Origin: Klebsormidium nitens
Lineage: Eukaryota > Plantae > Klebsormidiophyceae
Length of the DNA stretch: 64,000 nucleotides
Assembly: GCA_000708835.1 (NCBI GenBank)
Contig: DF237166.1
Coordinates: 1-64,000, forward strand
Direction of reading: 5' to 3'
Positions 1-64,000 of this stretch are shown one piece after another. A program made the translations under genes and the position numbers. The first letter of the stretch is position 1, and every line of letters starts with the position of its first letter. Under the pieces are notes generated by a model, which was given only the letters and a program-made list of their open reading frames with translations, was not told where the DNA came from and ran no database searches.

Positions 1-1182
1 TGTGGCAGGCCCGCATTCCTTAGGTATCAAGCTCCCGGGAATTCCCATGCTCTGGCCCGGTGGTATGCTCTGGCCCAGGCAGCTGCGGCTTTGGCTGAAA
101 AGAATCTTCAGATTGACGATATAGCATTCAAGGAGCGCTGTTGGCAGTTACCAAGCACCCCGCACATGTCAGCTGCCGGCCCAAAGGGTGCGTCACAGAT
201 TGTGCATGGACCCTCGCCGCGCAAGGTCCTCTACATTCCTGCTGTTTGGTAACCAGATTTTGCGTCCCTGGCCGCATGCGCGAGCTTGTACGAGGATTGC
301 TTTAGCTTGATTTGCTTCAGCTGAAATGCTGAACGCCAAGGAACAATGCAATGGTGGCGTCCAACCGTATCTCTTCTCAGAGCATCTCTGGTGTAATTGT
401 AAGCGCGTTACCACATCTGTACTAGTGCATCAACCTCCCTAAAAAACTTTCCCAAGTGGACTGCTGCCAACCAGGCTATGAGGAAAGTTCTGCATTTGGG
501 ACACCCTCTTGGGGCGCTATGAAAGTTGGTCAGCATTTGCGCCTCAGCATTTGCCCCCATAGAGTTTCAATCTAGAAATTGACAAGAGAAGCCCAATTGG
601 CCCCTCCGCGTCGTGTCCTGATGGCATTCGCTTTAGGAAGTCCAAGAGGATATGCCCCGAGCTTCAGCTCAGCTTATACCAACACACCCTTGAGGCGCAC
701 CGCCAGCTCATCAGCGGGGGCTGGTCCCGGGCCGAGCGATCTCTATGTGTCTCACAACTGCAATGCTGCTACCAGAGGCGGCACCCATGCATGGCCGGGA
801 CAAACATTCTCTTTTGACAAGGGAGTGGGATGGGTCCAATCAACTTTGCTGGCTTTGGGTTCCTCTGGGAAGGGAACTGGAGACCGGCGGGGGCACGCGA
901 GGGGGGTCTGGCTGAGGCCTTGCGGAAGAGCCACCATTCCGGTGCGTGCTGCGTTTGAAAGGGTAGGTGGGCTGCGTTCTCAAACACCAAATTTGCTCAT
1001 GCACTCATCTGATTTGACCCTGAATGATGCTCTGGCATCGCATAGAACCAATTTAGGCTATTGGGTTTTCCCCAAGACAGTACCGGAAGTGGTTTGGGGG
1101 GGTTCCTAAGCTGCTTGATAATGTGTGGATGATCCAAGTCTGAGTTGATTTTTGGAAGATAATATAACCTGGGCTTCCACAT
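1..1182 (-). mobile_element. Possible degraded Penelope-like element reverse transcriptase remnant
   Basis: Minus-strand 997-1182 reads KPRLYYLPKIN...PPKPLPVLSWGKP, resembling the PLE RT motif xYxLPKIHK...PxRPIvS. Further downstream are weak fragments (KLS*SSGHILLDFLKRMP; TDVVT; GQSMGIP) with stops and frameshifts. Motif recall only, no search run. Confidence 0.33.
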
Positions 1183-1425
1183 ATCACGTCAATGACCGGG
1201 GGAAAAGGTTCGTGATTAGATATGCTGCAGCTTGTCTGTCTGCACGCCCATCCCTCCGAAAGAACACACTGGTGCTTGAGTCCTTTCAGAAGAACACAGG
1301 TGACAAAATTTGAGCTTACTGGGCCCAATGAGTTCTTGACAGCAAACTTGAGAAGAACTAGGTCCACAAAACGCCGTCAACATAGATCCCTCCCCTTACC
1401 AGACTGTGTCTGTGCATGGTCTGCA

Positions 1426-4400
1426 GGAAAACGAGCGGAGCGGCGGCTCTTATTCCGAAAGCGTCGTGGGCAAGAAATCCTCCAAAAGCCAAGCTACACA
1501 CGCAGAGGAATTCTCTCACACCAAGGAAAGCAGGAGTGACTCGGACGCGGAACACGCCTTGTCCTCAGAGGTGCTGCCCCCTCTAGTTCCATCCGTTGCA
1601 TTGTTGACGACCCACGAAGCGAAATGTGGAGCTGGACCTGTGGAAGCAGACTCGGCGGACGAGCAGCCCTCCAACGACGAGGCCCGTCAAAGGAGCGAGA
1701 GTCAACTTCTTGGAAGAAACGATTCAACGGAGGAGTTCTTGACGGCCGGGCGAGAGAAGCCCACGGTCAAAAGCAAAGCACCCCGGTCGGAGGAGGGGAC
1801 TGATGCATCAGGGTTCCGGGGTGGTCCGCTTGAAAGCTGGGCGGAACCGGACACGGGTACGTCTGCAGAACTTACTACAGGCGAGAGCAGTTTACTAGAG
1901 CGGGGTGAATCTTTTCCGGAGGCCGGGGAAAGCCAGGGCACGGCGGCCGCAGAGGAACGGATGGGCGGTCATCCCGGGCTCCATCCGTCGGTTTCTGCCG
2001 CGAGTGACGCGGAAAGGGAACCCGAAAGCTTTGGGAAAGGGTTGAGAGTGGTAGCGATTGACGAAGTGAGCTCAGAAACGAGTGAGGGAGGGGGGATGAC
2101 AGTCGCTCCGGGCAAGGGGAGAAGCGATTCAGCGGAAGGGGGCAGAGACAGAGCGGGAAGCGGAATGAGGACAAACGGAAATGAGGAAGCGCTAGAGGGC
2201 GCAGAGAGTCTGCAGAATGTCGACTCCGGTGAAAGTTCAGCAACGGAACCGGAGCGGATGCGGGGACTTGTTGCAGACGACGGCGAGCAAACGAAACATG
2301 GCACGGAAGAAGGAAGTGAGGGGAGGATCGTTCCAGAACCGTGGAGCGGAGCAGAAACACCAGGGATGGTGCCCGGAACGGCCGGAACGGAGACAGCTGG
2401 CGAGCAGACGGCACCCAGCACGGAGTCGGCTAACAAGAGCGGTGAGAGCGACGACTTGTTTCCTTCTTAGCTTTCGCTGTTCATTCGGATCTGTTCAAGA
2501 TCTTAGAAGAAGAGCCTGATGAGTAGGGTTTAAAAGTTGAACTGTAGCAATCAGTTCCGTGTGGTGTTAATTTGTACGGGTTGTGAGCCCTTGGACGGAG
2601 CTCAGGACAGACTACGGATCGAGCTTTGGCTCGTTCAACGATTATTGGTATGGACTGCATGAGAGATGACTGTGAAGTTGCGGAAAACTGTCATACAGTG
2701 GAATCTGGTTTTCTATACAGTAGGTCAAAAGCTGTTTCCACAAACCAAGTTAGCGATGACTTTAGGGTCAGCGAGCCAGTCACACTCCTTTGAATAAGTG
2801 GATGCATCATCTCAGATTTTAAGAGGTCGTTGATAACCGTCAACCAGCCCAGCTAGCAACTTCTGATCTATCTCCCCGGCTTGCAGGTTTCGATACTCAA
2901 GCCCCAGACCAGACCATTCCTGCGGACGTCCAAGACTGGATCGATTCGGACGTCGTTTTCAGCCCCTACCGCGCTGCGCCCCTTCCCGACCTCTCCCACT
3001 CGTACGAGGCCTTCTGCAAGGAGCGCGGAATGGTGCCACGTGGCGGCAAGCGACCGGAGAAGATCGTCTCGAGAGCGCTGCTGACGTCATCTCCGGACGT
3101 ACGGAAGTCGTACATGGGCGGGCCGCGGGCTGGGTACCGGGGCGTCCGAATTAGGGACCGCCCATTAAGTGCGGGAGCCAAAAAAGGGGGGAGTATAAGC
3201 GATGATCTGGACACGTGGGCACGTGCCTGCCTGGAAGTGTGCCCGGGGCACGTAACGCCCGTGAGCGGGGCAGGCAGCTTGTTACAGTCATACGAGAGGT
3301 TCTTCGGGGGAGACGGCGCGAAGGAGCTCTTCAAGCTGAACGTTTTCGGGAGCACCTTGGAGAGGACGCTGACGTCACTCGATGCGTCAGTGGTGGAGAA
3401 GACGCGCATTCCGGGGCACTCGGTGCTGGAGGGAGTCGGGCTGAAACGGAACGGATCCGGCGGAAGGGAGGGGCCTGGCGGAACGCCTCCGCCAACGAAG
3501 GACGCGAAAGAACCTGTGTCGAAGCGGGCTAGACATGTGGAGACGGGGGAAGGGAACGACGAGACGAAAAGGGGGTCAGACAGTAATGTTCGCCCAGATC
3601 CGAGGTGCTCCAACAAGCTCTACAAGTTCTTTGAGAAAGCTGGGCAAAAGAGGAGCGTTAAAGACGCCGGGCATAATCGGGATAAGAGGGGCGCGGATTC
3701 CGGCAGTCAGTTGGCGGAACGCCGGACCCGCGAAGCTGACAACGGGGAGCTGGGTCTGGAAAGAATCGGTGAACTATTTTCTTCGGCGAGGCGATATGTG
3801 GATACAATCGGAGAAGCAATTGACGAGGCTAGAGACGCCAGAACGGGTCGCAGAGCCGAGGTCCCGTCCGCAGGAGCTAGGGGGGTGAGCGGAGCAGTCT
3901 CCTTCGAGGAACTGGTCGGTAAGCTGACGTCAGTCGGCGACCGCGCCACGTCACGCGCGGTGGAGGCGTACAACGATGCGGTGCTACAGGCGGACGCGGG
4001 CGCGGCCGCGCTGCGCGCCGCGACGTCCGCGTTCGCGGCCGCGGCTTCGGCTGTCCATGCGGACGTCCAAGATTTGGAGGACAAGAAGAGGGATCTGAAC
4101 GCGGACCGCGAGGCGTACGCGGGAAGCGTGAGAGCGCTTATGAACACCCGAAAGATGCTCGGAGATCTGGTTTTGCAGGATGCGGCGGGAAATGCGGGAA
4201 AAGGGGCCGGGGCAAGCGACCGGGGAACACGTGGACGGCGGTCCGGAGAAACGGAAGCTGTGGAGAGAGGGAGAGAGAATCATGCCGGTAGTGAAAGCGA
4301 CGGTATGGGAGCGGAAGCGGAAAGGAAGGCAGAGGGGAGTAAAGAGGCCAGTGCGGCGGAAGGAGAGGGCGACACGTGGCACAAGCAGAGTGACACAGAT

Positions 4401-5495
4401 GTGGAAGTTCCGGCGGCGGAAAGTGAAGCCGTGGCGGAAGCTTTGCGGGTGGCGGCGGAAGCGCCGTTCGTGGTGCGCGCGGCGGAGATCGCCGTCGCGG
4501 CCGCGAATGTGGAGGGTTTGGGGGGTTTGGATGCAAAACAGTCAGGCAGGGAGTCCAAGAAGCGAGTGGCTACGAATCGCGAAGCTCAGAGCCAAAAGGT
4601 AGATGGAAGCGTCCAGGAGATGCAAACGGAAGGGACAGCAAGGAATTCTGGTAATGCATCGGGAGGCTCAGAGAGCGACACCAACAGCAGGCGGAGCAGA
4701 AAAAGGAACCCGTCTTTCGAATTTTCTGAGAAGCGAGATTTGGCGAGCGCAAGCGGTTTTCACCGTCCGGGAGGCGTGGGACGCGATGCACAGGGTTCAA
4801 CGGAGCGGCTCAAAAAGGAGGGGAGGGGAGCGGAACTGGAGCCGGAACCGGAAGCAGAGCGTGACACCGGAAAAGGAGAGCGGAATCTGTTGTGGGCTGC
4901 TGTCGAGATGGCGCGGGAGGACTCCGAAGAGGGGCTAGAGGATTTTGGAGCTGCGGTTCGGCAGGGGTTAAGGGCGGCTTTAAGCGCCGACACAATCCTC
5001 CGTGTTATGGAGAAGATTCAACGCGTTCTGGAGGTGAAACCTGGGGAGGGGGAATCGGGACGTGGAGAGAAGGGGTTACAGGAAACAGGCGGCGAGACCC
5101 ACAAACGGCAGTTTCGTTTGGAGGACGATAGGACCATGCTGACGCGAGCAAATGCGTCAGCGGAGTTCAAAGGCCCGGATCTGAAGCAGAAGACGGAGGA
5201 GAGTGACGAGTGGAAGGAGGGACCGGATTCCGGTGAGAGTTTCGATCGGCTCGTTGACAAGAGGGTCAAAGGCCTGGACCCATTGTGGGTCGAAGCCGCG
5301 GCCGCGGCCGCGGCGCGGGCGGCGCGCGAGGAGGCGGCGCGGGTGGCGCGCGCGGAAGCGCTCGCGGACTGGCTGGGGGAGCCAAGGGAGAGGACTGTAA
5401 CCGGAATGGCGGGGGCGGAAAACTTTGACACCCGGAACGGAACGGGGCATCAGCTGGGGGACCGGCGCAGAGAGCGGACTAGTAGCGGTGGATAA
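1426..5495 (+). CDS. Large low-complexity/coiled-coil protein with an RFX/D5-C-terminal-like winged-helix domain; 5' end not resolved. Exons 1426-2440 and 2887-5495
   Basis: Acceptor ctgcag|GAAAAC at 1426. Donor AGCG|gtgaga at 2440 (phase 1) joins in frame to acceptor ttgcag|GTTTC at 2887, which is open to the stop at 5495. The second exon starts FDTQAPDQTIPADVQDWIDSDVVFSPYRAAPLPDLSHSYEAFCKERGMVPRGGKRPEKIVSRALLTSSPDVRKSYMGGPRAGYRGVRIR. The rest is E/G/A/R-rich. Confidence 0.7.
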
Positions 5496-8281
5496 ACAGG
5501 TAAGGGAGTCCGGAAGGCATGGATCACGGCGGTTTGCTTTCTGAAAGCCTGCAGTCCCAGAACTCGGACTGGATACAATGCAATGACATTTAGGCCCGTA
5601 TTACTTTCCTTGGAAGCTCTTATTTTTGTAGGAAGTTCAGGCCTCCCTTACCTTCCCTGGAAACTCGTATTTTTGCGGCCTTTTGAAACTAATGGAAGAC
5701 GAAGACGTGCACGTCTGGATTACTGGCACTGTAAAGAAATCGGATTTTTTGCGATAGCTTGCACGATTGGGCTGCTTTTAGCCTCAGCCAATTCCTTTTG
5801 AGCTTGTCGCAAGGTCGATTACCAGCCCAGTCAGACAAACTTTCGGAGCTTGGCGGTTGTTTCATTGGGTACTGAGTTGACAGATTTGGCACTTGTGACC
5901 GCTTGAGCTGCTGAGAATTACCGCGACTGACGCCCCTTCACTTTCGTCCGATGGATTGGTTAAAGCGCAAGTTGCGTCTGATGCAACCGTTGGTAGGTCC
6001 TTGGCGCGTTGACCAAACGATGAGAACTGTTCTGAGCAAGCCAGCAATTTCTTATTGCTAATACAACGGTGGGCGCCCCGCTTCTGTTTGTGCAATTGTA
6101 TGTTTTTGTCTTTTCGGCTGAAACGGGGACGTATTACGTGACAGGACGTTTGACTGATTGTCGCTGTGCTCCGAGGCGGACAGTCAGGACAAAGTTCTCC
6201 TCGTTCTAGTTTCCAACCCTCCAAAATTGGTTCTTAAGTTGCTCAATATCCCCGAAGTATCTGGAGGCTTTTCATCAATTTGAAACACTGAATACGCACG
6301 GAAAAGCGAGTCGCTTTCTCTGCAGGACGTTCATGAAGTCAGACCTGCTCCTTTGGTTCAGAAGTTAGAGGGGCGTAAAACCTGGATAAAGCAGGGAATA
6401 TAATCATCTGCGCCAAAAGCGCGGATTTGACGCCTTTTCTGGCTAGCTCGATGTCTCTGGTCATAGAAGCGGGCTGGCAGTCAGCAAATGCTTGTCCCCT
6501 TTCGCGACTGAAAGATTGAAGGCAATGAGATAAAGTTAGGATGCTGGTGGTACTTCTAGAAAGCTACGACGTGTGTTTGTACAGCGAGAGAATAGTGAGG
6601 CGCGAGCTGAAACAGAGTCGGCCACATGACTTGAGATGTACAGTACGTCGAGGTCCGGTTCTCAAGAACAGAGGGTCTGTAGCTCGAGGCAGGGGTCCAT
6701 GAAGGGCCGGAGGGGTTGACGTCGACTGGCAATTGTATCTAGGATCGGGTTAGTGCACCCTTCTGCACCTGTATATCAAGCGGCAAAAAGCCGCATCATT
6801 CACGGTCGAATTCTCGCAATTCAAGCCTAACTTGTCAATCATTGTCCGACCAACCCTCGATCAGCGCGCTGTATGGACTCCTTTGCAAAGAACTCACTTT
6901 TCGTGCATATATGATTGCCAACTACCTAGTGACCCGTCACTATCTAGTCTCACGTCACACGAGTGCCAATGCATGCACTGTAGATTCATGTGCACTGCCG
7001 TAACCGATAGTTGCGGATCGTGGCCTGCCAGCAATCGGATCGGATGGATCCGACGCGGCACTGATCGCAGACTGATCGGAGTGTAGCTGCAACCGCGCCG
7101 GCGTCCGCGTTCAATTGCCGGCCGGCTGGCCTCAGTGCTAGCCTCATGGATGCAGGGCCGGTTGCCAATCTGTCGAAAGTATGCCTAGCGGTGCCACAGA
7201 GTCCTGGCAACGCATACTGCTCTGAGCACATGCTTGACCGTGCACCCTTCGGCTTCTCGAAAGCACCATCAGGTCATGCAGTTGGACACTGCGAGCTTGT
7301 TGCACGATATGAGATTAATCTACGAGCTCCTATTCGTGCTCAGTCTAGCCTAGGGGTGTTGGTACTTTTGGGGGACTGCCTGTACTGTAAGGTAGAGTCA
7401 CCGCCCATTGGGACTTCGCACCGTTCTAGAATTAACCTGCATGTTTCGGCCTATGCAATGATCTATGAGGCGTGCGACGCACTGGTGATACCAGCTTTAC
7501 TTTGGTAACTGTACATCAATCAGGTCAACATGATTGTTTCCTACTGTGGTATTGGCCCTAGCTGGCATCAGCGCGGGACTGACTTCCGGTTGATGAAGTC
7601 CGAAAGAGAGAACGGGGGCACGTGTTCCTGCAGGAAGGGGCTTCGAGGTTCGCTTTAGCTTTAAGTTGATACTCTTCCAGAATAAGATGTAGCCAAAAGA
7701 CACTTCTAGAGTCTTGTTGGGCCCCAATTGCTTTCCAAAGAAATCTGATACAACCCATGATCTTAGTAGGTCATCTCCGCAGAAAGCTTTGAGAGAGTTC
7801 CCCTCTGGTGGTGGCGGTTCCAGGGCGTGGCACTTCGACATCGAGGCGAACAGCCGTGCTTGTTATTCCCTATGCAAAGGCAAGAGCAAGAACCGCCCAG
7901 TACCAAGCGTTACAGATGACGATTTAAAATTGTTTTGAGGTCGTTCTCATCCTCTAGCTTTTGGGTCTAAGACCATTCGGTCTCGTAGACAGGAATACGG
8001 TCCTTCGAAAACCCGATGTTGCATTTGACAACCTCAGATGAGAGCTTTAGCCGGCCCTTCAAGGGCTAGGGAATGTACTAATGCTGAAAGCAGGGAGAAT
8101 AGAGAACGCGGACTCTCTACCTGTCTTCAAGAGTACCGTTCTCAGCCACAACCAGTTCAGGTTGATTCGAGCTCCTCAGTAGACCGTCGAGTCGTGGTTA
8201 TAGCAGAAGCTTCCAAACAAATTGACCGGAAGTCCGTCTTCTTTATCAAAACCAATTTGACGGGAGCAACGGGGAACTCAC

Positions 8282-11200
8282 CCGCACTCTCTCTTGGTGC
8301 ATGACCTTTCGCACGACGACCGCCTGCCGTATGAGCTTCTCGACCGACGCCTGGGCCGGCATGTGCCAGTGCGCTGCAAATCAGGGAATCAACGTTACGT
8401 TCAATAGCGTATGGGTTCATTAACGCCCGGGTTTTGGCGTACCGGTATAAGCTTCTCGACCGACGCTTGGGCGGGCATGTGTCAGTGCGCTGCAAACCAT
8501 GAGATTAACAGGCTTACTAGCTTCCATCCAAAGCGTATGAGCTTATTGACGTCCGAAAGCTTATTGACGTCCGATCAACAACGTATGAGCTACTCGACCG
8601 ACGCTTGGGCGGGCATGTACCAGCGCTGCAAGTCCGATAATCAACGTTACGTTCAGCACCGTATGAGATCATCAACGCCCGCATATTAGTCTGAGCTTCT
8701 CGACAGACGCCTGGGTCGGCACGTGCCAGTGCGCTGCAATCCAGGGAATCAACGTTACGTCCAATAGCGTATGAGTTCATCAATGCCCGCTTATTGCCGT
8801 ATGAGCTGCTCGTCTGACACCTGGGAGGGCATGGGCCAGTGCGCTGCAAACCAGCGAGTCCACGTCACGCTGTCAACGTCCGATCGAAAGCGTAAGGGTG
8901 CCTCTGTGCAAAGGGCTCCCCTTGTCAGCCCAGCTACGTTTCCCGCTTGCCGTGTTTGTTGTCAGCAAGGAGTAAAAAGGAACCAGCAACTGACACGGAC
9001 AGATCTTGAGCGACGTTACCATGTGATTGTTTCTGAGCCACATCTCGACAACCTGGACTCCGTTCGAGGTCAGAATCTTGCATTCGCACCGCTTTTCAAC
9101 ACCTCTGACAAGGCCTTCTTACTTAAACGAAGCGTTCTCCGCAATTTGCAGGACGACCCTGGTCATGAAAAGCATGGCTGGTGCAAGGGGGTCCAGACCA
9201 AGGCTACATTGTGGGCGGTCGAACGTCGAGACGAACCCCGTCGTAGAAGCCCAGACGACAGATAGAATCTCACAAATTTGTTTGCACTGGGACTGGAAGT
9301 GGGTTGTTAGAGCAATCGAAGCCCTCACTTCGAGCGCCAATCCTCCACGCGGGAAGTAACGCACCGACTTTCAGGAACTAGCGTTCTGAGATTGAAAACA
9401 CAGGGTCTGAGGGCTACGCGTTTGGATTTAGGTTTGAAGGCCTCACCCAAAAGAGCGCCGTTGAGCAGCTCTGCCACCCGTTCCCGGTACACGTCTTCGA
9501 GCAGGTCAAACATGGGCGACTTTTCAGGTTCCTCGTACGCTAATAGCGCCATGCAGTCCTGCGATCAAAAGAACAAATTGTCAAGGTCCAAGTCCTTTGT
9601 AAGAGTGAGCAAGGGAGCTGCTACGATCAGCCGCCAAGTCCTTGCGATCGACAGGGTGCCAAAATTCCAAGCGCCTCCACCCGCGTCGAGGTAGGGATCT
9701 TATTTAGTTCCAAGCCTGAAAGGTGAACCGGGCTACATTTCGGAATGTCTCTTCGAAGCGGGTTGCAAAGGAGGTATATGCGGAGTGCTAGCTCGCCAGC
9801 TCGCGCGTCAACTCGGTGCAAAGTATATTAGTAACGACTCCACCACGAGTTCCGAGGCTCCCTCATCAGACTTGCGGTGTTTGCGCGACAAGCCTGTGAT
9901 TCGTCAGTCAAATTCACCAGAACTGTACAATTTGTTGCGGGGTAAGAAAACAGGACTACGCCTCTGACCATCAACATTCTCATTGCAGAAAGTGACCACC
10001 GCACTTTCGTTCAAAGACAAGACAAGACAAGACGACTCGGATTGACGTTCTGTAAGTCCCAAGTCTATCCTAGTATCTTGTTGCCGCAACTAAGTCAGCC
10101 TACCTGCAGTCGCTCCACAAACCGCTCCTGCTTCCCAAACGGCTTCAGCTGCTCTCGAGCGAAGTGTAGGGCTCCCAAGCTGCGAGTCCAAATTTTGGGT
10201 GGATTGCAGGCAGCATTTCAACATTGAGCAGTTCAGAGGTTTGTTGCCTTCCCTTAAGTAAGTCTTCTGAGGATCGGTGGATGGAGAAGTAGGCCACAAG
10301 TTGAGAAGTACGAGCAGCTTGGATCAAGGTTGTCCAAGCGTAGTGACGACACTGACTTAAGGGGAAAGTGCCGTCTTCTCGCTTGGAAGATGCAGCCGGT
10401 TTGATGGTCTACGTCCACTTGTAAGACGAAACTCCAGTCCTTATTCAAGTTTTTGGCCGACCTGATCGTTGCAAAGCAATGATTGACTGCGAAGCTAGAT
10501 TATGATGAAGGAATCAGGACATCAAACTGTGATTCCCCAGCCTTGTGGTCGAAGAAAGCAAACAAAAAAATTTATGTTTCAGTGGCCCGTAACCAGCTTG
10601 TAGCATAATAGTGCAGACGGCTTGAATTTTAAAAAAAGTCAAGCAGGCCAAATTAGAGAATCCGGCAGATCCATGATCAGGTCCAGATGTTTGTCTGTCA
10701 TGTGACAGGGCATACTCAGTGCAAACCGTATGGAAGTGGGTAATTCAAAGTATTGCAGTCAGTGCGCCAGTAGACACAAGATCCTTTCAAAGATCCACTA
10801 CGCAGTTCAGGCAAAAGACTCCCAGTCCTAGCACAGAAGCTTTAGGTAGAGAACCCGATCAAACAAAAGCTTTCAAAAAGCAAGGACTTGAATCAAATTC
10901 GTCTGCAGTATGTCCTTAGTCACAAAATCAGCTTGCTCCAAAATCAGAATAACGTCAGAAACACAAGCGGATTTTGCTACCCAAGGATGTTCACAAAGTG
11001 GTGTGGCCTCAGGAATTTGATACAGCTTCTCATCCGAGGTGTTATATATCTGAGTCTTGGACACAATTGCCTTGAGGTTGCGAAGCAGCATCCTACAGAA
11101 CAAATGCTCCTTCAGTTGAACAAATGCACCCATACCTGTCTTTTGCTGACACAAGCCCAATGAAGTGGAGCGCCAAGAGCTCAAAGTAGACGTCGGTGTT

Positions 11201-12260
11201 TTCTGAGAGCACGTGCGCCGCCACCTTATTGGTCAACTCGATCGCTTTCAAGACGTCCCCCCGAAGGACGTGTTCGCAAATTGCTGTGGAGAGAAGGTGT
11301 CATTTGAGGCGATGATTCTCAACAACATCCCATGATCAGCACAAAAGGTTACAACAAACAAAACCGATTCTGCTCACAAACCTGTCAGACGCTCCTGTTA
11401 CATCGCTTACTGAGGAACAAGGGTGGTGAGTACTCCAAGTGCCACCTACTCCTTGCAAGCAGAACGTGGAGCAACATATTGCCAGCGATAGGCAACAGAT
11501 AACCTTGCAGTAGTGAAAATGCCAGCACTTTGCTTGACCCGTTTCCTAGACGATTACTGCTAGATCTTGGCAAGCTTTCATCAAGAAGCACCTGATGCAT
11601 CCATGACCAATCCTGCCTGACTAACGCAGCCTTGGAGTAAGTCAGAAGCACTCTGCATTTGACAATTGACTGCCTCACGTTTTCTTGTCTCCATGTCCAG
11701 AATCCGATCTTCGATATCTGGAAGCCCCGCGTCTGACACCAACGTCTGGGCCGTCTCCTTGCAGCACGTGTGCACCAAGTAATCCACCACTATCTCCCTC
11801 ACCTCAGCGTCGTCTATGTCCTGGAACGAAAAAGATGGAGCACACAGCTTTGAGGGATTGCACAACTCATGTAGGGCGCACTGATCAATGTCGGCACACC
11901 TGCGCAGGCGATCTCTGCTTTGATCAATCAACCTCCAGCAAACATCTGCTGAAAGATTACGAAGGGCTTCCAACAATTGGGATCCGTGTAAGAGCAATTT
12001 TCACCAACAGAATGCTGCACACGAACAGTCGAACGTCCACTAGCTTGACCCCAGATTCCTTCAACCAAGAGGATGGAGTACCAATTGTCTCTCAATATTT
12101 TCTTGACTCGGACTTCACGCTTGAGTGGTGCACTGATCAAGCAAGTGGCCCTGGCCTATGGGCAATCAAGCTTGGACAAAAGCTGAGCATTGTATCACCA
12201 TGCGCTCTGCTTTGTTGTTCAACTTACCTCATCTTCATACAGGTTTACGATAGGCTCCAT
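8282..12260 (-). CDS. LisH-CTLH-CRA domain protein (GID8/TWA1/RanBPM-like, At1g06060-like; CTLH E3 ligase complex subunit); last short exon not located
   Basis: Exons: 12260-12228 (MEPIVNLYEDE); 11820-11679 (DIDDAEVREIVVDYLVHTCCKETA, LisH); 11283-11136 (ICEHVLRGDVLKAIELT...FELLALHFI, CTLH); ~10170-10095 (ALHFAREQLKPFGKQERFVERLQ); 9558-9447 (DCMALLAYEEPEKSPMFDLLEDVYRERVAELLNGALL, CRA); 8373-8282 (AHWHMPAQASVEKLIRQAVVVRKVMHQER). All GT-AG with consistent phases. Confidence 0.9.
8328..8860 (-). repeat. Tandem array of 5 copies (108-136 bp period) of the 3' splice site plus first ~50 nt of the 8373-8282 exon
   Basis: The motif ttgcag|CGC(AC)TGG...CCCAxGCGTCxGTCGAGAAGCTCATAC occurs with exon-like starts at 8843, 8733, 8625, 8489 and 8373. 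Only the 8373 copy stays open and reaches a donor. Confidence 0.9.
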
Positions 12261-14426
12261 TGCGGTAGGGTGACTCTACTCAAAATCGAATGCTGTTCGG
12301 AAGCACCCCGAGCTCTTCAACTCCAGCACCAAGGTGCACCAGAGACGCCGCCTTCGGACACATCCGAAGGGCTACCCAGATTGGGTGTGAACTTTGAAGC
12401 CCAGCTCCTTTCAAAGCATCCTGTGCCCAGGTAAACAAAGGCTACATCATACATGTGCGCCAAGGGGAGTGCTTGAAAAGTTTCATGCAAATCGGGTCAC
12501 TGCTAACCTCAATCAGAATCGAAGGACGGTTAACCGCGGGTCTCAGGCTACCGTACGTTGGTACCCTTCTCTAGTTCGAGCTTCTCAGGAACTTTTGCCC
12601 AGTGTGTAGGCTAGGACTCGGCTCTGACTCTCTGAGTCTTGGGTCTAGCTAGGTAGTCTATTAGACTCGAGTCCAGGCCAGACTTTCATCCAGAGCATGC
12701 TACCTATCTACGGTACCTCCCTGGGCCTAGGTATCTTGTCTTCTGCCTTCAAGTTCTGCCTTGTGGGCTGGTGAGCTTGGCTGCAGTTCTCGTCAGTGGC
12801 TTCTCTCAATCGATACAGGGTTGCACTCGCAGCACACCAATCCCTTCGGATGAAGAAGTGAGAAGCAGGGTAGTGTAAGAGTGCAAGCTCCAAAAGGCTG
12901 CTTAGCATCCATCCCCCAAATGTTGCTTTAATGTTGACCGGCGATCCATCCTCTGCGCCGCGTGCATCACCTGACGTGTTGTCCTGGAGTTTACCCCTGT
13001 GCAGTCTAAATGTTCAAACTTTTTCTTGCTGAGTGATCGGAGCTGAGCTCACTTGCATGTGCTGTTGTAAATATTGCCAAGGGTACCACACCTGGCAAGA
13101 CAAGAATCTGCAAGGTGCACTGCCAAGATTGTAAGGTATGTGATCACGACTCTTTTGTTCCTACAATCACTTTAACGAGCTCAAGCCAATGGGGAGTATT
13201 AACCACAATAGGAACCTCTACTAATCACACTTAATTTAATTAGCTGTATGACTGCAATTGGCGGTGTCACCTTTTTTTTGAGGCATCAGCATGCATAAGT
13301 TTTCTTGCTTATCTATTTCTACCTGCAATGACTTGGCATTAGACCAGATGATGGTTTTGATACCAACAGCAACAGACTCGGTTGATGTTGGTAATGCAAA
13401 GGACCAAGAAAGGCTGTGGCGGGGATGACGATGTTGGTTGTGGCCATCCAGCTTGTTATTTCCCACAGGCTCAGAAATACCATTCATATCGGCAGGAGAT
13501 TGGTTCAGTTTTTTACTGCAACTGGACTGCTGTTGCCTTACCTCCTGAGCTTTGCATTGAAAGCGCGGCATATGAATGCTGTGCTACTTGGTGGGGCTGA
13601 AATTCTAGGAATTGGCCCGATACATACCTGCCGTCATTGGCAGCTTACACTCGTTAGGTTAAGCACAGTGTTTGAAAAGAATAGTTCGCGGTCAAGCCAG
13701 TTCAGGCAAACAAAAGAGGGACTCAGTGTAGTCTGGCACCAAAAGATTCTTATACACAAGAAGGAGGCGAGCCTGGAAACTGGACGGGCCAGGTGGTATT
13801 TGCTAACTTTTGCATGCATCGGCAGAATTGATATGCTGCAGGGGCTCGTTTCAGGTGCTTAACATTTCCATCATAGTAGACTTGAGCACACTTTCTTCCT
13901 CTATCTTTTTTGGTAGCCTCCATGTGCTTCAGCGCTTGACAGAACGCTTGGGCTGTTGGAATTTGTCTTGAGAATGCAGAAGATACAGTTTTTCTGGGAG
14001 GTGTCTCCATTCATTATGATTATCCTGCATTCGCAGAGAGGCTGTCGTCTACACAACAGGTTTTTGTATTTTGTCAACGTCCTAGCTACTCCTGCATCAG
14101 CACGCGGGTTCTTTTTTGAGCTCACCGAACGTAGATTGGCACGTTTTAAGAACCTCATTCATTGCGAATTTGTTTTCATCTTTCAGGCGAGGGCAGAGGT
14201 GAGCAGAGGTGACATTGGAAGCGCTTCCTTGTGCAACACTGAACTCTTTTCTTTGAAGAGTTTTGGTTTGGTTGACTTGACCTTTTTGCAGCCTCATTCT
14301 CCTTTTTGGAAGTACAAGAGAGATGTCCGAAGAGCTAATTGCCCTGTCGCTCCTGCAGGTTTTTACCCAGTGCATCCGAGCTTGGCGCGATGATAAGGTG
14401 GAGACCCGCGTGAATATCAGCTGGCA

Positions 14427-17400
14427 ATGACTTCGCAAGGAGGGGCGTATGTTGCAGACCCCGGAGGAACAGCGGGCTTCCGGTCTCCGGATCAGTCCAG
14501 GCATGGGTGGGGGGGCCCGAGCTCTGGCGATTTCACCCCCCGGGGGGGGAGCTCCGCATACGGCGTGACGCCCAGCCTGAGTGGAACGAGTGGTCACGGC
14601 GGGGGGGGAAACGGGCTACCTGAGCGCGCGCCCGGCTCGTGCCCCCCCCCCAACCGAACCCAGCCGGCCGCTCGCTCAGATTCTGAATCTTACGACATTT
14701 GAGATTGGCGATGAGCGGTGGCCGCGCAGCCGGGAGCTGCTGAGGGCGGGCGACGAGGCGCGGCCGAATGAGGGGGAGGATTCTGCCCCGCGGCCCCCCC
14801 CCCTCGTTGTGGACGGGGGAGGATGCGGCCAGGCTTGTTGCGGCGCTGAACGATGTGCAGCTGAAAGCGAGGTGAGGAGGGGGGGAGCCAATGGGGTGGA
14901 TAGGTCTGTGGCCAAGGCCAGATTAGCGACCATCACGCAATGCTATGAAACGAGATCCGTTGTTTGGACATCAACCTGAATTCTGCTGCTGGAGCATCAA
15001 GCTGGCCAAAACGGAACTACAGTATCGAGGGGTGGTTTGCGATTATTGCAAAGGACGGTTGTCTGGATCTCTTCGCTCGGGCAATCCTGGGTTCTGAATG
15101 TGGGTGCGCTCAAAAGACTGGATGAGGCAGTCTTGTAGGAAGCGAACGTGTTTTTGAAGCTTAGGAACAGCACTCGCCGCACCCTAAACCATTTTCTTTC
15201 CCGTCCCGGTCCGACTAACAACCCCTTTCTTTTGTGCACCAGGGAGCGGGCCGGTGTCCTGACCAGCTGCCTGAACAAGCTGGATCGCTGGCAAAACCAG
15301 GTTGCAAACCGCAAGAGGAAGAAAGAGATGCAGCAGACGGGGGCGAGCGGCGGGAGCCTCAGCAGCGGCAACGCGGGCAGCGGGGCTCCTCTTGGCGGGG
15401 GGGACGCAAGCCGGGGCACCGCCCCGGGCCCTGCCAAAAAGCTGCGGACTTCGCTGGTTGACGTCGGGGCGGCGCGGCCGGCAAAGGGCAACTGGGGGTC
15501 TCCGCCTGCGGGGCGGGACTCCCCCCGGGGGGTGACGAACTCAGCCAATACGGAGTCGGAGGAGGCGGGGGAACTAGAGTGGGATGGAAACCGGAGCAAG
15601 AAGAAGCGGACCCGGAAGAGCGACGCCAACGGGGACGTGAGCTGGCACGAGGAGCCGTCGAGGGCGGTGGGCAACAAGGGCGAGAGCAAAACGGGGAAGG
15701 TGGGCAAAGTGTGGCTCGGGAAGAGCTCGCCGGGAGGGGGCGGTTTGAAAGGACTGGAGAAAGGCGTCGGGGGCGGGGGGGTGCCTAGCAAGAAGCGATT
15801 TGCAGAGTCGCCCAGCAAGTATGTGGCTCACGGCGAGGGGCAGGGGTGGCCGAGAGGGGGGGTAGAAAGAGAGGAGAAGCTCCTTCCCCCCGGGAAGGAG
15901 CGGCCGCTCGAGAGGGAGGGCGGGGTGGCGAAGGGCATGCGAGGTCCGAGGACCGGCGTCGGGGGGCCGAACGCGGCCCATTTGATACGGCTCAAGTCGT
16001 TTACAAGCGAGGGGAGGAATCAGGAGATGGGGCAAACTCCCAGGGGGGTAGTGAAGAAGCCGCCGCCGAGTGGGCCGGTGGGGGGGGAACGGAAGAAGAG
16101 CCCACTGGGGGGGGAGAAAAAGCGCGCGGCAAGCCGGTCGCCGTCGCCAAGCCCCGGGTATAAAAACCCGAACAAGGTGGCGCGGCTCGCGCGGACAAAC
16201 AGCGCGGCGCTGAAGATGTTGAGGGACGAGTATATTTACACTGCGGAGAAGCCGTTTGCCTGGGGCAAGGAGAAGAAGGGTGCGAATGCGAAAGCGCCCC
16301 CCACCGGGGGGGACTGGCGGAAGAGCCCAAAGGGGGGGGTGCTGCTGAAGGTGGAGAAGGAGGGGCTGGTTATCGAGGCGCCCGACGGGGCACACATCTC
16401 GGTGCTGAAAAAGAGCCACAAAAAGGGGGGGAGCGCGCAGTATCGGAAGGAGATGGCGGCGATTGCGAACCGGTTCATGCTGGACCGGAACGCGGGGTTC
16501 GACATGGGGGCGATCCGCGAGGACGAGGGCGGCGCCGGAGAGTCGACGCCGAAGAAAAAGAATTTCGCGCGGGGGGGGACCGTGAAGCGAGGAGGTCGGT
16601 CCAGCCGGCTCGGGCGGCAGTTCAACACGGGGCCGGCCGACTCGTTCGAGCCACCGAGCAGCCGGAACGGCGACGCGACACCGAGCAGTACGGAGCACGA
16701 CGGGTTTAACCGGGGTTTGGAATCGGGTTTGGACAGCTGGGGCAAGCGCAAGCGGACCACCCGGCAGGGCCCAGACCGCGCCGCAAAGAAAGTGTTCGTG
16801 GGGGGTTTGCAGGTAGGGGTTTTGGTTCACGGCGCCTTACGATTATTGAAGACGACGCTAATCATAACGCTGTGTTTACAGTAGGGGTGCATCATGTAGA
16901 CGCTGTCAGTTGGTGCAGCGCGACTTTGCGTTCTATGGTTGAGATCTGCCCCATGCGACCGGAACCGATTTGTGACCCCGTCAGCAAACCGACCTCATTC
17001 ACCCCGTGTTGCTTTGCAGTTTAGTCTGTTAAAGCGGGCTTCTGCACTCGCGAGTCCATTTGCAATCGGACTGCAAGGAAGCGCATTGAATTTATCAGAC
17101 GACGCTCACTTGGCTAACTTGTCCCGCCGTCACGCTTCGGCGATGCTGACGGCGTGACGCCTACGCCCACTTTAAGCCGCAACCTTAAATGTCTGGGTTT
17201 GCAACTTGCAGGACGACTCCGAGGCGGAGTCGGACGAGGAGATGGAGAACGAGCTGGTGGTCGCATTCGAGACGCTGCCGCAGACGCTGCAGGAGCGGCT
17301 GAGCAGCGACTTTTGGCGGGAGGTCGAGCCGTACTTTGCGTTTCTGCGCGAGGAGGACCTCGCGTTCCTGCGCGAAAACTTCCGGGAGCTCAAGGAGGGT

Positions 17401-20400
17401 GACGTCGTGCTGAGCGTGCCGCGCTGCGGCGAGCACTTCCGGAAGGTGAGGCGGAACGGCGGAATGGCTTGATTCAAGACGGAACCAGGACGGAACCACT
17501 CGACGGATTTATCACTATCTCCATTCCAGCAAACGCGGTGTTACTAGTGGGCAATTCCGGACGCCGCAACACGACATGAGAAGCCAAGCTTTGCAAGCTG
17601 CCCCCAAAAGATGGAGCCTGGTTTGAACGCTGTGTCATCACCCTTCCTGGAGCAGAATAATCGCAGTTAGGCTCGCCTTGGATGGTCTTGAAGACGCAGA
17701 AGACAAATCTTCTTTTGTGCCAATCGCACTGGTCAGCGAATTCCTTGCTTTCGACAGGGCTATGGGCATGCAAAAGTTGGCCCACACGGATGAGAAGCAC
17801 GGTAGCATCTCATAGACAGTAGCCGCTCCAGAGCTGGTGCAACTTTGCATAGCAGGAAGATACGCCGCTGGACAATCCGAGGTTGAACAATCTACTGAAG
17901 CTGACAATCTCTGCAACTCAGCAAATCAACAAAATGCGACCAACTTTTCTCCTGTCCAACAACAGGAGAAAAGGTGGGCGAATACTAAATTTGTGGGCGA
18001 ATACTAAATTTAATATACCAACCAAGCTTTCCTGCTACCAGAGCTTTCATGGGCGCATACTGGATGGTCAATCTACCAACTTTTTCTGTCCAAAATAGTA
18101 AGAGGGGGACACTCCATATGAGTTGATCGACCAATTTTTCGCTGTCCGAACAGTTATGGGCGAACGAGGACCAGGCGGGGCGGTTCCTGTTAGATGACAA
18201 CCCTAAGACTCCGGGCCCAGATTGCGAGGAGCCGCCAGCCGCGGAGGCCTGGCTCCAGAAGGCCGGGAAGGTGTCGCTCTCACAGCGCCTTTTAGCGGCG
18301 CTGATCGACGTGGAGGAGCAGATCGAGGGGGAGCAAGTGGAAAAGGTGCGCCCTTTGTTACGAGGTGTCGGATGTTTCCATCGTGCATCTAGTACGTGCT
18401 TGTTGCAAACCCGGGAGGAAGGAGTGGCGGCGCCAAAGCAGGGGCGCTGTTGAAAAAAGGTCTTGATGCTTGACTTTGTTTGTGCTTTGATGTTCGGGGG
18501 TAAGTCTCCTGGGGCTAGGGACCAAGCATGATTCAGCATCGCTTCCTGTTTTCTGCACGAATCTTCTCAAATACGTTTTCCAAATTCTGAATGTACCGAC
18601 CACTTCCCGTTGATGCAGCAGGCTGCTTTGGCGTTGCCGCCAGCTGTCGACCCCCCCAATCCAACGAGCCCCCCCATAAGAGAGCCCCAAACGCACGAGG
18701 ACGCAGCAGACAAAGACCCCCTTCGCAGTAATGGGCCTTCAGATGGGGGCCCGATCGATACCGTCGAAGAGCCCTGTACATTAATGCAAGAGGAGACGCC
18801 CGCTGAAAAGGGCGTCGGAAGCGGCGGGAATTTCGGAGTGTCCGAGGAATCGGCGAGCGCTATTCCTGGGCTGCCCGAGGTTTTGACAGGCGCGGGGAAC
18901 GTCCGAGGCGGAACGGGGGCTGCGGAATCGGCGGCGGCGGATAGCAGGGGTTTCGACGACAGGATACAACGGTCCGCGGAGCCGGGAGTGGAGGCGTCGG
19001 CGATCGTCGCGGAACGGGGGGGTACTGCTGACCCCCCCGAAACGGTTCAGGACCACGTGGCAATTGTGTTAGAAAGCGACGATGAAGATATGGACATTGT
19101 GAATGTGGTCGAGGGGGGGGTGGAGGAGAAGGCGAAGGGGCCAGAGGGCGCACCGGAGCGGAGCGCGTGGGAGCAGAAGTTTGATGCGATGACGTTGGAT
19201 GAGAGGATACAGTGGGAGCTGCAGAATATTGGGCTGGTGGACGGGAAAGAGGTGGGCGGCCCGGCAATGCTTTTGCTTTAGTGGTGCCTTGTTTTGGGTT
19301 AACAGCCATTATCATCGTTTGCCCTTGCACTTGCTCGTTCCGTTCAGCTTGTTGAGACTTTCGTGCTGGAGGGGAGCATGACGTTTCATGACCTAAGTTT
19401 GAGGATGTTCAGATTGTTTTAACATTGAGGTTGTCAGAGAAGACAACCTCGAGATAAATTTGTCGGAAGCTTTTCTCGAGGCCGGAAACGTGACAGGTTT
19501 TGTTGTGCTTTAGGCCTCTCCTCTCTAACAGCTCCTTCTTTGTCTGAGGAGGAGCACGAATCTCGCGAGGACATCTATAAGTTTTTAAGGTTGGTGTCAC
19601 CGAAAGTGACAGACATTAAAACCTTCTAAGCGTCTTTCCCCTCCAATGTTGTCCCAGGAGAGCACGAAACGTGCGAGGACATCTGTGTGTTCTTGTTTGG
19701 TGTCGCCGAAAGTGAAAGGCTGTAATTTCTCCTAATCTTCCTCTCCTCTGTTGTTATTCAGGAGGAGCCCGAGGCGCGCGAGGACGACCCTGTCTGCTTC
19801 GAGCTGCGGTCGCTGCAGCGGCAGTTGAGAGAGCAGCTCGACGAGGACAACGCGCGGCTCGGGGCGCTGGAACAGCGGGCAGCCGCGGAGCGCCCCAATG
19901 AAGAGCGGTGAGGAAACCAGGGAATGCTTGATGCGTCCAGACAACCCATATCATAGCTGCTTTGGGGGAAAAAGAAGGAAGAAATTGCTTACATAAAAGG
20001 AGAAAACAAGAAAAACGACATTGAGTACTGTTTTGAGCGAAGTGTGGACATTGCTGGAGGTCTGGGCAGGAAGTGGCACCGTTGCATGATGGAGGAAGGA
20101 CTGCTGAGCAATCTCGGGAACGACAGTCCAGTGCGGAAAGGGCAGTTGGTGACCCCCTCAATTTAATCCACTTCAAATCCTTTTTCAATGTGAGGTAGTT
20201 CCAGAATTGGGCGTCATCTTTACTCCGAACTCGGACCTCTCCTCGCATCTCGTCGCAACCATATTCCTAATTTCTCTGTGGGTCTTTCCATCGAGTACAT
20301 CCACCTCCTCTGCTTCACTTTTGTTTTGTAGTTTCCCTTGTTTTTCCACCAGGAGCGCAAGAAGTGGGCGCTGTTCCAGTTCCTGGGGAGATAGTTTCTC

Positions 20401-21374
20401 ACCATCTCTCTGAATTCTTGAGATACCCAGTTGAATTCCCACAGGGCACACGTGAAACGGGCGCGGTTCCAGTACTGAGAATCAGTCCCCCCTTTCCTTT
20501 TCCCAATCTTTTCTCGCAGTTCCCTCATTAGTTCCCGTTATTCACTTCCAGGGAGCGCGAGAAGTGGGCGCTGTTTCAGTTCCTGGAGAAGCTCTACGAG
20601 CGCCGCAAGGGCGCGCGGGCCGGGCTCGGCCCCGGGAGCTCCAAGGGCGGCAAGGGCGCCGCCCAGAAGAAGGTCGCCGCGAAGGAAGCCTTCCTCGCGA
20701 GCGCGCGGCGCGCGCTGCGCAAGGTCGCGGAGTTCGAGGCCGGCGCGAGCGTCGTGCCACGTGGCCTCAACCGCAAGTGGGAGGAGAAGGCGCGCGCGCC
20801 CGCGCTGGAGGACGAGGAGCCGGCCGCGACGCCGACGGACGCGGCGCGGCGCGGCCGGAATTCCGCCGGCGGAGCTCCGTTGGCCGTCAAGGACGACCGG
20901 AAGGCGCGGCAAGTCGCAGGCGAGTACGCGGTGCAGGAGCTCCCGGTGGTGGCTAGCAAGGGCCAGCGCACGCGGAAGAAGCCGGTGAACAAGGGCAAGC
21001 GCAAGACGCCGTTCGGCGAGGTTTTGGGCGGCGCGAACGGCACGTTTGGCGGGGAGAAGGAGTTGGACTTGGAGCGTATGCGCGAGCGCGAGGCGGACAT
21101 TTTGGCGGAGGCGCAGGCGGCAGCGGCCGCCGAGGCGGCGGCGGCGCGGGCGGAGGCCGAGCAGCAGGCGGCCGCGCTCAACATGGGCCCCTCGAACTTT
21201 GAGGACATGACGATGGACTTGTCCGCGCTCCCGCTGCCCGACTTTGCAGGGTTGGGCGACGATGCGTTTGGCGGCGGGTTTGATATGGACTTTGGGCTAG
21301 GAGCCGACCAGTTCAACGAGCTCGCGGAGCTAGACAAGATTGGGTTGGACGACTTGGGCGATATGGGCTTCTAG
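14427..21374 (+). CDS. ADA3: ADA3/NGG1/TADA3-like SAGA HAT-module subunit (Arabidopsis At5g22450/At2g19390/At4g29790-like family)
   Basis: N-terminal PLAQILNLTTFEIGDERWPRSREL and KARERAGVLTSCLNKLD. Ada3-type motifs SSDFWREVEPYFAFLREEDLAFL (17210-17448), PLSQRLLAALI (~18270), MTLDERIQWELQNIGL (~19190) and EDDPVCFELRSLQRQL (~19780). Last exon 20551-21374. Exon 1 needs two single-base removals in homopolymer runs to stay in frame. Confidence 0.8.
19540..19770 (+). repeat. ~105-bp tandem duplication of an ADA3 acceptor/exon start
   Basis: GGAGCACGAATCTCGCGAGGACATCT (~19552) and GAGCACGAAACGTGCGAGGACATCT (~19660) precede the real cag|GAGGAGCCCGAGGCGCGCGAGGACGAC (~19762). Both copies share the spacer motif TTGGTGTCxCCGAAAGTGA. 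Confidence 0.85.
20345..20600 (+). repeat. Duplicated ADA3 last-exon acceptor (2 echo copies)
   Basis: caccag|GAGCGCAAGAAGTGGGCGCTGTTCCAGTTCCTGG (~20352) and cacag|GGCACACGTGAAACGGGCGCGGTTCCAGTACTG (~20446) lie upstream of the real ttccag|GGAGCGCGAGAAGTGGGCGCTGTTTCAGTTCCTGG (20551). Confidence 0.85.
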
Positions 21375-22988
21375 CGGCGGTTATCAGATTACTTGTAAAT
21401 CTGCTCGAGCGTTTCGGGGAGGGTTGGGAATAGGCACCGGTGATGGGTATGTTGGTGCCGGCCGTGAGGCGTCGAGCGCTGAATAAATGTCGAATATGGT
21501 CGCTGCGCCTGTAGATTGTTGAGCTCCTTTTAAGGAAGGGCCCTTAGGTTCGGTAGATTGATCAAAGAACTGTTGGCTGTCCCATGTCGCTATTGCTGGT
21601 GAAAGCCGCTCCAGCAATGGTGGTCCTAGTGTTTGTCTCTCGAGGTGCTTTTGCTCGGATAAGCGACTTGGCAGTAGAAGCCCAAAGGTTTTATGCTGAT
21701 TCAAGAGGCTTACAAGATGTAGCAACGAGCCAGCTGGACGAGTTGATGTAACCCAGTAATGCGGAAGTCCCCTACTGCAAAGGGTCGATTCTCGACGTCT
21801 ACATACTTTTCATGCGCCATATGCTTCAACACTGGAGGGTGACATGTGCTGCATATATTCAGTGACGCATTTGCAATATATATGGCCGAATACAGAGCTA
21901 AGTTCGTACATATACGGTACGTACCTGTTGTTCTACATTGAAGGTACCGACGCGGATGTACGCCCTAGTATACATTCAATCCGGCCTTGTCTTGAACGGA
22001 CCGTACATGTTGAAATCTCCATATATACGTGCAGGGTATATACGGCCTGTGATTGCACGTAACAAGAACGGTCCTGCATGAGTCCTAAGATATCTTAGGA
22101 TTTAATATATCGAGTCCTCGACTAGAGCCACTAGCTAAAGTCGTGCCGGCACATAGCTGCATGGTAGGCTATACATCTGCCGGGCACGACCAACAAAAAA
22201 GATAGCTCCTCTTCAGGTAGACAATTGCTGTTAAAGTCGCCAGTTGGCCGTTGAAGGCTGAATTGCAAGCCTAGCTACTATAGTCCAAGTTGACCATCTA
22301 AGTTAAAATTGTGCGATGCAGTCGGACCATCTGTGCCAGCTATGCGAACTTGATTAGCAACATTAATGCGAAACATTTGAAAAATTGTGAAAATTTTATG
22401 TTCATGCACATGCCGAGCGGGCCGATGTGGACTTGATTGCTAATTTATCGTCAAGCGCAGCGTCAGGCGGCTTGCAATAACTTAGTATCTGGCAATTGCT
22501 CAAGCGCGGCCAATGAATTGCTGATCCTCAGATCAGGTAGTATGTGGCCGCGGCCAAATATAGGCATATATATGCACTTTTGTATCAAGTTGCATCCAAG
22601 TTGCAGACCGTAGGTACTGCATATATGATGGGCCAGACGAGCTTCCAAAAGTTTGCCTGGTCGGGCGCGCTTCCAATACTTGCTTATCATGGGCTCACAC
22701 GATATGTTTCTTAATCAGTGCTTGCGCATTATGCTAACTTCGATACAGAAGATTTACAGCCATCAGTGCCGGCCGCCAATGCATTTCTGTTCGAATGGAG
22801 CCTCTTGTATGCGACCGGCTTTATATGGAGAGCAAAACGCCGAAAGCGGCTCGACCTGGACTGTTACCTTGGGCGCGGCCAGCAGCTGCAAACTTAATTT
22901 TTTGGCCGAGCGGACACTTAGCTTTACGCAACCTGACTCTTGCTGAATTTTATATGTGCCAGATGGAACGTCTGCTAAAAGCGCGACG

Positions 22989-25900
22989 CTAATCGTCGAT
23001 CTCAATGATTTTCACAACGCTTGAGTCACCTAGCTTTTGGCAGACAACTATCCGGTCATGGATGTGAACCAGCCCCGCTTTGCGGGCGTAGTCGATCGCC
23101 ACCTTGAGGATCGACTCGTTGCTATTTGAGTTCCCGTCAGCCTGCACAATCAATCCGCAATATCTGTGACGCTGGTAATCTAAAGATTAGGGGTCCAGTC
23201 TCAAGCTCTGAGCTTACTTTTCCTAAAGCTTACTACTCCTGATGTTACGACAACCTTATTCATCTGGACCTGCGGAGCGAAAACGTACAGGTTCCCCATT
23301 TCATGCAGCCCTTAGGCCGGCAGTGTGAGTTCATAATAAACCAGAAAAAAACATACCGGGGGACGCTCCTACAACTAGAGAAGGTAGGAAATTCTCACCG
23401 GGTGCCGCGGGTCTGCAAGCATGGGGAATAGCCCACGCATGATGAGGCACTGCCTCGCCTGCGCAACGAGGATCATTGCTGGCGTCAGCATGATGTTAGA
23501 AGCCCGATATTTCCGGAGTCTTGGCTACCCTTCTGGGCGACACTGTGATTGAGCACCAGGCGGTTCTCGTCACCTCAACAACGGTCCAACGATGGAGGTT
23601 GTGAGCTTCCGCTCAAGTCGGACTGGACTTGCAAAGCAGGACGGCATGAGCATCTTTCTATGGCAAGAGAGATTGGGAGGGAGGCGTTAAAGCCCGGTAC
23701 CCAAGACCTGACATCCAAAGCCCGAGCCGGAAAGTTAATGAAAGCGTCCAGATATAGCACAGTCCAGATACGCTACCCTGGAAGGCGCCGGTTAAGGTCC
23801 ATCTGAGGAGAATGGCGGACGGACAAGGAAGCTTCTCATGATAGGGCGAGCCTCTTTGAAGGGAAAGCCTGAAAGGGGAGAAGCTTTGCGGCCCGCGAAT
23901 GTGGGCGCTTTGAATGAAACTGTAACGCCAAAAGCCCCATCTGTTTGGAAGAATGTTGGGGAATTTAAACACTCCTATGGCCCTACGAGCCAAAACCAGG
24001 AGGTGACACCTGGAAAGGCGCCAGTGAACGTCAAACCGAGTTCGTTGGTCAGCTTGGAGATGGCCACAAATCTAAAGGTTCCAAATCTCGGTAAAACCCT
24101 AGAAGAGTCGATACCTGGAAGGCGCCAGTGGACGTCCACTTGAGCGGGTTGGTGGTGAGTTTGGGGATAACCACGTTTGGAAAACCTGAAGGTTCCAGAT
24201 CTTGGCAGCCTGGAAACCCAAAACTCTCAAGTTAACAAAATGCTAGAAGACTCAATACCTGGAAGGCGCCAGTGAACGTCCACTTAAGCTGGTTGGTCGT
24301 GAGCTTGGGAATAACGACGGTGAGAACCGGCATGTCGGGGCGGTACTTGGCGATCAACCGGGCGGCACGCCCCGAGGAAGAGAAGACAATGATGACGGAC
24401 GCCTTGATTTTGGCGGCCGCGCGCACCTGCGGGGGGGGACACGTGGCAGCGTGTGAGGCGTGGACGGGGTCAGAGAAGATGCGTGTAGCGCATGAGCGTT
24501 CCGGTCTGAGAACTCGTGTCGCAGTAGAAACGGGCCTGTTCAAGATCCTGCTGGAGACAAAGAAAAACCTGGTTCCTGTCCGACCGGGAATCAACTTGCG
24601 ATGTTTAGCGTTTTAGGGTTTTAGGGTTTTACTGGACAGAGAGCACAGGGCCGTGTCAGGTCGGAAAAATAGTGTAAAAGGCGAGAACAGGAAGATCAAG
24701 AACCCCCGAAGCAAAGGGACGGCGCGTGAGCCCCCGCCAGTTCAGAAAGCGCGCAAATAATGAATCTGCATGATCTTCAAGTGCTTGCCTTAATCCTGGC
24801 GACAAGTGAATTGTCAGACCCCTACATTCGACATTCCGTGGTCTGATGCTCGCTGAAAGTAGGTCCCTTTGAAGCGCAGCTTGGATAGGGGTGGAGGCCA
24901 TATTGAGCTATCCGCAGTTGCCGCTTCGCCTCTCTTCCCCGCACCAGACCTTCATCTTTCTTTCATTTTCCCGCGGCCAACTTCCGATACAGCGTGCCAA
25001 AACACCCTTGCGGAACGGCTCACAATGTGCTAGGGGAAGGGACACGTGTCAGCAAAGAAGCGAGCAGTGACTCACTGCGGAGGACGCGATGGACTCCATT
25101 TGGCTCATTGGCACGCCGACCTCCTTGACTATCCTCTTGAAGTACAAGTTGTGGTTGTACACGTTCTCAGCCTGCGGGAGAAATGCAAGTACGTCTCAAC
25201 CTAGTGAATACGACAAGCTCAGCAACCAAAAAGCTCGACCTAAGTAAGATCCTAGACAACAAGTTTACACCTCTGGAGTCCGCACCCGCACTCAGTCCCC
25301 TGACTAATACTACTCGTTCTCATTCTGCATGGAACTTATTGTTCGCTGCGTCGATTGGTAACGCAAGGCTTAGGGTCAACGCTGAAACAGAGGGTGCGGT
25401 TTTCATTTCAACTGTCCTATAGCAAGCGGCGGAGCGAAACTTCCGCCCTGTAAATCATTGATGAGTTAACAGAGCTGTGTCGTGCTGAACTCCGATGAAG
25501 ACTGTATTGCGACAAGACTCTGCTGGTGCAAAACCCGACACGCCACATCAAAAGAAGCTTCCGAAGGAGTGCCAAAGTCGAGTTCGAAAACTTGCATGAC
25601 TTGAACTTGCACCGTTCGAATTCAACAATTGGACGTCTCGTCTTTCAAAATCGATTCCTGAAGGCCGCAAATGTCTTCAAATGTCTCAAGCGCGAGCGCA
25701 CAGAGCGCCAACACGCCTCCAAAACTTACCTCTGCGCAGATCTTCCTGACTGTGATCACGGTTTCGACTGGGTACAGCCCCCGCAGAGTCTCGGCACCCA
25801 ACATGATTGCATCACAACCTGCAGAACCAGTCGTTGGGGTTAGTGGACTCGATTTTGGCTTATGGAGAACAGATCTTTGAGCCGTGATCACGCTTTCCAC

Positions 25901-28900
25901 TGGGTATAGCACCCGGAATTTCAGCACCCAACATGATTGCAACCCACTTTAAAGGAGTCAGGCACATAAACTCAAGTTAGACGGAAAAAAGCTGATGGCT
26001 GTAGACGTCATGACGGCCGCTCAAGTCACCAACTCTCTAGGGCCGAGAGTTGATTAGTGATCATGGTCAGTGGTTAGTTGGAATGGTGCCTCACTTGTTC
26101 AATCAGTTGCAAAGGGCAAAGCTTTTAAGTGTACTCGAAATGCAACCTAAACTAGACGGGAACTTTTGCAACTCAGCGGTCCGGATTTGATAACGGAACA
26201 CAAGCCCGTCCAGTCTGCTTACATCCTGGCAACGCAGGGCACCTCGCCAACCAACCGTGTCGTCACAATCGGAACCCGCTCAGAAGCTACACAGTTGGCA
26301 GAATAGCAGCATCCAGCACCGAAATGTGGGGCACTTTTGAGGGGTTCGAAAGAGCGATGTTTCTCCAACGCGCACTGACAAGAAAGAAAAAGCGAGAATG
26401 GAGTATTTGAAGCAGTCAGCTCTATCTAGTATCGGTATCAGCTGGGAACCGAGTATCTTGAAAGCAAGTTGAGGTTACCAATCAATTTGTTCCCAACACT
26501 ATAATGATCCAAGTTACCTTAGAAAGCGGCCATCCATGAGACCAGAAAACCAGGATAGGAAAACCCTTAACAGTACGAAAATTCGGTGCCACTCACCATC
26601 CAACACGGCGTTCGCGACGTCGGTCGCCTCTGCGCGCGTCGGCCGGGGCGTGTCTGTCATGGTGTCAACGACACGGGTGACGATGCACGGCTTGCCGGCC
26701 ATGTTGCACCGGTGGATGGCCAGCTTTTGAAACAGGAACACCTGGGCCAGGAATGAACTAGTATGAGCAGGCTGAGAGATTTGGGCTGGGCTGGAGCAGG
26801 GTGACAGGGTGGACGATTTGAGGTAGATTTTGGGCGGAAGTTCAAATTTGAGGTGGGGAAGTTCATCCTCCGTTTTGACGCTGCAACACAAGTGAGGTGG
26901 TGTAACCCATCTCAAAGCTCCGTAAAAAATTCTCAGATGGAAATCTTTCGGATGTAAAGCAGCGAGCCTTTTTGGGCTAAAGATCGGATAACCAGTGGTC
27001 GGTAACTCCAAACAACCGAAGCGGATCAAATAGGGCAGATGAGCACCTTCGAGGCTGGTGCGCACTTCTTCGAGATTACACCGTGACCAGCGTATGAACA
27101 GACGAGTCACAGCAAAGATAATCTGGGCGTCCTGAGGACGAGAGCTCTTGGATCAACAGCGTGCAGAGATTCTCAGTGATCAGGAATTGGTCTTCCACAG
27201 ACACAACCACGCAGACCCTGAAAAATCACAGCGTAAGGGGCACAGAGCGCAACCATAATCTGTTTCCATTGTTTGGCCCAAGTACGCCACAATCCACCGC
27301 ATTACGCACACACAAGAAGCAAAGTCTGTTTCAACGCCAAAGCAGACCCAAGACGTGAGTACAGTTTGCCCAGTCATCTGCAATGAAATTAGAAAGTCTG
27401 TTTCGAAGCGGATCTACGAGCACTCAAGAGTTCCGCCCAGCAACGCACCGTCTCGGGAGGGACATCGATGCCCAGGTTCCCGCGCCCGAGGATGATGCCG
27501 TCAGCCGCAGCCAGGATCTCGTCAAAGTTGCGCAGGCCCTAGGTTAAGCGAGGGTTTAACAGAGGGTTAAGCGAGGGAGAGAGGCGGAGGCTCAGGAAAG
27601 CGCGGCGCGCATACCTTTTCGGGGGGCAAATCGATTCCGAGATTGCCCCGCGACAGAATGATCCCGTCGGCCTCCGCGAGGATCTTGTCGAAGTTCGAGA
27701 GGCCCTGTCAAGCACGCGCATCGCGAAAAGAGAGGCGTGACTCCACGATGCAATGAGATGCAGGGCGGAGGTCTGAGCAAGACAAAGAAACAAACGGGGC
27801 GCGGGAAAAGGAGCCGGCGAAAAGGGATTGACTGCCTTTGGCTCGTAGACTGACGGCCAATCAGCAGTGAGGAACTGCAGATACCTTGACATCCACTAAC
27901 TTGACGACGTCTAACAAAGGCCTAGAGTCTAGAGTGATGCGGGGCTGAGCATTTTTTGTGGAGAGTTGAGAAAGGAAACCTTTCGAGTTCCCCAAACTCC
28001 GTTGCTAGCAGATTAGGTTGACCCGCCAGATCTACCGTGCTGCTGTGAGTATATTCTTTTGAACCCGTGCTATGGCCTCTTTGAGATGCAAAATGTGCGC
28101 AGTGATTGGAACGACCGTGGAGCAAACAGTTTCCTATGGCAGGACGCGCTGGAATAACTGCTCTCCGAGCATCCATTCAAGCAATTGGGAAAAGGCCAGC
28201 TAAGATGGAAAAGTCGAAAACTAGTACTACATCCTGAACCCCGACACGTTGAAACTAACCCCGTGCAAATCTGATGTGTGGCCGCCTCCTCGCTTGGCCA
28301 CCGCCAGATCTTACAGAAGCTCTCTCCTCACCTCGATGTTCTCAATCTTTGCGAGCACCTGAGTCTGTCTCAATTCTCCGCACTTCTCGAGGTGGTCACG
28401 GCACTGCAGGGGGTTCAGTCGGCCAATCTAGTTAGTCAGGGCTGTGCGAGGATCCTAGATTCTAAGTCCCTCACCTCCAGGGTCTCGATCTTTGCAAGCA
28501 CGTGGGTCTGGTACAGTTCCCCGCATTTGGAAAGGTGTTCCCGACACTGCACGTGCGCGCACGACGTCAGCAGGGCTGTCTGCCACCTTGGCACGTGCCT
28601 GCTGCGTCAGCGTGACTGTCACCAACATGGGCCTTGCCATTAACGATGAGTTAAGGCGGTGACCACATTCCGGTTTGCAAAGCCAACACCTCAAACGAGC
28701 TAGAAAGTAAACGAATCAGCCCCGGTTGCCAAAGGCCATGTTTGCACTGCGTCAGCATACACCAAACGTGCCGACGAGGCTTTCCGAAGTGCTTTATGGT
28801 ACCACAGCACTGGCGTGCGTCAAAAGCATCCTTCAAAAGCATTCTCTTTGGGAGTTGGACAAGATTTAGCTCAACGCAATTCGGGGACCGAGCAGTGAAA

Positions 28901-31900
28901 TACGATCGAAGACACCCCCAAAGCGACAGCAGACTTCTTACAAAGCTCGACCAAGTTGTTTGGAGTGCTACCAGTCCACACTGGACCAAGCTTCGATGTT
29001 CTCAACAGAAAGGTCGTTCAGCACGAAGTCTCGGCTTCTGAGGGCTGGCAAGTAGCAGAGCTGTTTGTTCTATCCGTCACCCCGAATTAGTGCATATAGC
29101 CCCTCGAAACAGGCTTAGAAAAGAAGCTGCACTCCTGGGATCACAAAGCCCACTCCACTCACGTTTTTGACGTCCTCCGCCGTGCGCGTGAACGACAACG
29201 ACACGAAGTCAATCTGGTTGGCCTGCCCCCACGTGGAGATGTTCTTCTTGTCCTCCTCGCTCAGCGTTGGAAGGTCCACGCGCACGCACGCCGTGTGCGC
29301 CGTCAGCAGCGCGCCCTGCAGCGTTGCGTCGTTCTTGCACACCCCGATGACGTCATCCCCGCGCACCTCCTCGACCTCGAGCCACACCGACGTCGTCTCG
29401 CTGCCGGTGAAGAGGTACTGCCCGACGAAGATCGTGTCGCCCTTCTTGACGGTCTGCAAAGGGAGGGGGCATCGTTTGAGAGACCATCGATTGCGTTCCT
29501 TCTCCCGCCGCTTCGTCCTTCTCCGCTTCTTTTAATACAGTGTGAATGTTAGCATACCTTCTTCTGCGAGATTCCTCTTTCTTTGCTTCCATCTGATTTG
29601 AAATCATCTCTCTTGCTCCACCCCACCGACTTTTCTCCAACCGCAGTGCGAATACGCCTCCCGCTTCCTTGCCCACAGCGATCGTGCAGGATTTCCTGAC
29701 GTTTCCTGTCACCTAACAAATTTTTCTGCACATGACATGGATGGATGCGCCACAGCAACGAGGAGTCTTTGGGGCAATGAGAGGCATGGTATGATGCTGA
29801 AATGTTTTGTAGAGAAGGATTAGAAGTGGTCCATGGTAAAACGTCTCACCTTGGCAAGGCCCGGGTAATTTGTTGGAAGGATGGCTGCTGATGCCGCCTT
29901 TGTTTTGTCAGGCGTGAGCATGATGGTCTGTCCCGACGTCACCTGAAGGGGGCCTTCGTTGCTGTTGTAAATCTGGAGCTCGGGGCCGACCGTGTCGAAC
30001 ATAACCTGCAGCAGTTCCAAATGGGGAATGAGAGAAGGATCAAACATAACCTTGCAGCAGTAAGGGTTGGGTTCATACACGGACCAAACATCAACACGCA
30101 GCAAATACATGTCAAGGTTAGATTACGAATCACAACGTGGACCTTGCGCCAGACGTTGGTTCGAGTAACCAAGCTCGGCGCTTCGATGTGGATTCCAGAA
30201 TGACCAAAGAGGATTACAGGATGATACTGGATCAATCTGCAAATGTTCGATTTGAGCGTGTGAACATACATTCCGAGCAATTCGGAGGGAGAGGTAGCCG
30301 ATGGGGTTGGACAAGCTTTCTTTGGAGGAAACGGATGTACCGAACAGCTGAAAAGGTACTGCATAACCAAGTTGCAACCTTGCACATTCGCCGACCTTTT
30401 TTTAAAAAGAAAGAAACGAGATTCTCCTTTGAATTGTGGTAAGGAAGTCGGAGACTGTGAATGTCATCGTCATTCATGGCAGAAGGAAGAGTTGCCTCAT
30501 CTTTGACCGCCACTCTTGCAAAAGCATTTAGATTCTCCTTTGGATATGGACAGGGCACTCACGGAGCAGAGGCGTTTAGTGGTTTTGACAGCGGCCTTGA
30601 GATTCTCCAAAGTCTCCTGGTGGTAGGCAGCATCGCCTGAGCTGAAGTCGAACCGAGCAACTGAGAGGACAGCACAACAACTCAGTGAGAACAGAGCGGA
30701 GCGAGCAGTCAAAACGCCGTACACAGAAGCGAGCCAGCCTAAAGGGCGGGGGTTTTGTCTTCATCCAAACGGGGGGGGTCATGTAGCTTTTATGAAGCAG
30801 TTACCACATGGCTGCATGCTTGCGGTGGTTCCTTGCTATTTTGACGCAAAGGTTCAACCTACATCAATCAAGCTGGCAGCAATCTTCAACCCGGTTGTTT
30901 GCATTAGAAAGGGCTCGGACAAGTGGTGGCCCCCAACCTATCCTTCTTAGTGCCAAGCATGGTTATCGCTGACCACCCTAAAAAAAGAAGCAGGAACAGA
31001 GACAATCTGTCTGCATGGTAGCTCTTCCTCGCTATCCGCCTGCCTTAAAAGGTGTTTGACGAAGCTTCTCAAGCGCTTGCATGGCCAGGAATCTTTACTT
31101 TGCCACTTGGATGATGGACACTCCATTTCAACAATCAAACGCTGTTTGTCAGAATGACAATCGCAGATGATTGCAAGGGCTACATTGGGTCTTACCTGAC
31201 ATGCCTGCATTTAACAGCTCCTCGATCTTCTCTACTGAACGTGACTCATTGCCAACAGTCGCGATGATTTTGGTCTGTGCCACGTAAGCGTGGGGCAGAT
31301 TCTGCACAAGACAGGAGCGATCGAAAGTCAGGGCTGACCTGGTGAGGGAGAGGGGAGACGCCCTGTGCTTGTCTGACTGGAAACAGAACAGTGGGAAAAC
31401 TGGGAGGGCAACCTTTTCCATTCAGGGAGGTGATGATCTAAAGTGGTGTACGCCGAAAGTTCGCTTGATGACATCAGGATTGAGAAGGTCAGTGCAGTAC
31501 TTCACTGCGCAAAGCAAGAGAGTTTCTTCGGCTGAAGTGCTAGCGGTAGGTTCAGATGCATGAGACAATAAAGCAATGGCGTTTGATTGATTGAAAATAG
31601 GGCCCGAACCTCAGAACGTGACATTTCGAGAACATCCAAAAGTCAACACACACCATGGTACTAAAAGAGATCTGAATGTTGCAGAACTTTTTCTCCTCTA
31701 GATTTTCTAAATGCCCCACGCATGGGATTTACCACTCTGAGGGTCCGAACATCTCATCAAAACGAGACCTGCCCATAAATATGTGGCACTGATGTACTTT
31801 CTCTCTCCTTTCCGACGATGTTTTCCAGAAGGCTTTGGGTACAGGTTACTGAAGCGAGTACCATCAACCAAGTCAGGATGAGATATCACGAAGAAGTTTC

Positions 31901-32497
31901 CTCCACAAGCAATGCTAAGGCAGAAAGGACGTACTTTACCGCAGCAAATAAGATTGTTCCTCGATGATAATGACAAACACGGATTTAGATCGAAAATGTG
32001 TCGAGAAGCTCTATGGTCTGACAGACAGACTGAGTGGATCAAGCACAGAGGAAACCTTCAATCTCTGGGAACAGCTGTTGACAGCTCTGGTGGTTTGATA
32101 GTCTAGATCTAACAACTGCAACAGCTTACACAATCTGTCAGAGAGCTTCCAGGAGAAAGCTGCAAAATGCTGAATATCAGAAGCACGTGAGAACAATAAC
32201 AAAATGCTGTGCACATAATTGCTTCTGCAGAAACCCGGGCACAGTTGAGCTGGCACCAATGCTGTGAAGAGCAGATCTGTTAACAATTGAGGGAAGCAAT
32301 CCAGTGCGCCTATCAATGAACGTCTCTGGAAAAGGGCACCAAGATCCCAGAAACCGCACAAGCTGAAGCGCATTACGTCATTTCAATGCTGCACACGGGC
32401 AAGACCAGAATAAGGAGGATCTCCTGACCTGGTGGCTCTCCTCCAAAATGGATGCCAGCCTCACCGGCTCCTGCATCTGTAAGTAGTCAGCACTCAT
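22989..32497 (-). CDS. PK: Cytosolic pyruvate kinase (plant clade of At3g52990/At2g36580), with two duplicated exon pairs
   Basis: Exons: 32497-32429 ([23 protein letters not shown]); 31301-31196 (TKIIATVG); 30660-30563 (VARFDFS); 30005-29850 (MFDTVGPE); 29453-29163; [28546-28475 or 28403-28332] (AKIET/AKIEN); [27704-27615 or 27538-27449] (RGNLG); ~26745-26598 ([16 protein letters not shown]); 25818-25730; ~25178-25074; ~24427-24259; 23458-23399; 23141-22989 (VVKIIEIDD*). Confidence 0.97.
23770..24275 (-). repeat. Degenerate tandem copies of a PK exon 3' end plus donor site
   Basis: GGCGCCTTCCAG|gt junction at 24259 (real), with copies at 24115, 24010 and 23778. The 24115 copy translates [21 protein letters not shown] versus the real [21 protein letters not shown]. 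Confidence 0.85.
27449..27538 (-). CDS. PK: PK alternative exon D ([30 protein letters not shown])
   Basis: 90 nt, phase 0/0, flanked by acctag| and |gtgcgt. 24/30 aa identical to exon C. Confidence 0.8.
27615..27704 (-). CDS. PK: PK alternative exon C ([30 protein letters not shown])
   Basis: 90 nt, phase 0/0, flanked by tgacag| and |gtatgc. Matches the plant consensus [13 protein letters not shown]. Confidence 0.9.
28332..28403 (-). CDS. PK: PK alternative exon B ([24 protein letters not shown])
   Basis: 72 nt, phase 0/0, flanked by ctgcag| and |gtgagg. Carries the canonical KIEN motif. Confidence 0.9.
28475..28546 (-). CDS. PK: PK alternative exon A ([24 protein letters not shown])
   Basis: 72 nt, phase 0/0, flanked by gtgcag| and |gtgagg. 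Paralog of exon B; 18/24 aa identical. Confidence 0.8.
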
Positions 32498-34162
32498 GAT
32501 TGCGACGATCTATTTGCAGAGAATCTGACTGGGTGCAGTCTGCGGAGGTGTACGAGCAGATTATACTCCCAAATATTGCTGCATTCGCAGAAGACGCCTT
32601 TTTCTTTGGGATCCCCAAGACTTGCTGCAGTTGGACGTAGGTACTACACGGAGGAAGGCAGCTGATCGGAGCGGATGCTGCTGCCACCGGCACTGGCAAG
32701 ATCGCAAGGTCCAGGAGTTTTGCAGGACGTGTGGTAGCCCGAACTCGGAGTCACAGCTTCCAGTGGAAGTTACAGCTTTTCGCAGATTGCGCATGGTACC
32801 GTGCTTTCCTTCTCGGCCTCTCGACGTTCTTTTCGCGTTACCGCGAAAACCGGCGGTCCACGAGTAGAAACGCTGGCGATATTTCTGCCCTACGGCATCG
32901 GGCCAAAGTCGCTGCCAATCTTGACACTACTTGTAGCTCGCCGTGACGCTGTTCTGACGGCTCTGCACATCTGACGGATTATCACCTTGCGAACTAGTAA
33001 TATTGTACGCGCGCATTTGCAAGAGAGGTTCAAGAGGCAGGAAGAAGCCTCCATGCAGGGGACATCCATGCGGACCATGGCTGCGGGCGAAGGGCGGTTA
33101 ACCCTCCTAGGATTAACTCCCCAAATATAAAGGGGACCTCCATGGCTGCGCATCGCAGCTGGACTCTTGCCAGCTCCAACCATGATTTTGTGTTCAACAT
33201 TGTCGTCTTCGGCATTATTGGCATCTTTGTTCGCCCGCTGCTTCGAATCATGATTTAAGGATATTCAAGCCGGGGTGTCGTCACAAATATGCAGGTATAA
33301 TATAACGGAAGATTGAAAGCACCTGAGACTTTGAGAAGTGCAGCTGACAACTGTTAACCGCGTTTCATGCCGGGCATTTACACAAATCTTTTATAAACCT
33401 TGGGTGGCGACGCATAGCACTACATTGGGAACAGCCTACAGCGTCTTGTCGAATGCACGCGATGTATTACTTAATCACAATTGTCGAAGTATTCGTTGTT
33501 GTGCATTAATTGTTGGGCATTACATGCATGTGCCACAATGCAACGGCAGCATTGATATGGGGGTCGGAACTTTGGCGGTAGTAAGGAGCGTTGAGGTTCG
33601 CGCGGTATGTTATGCGTACCGTTCTTTGGGGTCTTCCTCCAAAAGCAGGAGACGAGAAATGCACCCTATCATGAGCTAAGTCCGTACATCAACGGCCCGT
33701 TTGCAATCAGCTTTAAAGAAGCCTGGTCATGACACCCGTATCAAAGTAAGTATCAGTTCCAACGCGTGTAAAGGCGTCAACCACATGTGGCATTGTCAGA
33801 AGAAGATTGAGGTATCGGACTTCACATCTCAACATAGTGCAACCAAAGCTAACTTGTGTAAACTGGTTTTAAGTGGTGGACTTAAAAGGACCAGAACCCG
33901 GGCCCCGAACTCAACTTCACATAACATCAAACATGCACTAGCAAGGTATACCCGCCAATTCCGGCTTTCCGTCCTTGCATCCGTCGGATCGTAATGGTCG
34001 GACAGCTTACAAATAAAGCACTGATGATTCCTGATGAAGTTCGAGGTGTGACGGCTGCAAGAGATTGGGGTGGCTCACAACAGAACCAATGCCACTCTGG
34101 CGTTCCTTTTCCAGCTGGTCGACTGGCCGTCGTTATAGAGGTAGACGTTCGTTTCAACAGTG

Positions 34163-36150
34163 TCAAACCGTCACTCTTTCTTGTTTTCGGATGCCGAACT
34201 GCAGGGCAGAAACGATGGCTTCGAGACTTCAGGATTACGAGGACAGGTATAGGATGTGACAAAACTAACGAGAGCTTGCTAGAACGGCCACGCAAAGCAC
34301 CTGATCATTACAATCTCTCCAACACGATGGCCTCAGTCACTAAGCGATTTTGGTCCCAACAAAACATCATAGTCAAGCCTACACACATGTGCGAAGATAG
34401 ATGAAAAAGGGAACGAGAGCTGCCAACCAACCTGTCGGAAAAACGGCTGATTAAGAATCCAGCCCAAAACAGGGACTCGTAGCAAGAACATTTGTGCTGT
34501 GGGCCAGAAACCGCTGCACGAAAAAGCAATGAACTGATGACTTGGTTTGTAAGGTTGCCAGTTGCTGACGTCAAGACAAGGTGCTGAACTTTCAGAACTC
34601 GGTAAGACGCCAAAAGCCGTTCTTGATTGCTGAAGTCTTCTGTAACACCTCTTCTAGACCAGAATTTGCAAGATGCATGCTTCTCGCAATCCAACTCACT
34701 CAACCGTTTTATGCAAGTAACCAAGCTGTGTTGAACTAACAGGCCAGGGAAGGGGGATATGATGGCGTTTCAGAACTGACCTGAAAAGATAGACGAAACC
34801 ATATGCTTCTACAATCATGCCGATGAAGGGCCATCCTATTAGTACGAGAAAAAGCCCCCCCAGAAAAGCTGCCGAACCCTGCAAAGAAACAATTAGGCAT
34901 GTGTTTGATTTATAACTGGCAGTATAAGTTGACCGGATTAGCACGCGCATATATGACCAGCTTGCAATTGCTCCAAACAACTGTGCAAAATCTGGAGCTC
35001 CTAGTCAGGTCTCCCTGTACATGGAAGTTTCTCGAACTCACCCTGTGATTCCGCTTGTTCAAGAATATGTTCCATGTGGACTTGAATCCGATTGTGAGGG
35101 TCATACCAGAGAGGAAGAGAATCTGCACCACCACCATACATAAGTGCGATCAGAGGGGTTGAAAAGACAGGTTCTACTCCATGAGAAGACTTACTGCGGA
35201 GGACTTGAGTTAGAAAGGGTTCAATCGATTAGAAGATTCGGGTGAGGATTCGTGTGAGGAAGATCGCACTCTATCAGAGCCTGAACTTCTGATCTAGAAG
35301 GTTACCTGCACTCAATTAGAGGATCTGGGTCCAAAAACGCTCGGTGAGAGAGGACATGAGTGGAAAGGTTACACCCAAAAAATGGGAAATGGGAAATGTT
35401 ACACTCAATCAGAGGGGCTGAGGTTAGAAAGGTAAAACTTGCTTAGGACTTGGTTGAGCAAAATTACACACGGTAGAGAGATAAGGTTCGAAACTTCGCA
35501 CTCAATCAAAGGACTTGGGTTAGGAATATCAACTGCAGCTATTCGTCGCTAACAACCAGCTCTAAAACCCTAATGTTATCCCAGCGGGGACAATTTGAGC
35601 AATAGACTGCTCCAATTTGCCGAGTACCAGAAGTTCCTTGAATAGGAAGGAAGAAGGATCAGAAACTCTCTCAGGGCACAGCATAAAAGGTCTTCCGGTC
35701 ATATCTGAGATCTGGGGAGAAGCTTACATTTCCCATAGCCAGGAGGCCTTTGTCGAAGAAGAAAATAACCCCCAGGAATGTGAAGAGTACTCCAAAGCCC
35801 GTCAAGCCAAGGCCAATTTCTGCAGGGATTCAGGCGGAATGTCTTGGTCCAACCCATGCATACGGAGCAGCTCCACATACACAAGCGACGAATGCTGCAT
35901 TTACGTCTTAGGCAACAAAGTTCTCTGCACAGTCAGTGACTTTAGACAGACCACCAGGGCAGTACAGGTGCTTGCAATTACAAACGAGGATTTGAAAGGC
36001 ACGGGGCGGTTAATTCAGAACGTTGTCAGAGCAGAAACCTTCCGGAGGTGACCGACCTACTCAATGCGAGAGGGGCAGGATTCATGCCACCTTGTCATCA
36101 GACCACTTTGGAGACTTACTTTTTCGATCATTCATCTCCAGCATCCCCAT
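34163..36150 (-). CDS. GOT1: GOT1/Sft2-family Golgi vesicle transport protein
   Basis: Exons: 36150-36120 ([10 protein letters not shown]); 35819-35728 ([30 protein letters not shown]); ~35124-35040 ([16 protein letters not shown]); ~34878-34781 ([14 protein letters not shown]); 34513-34432 (GFWPT...VPVLGWIL); 34198-34163 ([11 protein letters not shown]). Confidence 0.95.
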
Positions 36151-37866
36151 TTTGCTTTTTTCTTGAGCTCAGCTTGCCAAAGGCTGCAAATTCTGCAACA
36201 ATTCCCCGTGGCAAGATGGTCGAAACCAGTTCTGTCTCTGACAAGCTACGCAAGACCAGGTCTTGCCGAACAGAGGGCGCTGCTCCAAGACCAGTTCAAA
36301 ATCTTGTGTCCAAAGGGCTCTGAAGATGTGTATAAGGACCCGACCTATGCAACGATCGGGATTAGTGAGCAAAAACGGTTTCAAATGCTTTGATCAGCTG
36401 GCCCTATGAATCACATTCGGAAAGGAATGCTGATACTATGCCAACAGCCCAACATTTCAACAAAGCACATGCTGGGCTCAGGACTCTTTCTTCAGACCAT
36501 TTGAGAGGGCCAGAACTGACGGTCCGTCAGTCTATCTCCCAGCCGGTGGCCACAGCATCCCCGCAGGCCTGAATGATGATATTAACCACCACTGAATCAA
36601 CCAATCTACTCCCGTAGCTCGCAAACGGGCAGCCAGATGAAGGCAGGGCACTGTCTTTGTGTGATTACAAAACCTCATCTGCTATGATACGATATTTCCA
36701 ATCTTTGTGGACACCATGGATTATCCAAATGGCATGCAAACTGGCAGGGGGGATCGCTTTGATTCTGAATCTTGTCTCTCACACAAAGACTCACGAGACA
36801 ACATGCATGCTGTTCCACTTTCAGACTTCGAACAGTCTTCGGAGTCAGACTTCAGACTCTGCGTGTGTCATCTCTTGATTGTCATTGATCAGAAAGCTGG
36901 TGGTGCTCTTTCGAGCGCTAAAGGTCGTTGGATCCAGTCGAGGCAGGCTGTGTGCCGTCCGATCGTGGAATAAATAGGTACGTCGAAAAGATGGTCACAA
37001 AATTCGAATGGACGCAGATGATATAAGGGGCGCAGCTATGCCAGCTTTATGGCCGGTTCAACGTCCCGACCCCCTATACAGCCGCTCAAAATTAGGCCGG
37101 TACCTATACCGCCGGAGCCAGAGCCCGGCCGCGCGGCCCGTGGGGCTCATAAGCCAACAGCCTTAAGCTTCTTCATAAGCGCTTGCACATGGGGCGCCAG
37201 CCTCCTACTGGACGCAGAAATATGCATGCTGCACAGTGCATCCATTGTTATTGAGCTATAGCATCCACATGAGCAAACCGTCTTCCAAATTCCAGTATGC
37301 ACATGATAGCGCTCTGGCGATCATGATGCAAGTGTTCAAAGACAGCGCCGCCCTCATCTGCTGCTTCCCAAAGATGTGCGAACGAGACGACACATGCACA
37401 ACCTGCACTCGATCCAAGCACGTCACGACACCACACTGATGCCCTCCAACCCTCCAAAGGGATGCAATCCACAGATATAACATGCGCGGCCAAGCACTGG
37501 GCACTGAATAATGCCCGTTGACAAAGACTCTGATAGGAGAACGATCTAGCTGCAAATTCTGTTGTTACTTCATCACCTAGCGCTATTCGAGCCTAGCCTG
37601 TGCGGGAATTGCCCCATTAATCTGGACGAGAACTGCCTCCAATAGTTTGGGCCTACATTACTCGGTGTCTTATCTAGGGAAACGTGGGCAATGTTTTAGC
37701 TTTTGCAAGCCTTCCCGAATCTTGGAAGTGTAAAGAAAGCACTCAGTGATCTCGCGTGGTCTTGTCTGTGGAGGTGTGGACCGTCAATACCAGCTATGCT
37801 AAAGAAAAGCAAGCTACCGAGATGGCTATTCTACAACCCACGGAACCAATGTCTAAACCGCTCTGC

Positions 37867-40800
37867 TTACGCCACCTGTTCACCTTGACTATCTTTCGAC
37901 AGCCCCGCATGTGCGAGCCTCGTCCCGTAAGCAACGTGCCCCGACTTTACGCACCCAACTCCCGCAAAGCCCCCGGCAAAACCGCCAAGCGACGGCCTCC
38001 TCTGCCGCAACCGTTCCCGCAACTGATCCTCAAAACCCGAGCTCTCCCCGCCTTCCCCCCCCAGGGAACCAGCCAAACGGACCCCCCGTTGCCCCTCCTC
38101 TGCAAAAATCCCGCCCGGGACTCTCCTCGCCCGCCCCCCCAACCCGTAACTTTCGCCTTTGGACTGCGCGTCAGAACCCCTACTCTCACGGCCCATCCAC
38201 GACGTCGAACTTGACCCCCCAACAAAAGAACCCCGGTCATCGCCCCACCAGTTTAGCAAGCAGGGGGGGAGGTTTTTGACGAACGCGAGGCGGGAGCGGC
38301 GGTCGAGGAGATACGCGACTGCTGACGACAGCACATGGAACAGGACGATCCAGGGGCACAGCGCAGCGTCTTGGCGTGCGGCCAACGCCGCGAGCTGCGC
38401 CAACAGAAGCAGGACGCGGAAGCGCATGTGGAGGCTGCAGCGATTAAGGGAGAGATGGTGAGTTGCAAACCAAACATCTCAAGCGTCTCTCGTTCGTTCT
38501 AAATCGGAAAGGGTGTCTTCTTGAAAGATCTGGAAACGGTTCGCGACGATTCGTGAGGTGAATCTTGACGGAAATGTGACAGGTGCCGACCAACAATCAA
38601 CTTTGACCATGTATCGTCGGCATTTGTTATCCTTATTAACAAGGACCGGGGACTCAAATCTGAGTCGTCAAGCCTTTCATTCCAGACACCTGTCAACGAA
38701 CTCACAGGATCATCGACCCCTCGCCTGAACGCTTGCAGAATTAGTGAAGCCATACAAGAGCGAATTTCATTCCGCTGGATCCTCGCTAGACCTGATGCGT
38801 TCGACCTATCAACGCTTCGGACCAGAGCATCCAACAGGGGCGATTCCCTGTTTGCACCACGAAATGGTGACGCCTGGATATCTGCTTCTTGATGTTCTGC
38901 CCAACTATTGAATGCGAAATAGCTCTCCAGCCTTGAATCACACAAGCAATCGAGACTTCGTTTCGACTGCCATTTTACTGGAGCAAATCGATAGCATATG
39001 GTACTTTCCCTGGACGGACTCTGACATGCCTTGCAGCAAATCACAGAACGAAACACCGACGCGTGTGCATGGACCTGAGCAAACCCGCACGCGAGTCTCA
39101 CCAGGTCATGAGACTGTCTAAACCGCAAAGAGCAGAAGAACAAAAGGAGTGGGAGTGGGATAAGGCGCGATGAGAAAGGATAGCCGTGTCGACTCACACG
39201 AAAGGGACGTTGTACATAAAGGTCATGAAGAAGGCGGGGGACCCCAGTCGGACGAGGCGGTAGCCCGGGGCCTGGCAGAGCGGAAAAAGACGCACCTCTA
39301 GTTAGCTCAGGCAAGCGAATATCAAAACAAGGAGGAATAAATACCCAGGCTTAGCCTGCGTCGAACAACCCAATGTCAAGAGGACTGACAGAGAGACGAG
39401 AAGATCTGCCCTCAAGCGACTTAGCAAGAGACTATGAACAGAAAGACGACAAAGTCTTTCCGGCGCACAGTTTACTGGCTGTTGATGCTACCCACAGTGA
39501 GGCGTATGCAAGCCCCAGACAATTGCGTAAACGAAGCATAGAACCATCGAATCTGCAAAAAGGCCTTTGAAGTGGCGACTTACATCCTGACTGGCGAGCG
39601 TATACCAAACCTCCAGGGCCCAAACCGTAGTCAGATACACAGAGAGTAGAGCCAGCCGGTTTTTGTTCCACCTGAGGAAAACAAAAAGGCCCACCTTGAG
39701 CATTATTGCGTAATGGTGTTAATCTGTTTCCTTACGCCCGTGTTTGTATGAGTAGAGGTCGCAACGACGGAGTGAGGTTAGTTGGGGCGTTTATGGTGAG
39801 GGCCGATGCGAAGCGCGTATAGAAAGGCGTTAAAGGCAAGCGCAGTTCTACAACAAACGCAAGGGATGTCTCCAGTGTTTGTGCACCATGGAAAGTTTCA
39901 AGTCAAACGCGCATCACAAGTCCCCCATCCCAACAGGCGGCCCCCAAGCATAAAGATCTTCAGACTGACCCCGAGCACATAAACCAATTTCCTCTTCGGT
40001 TAAGGCAGAGAAAAGCAGATGAGAATAGCCCACCATGAGCGCTGGCACAGGTGCATGTAGAGGAACGCCGACATGAGGACAAGTCCTGCGATGTTCCACT
40101 CCAAGCTGGTTGACAGGAGGGGCCTCCCAGGTGCTGTGATCGCAATCCACTGCAGCAAAGAGGCCATCAAGGTTAGGCCCAGACCTGGATTAATACAGAG
40201 ATGCCAACATAATCACAGCTAACCAGATTCAAGAGGACACAACCTGGAATAAAAACATTCCAGAAAGGGGTTACCAAAAGTCTGAACGAACATTGTGAGG
40301 TTCACCAGATACAAAGAAGTGAGTTCACCAAGCAGGGCATGTTTTCTCTTGCAACAAGAAAGGAGCAGCCAGGCTTGGGCTTACACGAGGTCAGGCGCAG
40401 TGCATCCTGGGAGCCTTTAGTGGGATGTGCAGCCTTCAGAGTCAGTAACTCCCTCAAAAATCCAGACGCAATGGAAGTCACAGCACTTCGCTCACAAATG
40501 TTAACAGAGTCAGATGCAGCAAACCTCTGCAGATTCTCAACCCCCCTACAAAACACCGACACTGGCCAAGCGAAGAACAAGCATCAAGGCGCCCAAGATT
40601 TGGTGAGCATTCTTACCCCCCAGCGAATCTCCTTCAAGATCGAGAACTGGCGGGCCAGCATGTAGAGGTGCAGCACCGAGAACCAGATTCTCAAGACTGC
40701 ACACAGGTAGTCCGCATCCCCCCCGCTCGCAATGTGCGACCGCCGGTAGGTCTCCTCCAGCTGCGGGTTTGCAAACGCGAGGCTCCACGACATGCGGGTT

Positions 40801-42982
40801 GCCCCGGTCCGGTTTGCTGCGACAGTGGCTGCAAAGGGGAGTAGGCTGGGTTCCAATTTGCAGGCACCTCCGCAAAGCTGAGGCAGCCTCGATAGGGAAG
40901 CAAGGCACAATGTTCGTAAAGAGGCACAGAAAGGTGAAAGACTGTGACCTGCCTTACAGAAGTGTGATATGCTTGGCAGGTGCGCTGATAGTGAACAGCA
41001 AATCGTGACAATCTAGCAGTGGGGCTTGACAGAAGGCTTATCCAAAAAGCAGAAGCGGGAGGCCTCTTTCAGCAAGTACTGTCTCCAAGAGGTTCACAAG
41101 TAACAAAGTCGAGGCTTGCTGAAAATGGAAAAGACAAGCGCCCACAATGCTCTTCCCAAGAGCTCCCAATTAAGACCAGCCGTGCCAGCTGGCAGAATCA
41201 GATGAATGCTGGAAGTTTGGACAGCGGGTCTCAGGGACGCAAGCATAAGGGACGAGGAGTTCTTTTTCAGACTGCTCAACTTTGTTGTCCTCCTGCTGTA
41301 AGGGTTTTGTGCCCAGGTGCTCAGTGTCAAAAGATTGAAAGAAATTGAGTAATGTTGTACAAGGAAAGAATCTAACAGCACGTAATGCAGGTTCCAAGCA
41401 CGTAGCATGGTCTAGACACGTCAAGCCCTAGGGGTGAAATGCTAGGGGGCATGAGCAGACTTCCTGGATCGACAGCCAAGCGCCAGATGCATGTTCGAAA
41501 AACCCACATTACGAGACACGTACGAGTCCCCTGCAAAACTCGTCAGGGTGAATGCAAAGAAAGAAAAATGTCAGGTAGATTGCTACACCCTGCATTACAT
41601 GTCCCTTTATCCTTTTCACACCTATAATGTGGCTTTCCGGTTCAGCACTTCAATGCAAAGTCAGTCCAGATGTCTTCCTCAGAGTCGTTTCCACACTAGA
41701 AGTTCAGCTTCTGAATACCAATCCTGTGCCAGAACTTGAGCTGCTGAGAGCTCCACTTGTTGAGCTGCAAGGTTTACATGGTTAACCAAGACAAAGAGGA
41801 GAGCAGGCCGACAAAAACAAGAAAAAATGGTAACTCGTGCTCACCAGACAGCACCGCATCCATCCTCTCCCGCTCTTGACTCGCCCCCCGTTCCGTGGCC
41901 CTAACGACTTCACTGTACAGTTCCCTATCCGCGGACGGGGACCTCATCAACCCAAAAACATCTGGCCTGCTCAACAAATGTGAGACTTCTGCTCTTTCTT
42001 CTGGAACAACGGCTCGCTCAAGGGTCCTCTGAACCTTCAAACCTGCACTTGGATTTAGGCTTTGCTCGCTCGAGAAATGTGGCATCCGCTCTAGTCTACC
42101 CGGATCCTTCTGGCTTCCGCCACAATCTGACACCTGTCGAGGTCCCCTGGCACCTGTGATCCCCTCAAATGAGCCATACAGGGCCCAAGAAGTAGGTTTG
42201 GCGCACGTCTCCTCGCTGTCGTCGCTGCTGCATGCGGAGCTGCTGTCAAAGTCGTCTGTCAGAATCTCCTCCACTAACAGCGCGCCACCTGGCGCTGCAC
42301 GGCCCACATTCTCATCTGCCTCTACTTTCCTGTCCGATTTTGCGGGCTGAAGAGCAACACTCGTCCAGTCGTTATAATCAACCCCGCAATGCACCTCCAG
42401 GCTCCTCTTATGCCTGGCAACTAACTCCTCGGCCGCTATGCTCGTGGGCCTCGCAATGAGATGCGACTTAGGTACGAGCGCGGGCTTGCTGCTATCATGA
42501 GCAACCCACGACCCCTCCAAGCTCACAGCAAACTCGTCCTCGTTATCCGAAGCCTCCAGCACCAAATCGAGCTCCTTATCCCGCTCATCTAAAAACTTGT
42601 CTAGCCAACTGCTGTCTGAAAAGGGTTGCCGGACGGGAGCGGCGGCCTCCGCTCTCTCTGTGGTTTGCTGCTCCTTTTCAGCTCGACGCAAGGAGTCTTC
42701 AGGGGAGTCCTGGCACAAATTAGAGAGGATTCTGCGCTCCCCGAGGTACTCCCTGATGAGGTCAGGATCCGACCTCTTCGAGTTGGCATCCGCCTTCTGG
42801 GCTTCGGAAGGAGGCTCTCCACCGGAACCCCCAGGTGCATCAGGGAAAAGGTTCCTTTCCCCAAGATACTCTTTGATGATGTCGCCACTCGACCGCAAGT
42901 AGTTCTCATTTGCCGACATCGGCGCATCCCCAGGCCCAGGCGAAGTGCCAGAAAGACGAGGGCGGTCCATCATATCGGCCAT
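37867..42982 (-). CDS. Uncharacterised multi-pass membrane protein with a long acidic low-complexity N-terminus; 3' end uncertain
   Basis: ATG at 42982 opens a ~1.15 kb exon. Later exons: ~40880-40628 (LAFANPQLEETYRRSH...LCAVLRIWFSVLHLY); ~40110-40035 (LEWNIAGLVLMSAFLYMHL); ~39672-39611 (WNKNRLALLSVYLTTVWALE); ~39272-39200 (GSPAFFMTFMYNVPF); from ~38434 (LHMRFRVLLLLAQL...AVAYLLDRRSRLAFV). Several hydrophobic helices. Confidence 0.7.
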
Positions 42983-45061
42983 GGTGCCGCAGGCTCACAC
43001 AGAGGATTTCACACACGAGCCGCCTGCTCGCCAAAAGTCATGAGCAGCTTTTGTTCATAGAGGGCCACCAGCAGGTCTCCTTTCTCCCACCGCCCTCACG
43101 AGAGATATCTTCATCCGCATCCAGGACAGGTCATCTTTTAACAGTAAGCAGGAAGAAGCGCGGCAAGCGTTCTCCTCAGGCAAACCAACCCCCCTGAGGC
43201 GCCACCATGATGGGGGCCGTCAGCACGGCCAGCTTGCTGCGCCATGCTGACCACATCAAAACCTGCCATACCGGTATTTGCAGGCTGGCAACTTGTCATC
43301 CGGCTCGTGTAGCTGCCGGACCGGCGATTCCCGTCGGTGCGAATTTATCGCCGGCAAGAAACGCCCGCAGTCAGCATGACGCGAAAAGAAACGGCAGGGC
43401 TGCCGTTGTGACGACACCGACCCAGATACAGGCTTGCCCATTTCACGTGGCCCGCGCAATCCACAATATAGGACATCGTACCAGATTGGGCGGACGATAT
43501 TTACTGTTCATCAGTGGTGGCGTCACAAAATCCTGCAAATCACCTAGAAAACCGGCCAATGCACCATCGGATCGTGGATGACGCATTGCATTTGCTTTGC
43601 ACCATACATAAGATCATGGATTAAATCCTTATAGGTACCAAGATATGCAAATATTGATTTGCTTGACGGTTGAATGTCAAATTTCAATCACAATCTTTGA
43701 CAAGATTACCTTCTAAGTCATTACTATTGAAAATTACGTCACGACTCAGGTCTGGGCGACGGCATATGCGCCTCGGTCCCCAACCCATATATGCGATCTA
43801 ATAAATATTCTGTTTCTGCGCGCAGGTGCGGTACGCTTTGCCAAAGTGTTTTAAATTCCGCTATACGGTAACTTCCTGGGCCCGTTCTTCGGGGGCCCGG
43901 TGGGCTCCCTCAGCCTGTTTATTGGGAGCTCCCGGCCCACGGACCTGATTGGGGCCCCAAAATATCCGCTTGAGAATGCCCCCTATAGGTCCCACATGAC
44001 AGTGTGGTTAATTAATCATCGTAGATGCATAGGGCCCGGGGGGCTCAACGCCCAGCACGCCCCACCAGTAGGTGCTTTGAACGTCATATATCCGCTAGCT
44101 GATTATGATGGTCTCTTTTCGTTCTCGCCGTAGCCAAATAGGCCATAGGCTTCTCATGGCATACATGAATGAGTGTATGATGAGGAATCTTGTGTAAATA
44201 GTAGTAAAAACTTTCAGATAATTCGTAATCTTGGGGCGGCCCCCTCAGACTGAAGCCATTGGGGGCAAAAGGGCCCCCCAACGATGCTCTTTGGAGGCCC
44301 GTACCGGCCCCCCTGTTCTTGGGGCTCGTTGGGCCCCCAAGCCCCTCCTATTGGGGGTGGCGGGCCCCCAGTGGAAACACTGGGATCACGCAGTCAGTCC
44401 GAGTTAGTCCCAGTTTCAACTTCCGCTGCCGGTATCTCGTTGAGCGCTGCCCTTAATGAATTGGTCAAATCTAGACGGTGCATGGCTGATCTTTCACCAC
44501 TTCATCAACCAATTAAGATGGGTTAGGCATGCATACATTAACTTCTGTTCGCCAAGGGGCATGCCAAGAGCAGTGCTTGCATGCTGTAAGCTAGGCTGCC
44601 CGAGGCTGCAGCAATGAACTGGTCGAGTATATATGTCAGTATATCCTAGAACACAAACGGAGGTTGTGATCCGGCGTCAGTTCTGCAAGATTGTGGTCTA
44701 GTTGCCGGAGATCGGTAGATAAATTGCTCTCAAGCCTTATACAATTGTAAACTACCGAAGCCACGGATTGGTTTCGGGATGCAAAGATAGGATGGGTGGG
44801 GAAGCTGACAGAAAGATGCCAACATGATTTCAGCGCCATGTGACTTTTTGCTCCGACGAATGGGCAAGTACTACCATCCGACGTGCTAGAGTTGCGGCTG
44901 GGCTTTTGATAAGGTTGTTGTGAGGTAGGAAGGGAAGGATGACGTGGCATGCTTTCGGAGCCCATTGGAATCTGCAAATGCACCATCATTGTGTCATCCA
45001 ATCGTTCCAAGAGATTACCTCTCGCCAATACGCGAGCAAAGCTAGCCGAGTGCGTTTCTGA

Positions 45062-48000
45062 TCAACCGAATACTGACTGCATCAGCTTGGACTGCTTATT
45101 GGACCCGTCGTACTTCCCTAGCTGTGCAATGAGCGATGTCATAACGGCCTTCTTGCGATCGAGGGGCCATCGGCAGTTATGCTGCACAAATGAGAACCCA
45201 CAAGTCAGCTTACAATTCCCGTCGGAAATATTCGAATGTGGTATGCACGAAGGGTTCTACGGTGAGGTCGAAAGTCGACGTAATCCCTTCAACTGCTCTG
45301 TCTCTTCCCAAGACAAAGCAGATTAGGCATTGCCTATCAACGACTCGAAATCAGCGACTCGCAGAACTTCAGTGCTGTGATAGATGCCATAGCGAAGATC
45401 CGATGCTGTTTTCGGAAGCACTTGGCTCTTCAATCGAAAGGTACATGCAGGTTTTGTCTTGCAGTCCGTCACTTTCGTCCAAGGGAAGCTTCTTGCGAAG
45501 GATGAACGGTTGCACCGCCCAAATGATGGAAGAACAAATCCTGCCTCCCGGTCTTCTTAAATTCGCGACACTGAGACAAGACAGTATTGAGATGGCGTCC
45601 TACAAGCTCGAAAAGCTGGGCAAATCTGGCCGACATTCCTCCTCTTATTGACAAGCAAAATTCCTCCCGATACACCAAGTTTAGAGAATAATGCCTCTCG
45701 AAAAAAGGTTCCGATCATAGTTGCCTCAGTCGCGCGCTAACCGAGAGAACCTTCAGACGTCACCTGATTGACCGGCACTGATGAAAGCACAAACCGCAAT
45801 GTGAACGGGTCGGGTCAGTGCTTGCTTGCAAACCCCATTCGATCACATGCTTCACCGCATGATCATCGAATCCATCGCTTCATGATCCTCATCTCCGTCT
45901 CGGCCCAGACATTAAGGCAACACTTCGCTGCCTCAATACTGAAACCAATATTGTTTCACCATTTCGAGCCAAATCATTCAATGCCGTCAAGAAATCGATT
46001 TTCGATTCTCATCGCTTCTTACATCCGCTTTTCCTATCGGCAGTCCTGATAATCCTTTGTACGGCGGCGACACTCAAAAGCAGTACCGTAAGGTTCGTTC
46101 CCCGACCGACTCACCTCGAGCGTCTGCAGCGCCCGCGTGACGTGCGCAACCATCTCGGGCGTTCTGGAGGGCGACCCTCGCTCGGGCATCTCCCCAATGA
46201 TGTCGCCTAAAATCCGGTGCTGCTGTGCCGCCGAGACATGCGCGCTCTTGTTATACCGCTTTACCACCGCTTCTAGTTCGGACGTCCGGTCCAATGTTCG
46301 CTTCAGCATCGCCTGCACGCACGATTGACAGGTGTTGTCCACAACTCAAAAGCTGACAAAGTCTTGAAATGCTCAGACATTTCCTGCAGAGTATGCCCGA
46401 ACACCGATGGCTGTCGGTGCGCTATCCTCTAGATGCCCAAGAACAAGCGGTAAATCTGATAGATCCCTCCAGCTCCAGCGAGGTTTTACATTCAAAGATG
46501 GAAATTCTGCACCACTCTAGCCGAGCTGGAAAAACGACTTTCGGGAACCACTCTTTCGTTACTCAGCCGTCCTTTTGCGAGTACGAAATAGGGGCCAGAT
46601 AGCCTACCTTCATTCAAACACGATTGGCGACCGAGTACAAGTATGAAAGGCGGAAAGGCGCTTCTCGGGAAACTCGGTGATGCCATATCCTCACAGAAGC
46701 TGGACGGACTCACAATATCTCCCTCGCATGTTTCCTCTTTCAAAAGCAGACCACATGTCACAACGTTCGTTTTCGCGTCCGCGACTTAAACTCACCTTGA
46801 CCTACCCGTTTCCGCCCTCCGTTGCCTTCGCCATCAGCAAATCACTTTTGAGGTTCCTCCTCCTTGAAATTCACGGCAATCAGGGCAATCAGAAAAGGAT
46901 AACGGATATGATGCGCCAATACTCACCTGCCACGTGTCCTCATCTTCAATCCCACTCATTTCCATCAGCTCCTGCTTGCAGGCGGTCAGCGCGTCCTCCA
47001 GCGGCGATTGAGGGGTGTCGTCCAGGTCAGGAAGGACGCCGAACGACTCCATGTGATACTCGGGTTCCAGGGTCATCTGCAAAACGGCGTCGCTAACCAG
47101 GCGTTAACCCAAAAGGTGATGGGCTTTCCCTGCATCATTGTTCTGCGACTAAGAATCATAGATAATGGTCGATTGTGTGAAGCTCCAGTTTGGGGGTCGT
47201 ACATGAAAGCGTGGAGCGAGTGGTAATAAGTACCGAAAATACCAAAAGGGTTTGGGAGTTGAGGGAGTAATAGCGTCAGGTTCTCTCGTTAGATCGGGAA
47301 CACAGAGCACTTTGATCACCCGGTATCATCCGGGGGTGAACCAAAATTTGAACGGAATGCACAACGAAAGTCTCTGGGCCGAGGAAGCACTCAAGCGGCC
47401 CCAGTTCCCCTTTCATGCGGCTCACGATAATCAAACAATCAATAATCAGACAATCAAAACCTGCAATTGGCCGGGATCGATCTGCGAACTGAAAAAGGGA
47501 AGTCGGGCTCACCGCAAGGTGGTCCCGCAGCGCCACCTCCGGCGTTTGCGGCACGCCTAGTTCGTCCGGCTGCGGCTCCCAGCCCTGCTTCATGATCTCG
47601 TACCACTCCGAGTTCTCGATCTCCAGCTCCGTCTCTTTCGCCGTTTCTTCCAGTTCCTTCTCCTCTCGCTCCGCTTCGCGCGCCTCGTACTGAGCGCGCT
47701 CCTCTGCTGACCGGTTCGGCTTGTTCTCTTTCCGGGCTGCGCAAGAGATGTTTCAAAAATCATTGCACGGCCACCTCAGATCTTGCTAGGTGATAACTTC
47801 TTCGCTCGTTCAATGCTGATTCAGTTATTGCGCGCCTTGTACTGACAGCGATTCTCTGCAGACCAGTTCGGCTTCTTCTCTTTCCGAGCTGCGCGAAAAC
47901 GGTTGGATCATCACGCCGGCAACTCAAACCTTGCAAGGTTGTCAACCTACTGCCGTTCGATTCAAGATCCGGATCATTACCTCCGTTTCGGATTCCCTGC

Positions 48001-51000
48001 CTTGAGTTCCTTTTCGAAGCTGCCTAAGAAGGACAGTGAGTCGAAAGTTGTACTCCGCAATCGACCATCTGAAACTGAAATCTGTCCTCGTTGCTGTACG
48101 AAAAGAAGCATGTAGGATTGCCGGAGGCCGAACACTTGGCAATATCCATCTCAATCTGTTCCGCCGAGGACGGAGATATTTGCCAGCTTCCCGACGCTGC
48201 ACAAAACGATTGCAACTAAACCACGAACGAAAGATCCGGGTCATGGAGCTAGAGCAACGACCAGAAGCAACAGAAAGAAGGCGGCGACTCACGCTTGTCC
48301 TGCGGCATCTTGTTGGAAATTGCAAACTCGCCGTACAGCGGTGGACGCTCGTCTTCTTCATCATCAGCCCGCTGCCGCCGATTGCTCGTCCTCGATTCCC
48401 CGAGAGAGGGGCTAACGGAAGAACAGGCCAAGTGTGATTTAGGAGCCAGGTGTCGCTTTCTGGTCGATGCAGTGTCAATCTTTGTTCTTACAAGATCTGA
48501 CAAGAGTGCGCCTTTCAGGTCTTGCATGCTTCTTGCAAAAGAACCTGCGAAAAGTTTTGCAAATGCGTACCATGGGGGGTCTACAAATCGACCGGATCCC
48601 TAAATTCTTGCCAGCAAACTGCTAGGAATTGCTGAGAGTTCTCCGGATAAGAAACGGAACAAAGACCCAGGAAACCAGAAATTGCTCATTTCCCATGATC
48701 GAGGAAACCTGCCACCGTCTGTGAGTCGGCACAGAACAGATTGAGGTGCACGGTTGATAAGCACAAAGGTGTCTACTCCTAAACGCTGTCATATCCAGCT
48801 TCTCTCCTCTGATTCTAGTGTCTCCATTGACCATTTCCTGTGAGCTTGAAAAAGGTTTCAGAAGCAAACGCGTTGAAGCAATCTTACCGCTCGGCGCGCC
48901 GCTGCCCCCTCCTTTCCTCCGTCGGCTCAGAATCCTCGTCAGGCGGCAGACCCAGCACGCGTTGTTGGAATTCAGAACTGAAAGAGGGCAGTAACTACAG
49001 TGAGCGTGTAAAATCGAGAACTAATGCGACTGCACAGGCACGGCAAGAACAAATGTGTGATGAACGACACAAGAAAGCATGCACTGAGAAGCTGTGTTCA
49101 GGAGTGACACCTATTGACGTGCTTCGTAATCTGCGATTAAGTACCAAACATAAGGCAGTAGGCAGTAGGCAGACAACTGAGATTGCAAAGAAGGTACGAA
49201 GGGCCAGGAGAATCGGGTAGATGAGGAAACGGGACGCTCAGAACGAGACGTGACAGATTGAGTTGTGGTGGCACTTAAGCACAATCTCGCAAGGGTTATT
49301 GGTTAATGCCCTTTGATCAACGGGCATTTACTTTGTGAACGAAAAAGAACGGCAGAGGAAGTAACAAGAGGGGCAAAACGAGGACTTGGATTTGACAAGA
49401 TTGATCGGAAGATCAACTGTTCAGACCAGTTGGACACTATTTCTACCTATGTCAGGAGAAACGGTCATCTTCTAGTTTCTGTGGATGGAACTGGACTCGG
49501 TCAAAGCTTCAAAATCGCTCGAAGGAGACATAGACATTGCTCGAGAAAAATGAAAATGGCGCTCAGCACATATGCACGTTCCGAAGTAAGAGCCTATGAC
49601 GCAGCAATCCCGATTGACGCCAACACATCAATTGCCTCAAGTACTTCCCCTGGAAAGCGAAAGTTTGAAGCTTAACAGGACTTTCGCTCGATGGAATCGA
49701 TTAAACGGCTCAAAGAACCGGCGCAACTCCAAATTCAAAAGGCAGGGGCAAAAGTTGAACGCAAGCGATTATACTTTGAGCTCAGCATTATTCGCCTCAC
49801 CTCGCGGCCGACCTGCCCCTCCCCTGCGAAACATTCCTCTTGTACTGCACCTTCACGCTTGGCTCCGCTTTTTCCTCCCCCTCCGTCTTACTCCTCGAAA
49901 AGATCTCGCTCAGCGTCAGGGGCCGCCGTCGGTTGTCCCCGCCCCTCGCGCCCCCCCTCCCAGCCCCAGCCGGAGTACCCCCCCGGTAGATCACACGGTC
50001 CTCCTTCTGCATCGCCGCACGCTCACCGTACCCTATCGTGATGACCTCCCTTTGTGCGGGAGGAATGCTGTCAATCTCGTCTCGAAGCATTGGGGGACCG
50101 GACGAGGAACTAGAGGTGGGGGGCTCTGGGGAACGACGGGGGCGGAAGAGGCGGCCATCCGGGTCTGGGGTGTCACTAGAGAAGGGGCCGTTCTTGGGCT
50201 GAAACATGCGCATCAGGTCTTGCATGTTGTTATTGGGCGGGCGAGGGCCGAGCCGGGCTGCAAGGACAGAGCAAGAATCAAGTTCAAAAAGGAGTGATAG
50301 TAATCAATTTTACAACCTTGATGTTTTGTAAGAGCTTCCTCGAGTCACAGAATGTCTTTCAAAATGAATCCCTCGAAGCGCAATAAGAGACATTCACCCG
50401 CTGACAATTGTCTGATATGTAGACTCCCCCAGAATTGCGATCGACATTCTGATTTCTGACGCTGTCAGCGTTTTTTGGATCATGTCCACAATGTCTAGAC
50501 GCCCCAACTTTGGAAGAGCTTTTCCAAATTCTTGATTCATCTTTTTAGCAGATTGCAGCATTGCGCGCCCACTCTTGTCAGGCTTTCTTCCTCTTATGGT
50601 GCAAGATTAAAAGGAAGTTCGGGGACTTGAGGAAATCCTTGCAATCGGTGATCAACCATGTTTCTAGATCTGGTTTACTAAGATATCGGCCGTCGTCAAC
50701 TTGACCATCAGCAGAAATGAGCTGCTGTTGGTAGTGCATGCTCAGAAAAGTTTGCTTGCTCATTGTGTTTTGATTGATTAGTGGTTGCCGACAAACCATA
50801 CTGGTTGCCGACAAACCATACCGGACCACCGTCGCTTAGGATTGTAAGAGACGGGATTGCAGTGGACTGTGTTATGCCCAGCACGCATCACCACCATTAC
50901 CAACACATTAATTCTAAACTCCACCTTCTCTACGCACCAGCTGCTTCATTCATTAACTGCTCTAAAGTTGCATCTGGCTCCCCCGTTGAATCCCACAACA

Positions 51001-51627
51001 CTTTCGGGGCTTGAAAACAGCGATGCACACGACTTCGCTCTGAGAACTAACGGCGTGACGTCAGACAAAGTTTCCACACCCACCTCCGGCGCCATTCCTG
51101 CCACTCGCTTCCGCACTCCCCTGCGCTCCGCTTCTGGCTTCGGCCCTCTTCGCAGCCTCCTCGTTCTCCTTGGCGCTGGCGGCCAGAATCTGCTGCAGAA
51201 TGCTGCTCCCCTCCATGGGCTTCCCCTTCCTCTCGCTCTCTGGATCCTCAAATTGCCCCTTGGCTGCCTGGCCTACGTCGACAGCTTCCCCACTTGCGCC
51301 TCTCCCAAGAGAACCCCCTCTCCTCTGAGGGAAACCGGGAGAGGGGTCGCGCCTCCGACCCCGGCCTGAACTGCCCGCTGCATCCGAAGTATACCACCTT
51401 CGCAGGCCCGAGCATCGATTGGCGGACGCAGCGGTGTGGTTGTGAGGAGAGTGATCAAGTTCATAGTCACTGCTGGAAGCCTTTCCACAATTTATGGGAC
51501 CAGAGTTGGGGCTTGGGAAAGACGGGTCGGTAATCTCATTGATGACACTATGAGAAAAACCGCTGCCAGCAGAGCGCCGCTGGCTGATCAGACGCAAGGT
51601 GCCGAGAGGCAAGGAGCTCCCCCTCAT
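45062..51627 (-). CDS. At1g53645-like mitochondrial protein (from memory, reported as a plant-specific mitoribosomal small-subunit protein)
   Basis: Presequence-like start MRGSSLPLGTLRLISQRRS. G/R-rich exons at ~51627-51078, ~50225-49852, ~48985-48887, ~48410-48297 and 47736-47512. Conserved C-terminus: LEPEYHMESFGVLPDLDDTPQSPLEDAL (~47077-46926), MLKRTLDRTSELEAVVKRY...RALQTLE (~46310-46113), and final exon 45181-45062 HNCRWPLDRKKAVM. This parallels the At1g53645 sequence as I recall it (CEPEYIMPDFGSNPDIDEKPPMSL...SNPGWGFDKKYQFM). Confidence 0.75.
47690..47900 (-). repeat. Duplicated acceptor/exon start in the At1g53645-like gene
   Basis: gcgcag|CTCGGAAAGAGAAGAAGCCGAACTGGTCTGCAGAG (start 47888) versus the real gcgcag|CCCGGAAAGAGAACAAGCCGAACCGGTCAGCAGAG (start 47736). 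Confidence 0.85.
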
Positions 51628-52479
51628 TTGAACCGCTGTAGGTGGCACAACTATTGGTGGGACGCCAATTGCATGATTTCTCTCCAGCCACCCTGCTGAT
51701 AATTTCTCTCTGAGTGGCCGCCTTGCGGAATGAGTGCTGCCAGGACACCACGCTATGCAAGCAGGTGCGCCCGACGGCCCTCTGCAGTTTGTCAGTCCTG
51801 CTTATCGCAATGGCGCAGATCATTGTATCCACCTAACTCTATTAACTAGAGCGAGGGAGAGGAGTTTTGAAGCTGGTATGTCGGATTTCGGGCCGGCCCT
51901 TCCCTCAGTCACGTGCAGTCAGTTCCAACGATATATGCACCATTTCATGGCCGCACCAGACGAGCAGGCGCGACCGAGCGTCAGTGTGCGAGTTGCTGCA
52001 TGTGAAATCAGCCTCCGGATTTATCCGGATCTCCGGACTCCCATCCATTGAGTCCATGGAGTTCACAACCGCCGAGATCAGAAGAACGAACTCTTTGAGC
52101 ATCTGAGCATGCCAACAGCATCACGACAGCATGAACAGTGCTCACACTTGCATACCATCGGCACGTTGATAGGACGTTGGTTACCTGGTATGAGGGTATG
52201 TATGTCATGAGAAGCAGAGAAGCGTTTGGGGAGCCGTGAACAGTGGCCCGGCCCAGATAGTAATGGGCGGCGCTACAAAGAGGGCCGCCCCCCTAAGGGC
52301 GTGTGGCCCGGGCCCTCTGATCTTAAGAAACTTAAAACGAAATCACTTGAGATGGTTAACTTTCGTTACCTGGACATCAGTGAGGTGGTCGAGGTGGACA
52401 CACATCAAACTTTGTTCTTTCTCACAACTGTTGGTTAAACCTACTGTAGTTTGAATTTACACACTCACTTACAGAATGA

Positions 52480-55400
52480 TTAGTAAAGTCTACCTTTGCA
52501 GATAGGCGGCTTGTTGCCGCAAAGGCAATCCAACACTTTTTCCTCGTTATCCACTCCTATCACTGTACCGACTTTGTAGTTGTAATCGTACGTTATCTCT
52601 CGACCAGGAGGGATGTTGTCGTACGCAAACAGGGCAATGTGGCTCAAGCTGGGGTTATGGTGATCAAACAGGACGGACTGTACAACCGCATTTGGTGTGC
52701 AACTGTGATTCACAAAGCGAGCCACATTCCCCGCGCGTAAAGCGTCGATGCTGTACTCCACCTGTGGAAGCTTCGAGATGCTTGCTTCGGCGCCAAACTC
52801 TTCTCCCACGAAGCCGTCGGTGGTGGGATCAATGTTGAACAAGTACGAGTCGTCGTCGCACTCGTGGGCTTGTGCGTCTGTCAGGATCTGGCCCGTATAC
52901 TCGCAGATGAAACTTCCGACTTGGATGAAGTCCCAGGAACGGACTCCAAACCCTCTGTTGCGAGTTTTGAAGACCTCGAGGCGATGAGACAAGCCCTTTT
53001 GAACGACCCGACTAGGGCAGTTATCTCCACAGCCGCAGCTTGGCCCGCACTCGTAAACCACCCCTTGCCCCGTTTGTTGTAGACGCCCCCCCTCGACGTA
53101 GGGAAAGCCGAAGTCGTTCCGCCGGGCGCAAGCGCACTTGTTTGGATCCGAGCAGTCTCCCGGGTTAGTGCACTTGCAGGCGGGGCCCTCTTCTTGCCGG
53201 TGATCCATCCGTGCGATGTACTCAAAAGCGGGGGCTCCAACTGCGTCCTCCTTGTCGAGGTCGTTAACCATACACACGGGTATGGTGTCTCTCCCTCCCG
53301 AGATGTCGGTTGAAATGAGTCCCGGCCGATCGGCAGCCTTCATTGTCTTCGGGAGTGAACCGCGTTGGCCAACGAAGTAGACTTGTTGCGAAGAAAGCGG
53401 GGGTTGACCTCCTTGCCGCTGCATCTCGAACTTCACCACGTCGAACCCTGAGATCCCCCTTTGTATCCAGTTATTCACGCACAGGTACAACCCGTCGTAG
53501 GTGAAGACTCTCACTTTCGTGTTGCCACTCGTTTCCTCAAAACCCCGGAAAACACGAACGGGTACACCAAGCCGCCCACTGTTTGCCAGAGCCTGGTTCA
53601 CGCCCTCCAATTTTTGATGATCACCTTGTCGACGATTGCCTTTAATGTTGTTGCCTGCACAAGCAAAGCACTTGTATATCAAAATTTCATAGTATATCAA
53701 AATTTCATGACAGAAGTTCGACAGGTGAAATATCACAAGACGTGTTCAGCACGCTAAGACAAGATTCTCGCAATTTGTAACAGGTGACTGGCAAGTTGTT
53801 CTCAAAATCAAGTCAAAATCCCTTTAAAGAGGGCGTCCTGTGTCCAAGCGCCTCGGCGACCATATGCCGCAGAACTGGGGCATAGTGGTCGCTCGGCCCA
53901 ATCTTCAAGATGCAATGTAGTCCGTCCAATGAGGATTTCCCTCAGGACTCGGATGCCACTAGTGCGCTTTGAAATCTGACGCCCTCTTTAAACCAAACCA
54001 ATAGCATCAACAAGGCCAACCTGCTTTTTTCAAATCTCGTTGACAGTCATCACATAGTGCACCATGAGGGATATCAACAATCAAGGCAGTATGGACAAAG
54101 GATACCACACCTTAGCCAAGCCACTCTCCAGTGCAATTGAAGGTGCCACAGTACCTCAAATGTCAATGATGCATCCTGAAGCCTTGGTGAGATTAAGATT
54201 CCCACGGCCTATACAACAACTTGCCAGTGCTAGCTCTAGCGGCCTTGCACCTTAAGGCTTTGAACAACAGAGACTAGTAGGCTCATGCCTTCTTACTCAC
54301 CTCCGGCGCCTGTGTAGGTAAAGGTTTCCCCCTTGTCCACGTCATCTTCATAGCCTCCTGCTAAAACAATGGACGTGGCAATGCTGGTTCCATAGGGACT
54401 CTTATCTGCTGCGAGGGTGTCAATGCCCGCCACTGGTGGGGTGTGAAGCCTGAGAGCTGAGAGTTGGGCCCGCTCGTAGAATGAATCTCCAACTTTGACC
54501 CTGCAGGCCATAGCAGAATCCAATTATTATCCAGTAAAAATGCCTATCGTGCTTATTAGTATCAAGACCTAATTTCAGCTCATTTTCAGCTCATTTTAAC
54601 TTCAGGGAGTGGCGCACAGGTGTGGTGTCTTTTCCAGCCACAATCAGATTGCCGATTGTGATACTCCTACACAGGCAACAAGGTCGACCCCCTTCCACAT
54701 GCTTCCACAGGTCAACACAGAGCATGTCAAAAACAACTTCTGGCGCGAAGAACCCAACAACCCAACCAGCAGACAATATTTCAGTGAACACAATGATGAA
54801 ACTTAAGGACTCTGGAGACACTAGAAGCCTGTAAAACATGAACCAGCCAAGCCTCCACAAGAGTGGCATACTCCTCCGGCAAATCTTCCAAGGCATGCAT
54901 TGCCAACTCACAAGGCTGAGACGATTCTTATATATCAGAACCATGAACCCTAAACCCTACAGCTGTACAACCCTCTGGTCCCAAATCAACAGAACTCATG
55001 AAGACCTGTGGCGATTGATGCCAGAACCCATCAATCGCCAGAATCCAGGCACTCAGCAGACTGAATCATGGAACGGAATATTACCAGCTAGTTTGAAGGA
55101 CTTCCAATTTTTAAGGAATTTAACGATAAGTGTCGGGAATGATGATTTACCCAGGGAAGTGCCCAATGACCTTCTTCCCATCATGTAGAATCTGCTTCCT
55201 CTTCCTCATAGCTTGCAGGGTTTTCAGATCTGGGCGCTTCGTGCCGCCGTCTGCTTTGACCCGTTCCTCTTCCTTGACTACTTGGTGCAGCCTCTCATGG
55301 TTGTATACTGCTAGAGCCTTCCGGACTCTGGCAGCAGCCTCTTGCTCCAGGTCAGGAGGGGCAGACCCAAGATTGGGCTCCGCCTCGGAGGGCTTGCCCC

Positions 55401-55812
55401 TGTCAGCTCCTTGGAGCGGGGCAGCGTTAGATGGTGCAGAGGGTTCCGAGCAGCTCTTTTTGACCCATCCGACTTGAGCCGAATCCGGAATGACAGGGGA
55501 TCTTTGCCTTCTTGTAATCCAGGTTCCGGACCCTCGCTCCGGAAGGGGCTCTTCGTCCTCGCCACCATTAGTTGGCTCCCCATCACTTGACAGAGACCCT
55601 GCTTGAGCACTGTCGTTGACTTCTAGCCTTGGTTTTTTGAAAATGGATTCCAATGGGGCTCCCGACCCGCTGGGGGAGACGTCTGCCGAAGGGCTATCGC
55701 AGTTCCCGTCCCTCTGGCTTGGACTTCGCCGCCTCCGTGTTGGCAACCCACTGAGCTCCTGGTGTAACCGCAGTGCTAGCTCCGCATCGCCTGCTTCCCC
55801 CGGCACAGCCAT
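52480..55812 (-). CDS. SUVH: SUVH-family histone H3K9 methyltransferase (SRA/YDG, pre-SET, SET, post-SET), SUVH4/KYP-like
   Basis: Exon 55812-~55151 (ends KRPDLK...IGHFPG). Exon ~54500-54299 (VKVGDSFYER...SIVLAGGYEDDVDKGETFTYTGAGG, SRA). Final exon ~53655-52480 with PVRVFRG, pre-SET Cys cluster, GFGVRS, FICEYTG, ARFVNHSCTPN, EITYDYNY and post-SET CLCG...CKGRLY. Confidence 0.95.
53823..53992. mobile_element. MITE-like insertion (170 bp) in a SUVH intron
   Basis: Perfect 15-bp inverted repeat TTTAAAGAGGGCGTC (53823-53837) / GACGCCCTCTTTAAA (53978-53992). The outer bases can be read as a TA, TTAA or TTTAAA target-site duplication. Confidence 0.55.
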
Positions 55813-57218
55813 TACAACCACTCTATGGATAGCATATACGATGCAGGGGCCTGCAATGATTCACCAAACAGAAAGATACACATGAGGATAGCGAGGGCTC
55901 TACAGCATGCAGTTCTAGCAGTTGGTTCCTTACAGTTGCCACTGAGAGTAGCGCCAGGTGATCAATTTATGGTTACCAGCAACGAGTGGAGGAGACGGAG
56001 GGTGTGCTTCCAAATTAGCCACTACTTACTATCAAAGTTTGCACATCTGGTTTCTACGTTGTTTAGATCTCAATGTTGCCGCCACTTCATCATTTTGCGG
56101 TTTGCCTCCTGACTTGTTGCCCGTCCGAAAGTTCAACTACTGCAAAAGGGAAAATGGATTCTTGGCCTCCCCATAGCTTACTCAACCTCAAGATGATTCA
56201 GATAACTAGAAGAAGGGCTTCAGAGCATCCAAGGCTCCAACATTCTAGAATGTGTGTCGTCTTTTGACTGCCATAGCTAGAGTAACTCCCTATTCACTCT
56301 ACCCCTCAACGACAGGTCTTTTTGAGAATACCGCATAGCCGACCCAGCTAGCGCAGTCATGCTGAGGGGCGTTTCATGTTGCTTCCTGAGAGCAAGAACT
56401 TGAGCGGCCATTTCTTTGAACATGCCAGATAGAGCTACTGTGCTGCTTTCGCTTCTCTAAACGAAAACTCAGGCAAGCGCACATTGCTGTACTCACCTCA
56501 ATGCAACTCCACCCCACGACGAGCTAAGAAGGCCTTGGCCGAATGATCCAGGATCATAATCAGAACCATACTGACCTTTGAGACCGAGTTCTGGCACTGG
56601 CAGATATTTGTAAGCTCACAGCCTGTCGCCTGGCCTCTCAACAGGCCCGAGACGCTTCCATTCCATCCAGCACAACTGACGTACCGTAACAGCCTCTCCA
56701 AGCGCCTCTTGAAGTTCTATAGAGAGCGTCTTCCTGGTCCTGTCCCTCTGCCAACTGGTCTTTGATTCTAAATGTCTGGCAGTGGTGCTGAATCCTGATC
56801 AGGACTTCGCTACCTTCCAAGTTCCATGCATGGCATTCGAGGGAATTCATATTCAGGGCAATGCTCGAAATTCGGTCTGCTTTAGGGGACGGCTTATGAG
56901 CCAGGTTACTTTTCGTGTTTCGCGGACTGGTGTGGCCGGATTGGTGCGGGACTTTGCCTTCAGAAAGAGGGTTAGTAGATACGTAATGATCTGTGCAAAC
57001 CCTGATATTCAAATCCCTGATACCACTCATACGAGTCGACTTGCCCGCTGCATATTGGAATCGGAGGCTGGTCACTTCTCTTTCCAGAACCTTCTTCAAG
57101 GCAAGCTCAGAGCACCATGTCACCTGTGGGCCGCTGTTTGCATGTGCGAGGTGTGGTGGGAGGGACGATTGCTGAAATTTGTTGGGGCTGATCGCCCTGG
57201 ACGTGAGGGAGCAACACA

Positions 57219-60200
57219 ATGCTGGCCGCCGGCCGCCACCGAGCGGGGCCCTTGCAGGCACTGGTCGCTTCGCTGGAAAGTACCGTGAATCATCTTCATG
57301 GCTCCTCTGTGAGGGAGGCGACTCCTAAGTTTCCCCAGCCCTTACTTTACCAAGCTCCAAGCTCCACCACCCAGCCATCAATCAGTTTACGTTGGGACTT
57401 TGAGGGGGTTGCAACTCTTGATTCACCCTTGAAACGGGTTGCTGGTCAGCGGGGTTTCTGGGGTCGTGCCCTGCCTTCTTTTTCTGAGCAGAAGCCTTTG
57501 GGGGATCTTGGTCCGTATCCCCCTATTGAATTCACCACAAATGACAAAGCAACGAGCTCTGGATCACTGGGTGGATCAGATCGCAGCCGCATACATGCTG
57601 ACATCAGCGGCCAGCTGCCTTATGCTGAGGCGCTGTGGGAGCACATCAGCGGCTTGGGGAAAGTGCCGGAGCCGATTGCCGCCAGGGGGAACGTTGCAGT
57701 TGGTAATGGTGCCCCCCAGAGCAGCAGCTTTGCGCAGGAGCTGTGGCGCCACATCGCTGGCCTTGGGAGAGAAACGCCCCCCCCTCCGGTGGAAGTCAGC
57801 GTGGACGACCTCTTGAAACCCCTGCACCGAAAGGCGCGGGGGGCGGCGGGGTTGTCTCGGAAGCAGCGCGGGTACCCCAAGAGAATGACCCCGACTCTAC
57901 AGATCTTTCTGCAAGACGGGACGAACATTTTCGATGGGACGGGGGGGTCCGGCGGGGGCACGTTTCACTACTCGGGCGATGGGGGGGGTGACATGGGGAG
58001 TTCGGGGGCGTTGGTGGTCACGCAACCGAGGCCGGAGAGCGTGAAGAAAGTGCTAGTGGTTCCGATGCCACGGAAGCCGCTGATGCCAGGGCAAATGATG
58101 CCGGTCCACATACAGGTGCGTTTTGAAAGTCAAGACACGGGATTTGCTATCCCTTTCCCAATCAAATTATCTGGGGGGAATTACTTCTTCAAATATTGGT
58201 GGTGTCAGGCCCAACGATGCTGGTCCGTAGAAAAATCCATGTTTGATCGCGTGTTCCATCGCCGAATTCGCGTCCAGAAAAGTCGGCACAACACTGCTGT
58301 TGTAGAGTCAACCTCCGTTACAAGTCAACCTTATCGCATCTATAATAGTGATACGGTGACCGCCGCAGTGCCAAGATCTTTCCAGTTGAAGATTCCTGTT
58401 GCCTCCGCGGAAACATACTTACATACTGAGTGCCAAACCTGCATCTGCACTGGGTACAATGAACCTAAAGGAGAGGGAGATGATGTTCTCTGATTTCTCT
58501 TCTCCCTTGGAACTTCCTCCCTCTGAATTATTCCGAACACTTTCTTACTTTTCAAATCAAGGCGAGTTTCAAAGTCGAAGAAAAGCTCTGCCAAGGTGCC
58601 ACGACACTAACACTAGTTTTGCTGTTGCCCAGAACCCAAAGCTCATGCAGCTAATCCAGAAGCAGCGGGAGCAAGGCATTCTGTACGTTGGCGCCTTTTT
58701 GAGGCGCGACGCTTTAAATTCGCAAGCAGACCCGAACCGGTGGAAGGACGTCGACAAGCTCCCGGAGGTGTTCGACCATGGGACGCTGGCGCAGATCCAC
58801 TGGGCGTTGCCTACCCAGGAGAACTCGATCATGTTACTGTTTGGACACAGGTACGAAAATCTGTTGACCTTGTTTAGCTCTGTGATCTTGTTTGAAATGA
58901 GATTGTCGAGGCAAGTGTGAGCGTCCACTGTGTGTTTCTCCAAGTCGTAAACAGGAATACCGAAGGTACAAGTAAGATCAATTGTCGATTTGTTTATTGC
59001 GAACCTGGCCTCGTATCCTCACTGCTAAAGCTCGCTTCTTTTGTCGATTCCATTGAAGACGAATGTCATTCATCGTTCTGAGTCCGTCTTAAAATTTGTT
59101 TTCTTTGATCTTCGACTGGTATCCCATACAGTAGCTTAGGCTGCCGTGCTCTGCTCTGTGCCAAATCAAGCCGGACGGAGGTATGCTTTCCCTTTTCCCA
59201 AACAAGACGTCGTTTCCGAATAAGGTTTCCTTTCGAATTGTCGCCACGTTGCATGTAGTTCGGAGCCACCTTTATGCCACGTGTCACCTGCCGTGAACTT
59301 GAGGTCGCCGTTTGAATGCTCTCTGGCTCTCACGCTTAACACTCGATCCACATAATCTCTTTAGCGGCTTCGCCTGAATGGCCTCCCCGGAACGGAACTA
59401 AGCACCATTGAAGTTCCTTCCGCCCTCAGTAACCCTACGCCACGTGCCACACTGCAGGCGGCTCCGAATGACGGGCCCAGTGGAGGGTGAGCGCTTCAGC
59501 GCGTACGTGGAGCACGTGCAGGACCAGCCGTACGAGAAGACCGACGTCGTCAAGGCGACGCAGCATGAGGTCATGCAGACGGTGAAAGATCTGATGGCGC
59601 TCAACCCGCTGTACCGAGAGGCTGCCAGCATCCTCTACAACCAGGTGAGCCATCGCCGGAATCGTGGCAGAACGGGTGGAATGGTAACGAGGATTTCGGG
59701 CCGCTTTTGGAAGGAACTCTTTCTGCTGTATGGAAGCAATTGGATCAACGGTTTAAAAAAGCGGTCTTCCGGTCAGCTTCGACCGTCGATCCCCTGTGGT
59801 CACAGCCAAGGGGGTTCGGAATGGTTGGGCCGGGTTTACGTTCTCCTGCCACATGTTTTGGTGGATTCTTTTCCTTTTCTGGGTCGACGATATTGCCGTT
59901 CGATTTTAGCACTGTCTCTGCACTATTTTTGTCGCTTAGCTCGTTCGCACCCTCCCGCTATAGTATTGTGCACCGTCCGACCCGCTCTCTCGTGTTGTGG
60001 TCCTCCTTCCTCTTGCTCGAACCCATCTTAGCGCCGCGTTCCGTCTCCCGTTTCTGCCAGCAACCCCCGCAGACCCCTCCCAGCAAGGTCGGCAAGATGG
60101 TATCTGTGCTGGGCACTCTGCTCGAGCGCAAGGCTCGGCGACGGAAGGAGTCGGCCGGTGCCCCCCGAGGTCGCCGCCGCGGAGCCGGCGAGGAGCGCCC

Positions 60201-63200
60201 GCATGCTCTGGCGGGCGGCGACCAAGGACGGGGGTTTGAGGCACGTGACGGGATGCCTCTTTCTGCTTCTTCCATTCTGGTCCGGTCGTACGAGCGTTTA
60301 TGGCCTCACTGTTACTGTATAGAGTTGCAGGCTGTCGCTTTCGCACTTGATGCGATATCGAATCTCGTCGGGTTCTTTTTTCAACGCCTCGAAGAAACGG
60401 CGGATTGTGGCTTTCCCCAACCTTATTGAGTCCTTGATTTGTCAGCGTTCGTTAGGTCCTAAGCCGGTTGCCGCGAGGTCTCTCACTTACGATTTCTATT
60501 CCTTGTCGCCTTCCATCTTGAGCGTTTGTAGAACGTTTCGGTTGTTCGATTTGCGAGGGTACTTTTGGGACTTTACTCCAGTCTTTCCGTTTGCTTAAGG
60601 CTTTGGATGACCATTATTATTGACGAAGTGCAGAACGAAACTTTACACACCTCTTCCTCCGAAGCAACCAATTTGTCTCTTAGCATCCCCAAACGACACT
60701 GAAATTGTCCTTATACTCCGTTCCTGTCGTCTCGTTCTCATAGCGGTTTCAGCATCGTCAAAGTACTCATCAAAACTCGTCTTGGCAACTCATCCTGTCT
60801 AGCAAAGAAAAGTAACGATTGAACAAAGTAGTCTTTACTCTTTTGCAGCCCCAGGGTGATCTGCAGAACCCGTCGCAGCTGGCCGACTTTGCCGCCGCCA
60901 ACACGTCTTCGGAAGCAGAGTCGATCCAGGCGGTCCTGGAAGAGTTGGACGTTCCGAAGCGGCTCGAGATGGCGCTGCTCATGCTCAAGAAGGAATTGGA
61001 GCTCAGCAAATTGCAGGTGAGTGCCTTAATGGTTGGGTTGTGGAATTTCGTCGGAGAGCGAGCGTGAATCGCATAACCAGGACACACATCCACTGCTTAC
61101 TCATTACAGAGAAAGCGTCATCATGCAGACCAAAATATTCGAGGACCATAACACCTCAGCGACTAGAGAGTGCGTAGATTGGCAAACCGCTGAGGCGAGT
61201 CTGAAGATGCAGTTTGGTCCGTTAGATGATAGAAGCTCTCGGGACTTGAAATAATCAGCCCGCGTTGGATTTCTACGGAGTGCTTTGTGTAATGTTTGAT
61301 TCGAGGGCGGACGGGTGAGAGAAGGTGGAAGCGAAGATTCAGAGCGAGCAGCGACATTTCTCGGAGGCAACCAACGTCTGTCAGTTTTCATCTGTGATGT
61401 TACCATTTCAAGGAGATTTAAAGACGCTGTTTTCCCTTGTGTTTCAGGCGGACATTGGGAAGAAGGTGGAGGAGAAGATCCAGGGCGACCAGCGGCGCTA
61501 CTTTTTGCTGGAGCAGCTCAAGAGCATCAAGAAGGAGCTGGGCATTGAGCGCGACGACAAGACGGCGCTCATCGCCAAGTTCGAGGAGAAGCTCGCGCCC
61601 TTCCGCGCCAGCTGCCCGCCGCAGGTGCTACAGGTGAGGGGCCAAGGTTCTACATTCTCGAAAATTCAAGGTGTTGGTTTTTGGTGCTCGGGGTTTCCAT
61701 AAGTAAGTCGAAGTAGTGTTGACGGTTTTTGGGGCTCATCACCGAGTTCAGGGGAAGTTTCTGTAATCGAAGCGCTTCAGCATTTCGCACCAACTACAAG
61801 TTACGTGTCTGTACCGACAGTCCCAATCCCTGGCAAGTTGTGCCTCGCTTGGAGGCCAGAAACCGCATTCCCGAGGCGAAGAGCAATCTCGTCGACCCGA
61901 AGATTATTGTAAGGATGCAGTTTTCTGGAGTGAGGACGGGACGGTTGACGGCCAGCGTAATTCCCGCATCGATTCTTGTATCGCATGCGTAGTTCGATGT
62001 GCTAAAGTCGGTGACTTGAAACAAGGAGAGTGTTCATACTCGACATAGCAGCGTCTTTCAGACAGCGGGCTCCTTGCGGCGTCTGCTTGAGATGGTCCGG
62101 TGAGAACCGAAGTGCAGTTTCCACCTTTCACATTCCCGTGTCCGAGCCCTCGCTTACAGGCCTTCTAGCCCTGCGTTCTCATTTCCTTATCCGCTGTGTT
62201 CCGGTTCTGCTGTGCAGGTGATTGAGGAGGAGACGGAAAAGCTACAGGGCCTGGAGCCGAGCAGCTCCGAGTTCAACGTCACGCGCAACTACCTCGACTG
62301 GCTGACATCAGTGCCCTGGGGGCACCACAGGTGAGAAGATTCTGCGAAGAGCTTATATACTGTCTCACTTTGTCTGTTGGAACTGTTCTCATCAAATCTG
62401 TGGTTCTGTCGCTGGTCTTTGTTGTCGAGATATTATTTCCGCAGCGATGAGGCGCTTCCGGTCCTTTTGCTTTACAAAATGCTGAACCGTCACCTTGACC
62501 GGCGGTTGCAGCAAGTTTGCCTCCATTTTCCTTGACTACGAGTAACCGTCTCTCATCTCTAGCAGTCTCCAACTCTACTCATGTGTCATCGCTAACCTCT
62601 CCAAACCCGTCTTAACAATCCGAGACCTTCGTAAGTCTCTTCCCGACCACTAATGATCTTCAAATCTATTCTTACAGCAAGGAGAACTTCGACGTCCGGC
62701 AGGCGCAGCAGATCCTGGACCAGGACCACTACGGCTTGACTGACGTCAAGGTGAGGCTGGCCCCTTCTCCTGCGTAACTTCTTTGATTTGACGTCAATTT
62801 CAAGCGTTGATCCATTGCCAACTGCCCTTTTCGTTCTTGTTCTGACATCCCTTCGGACATTCCCAGAAGCGCTTTGTATTTTTGCAAGGCTCTGCAGACC
62901 ATGTTGCGTTATCGGGTTCCCGGCTTTGCGAACAGCAACCTGTTGGGATAGCCCGGACGCTTCTCTGCTTCTCCTCATATTCATCCCTTTTTTGAAAAGC
63001 GATGCCCCTTTCGACGTCCACGTGCATGATGCGGGTGGATAGCATGATGGTTTCAAAATCGTCTTCGTCCCAGTCTCAGCATTCCTCGTGGGCTCTGCTA
63101 GAGGTTCATTTGGCAGACTGGGAGGACGAAGAGTGTGTATTGGTCGTTGTGCTGTCTCGGTGTCAGGGCAATAAGAGCGAATTGTTGAGCCGTCTCCTAC

Positions 63201-63564
63201 TCAAAAAGCGTGCTGTGGCGAAGTTTCCGCTTGTCTCACTTGCGGTCAATCGCTTTTCTTCTTAGCCTCTCAACGCGGAAAGGTCGACAGGTATGCGTCA
63301 CTGACTCTCGACCGCCCACATCTAGACTTAGCCAACTCTCGATCGGAGTCTCTTAAGTTTCAGCACCCCCTACGTTGCCAGGAGCGTATTCTCGAGTTCA
63401 TCGCTGTGGGCAAACTGAGGGGGTCGTCTCAGGGCAAGATCATTTGCTTGTCGGGCCCTCCCGGGACGGGAAAGACCAGCATCGGCCGCAGCATCGCGCA
63501 CGCGCTCAACAGGAAGTTCTATCGCTTCAGCGTCGGGGGGCTGAGCGACGTGGCAGAGATCAAG
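57219..63564 (+). CDS. LON1: Mitochondrial ATP-dependent Lon protease (partial; continues beyond window)
   Basis: Presequence-like N-terminus. LON N-domain ([30 protein letters not shown]), [73 protein letters not shown], and Walker [16 protein letters not shown] followed by [13 protein letters not shown]. Exons at 57219-~58115, ~58635-58850, ~59459-59644, ~60849-61016, 61449-61633, 62218-62330, 62678-62750 and 63381-63564. Confidence 0.97.
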
Positions 63565-64000
63565 GTAAACGTACCCCCCTTGACGGGTGGATTTGCATTT
63601 ACATCTTGGTGTAGGCGTAGTAAGTAATGCATCTTAGATTTGGAACACTGGAAGACGACTTGTTTGAGTTCGCTGCCTCTTATCTGTCAGACGCTCGCTT
63701 CGTTATCGACGACTTGACTGACAACGAGCCGAGAGGGGGTAACGTCGCCCATTTATCAGATTAGCTATGAAGCAAGCGTACGGGATTGTGTGGGAAGTTA
63801 CGAGCATGATTGCCCGTCACGAAGGAAAAGTAAGAGCTCCGGTAGTCTGCAAGCTCAAACACGCTGTGCTGAGAGGCCATCCGCCAAGCTAAGACGCTTC
63901 GCTTGCAGAATGCCTCTCTGTGACAAAAAGTCCTCTTGAGCTTGTTGCGACAGTAACTCCAACCTAGTTCTCAGGATCCTCAAGAGGTCTCTTCTTAACG

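Follow-up and report, generated by a model that had tools for sequence, protein, structure and literature searches.

Two tandem exon duplications at the active site of a pyruvate kinase gene in Klebsormidium nitens: a mutually exclusive pair and a conserved candidate pair

Results

A cytosolic pyruvate kinase gene with two duplicated exon pairs

The window analysed is a 64,000-nt stretch of the genome of Klebsormidium nitens, a streptophyte alga (assembly GCA_000708835.1, contig DF237166.1, positions 1 to 64,000). It carries a pyruvate kinase (PK) gene of the cytosolic plant type, and all features given below lie on the minus strand. The public protein P0240 ('pyruvate kinase [Klebsormidium nitens]') contains the PF00224 barrel and the PF02887 C-terminal domain. 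Alignment of a homolog with PDB pyruvate kinases (E=3e-81) placed KIExxEG...RGDLG in register, and a 14-residue motif of the K. nitens PK is common to land-plant homologs. The domains, together with the KIE and RG(D/N)LG motifs, assign the enzyme to the plant cytosolic RGNLG clade.

Between the constitutive exons 4 and 7 lie two pairs of similar exons. Exon 4 (29163..29455), which covers the B-domain and ends in phase 0, is followed by exon A (28475..28546) and exon B (28332..28403), each of 72 nt and 24 aa. Exon C (27615..27704) and exon D (27449..27538), each of 90 nt and 30 aa, come next, and exon 7 (26597..26741) provides an acceptor common to C and D. The A/B segment contains the catalytic Lys and the metal-binding Glu (KIE), and the C/D segment contains the RG(N)LG substrate/metal loop. 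The register with the PDB enzymes bore out an earlier note, made from the sequence alone, which had placed the four exons at these active-site segments; every number that it gave for exon positions, lengths, difference counts, borders and intron sizes was also reproduced.

A and B differ at 20 nt and 6 aa, with nine synonymous changes in the 18 conserved codons (18/24 aa shared), and C and D differ at 25 nt and 6 aa, with 15 synonymous changes in 24 conserved codons (24/30 aa shared). The copies are spaced 143 nt (A/B) and 166 nt (C/D) apart, and an independent repeat search recovered the A/B copy at the spacing of 143. Neither stops nor indels were found in any of the four exons. All are in phase 0 with AG|..|GT borders: CAG|..|GTGAGG for both A and B, CAG|..|GTATGC for C and TAG|..|GTGCGT for D. 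The two pairs thus have the equal length, shared phase, splice sites and homology of tandem-duplicated exon clusters. Nei-Gojobori dN/dS of the paralogs was 0.13 (A/B) and 0.07 (C/D), dS being saturated; these ratios are far from the expectation for decaying copies.

The introns within the pairs are short. The A-B intron (28404..28474) is 71 nt long and the C-D intron (27539..27614) is 76 nt long; they are 5-15 times shorter than the remaining introns of the gene (390-940 nt). The C-D intron holds three tandem copies of a branch-point-like motif, CTCGCTTAACC (TRF: period 11, 3.2 copies). The B-C intron (27705..28331), the A-B intron and B jointly make up the 770-nt intron from A to C. The K. 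flaccidum genome paper gives no intron statistics in its main text.

The gene also contains a younger duplicate, E', of the following exon, E, at ~25941-25870. It shows ~15% mismatches to E in the aligned part and three indels, which break its reading, and it is without a GT donor. Because E' is already broken, it serves as an internal control for the intactness of the kept exon copies.

C and D are alternative exons in the mRNA

Splice joints were read from assembled RNA contigs of three runs (X1, X2 and X13), not from reads. Every listed joint of the clusters had GT..AG ends exactly at the predicted borders. Exon 4 was spliced to exon A (29163 to 28546) at depths of 133-281 in the three runs (173 in X1, 133 in X2 and 281 in X13; the same order is used below). 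The A-to-D joint had depths of 77, 113 and 197, and the D-to-exon 7 joint 130, 113 and 197. The A-to-C joint had depths of 40, 50 and 0 and the C-to-exon 7 joint 80, 85 and 0, none being listed in X13; the shorter side of these joints was only 26-27 nt. Position 26741 was the acceptor end of both downstream joints, the one from 27615 and the one from 27449. A 1207-nt contig of X13 represented A-D-7-8-9-10 with 0 mismatches. Some RNA contigs of paralogous PK genes cross-mapped on a short conserved stretch, giving an odd joint from 24351 to 26608 and loose ends near 26604-26649.

No joint from C to D, from A to B, from A to exon 7, from exon 4 to B or from B to any exon was listed among the contigs of the three runs; contigs lose rare variants, so the missing B, C-to-D and A-to-B joints are weak evidence of absence. 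C and D are mutually exclusive in the mRNA and form a genuine pair of this kind: exactly one member was present per mature mRNA, as seen in contigs, with rarer forms possible. The A-D form was the major mRNA. The A-C form made up between about one quarter and one third of the spliced forms in two studies and was not assembled in the third; the C:D ratio thus varied between data sets. In the A/B pair, only joints from exon 4 to A were seen, with none at B, and B is under coding constraint (see below). We regard A/B as a conserved candidate pair in which A is the default member.

The earlier note had proposed mutually exclusive splicing of both pairs, up to four enzymes and B+C as the standard form. 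The proposal stands for C/D, with A-to-C, A-to-D, C-to-exon 7 and D-to-exon 7 joints and neither a C-to-D nor an A-to-exon 7 joint; the use of B found no joint in its favour. Two forms, A-D and A-C, were seen in RNA rather than four, and the main mRNA is the derived A+D combination.

The public annotation follows the major form. P0240 is exactly the A-D form, in which residues 241-264 correspond to exon A and residues 265-294 to exon D, and exons B and C are missing from the annotation.

Unspliced RNA was also found. A contig covering 27677-28503 (827 nt, 0 mismatches) ran from the end of A through the A-B intron, B and the B-C intron to the start of C, and it passed through B without a graph branch. 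The A-to-C intron was retained in about one fifth of transcripts. The unspliced A-to-C unitig had depths of 42 and 40, versus 5 for the intron between D and exon 7, and the depths of the A-to-C joint and the retained form summed to that of the C-to-exon 7 joint. In transcripts in which C has already been joined to exon 7, the A-to-C intron may be detained, being removed slowly.

Searches for exon B in RNA and protein fragments

We used a word search with the A-B intron, B and 100 nt of the B-C intron, in which a run containing B alone was expected at a share near 0.2. The B-only pattern was absent from 20 RNA runs. The shares recorded were 1.0, 0.89, 0.85, 0.78, 0.59, 0.37 and 0.30, all compatible with partial intron retention. 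In X20, from a close relative or strain with ~2-8% intron divergence, A and part of B were present.

A contig end at 28360 in X13 was considered as a branch at the B donor. It matches the k=31 arithmetic, which also fits the A donor (28503) and the C acceptor (27677). This reading of 28360 was dropped, as the words found in X13 were those of 28232-28360 only, the 5' part of B being absent.

A 64-aa query composed of the exon 4 tail, B and C had no K. nitens match among the protein fragments derived from Logan/JGI, and all matches were land-plant fragments of no more than 86% identity. Fragments of the known A-C form were likewise unmatched, and thus the protein-fragment search is uninformative for B.

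Conservation of the four exons in a related species

The locus was compared with L001, a metagenome contig from one related species, on which the counterparts A', B', C' and D' are all intact, in phase 0, in the same order and with AG/GT borders; E' is absent from it. The introns of the two loci align almost nowhere by blastn. The counterpart of the A-B intron is 82 nt long and has 63% identity to it (random 100-mers: 48%), and that of the C-D intron is 58 nt long.

Differences between orthologous exons were mostly at third codon positions, and orthologous dN/dS was 0.09 for A, 0.15 for B, 0.28 for C and 0.10 for D. These values, from a single relative, indicate that both members of each pair have been retained by selection. 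By these substitution patterns, purifying selection acts on both copies of each pair, as the earlier note had suggested. Synonymous divergence per site was 0.24 in C+D, versus 0.575 in the constitutive exons (2.4-fold, p=2.5e-5) and 0.52 in A+B; exon C alone had a low dS of 0.28.

The residues that distinguish the copies are the same in both species: T versus N in KIE(T/N), S versus G before RGNLG and K versus T/S at the end. A is thus of the KIET type and B of the KIEN type, and C (LSRGNLG..PPEK) is distinguished from D (LGRGNLG..PPET). The C and D enzymes differ at about six residues; one of these precedes R-G-N and is Ser in C but Gly in D, and another is the final position of PPE(K/T). A metagenome scan with exon-4 alignment yielded 80 land-plant and other loci, all distant (54-71% identity), and in these each exon occurs only once and is of the B or C type. 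This agrees with the earlier view of B and C as land-plant-like. By this comparison, B and C are the ancestral types and A and D are derived. Representative and region searches, as well as the metagenome scan, gave no further Klebsormidiophyceae relative beyond L001.

The comparison bears directly on the status of exon B. Between B and its ortholog, 16 of the 72 nt differ, 11 of them at third codon positions (Fisher p=0.0016); dS is about 1 and dN/dS 0.15, there is no indel or stop, and both AG and GT are retained. This constraint is found between introns that cannot be aligned with those of L001, and B has kept the ancestral KIEN motif in both species, whereas the younger copy E' is already broken. 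It argues against B being a dead relic, that is, a silent pseudo-exon in the A-to-C intron in which decay has not yet set in, with C/D as the one working pair. Such a relic would be consistent with the missing B joints in three runs, the unspliced contig that crosses B without a graph branch, the absence of B from P0240 and the lack of a B-only word pattern in 20 RNA runs. We consider this explanation unlikely.

Exon C might instead be included by splicing noise, with D as the sole functional exon and the A-C mRNAs as by-products without a role. The annotation has D only, and X13, whose assembled mRNA contig is of the A-D form, lists neither an A-to-C nor a C-to-exon 7 joint. However, the share of the A-C form was substantial in two independent studies (between about one quarter and one third), C is intact in L001 with dN/dS of 0.28, its type is ancestral and occurs in all land-plant homologs, and the unusually low synonymous divergence is shared by both C and D. 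These observations make splicing noise an improbable account of C.

A collapse of two paralogous genes or haplotypes into one locus, which the earlier note had named as a possible refutation, has a negligible chance of being correct, given that mismatch-free RNA-run contigs (the 827-nt contig) cover A, B and the start of C with their introns, that spliced contigs match the locus with 0 mismatches and that an independent metagenome contig of another species has the identical four-exon layout.

A predicted helix beside exon C

RNAfold and RNAalifold predicted a helix flanking exon C. Its 5' arm (27710..27725) lies just upstream of the exon C acceptor, in one of the few intron stretches alignable with L001, and its 3' arm (27601..27616) covers the exon C 5' splice site (AG|GUAUGCGCG). 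The helix consists of 11 bp, a mismatch and 4 bp in K. nitens, and of 16 bp at the same place in L001. The arms are among the only intron sequences conserved between the two loci, but they are GC-rich and partly self-complementary and overlap splice signals that would be conserved regardless. Two one-sided changes preserve the pairing between the species, with no double compensatory change. The duplex energy was in the top 3% of random places in the K. nitens window and in the top 0.5% in L001; flank-duplex energies around A and B were ordinary.

The predicted helix suggests how the choice may be made. When it is closed, C would be hidden and A would be joined to D; when it is open, C would be used. 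At 71 and 76 nt (82 and 58 nt in L001), the within-pair introns are probably below the spliceable size, so that the members of a pair would not be joined to each other; the removal of either intron was never seen, as no A-to-B or C-to-D joint was listed.

Two other means of enforcement were considered. Both 72 and 90 are multiples of 3, and thus the reading frame cannot enforce exclusivity; no enforcement by frame or NMD was found. Neither was U2/U12 incompatibility, as none of the four donors fits the U12-type consensus (/[AG]TATCCTT).

Discussion

These results point to two old tandem exon duplications, A/B and C/D, in the K. nitens PK gene, in which C/D works as a mutually exclusive pair, A is the default, and B would be used only in a condition or stage outside those sampled. 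We give this reading a probability of roughly 0.72. The use of B is inferred from the conservation of both A/B copies and the presence of only A in all RNA examined. Each mature mRNA would contain A and then either D (major) or C (minor), never both and never neither, and both A/B copies would have been retained as protein code since before the two species split.

A bolder version, which we regard as possible but rather doubtful, is that both clusters are used in combination, with B switched in by a stage or stress outside the public RNA data. The gene would then give up to four PKs with differing active-site chemistry, and it might be the first transcript-proven case of tandem-duplicated mutually exclusive exons occurring genome-wide in a streptophyte alga.

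Whether or not B is used in this way, a working C/D pair invites comparison with known systems. In animals, the mutually exclusive splicing of duplicated exons has been documented well, and the PKM1/PKM2 switch is its textbook example. To our knowledge, such splicing has hitherto been regarded as essentially animal. The vertebrate PKM1/PKM2 pair (exons 9/10) resembles the K. nitens exons in that it belongs to the same enzyme family, consists of adjacent homologous exons of equal length, has one member chosen per mRNA and yields isozymes from one gene. The segment encoded by the PKM exons belongs to the C-domain, at the subunit interface and FBP-activation site, and the choice between these exons depends on hnRNP and PTB repressors. 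In contrast, the K. nitens exons encode A-domain active-site strands (KIE, RG(N)LG), form two neighbouring clusters instead of one and have an independent origin.

Other tandem-duplicated clusters of animals (tropomyosin exons 2/3, Dscam, 14-3-3 zeta and ion-channel exons) are alike in length, phase and homology; K. nitens differs from them in lineage, being a streptophyte alga. Short within-cluster introns, as in the K. nitens PK, are the basis of the steric-block model for tropomyosin. Structure-controlled mutually exclusive clusters have been reviewed (PMC6071210), and they likewise have conserved intronic RNA pairing beside the regulated exon. However, the helix predicted in K. nitens would loop out one exon and cover its donor, unlike the competition between docking site and selector sequences in the animal clusters.

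In plants, mutually exclusive duplicated exons are known almost solely as predictions (PMC3923563). The Arabidopsis candidates of Kassiopeia, which their authors call preliminary, were selected by the same properties of length, frame and similarity, also in the plant lineage, and there are almost no documented internal cases (PMC3923563). Unlike these candidates, the K. nitens C/D pair is backed by transcripts of both members and is conserved in a second species. Our literature search found no case in a plant or algal pyruvate kinase and none in Klebsormidium.

The public annotation has the A-D protein only, and therefore present proteomes of this model alga include neither the A-C enzyme nor exon B. 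With its two exons, 76-nt intron and 16-nt helix, the locus is a compact and testable system for studying the enforcement of exclusivity in the green lineage. The K. nitens PK resembles a convergent use of the PKM-type switch to tune a key glycolytic step, acting at the catalytic strands instead of the allosteric interface.

The gene carries two pairs of tandemly duplicated exons

Stop-free stretches of the minus-strand gene, from ~31300 to ~23000, together encode a complete cytosolic pyruvate kinase of the plant type. Between constitutive exons 4 and 7 lie two 72-nt exons, A (28546-28475) and B (28403-28332), followed by two 90-nt exons, C (27704-27615) and D (27538-27449), all on the minus strand and in phase 0, with AG/GT borders and no stop or indel. 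A and B lie 71 nt apart and show 20 nucleotide and 6 amino-acid differences, and their 18 conserved codons contain 9 synonymous changes. C and D lie 76 nt apart and show 25 nucleotide and 6 amino-acid differences, and their 24 conserved codons contain 15 synonymous changes. Every position, length, border, phase and difference count in the earlier note was reproduced, and the A/B copy was recovered independently by a repeat search. Between the paralogous copies, dS was saturated and dN/dS (Nei-Gojobori) was 0.13 in the A/B pair and 0.07 in the C/D pair.

Used as the query of a region search, a full-length homolog recovered P0240, a 530-aa protein with domains PF00224 and PF02887, named 'pyruvate kinase [Klebsormidium nitens]' by NCBI and UniProt. 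Its sequence matched exons 1-4, A, D and 7-12 of the window exactly, indicating that the public annotation contains the A-D isoform alone; exons B and C fall within an annotated intron. A homolog aligned to solved pyruvate kinases (E=3e-81) with KIExxEG...RGDLG in register. As established for the rabbit and human enzymes, the KIE Lys is the catalytic Lys, the KIE Glu a Mg2+ ligand and the RGDLG Asp the second Mg2+ ligand. This Asp position is occupied by Asn (RGNLG; P0240 residues 283-287, exons C and D) in this protein and all its land-plant homologs; Asn occurs throughout the plant clade of this enzyme, and the metal-binding Asp in other pyruvate kinases.

All four exons are conserved in a related species

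An exon-4 fragment search identified P0001, which is 92% identical and was called as a gene on a JGI metagenome contig of 107.5 kb. A 20-kb piece of this contig (L001) served as the sole relative in the comparison. By blastn, its exons were 77-90% identical to those of the window, and introns were almost wholly unaligned. L001 contained intact orthologs with AG/GT borders of all four exons: A' (11424-11495), B' (11578-11649), C' (12449-12538) and D' (12597-12686), with intra-pair introns of 82 nt (A'-B') and 58 nt (C'-D'). Each exon was nearest its own ortholog; therefore, both duplications are older than the split of the two species. The type residues were preserved in both: KIET(L) in A, KIEN(I/V) in B, LSRGNLG..PPEK in C and LGRGNLG..PPE(T/S) in D.

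Orthologous dN/dS was 0.09 for A (dS 0.81), 0.15 for B (dS 1.02), 0.28 for C (dS 0.28) and 0.10 for D (dS 0.30). Eleven of the 16 differences between B and B' were at third codon positions and one was at a second position, a synonymous excess (Fisher p=0.0016). These values, together with the intact exons of L001, bore out the proposal that both copies of each pair are under purifying selection: the gene underwent two tandem exon duplications, and all four copies are under coding constraint.

A metagenome scan (mosses, angiosperms, metatranscriptomes) yielded 80 loci with 54-71% identity in exon 4, each with the duplicated exons in single copy. KIEN was present in 33 of 37 distinct sequences from these loci, the Ser preceding RGNLG in 23/24 and the terminal Lys of PPEK in 21/24. 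Since B- and C-type residues dominate single-copy loci, B and C are ancestral and A and D derived, in agreement with the earlier view of B and C as land-plant-like.

Transcripts contain either C or D

We placed Logan contigs of four public RNA runs on 23700-29650: X1 and X2 (two studies of organism A), X13 (organism B label) and X20 (organism C). Being contigs and not reads, they show presence but not absence. Splice evidence came from three runs, with GT..AG ends exactly at the predicted borders in all of the following joints. Depths in X1/X2/X13 were 173/133/281 for exon 4 to A, 77/113/197 for A to D, 40/50/0 for A to C, 130/113/197 for D to exon 7 and 80/85/0 for C to exon 7; joints of the downstream constitutive introns were also present. 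A 1207-nt X13 contig read A-D-7-8-9-10 with zero mismatches. Joints C to D, A to B, A to exon 7, exon 4 to B and B to anything were all missing among the RNA-run contigs.

Because C and D joints were present and C to D and A to exon 7 joints were not, C and D are used either/or: in contigs of three runs, the mRNA takes one of them, neither both nor none. Mutual exclusivity, proposed for both pairs, thus held for C/D; for A/B only A joints were seen and none with B, A being the default in each run examined. The main mRNA was A-D instead of the B+C form expected as standard. In X1 and X2, roughly one quarter to one third of the spliced forms were A-C; this form was absent from the X13 assembly, indicating that the C:D ratio varies among the data sets.

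One unspliced unitig (27677-28503, depth ~42) covered the end of A, all of B and the start of C. It ended exactly at the k=31 branch points of the A donor and C acceptor and had no graph branch at the B borders. The depths of the A to C joint (40/50) and this unitig (42/40) together accounted for the C to exon 7 joint (80/85), indicating that in ~1/5 of transcripts C is already joined to exon 7 with the A-C intron still present. We infer that this is a slowly removed (detained) intron of C-committed transcripts. Contig depth over the A-C intron (27705-28474, minus) was ~42, versus 5 for the D-exon 7 intron and 26 for the exon 4-A intron, and RNAs retaining it had C already spliced to exon 7.

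RNA contigs, a fragment search and a word search gave no evidence of exon B in mature RNA; the fragment search was uninformative, and every pattern in the word search, which was aimed at B-only holders, fits intron retention. A contig end at 28360, considered as a branch at the B donor, was dropped as the word data gave it no backing.

Other copies in the gene

A decayed tandem copy, E' (minus, about 25870-25941), lies ~130 nt upstream of E (25818-25730), the next constitutive exon. Where the two align, E' mismatches E at ~15% of positions; it also carries three indels that disrupt the frame, lacks a GT donor and takes part in no joint among the RNA contigs. E' is missing from L001 and is therefore younger. 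E' serves as a control within the window: unused copies decay quickly in this gene, and B is undecayed.

The 3' end of exon 10 has three partial echoes in the following intron (minus; 24093-24182, 24015-24050 and 23777-23818), used by no spliced RNA contig. The first matches exon 10 at 84% of 90 nt, with the terminal CAG/GTAT intact; L001 also has one echo. A short repeat resembling telomeric sequence, (TTTAGGGT)3.5 on the plus strand, lies in the exon 9-10 intron at 24604-24631, and an organism C depth of ~268 over 24496-24694 indicates repeated sequence in that data set. All RNA runs showed a non-canonical joint, 24351 to 26608 (GA..CG), and several high-depth loose ends at 26604-26649, which look like paralogous pyruvate kinase transcripts cross-mapping on a conserved stretch.

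Possible control of the C/D choice

Both exon lengths, 72 and 90 nt, are divisible by 3, so frame shifts followed by nonsense-mediated decay cannot give exclusivity; nor, given the donors GTGAGG, GTGAGG, GTATGC and GTGCGT (of A, B, C and D in turn), can U12-type sites. The intra-pair introns measure 58-82 nt across the two species, versus 390-940 nt for all other introns of the gene, which fits a steric block on joining pair members.

Regulated alternative exons are known to be marked by lowered synonymous divergence. Between the window and L001, synonymous divergence per synonymous site was 0.575 (166/289) in constitutive exons, 0.52 in A+B and 0.24 (11/45.7) in C+D (Fisher p=2.5e-5). Only ~35 nt before C and both ends of the C-D intron were alignable intron sequence. 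RNAfold predicted a helix on the minus strand between 27725-27710, before the C acceptor, and the C donor region at 27616-27601 (AG/GUAUGCGCG), with 11 bp, a mismatch and 4 bp in the window and an uninterrupted 16 bp at the corresponding position of L001; RNAalifold kept the 11-bp core. Pairs were preserved through two one-sided changes, with no double compensatory change between the two species. Compared with random places, the flank-duplex energy ranked within the top 3% in the window and within the top 0.5% in L001. The predicted helix is suggestive, not proof, of a C/D regulator, because its arms are GC-rich, partly self-complementary and overlap splice signals. When formed, it would mask the C donor and leave exon C in a loop, which would favour D; when open, C would be usable and D would then be skipped, the 76-nt intron not being removable. 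The C-D intron also contains a branch-point-like 11-mer, CTCGCTTAACC (gene strand), in 3.2 tandem copies (27542-27577); L001 has a single copy immediately before the D' acceptor.

Relation to known systems

The isoforms differ beside active-site residues, with T or N following the metal-binding Glu and S or G preceding Arg-Gly-Asn, and a reasonable guess is that they may differ in metal or PEP kinetics. C/D belongs to the known class of mutually exclusive exons arising from tandem duplication. PKM1/PKM2 is a convergent case in the same enzyme, but the Klebsormidium nitens exons, unlike those of PKM1/PKM2, encode catalytic strands. In full-text literature searches, mutually exclusive exons turned up neither for a pyruvate kinase of plants or algae nor for Klebsormidium, and the Kassiopeia paper (PMC3923563) states that such splicing has hardly been documented in plants. 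What makes the case notable is the lineage, the enzyme and the presence of two adjacent clusters.
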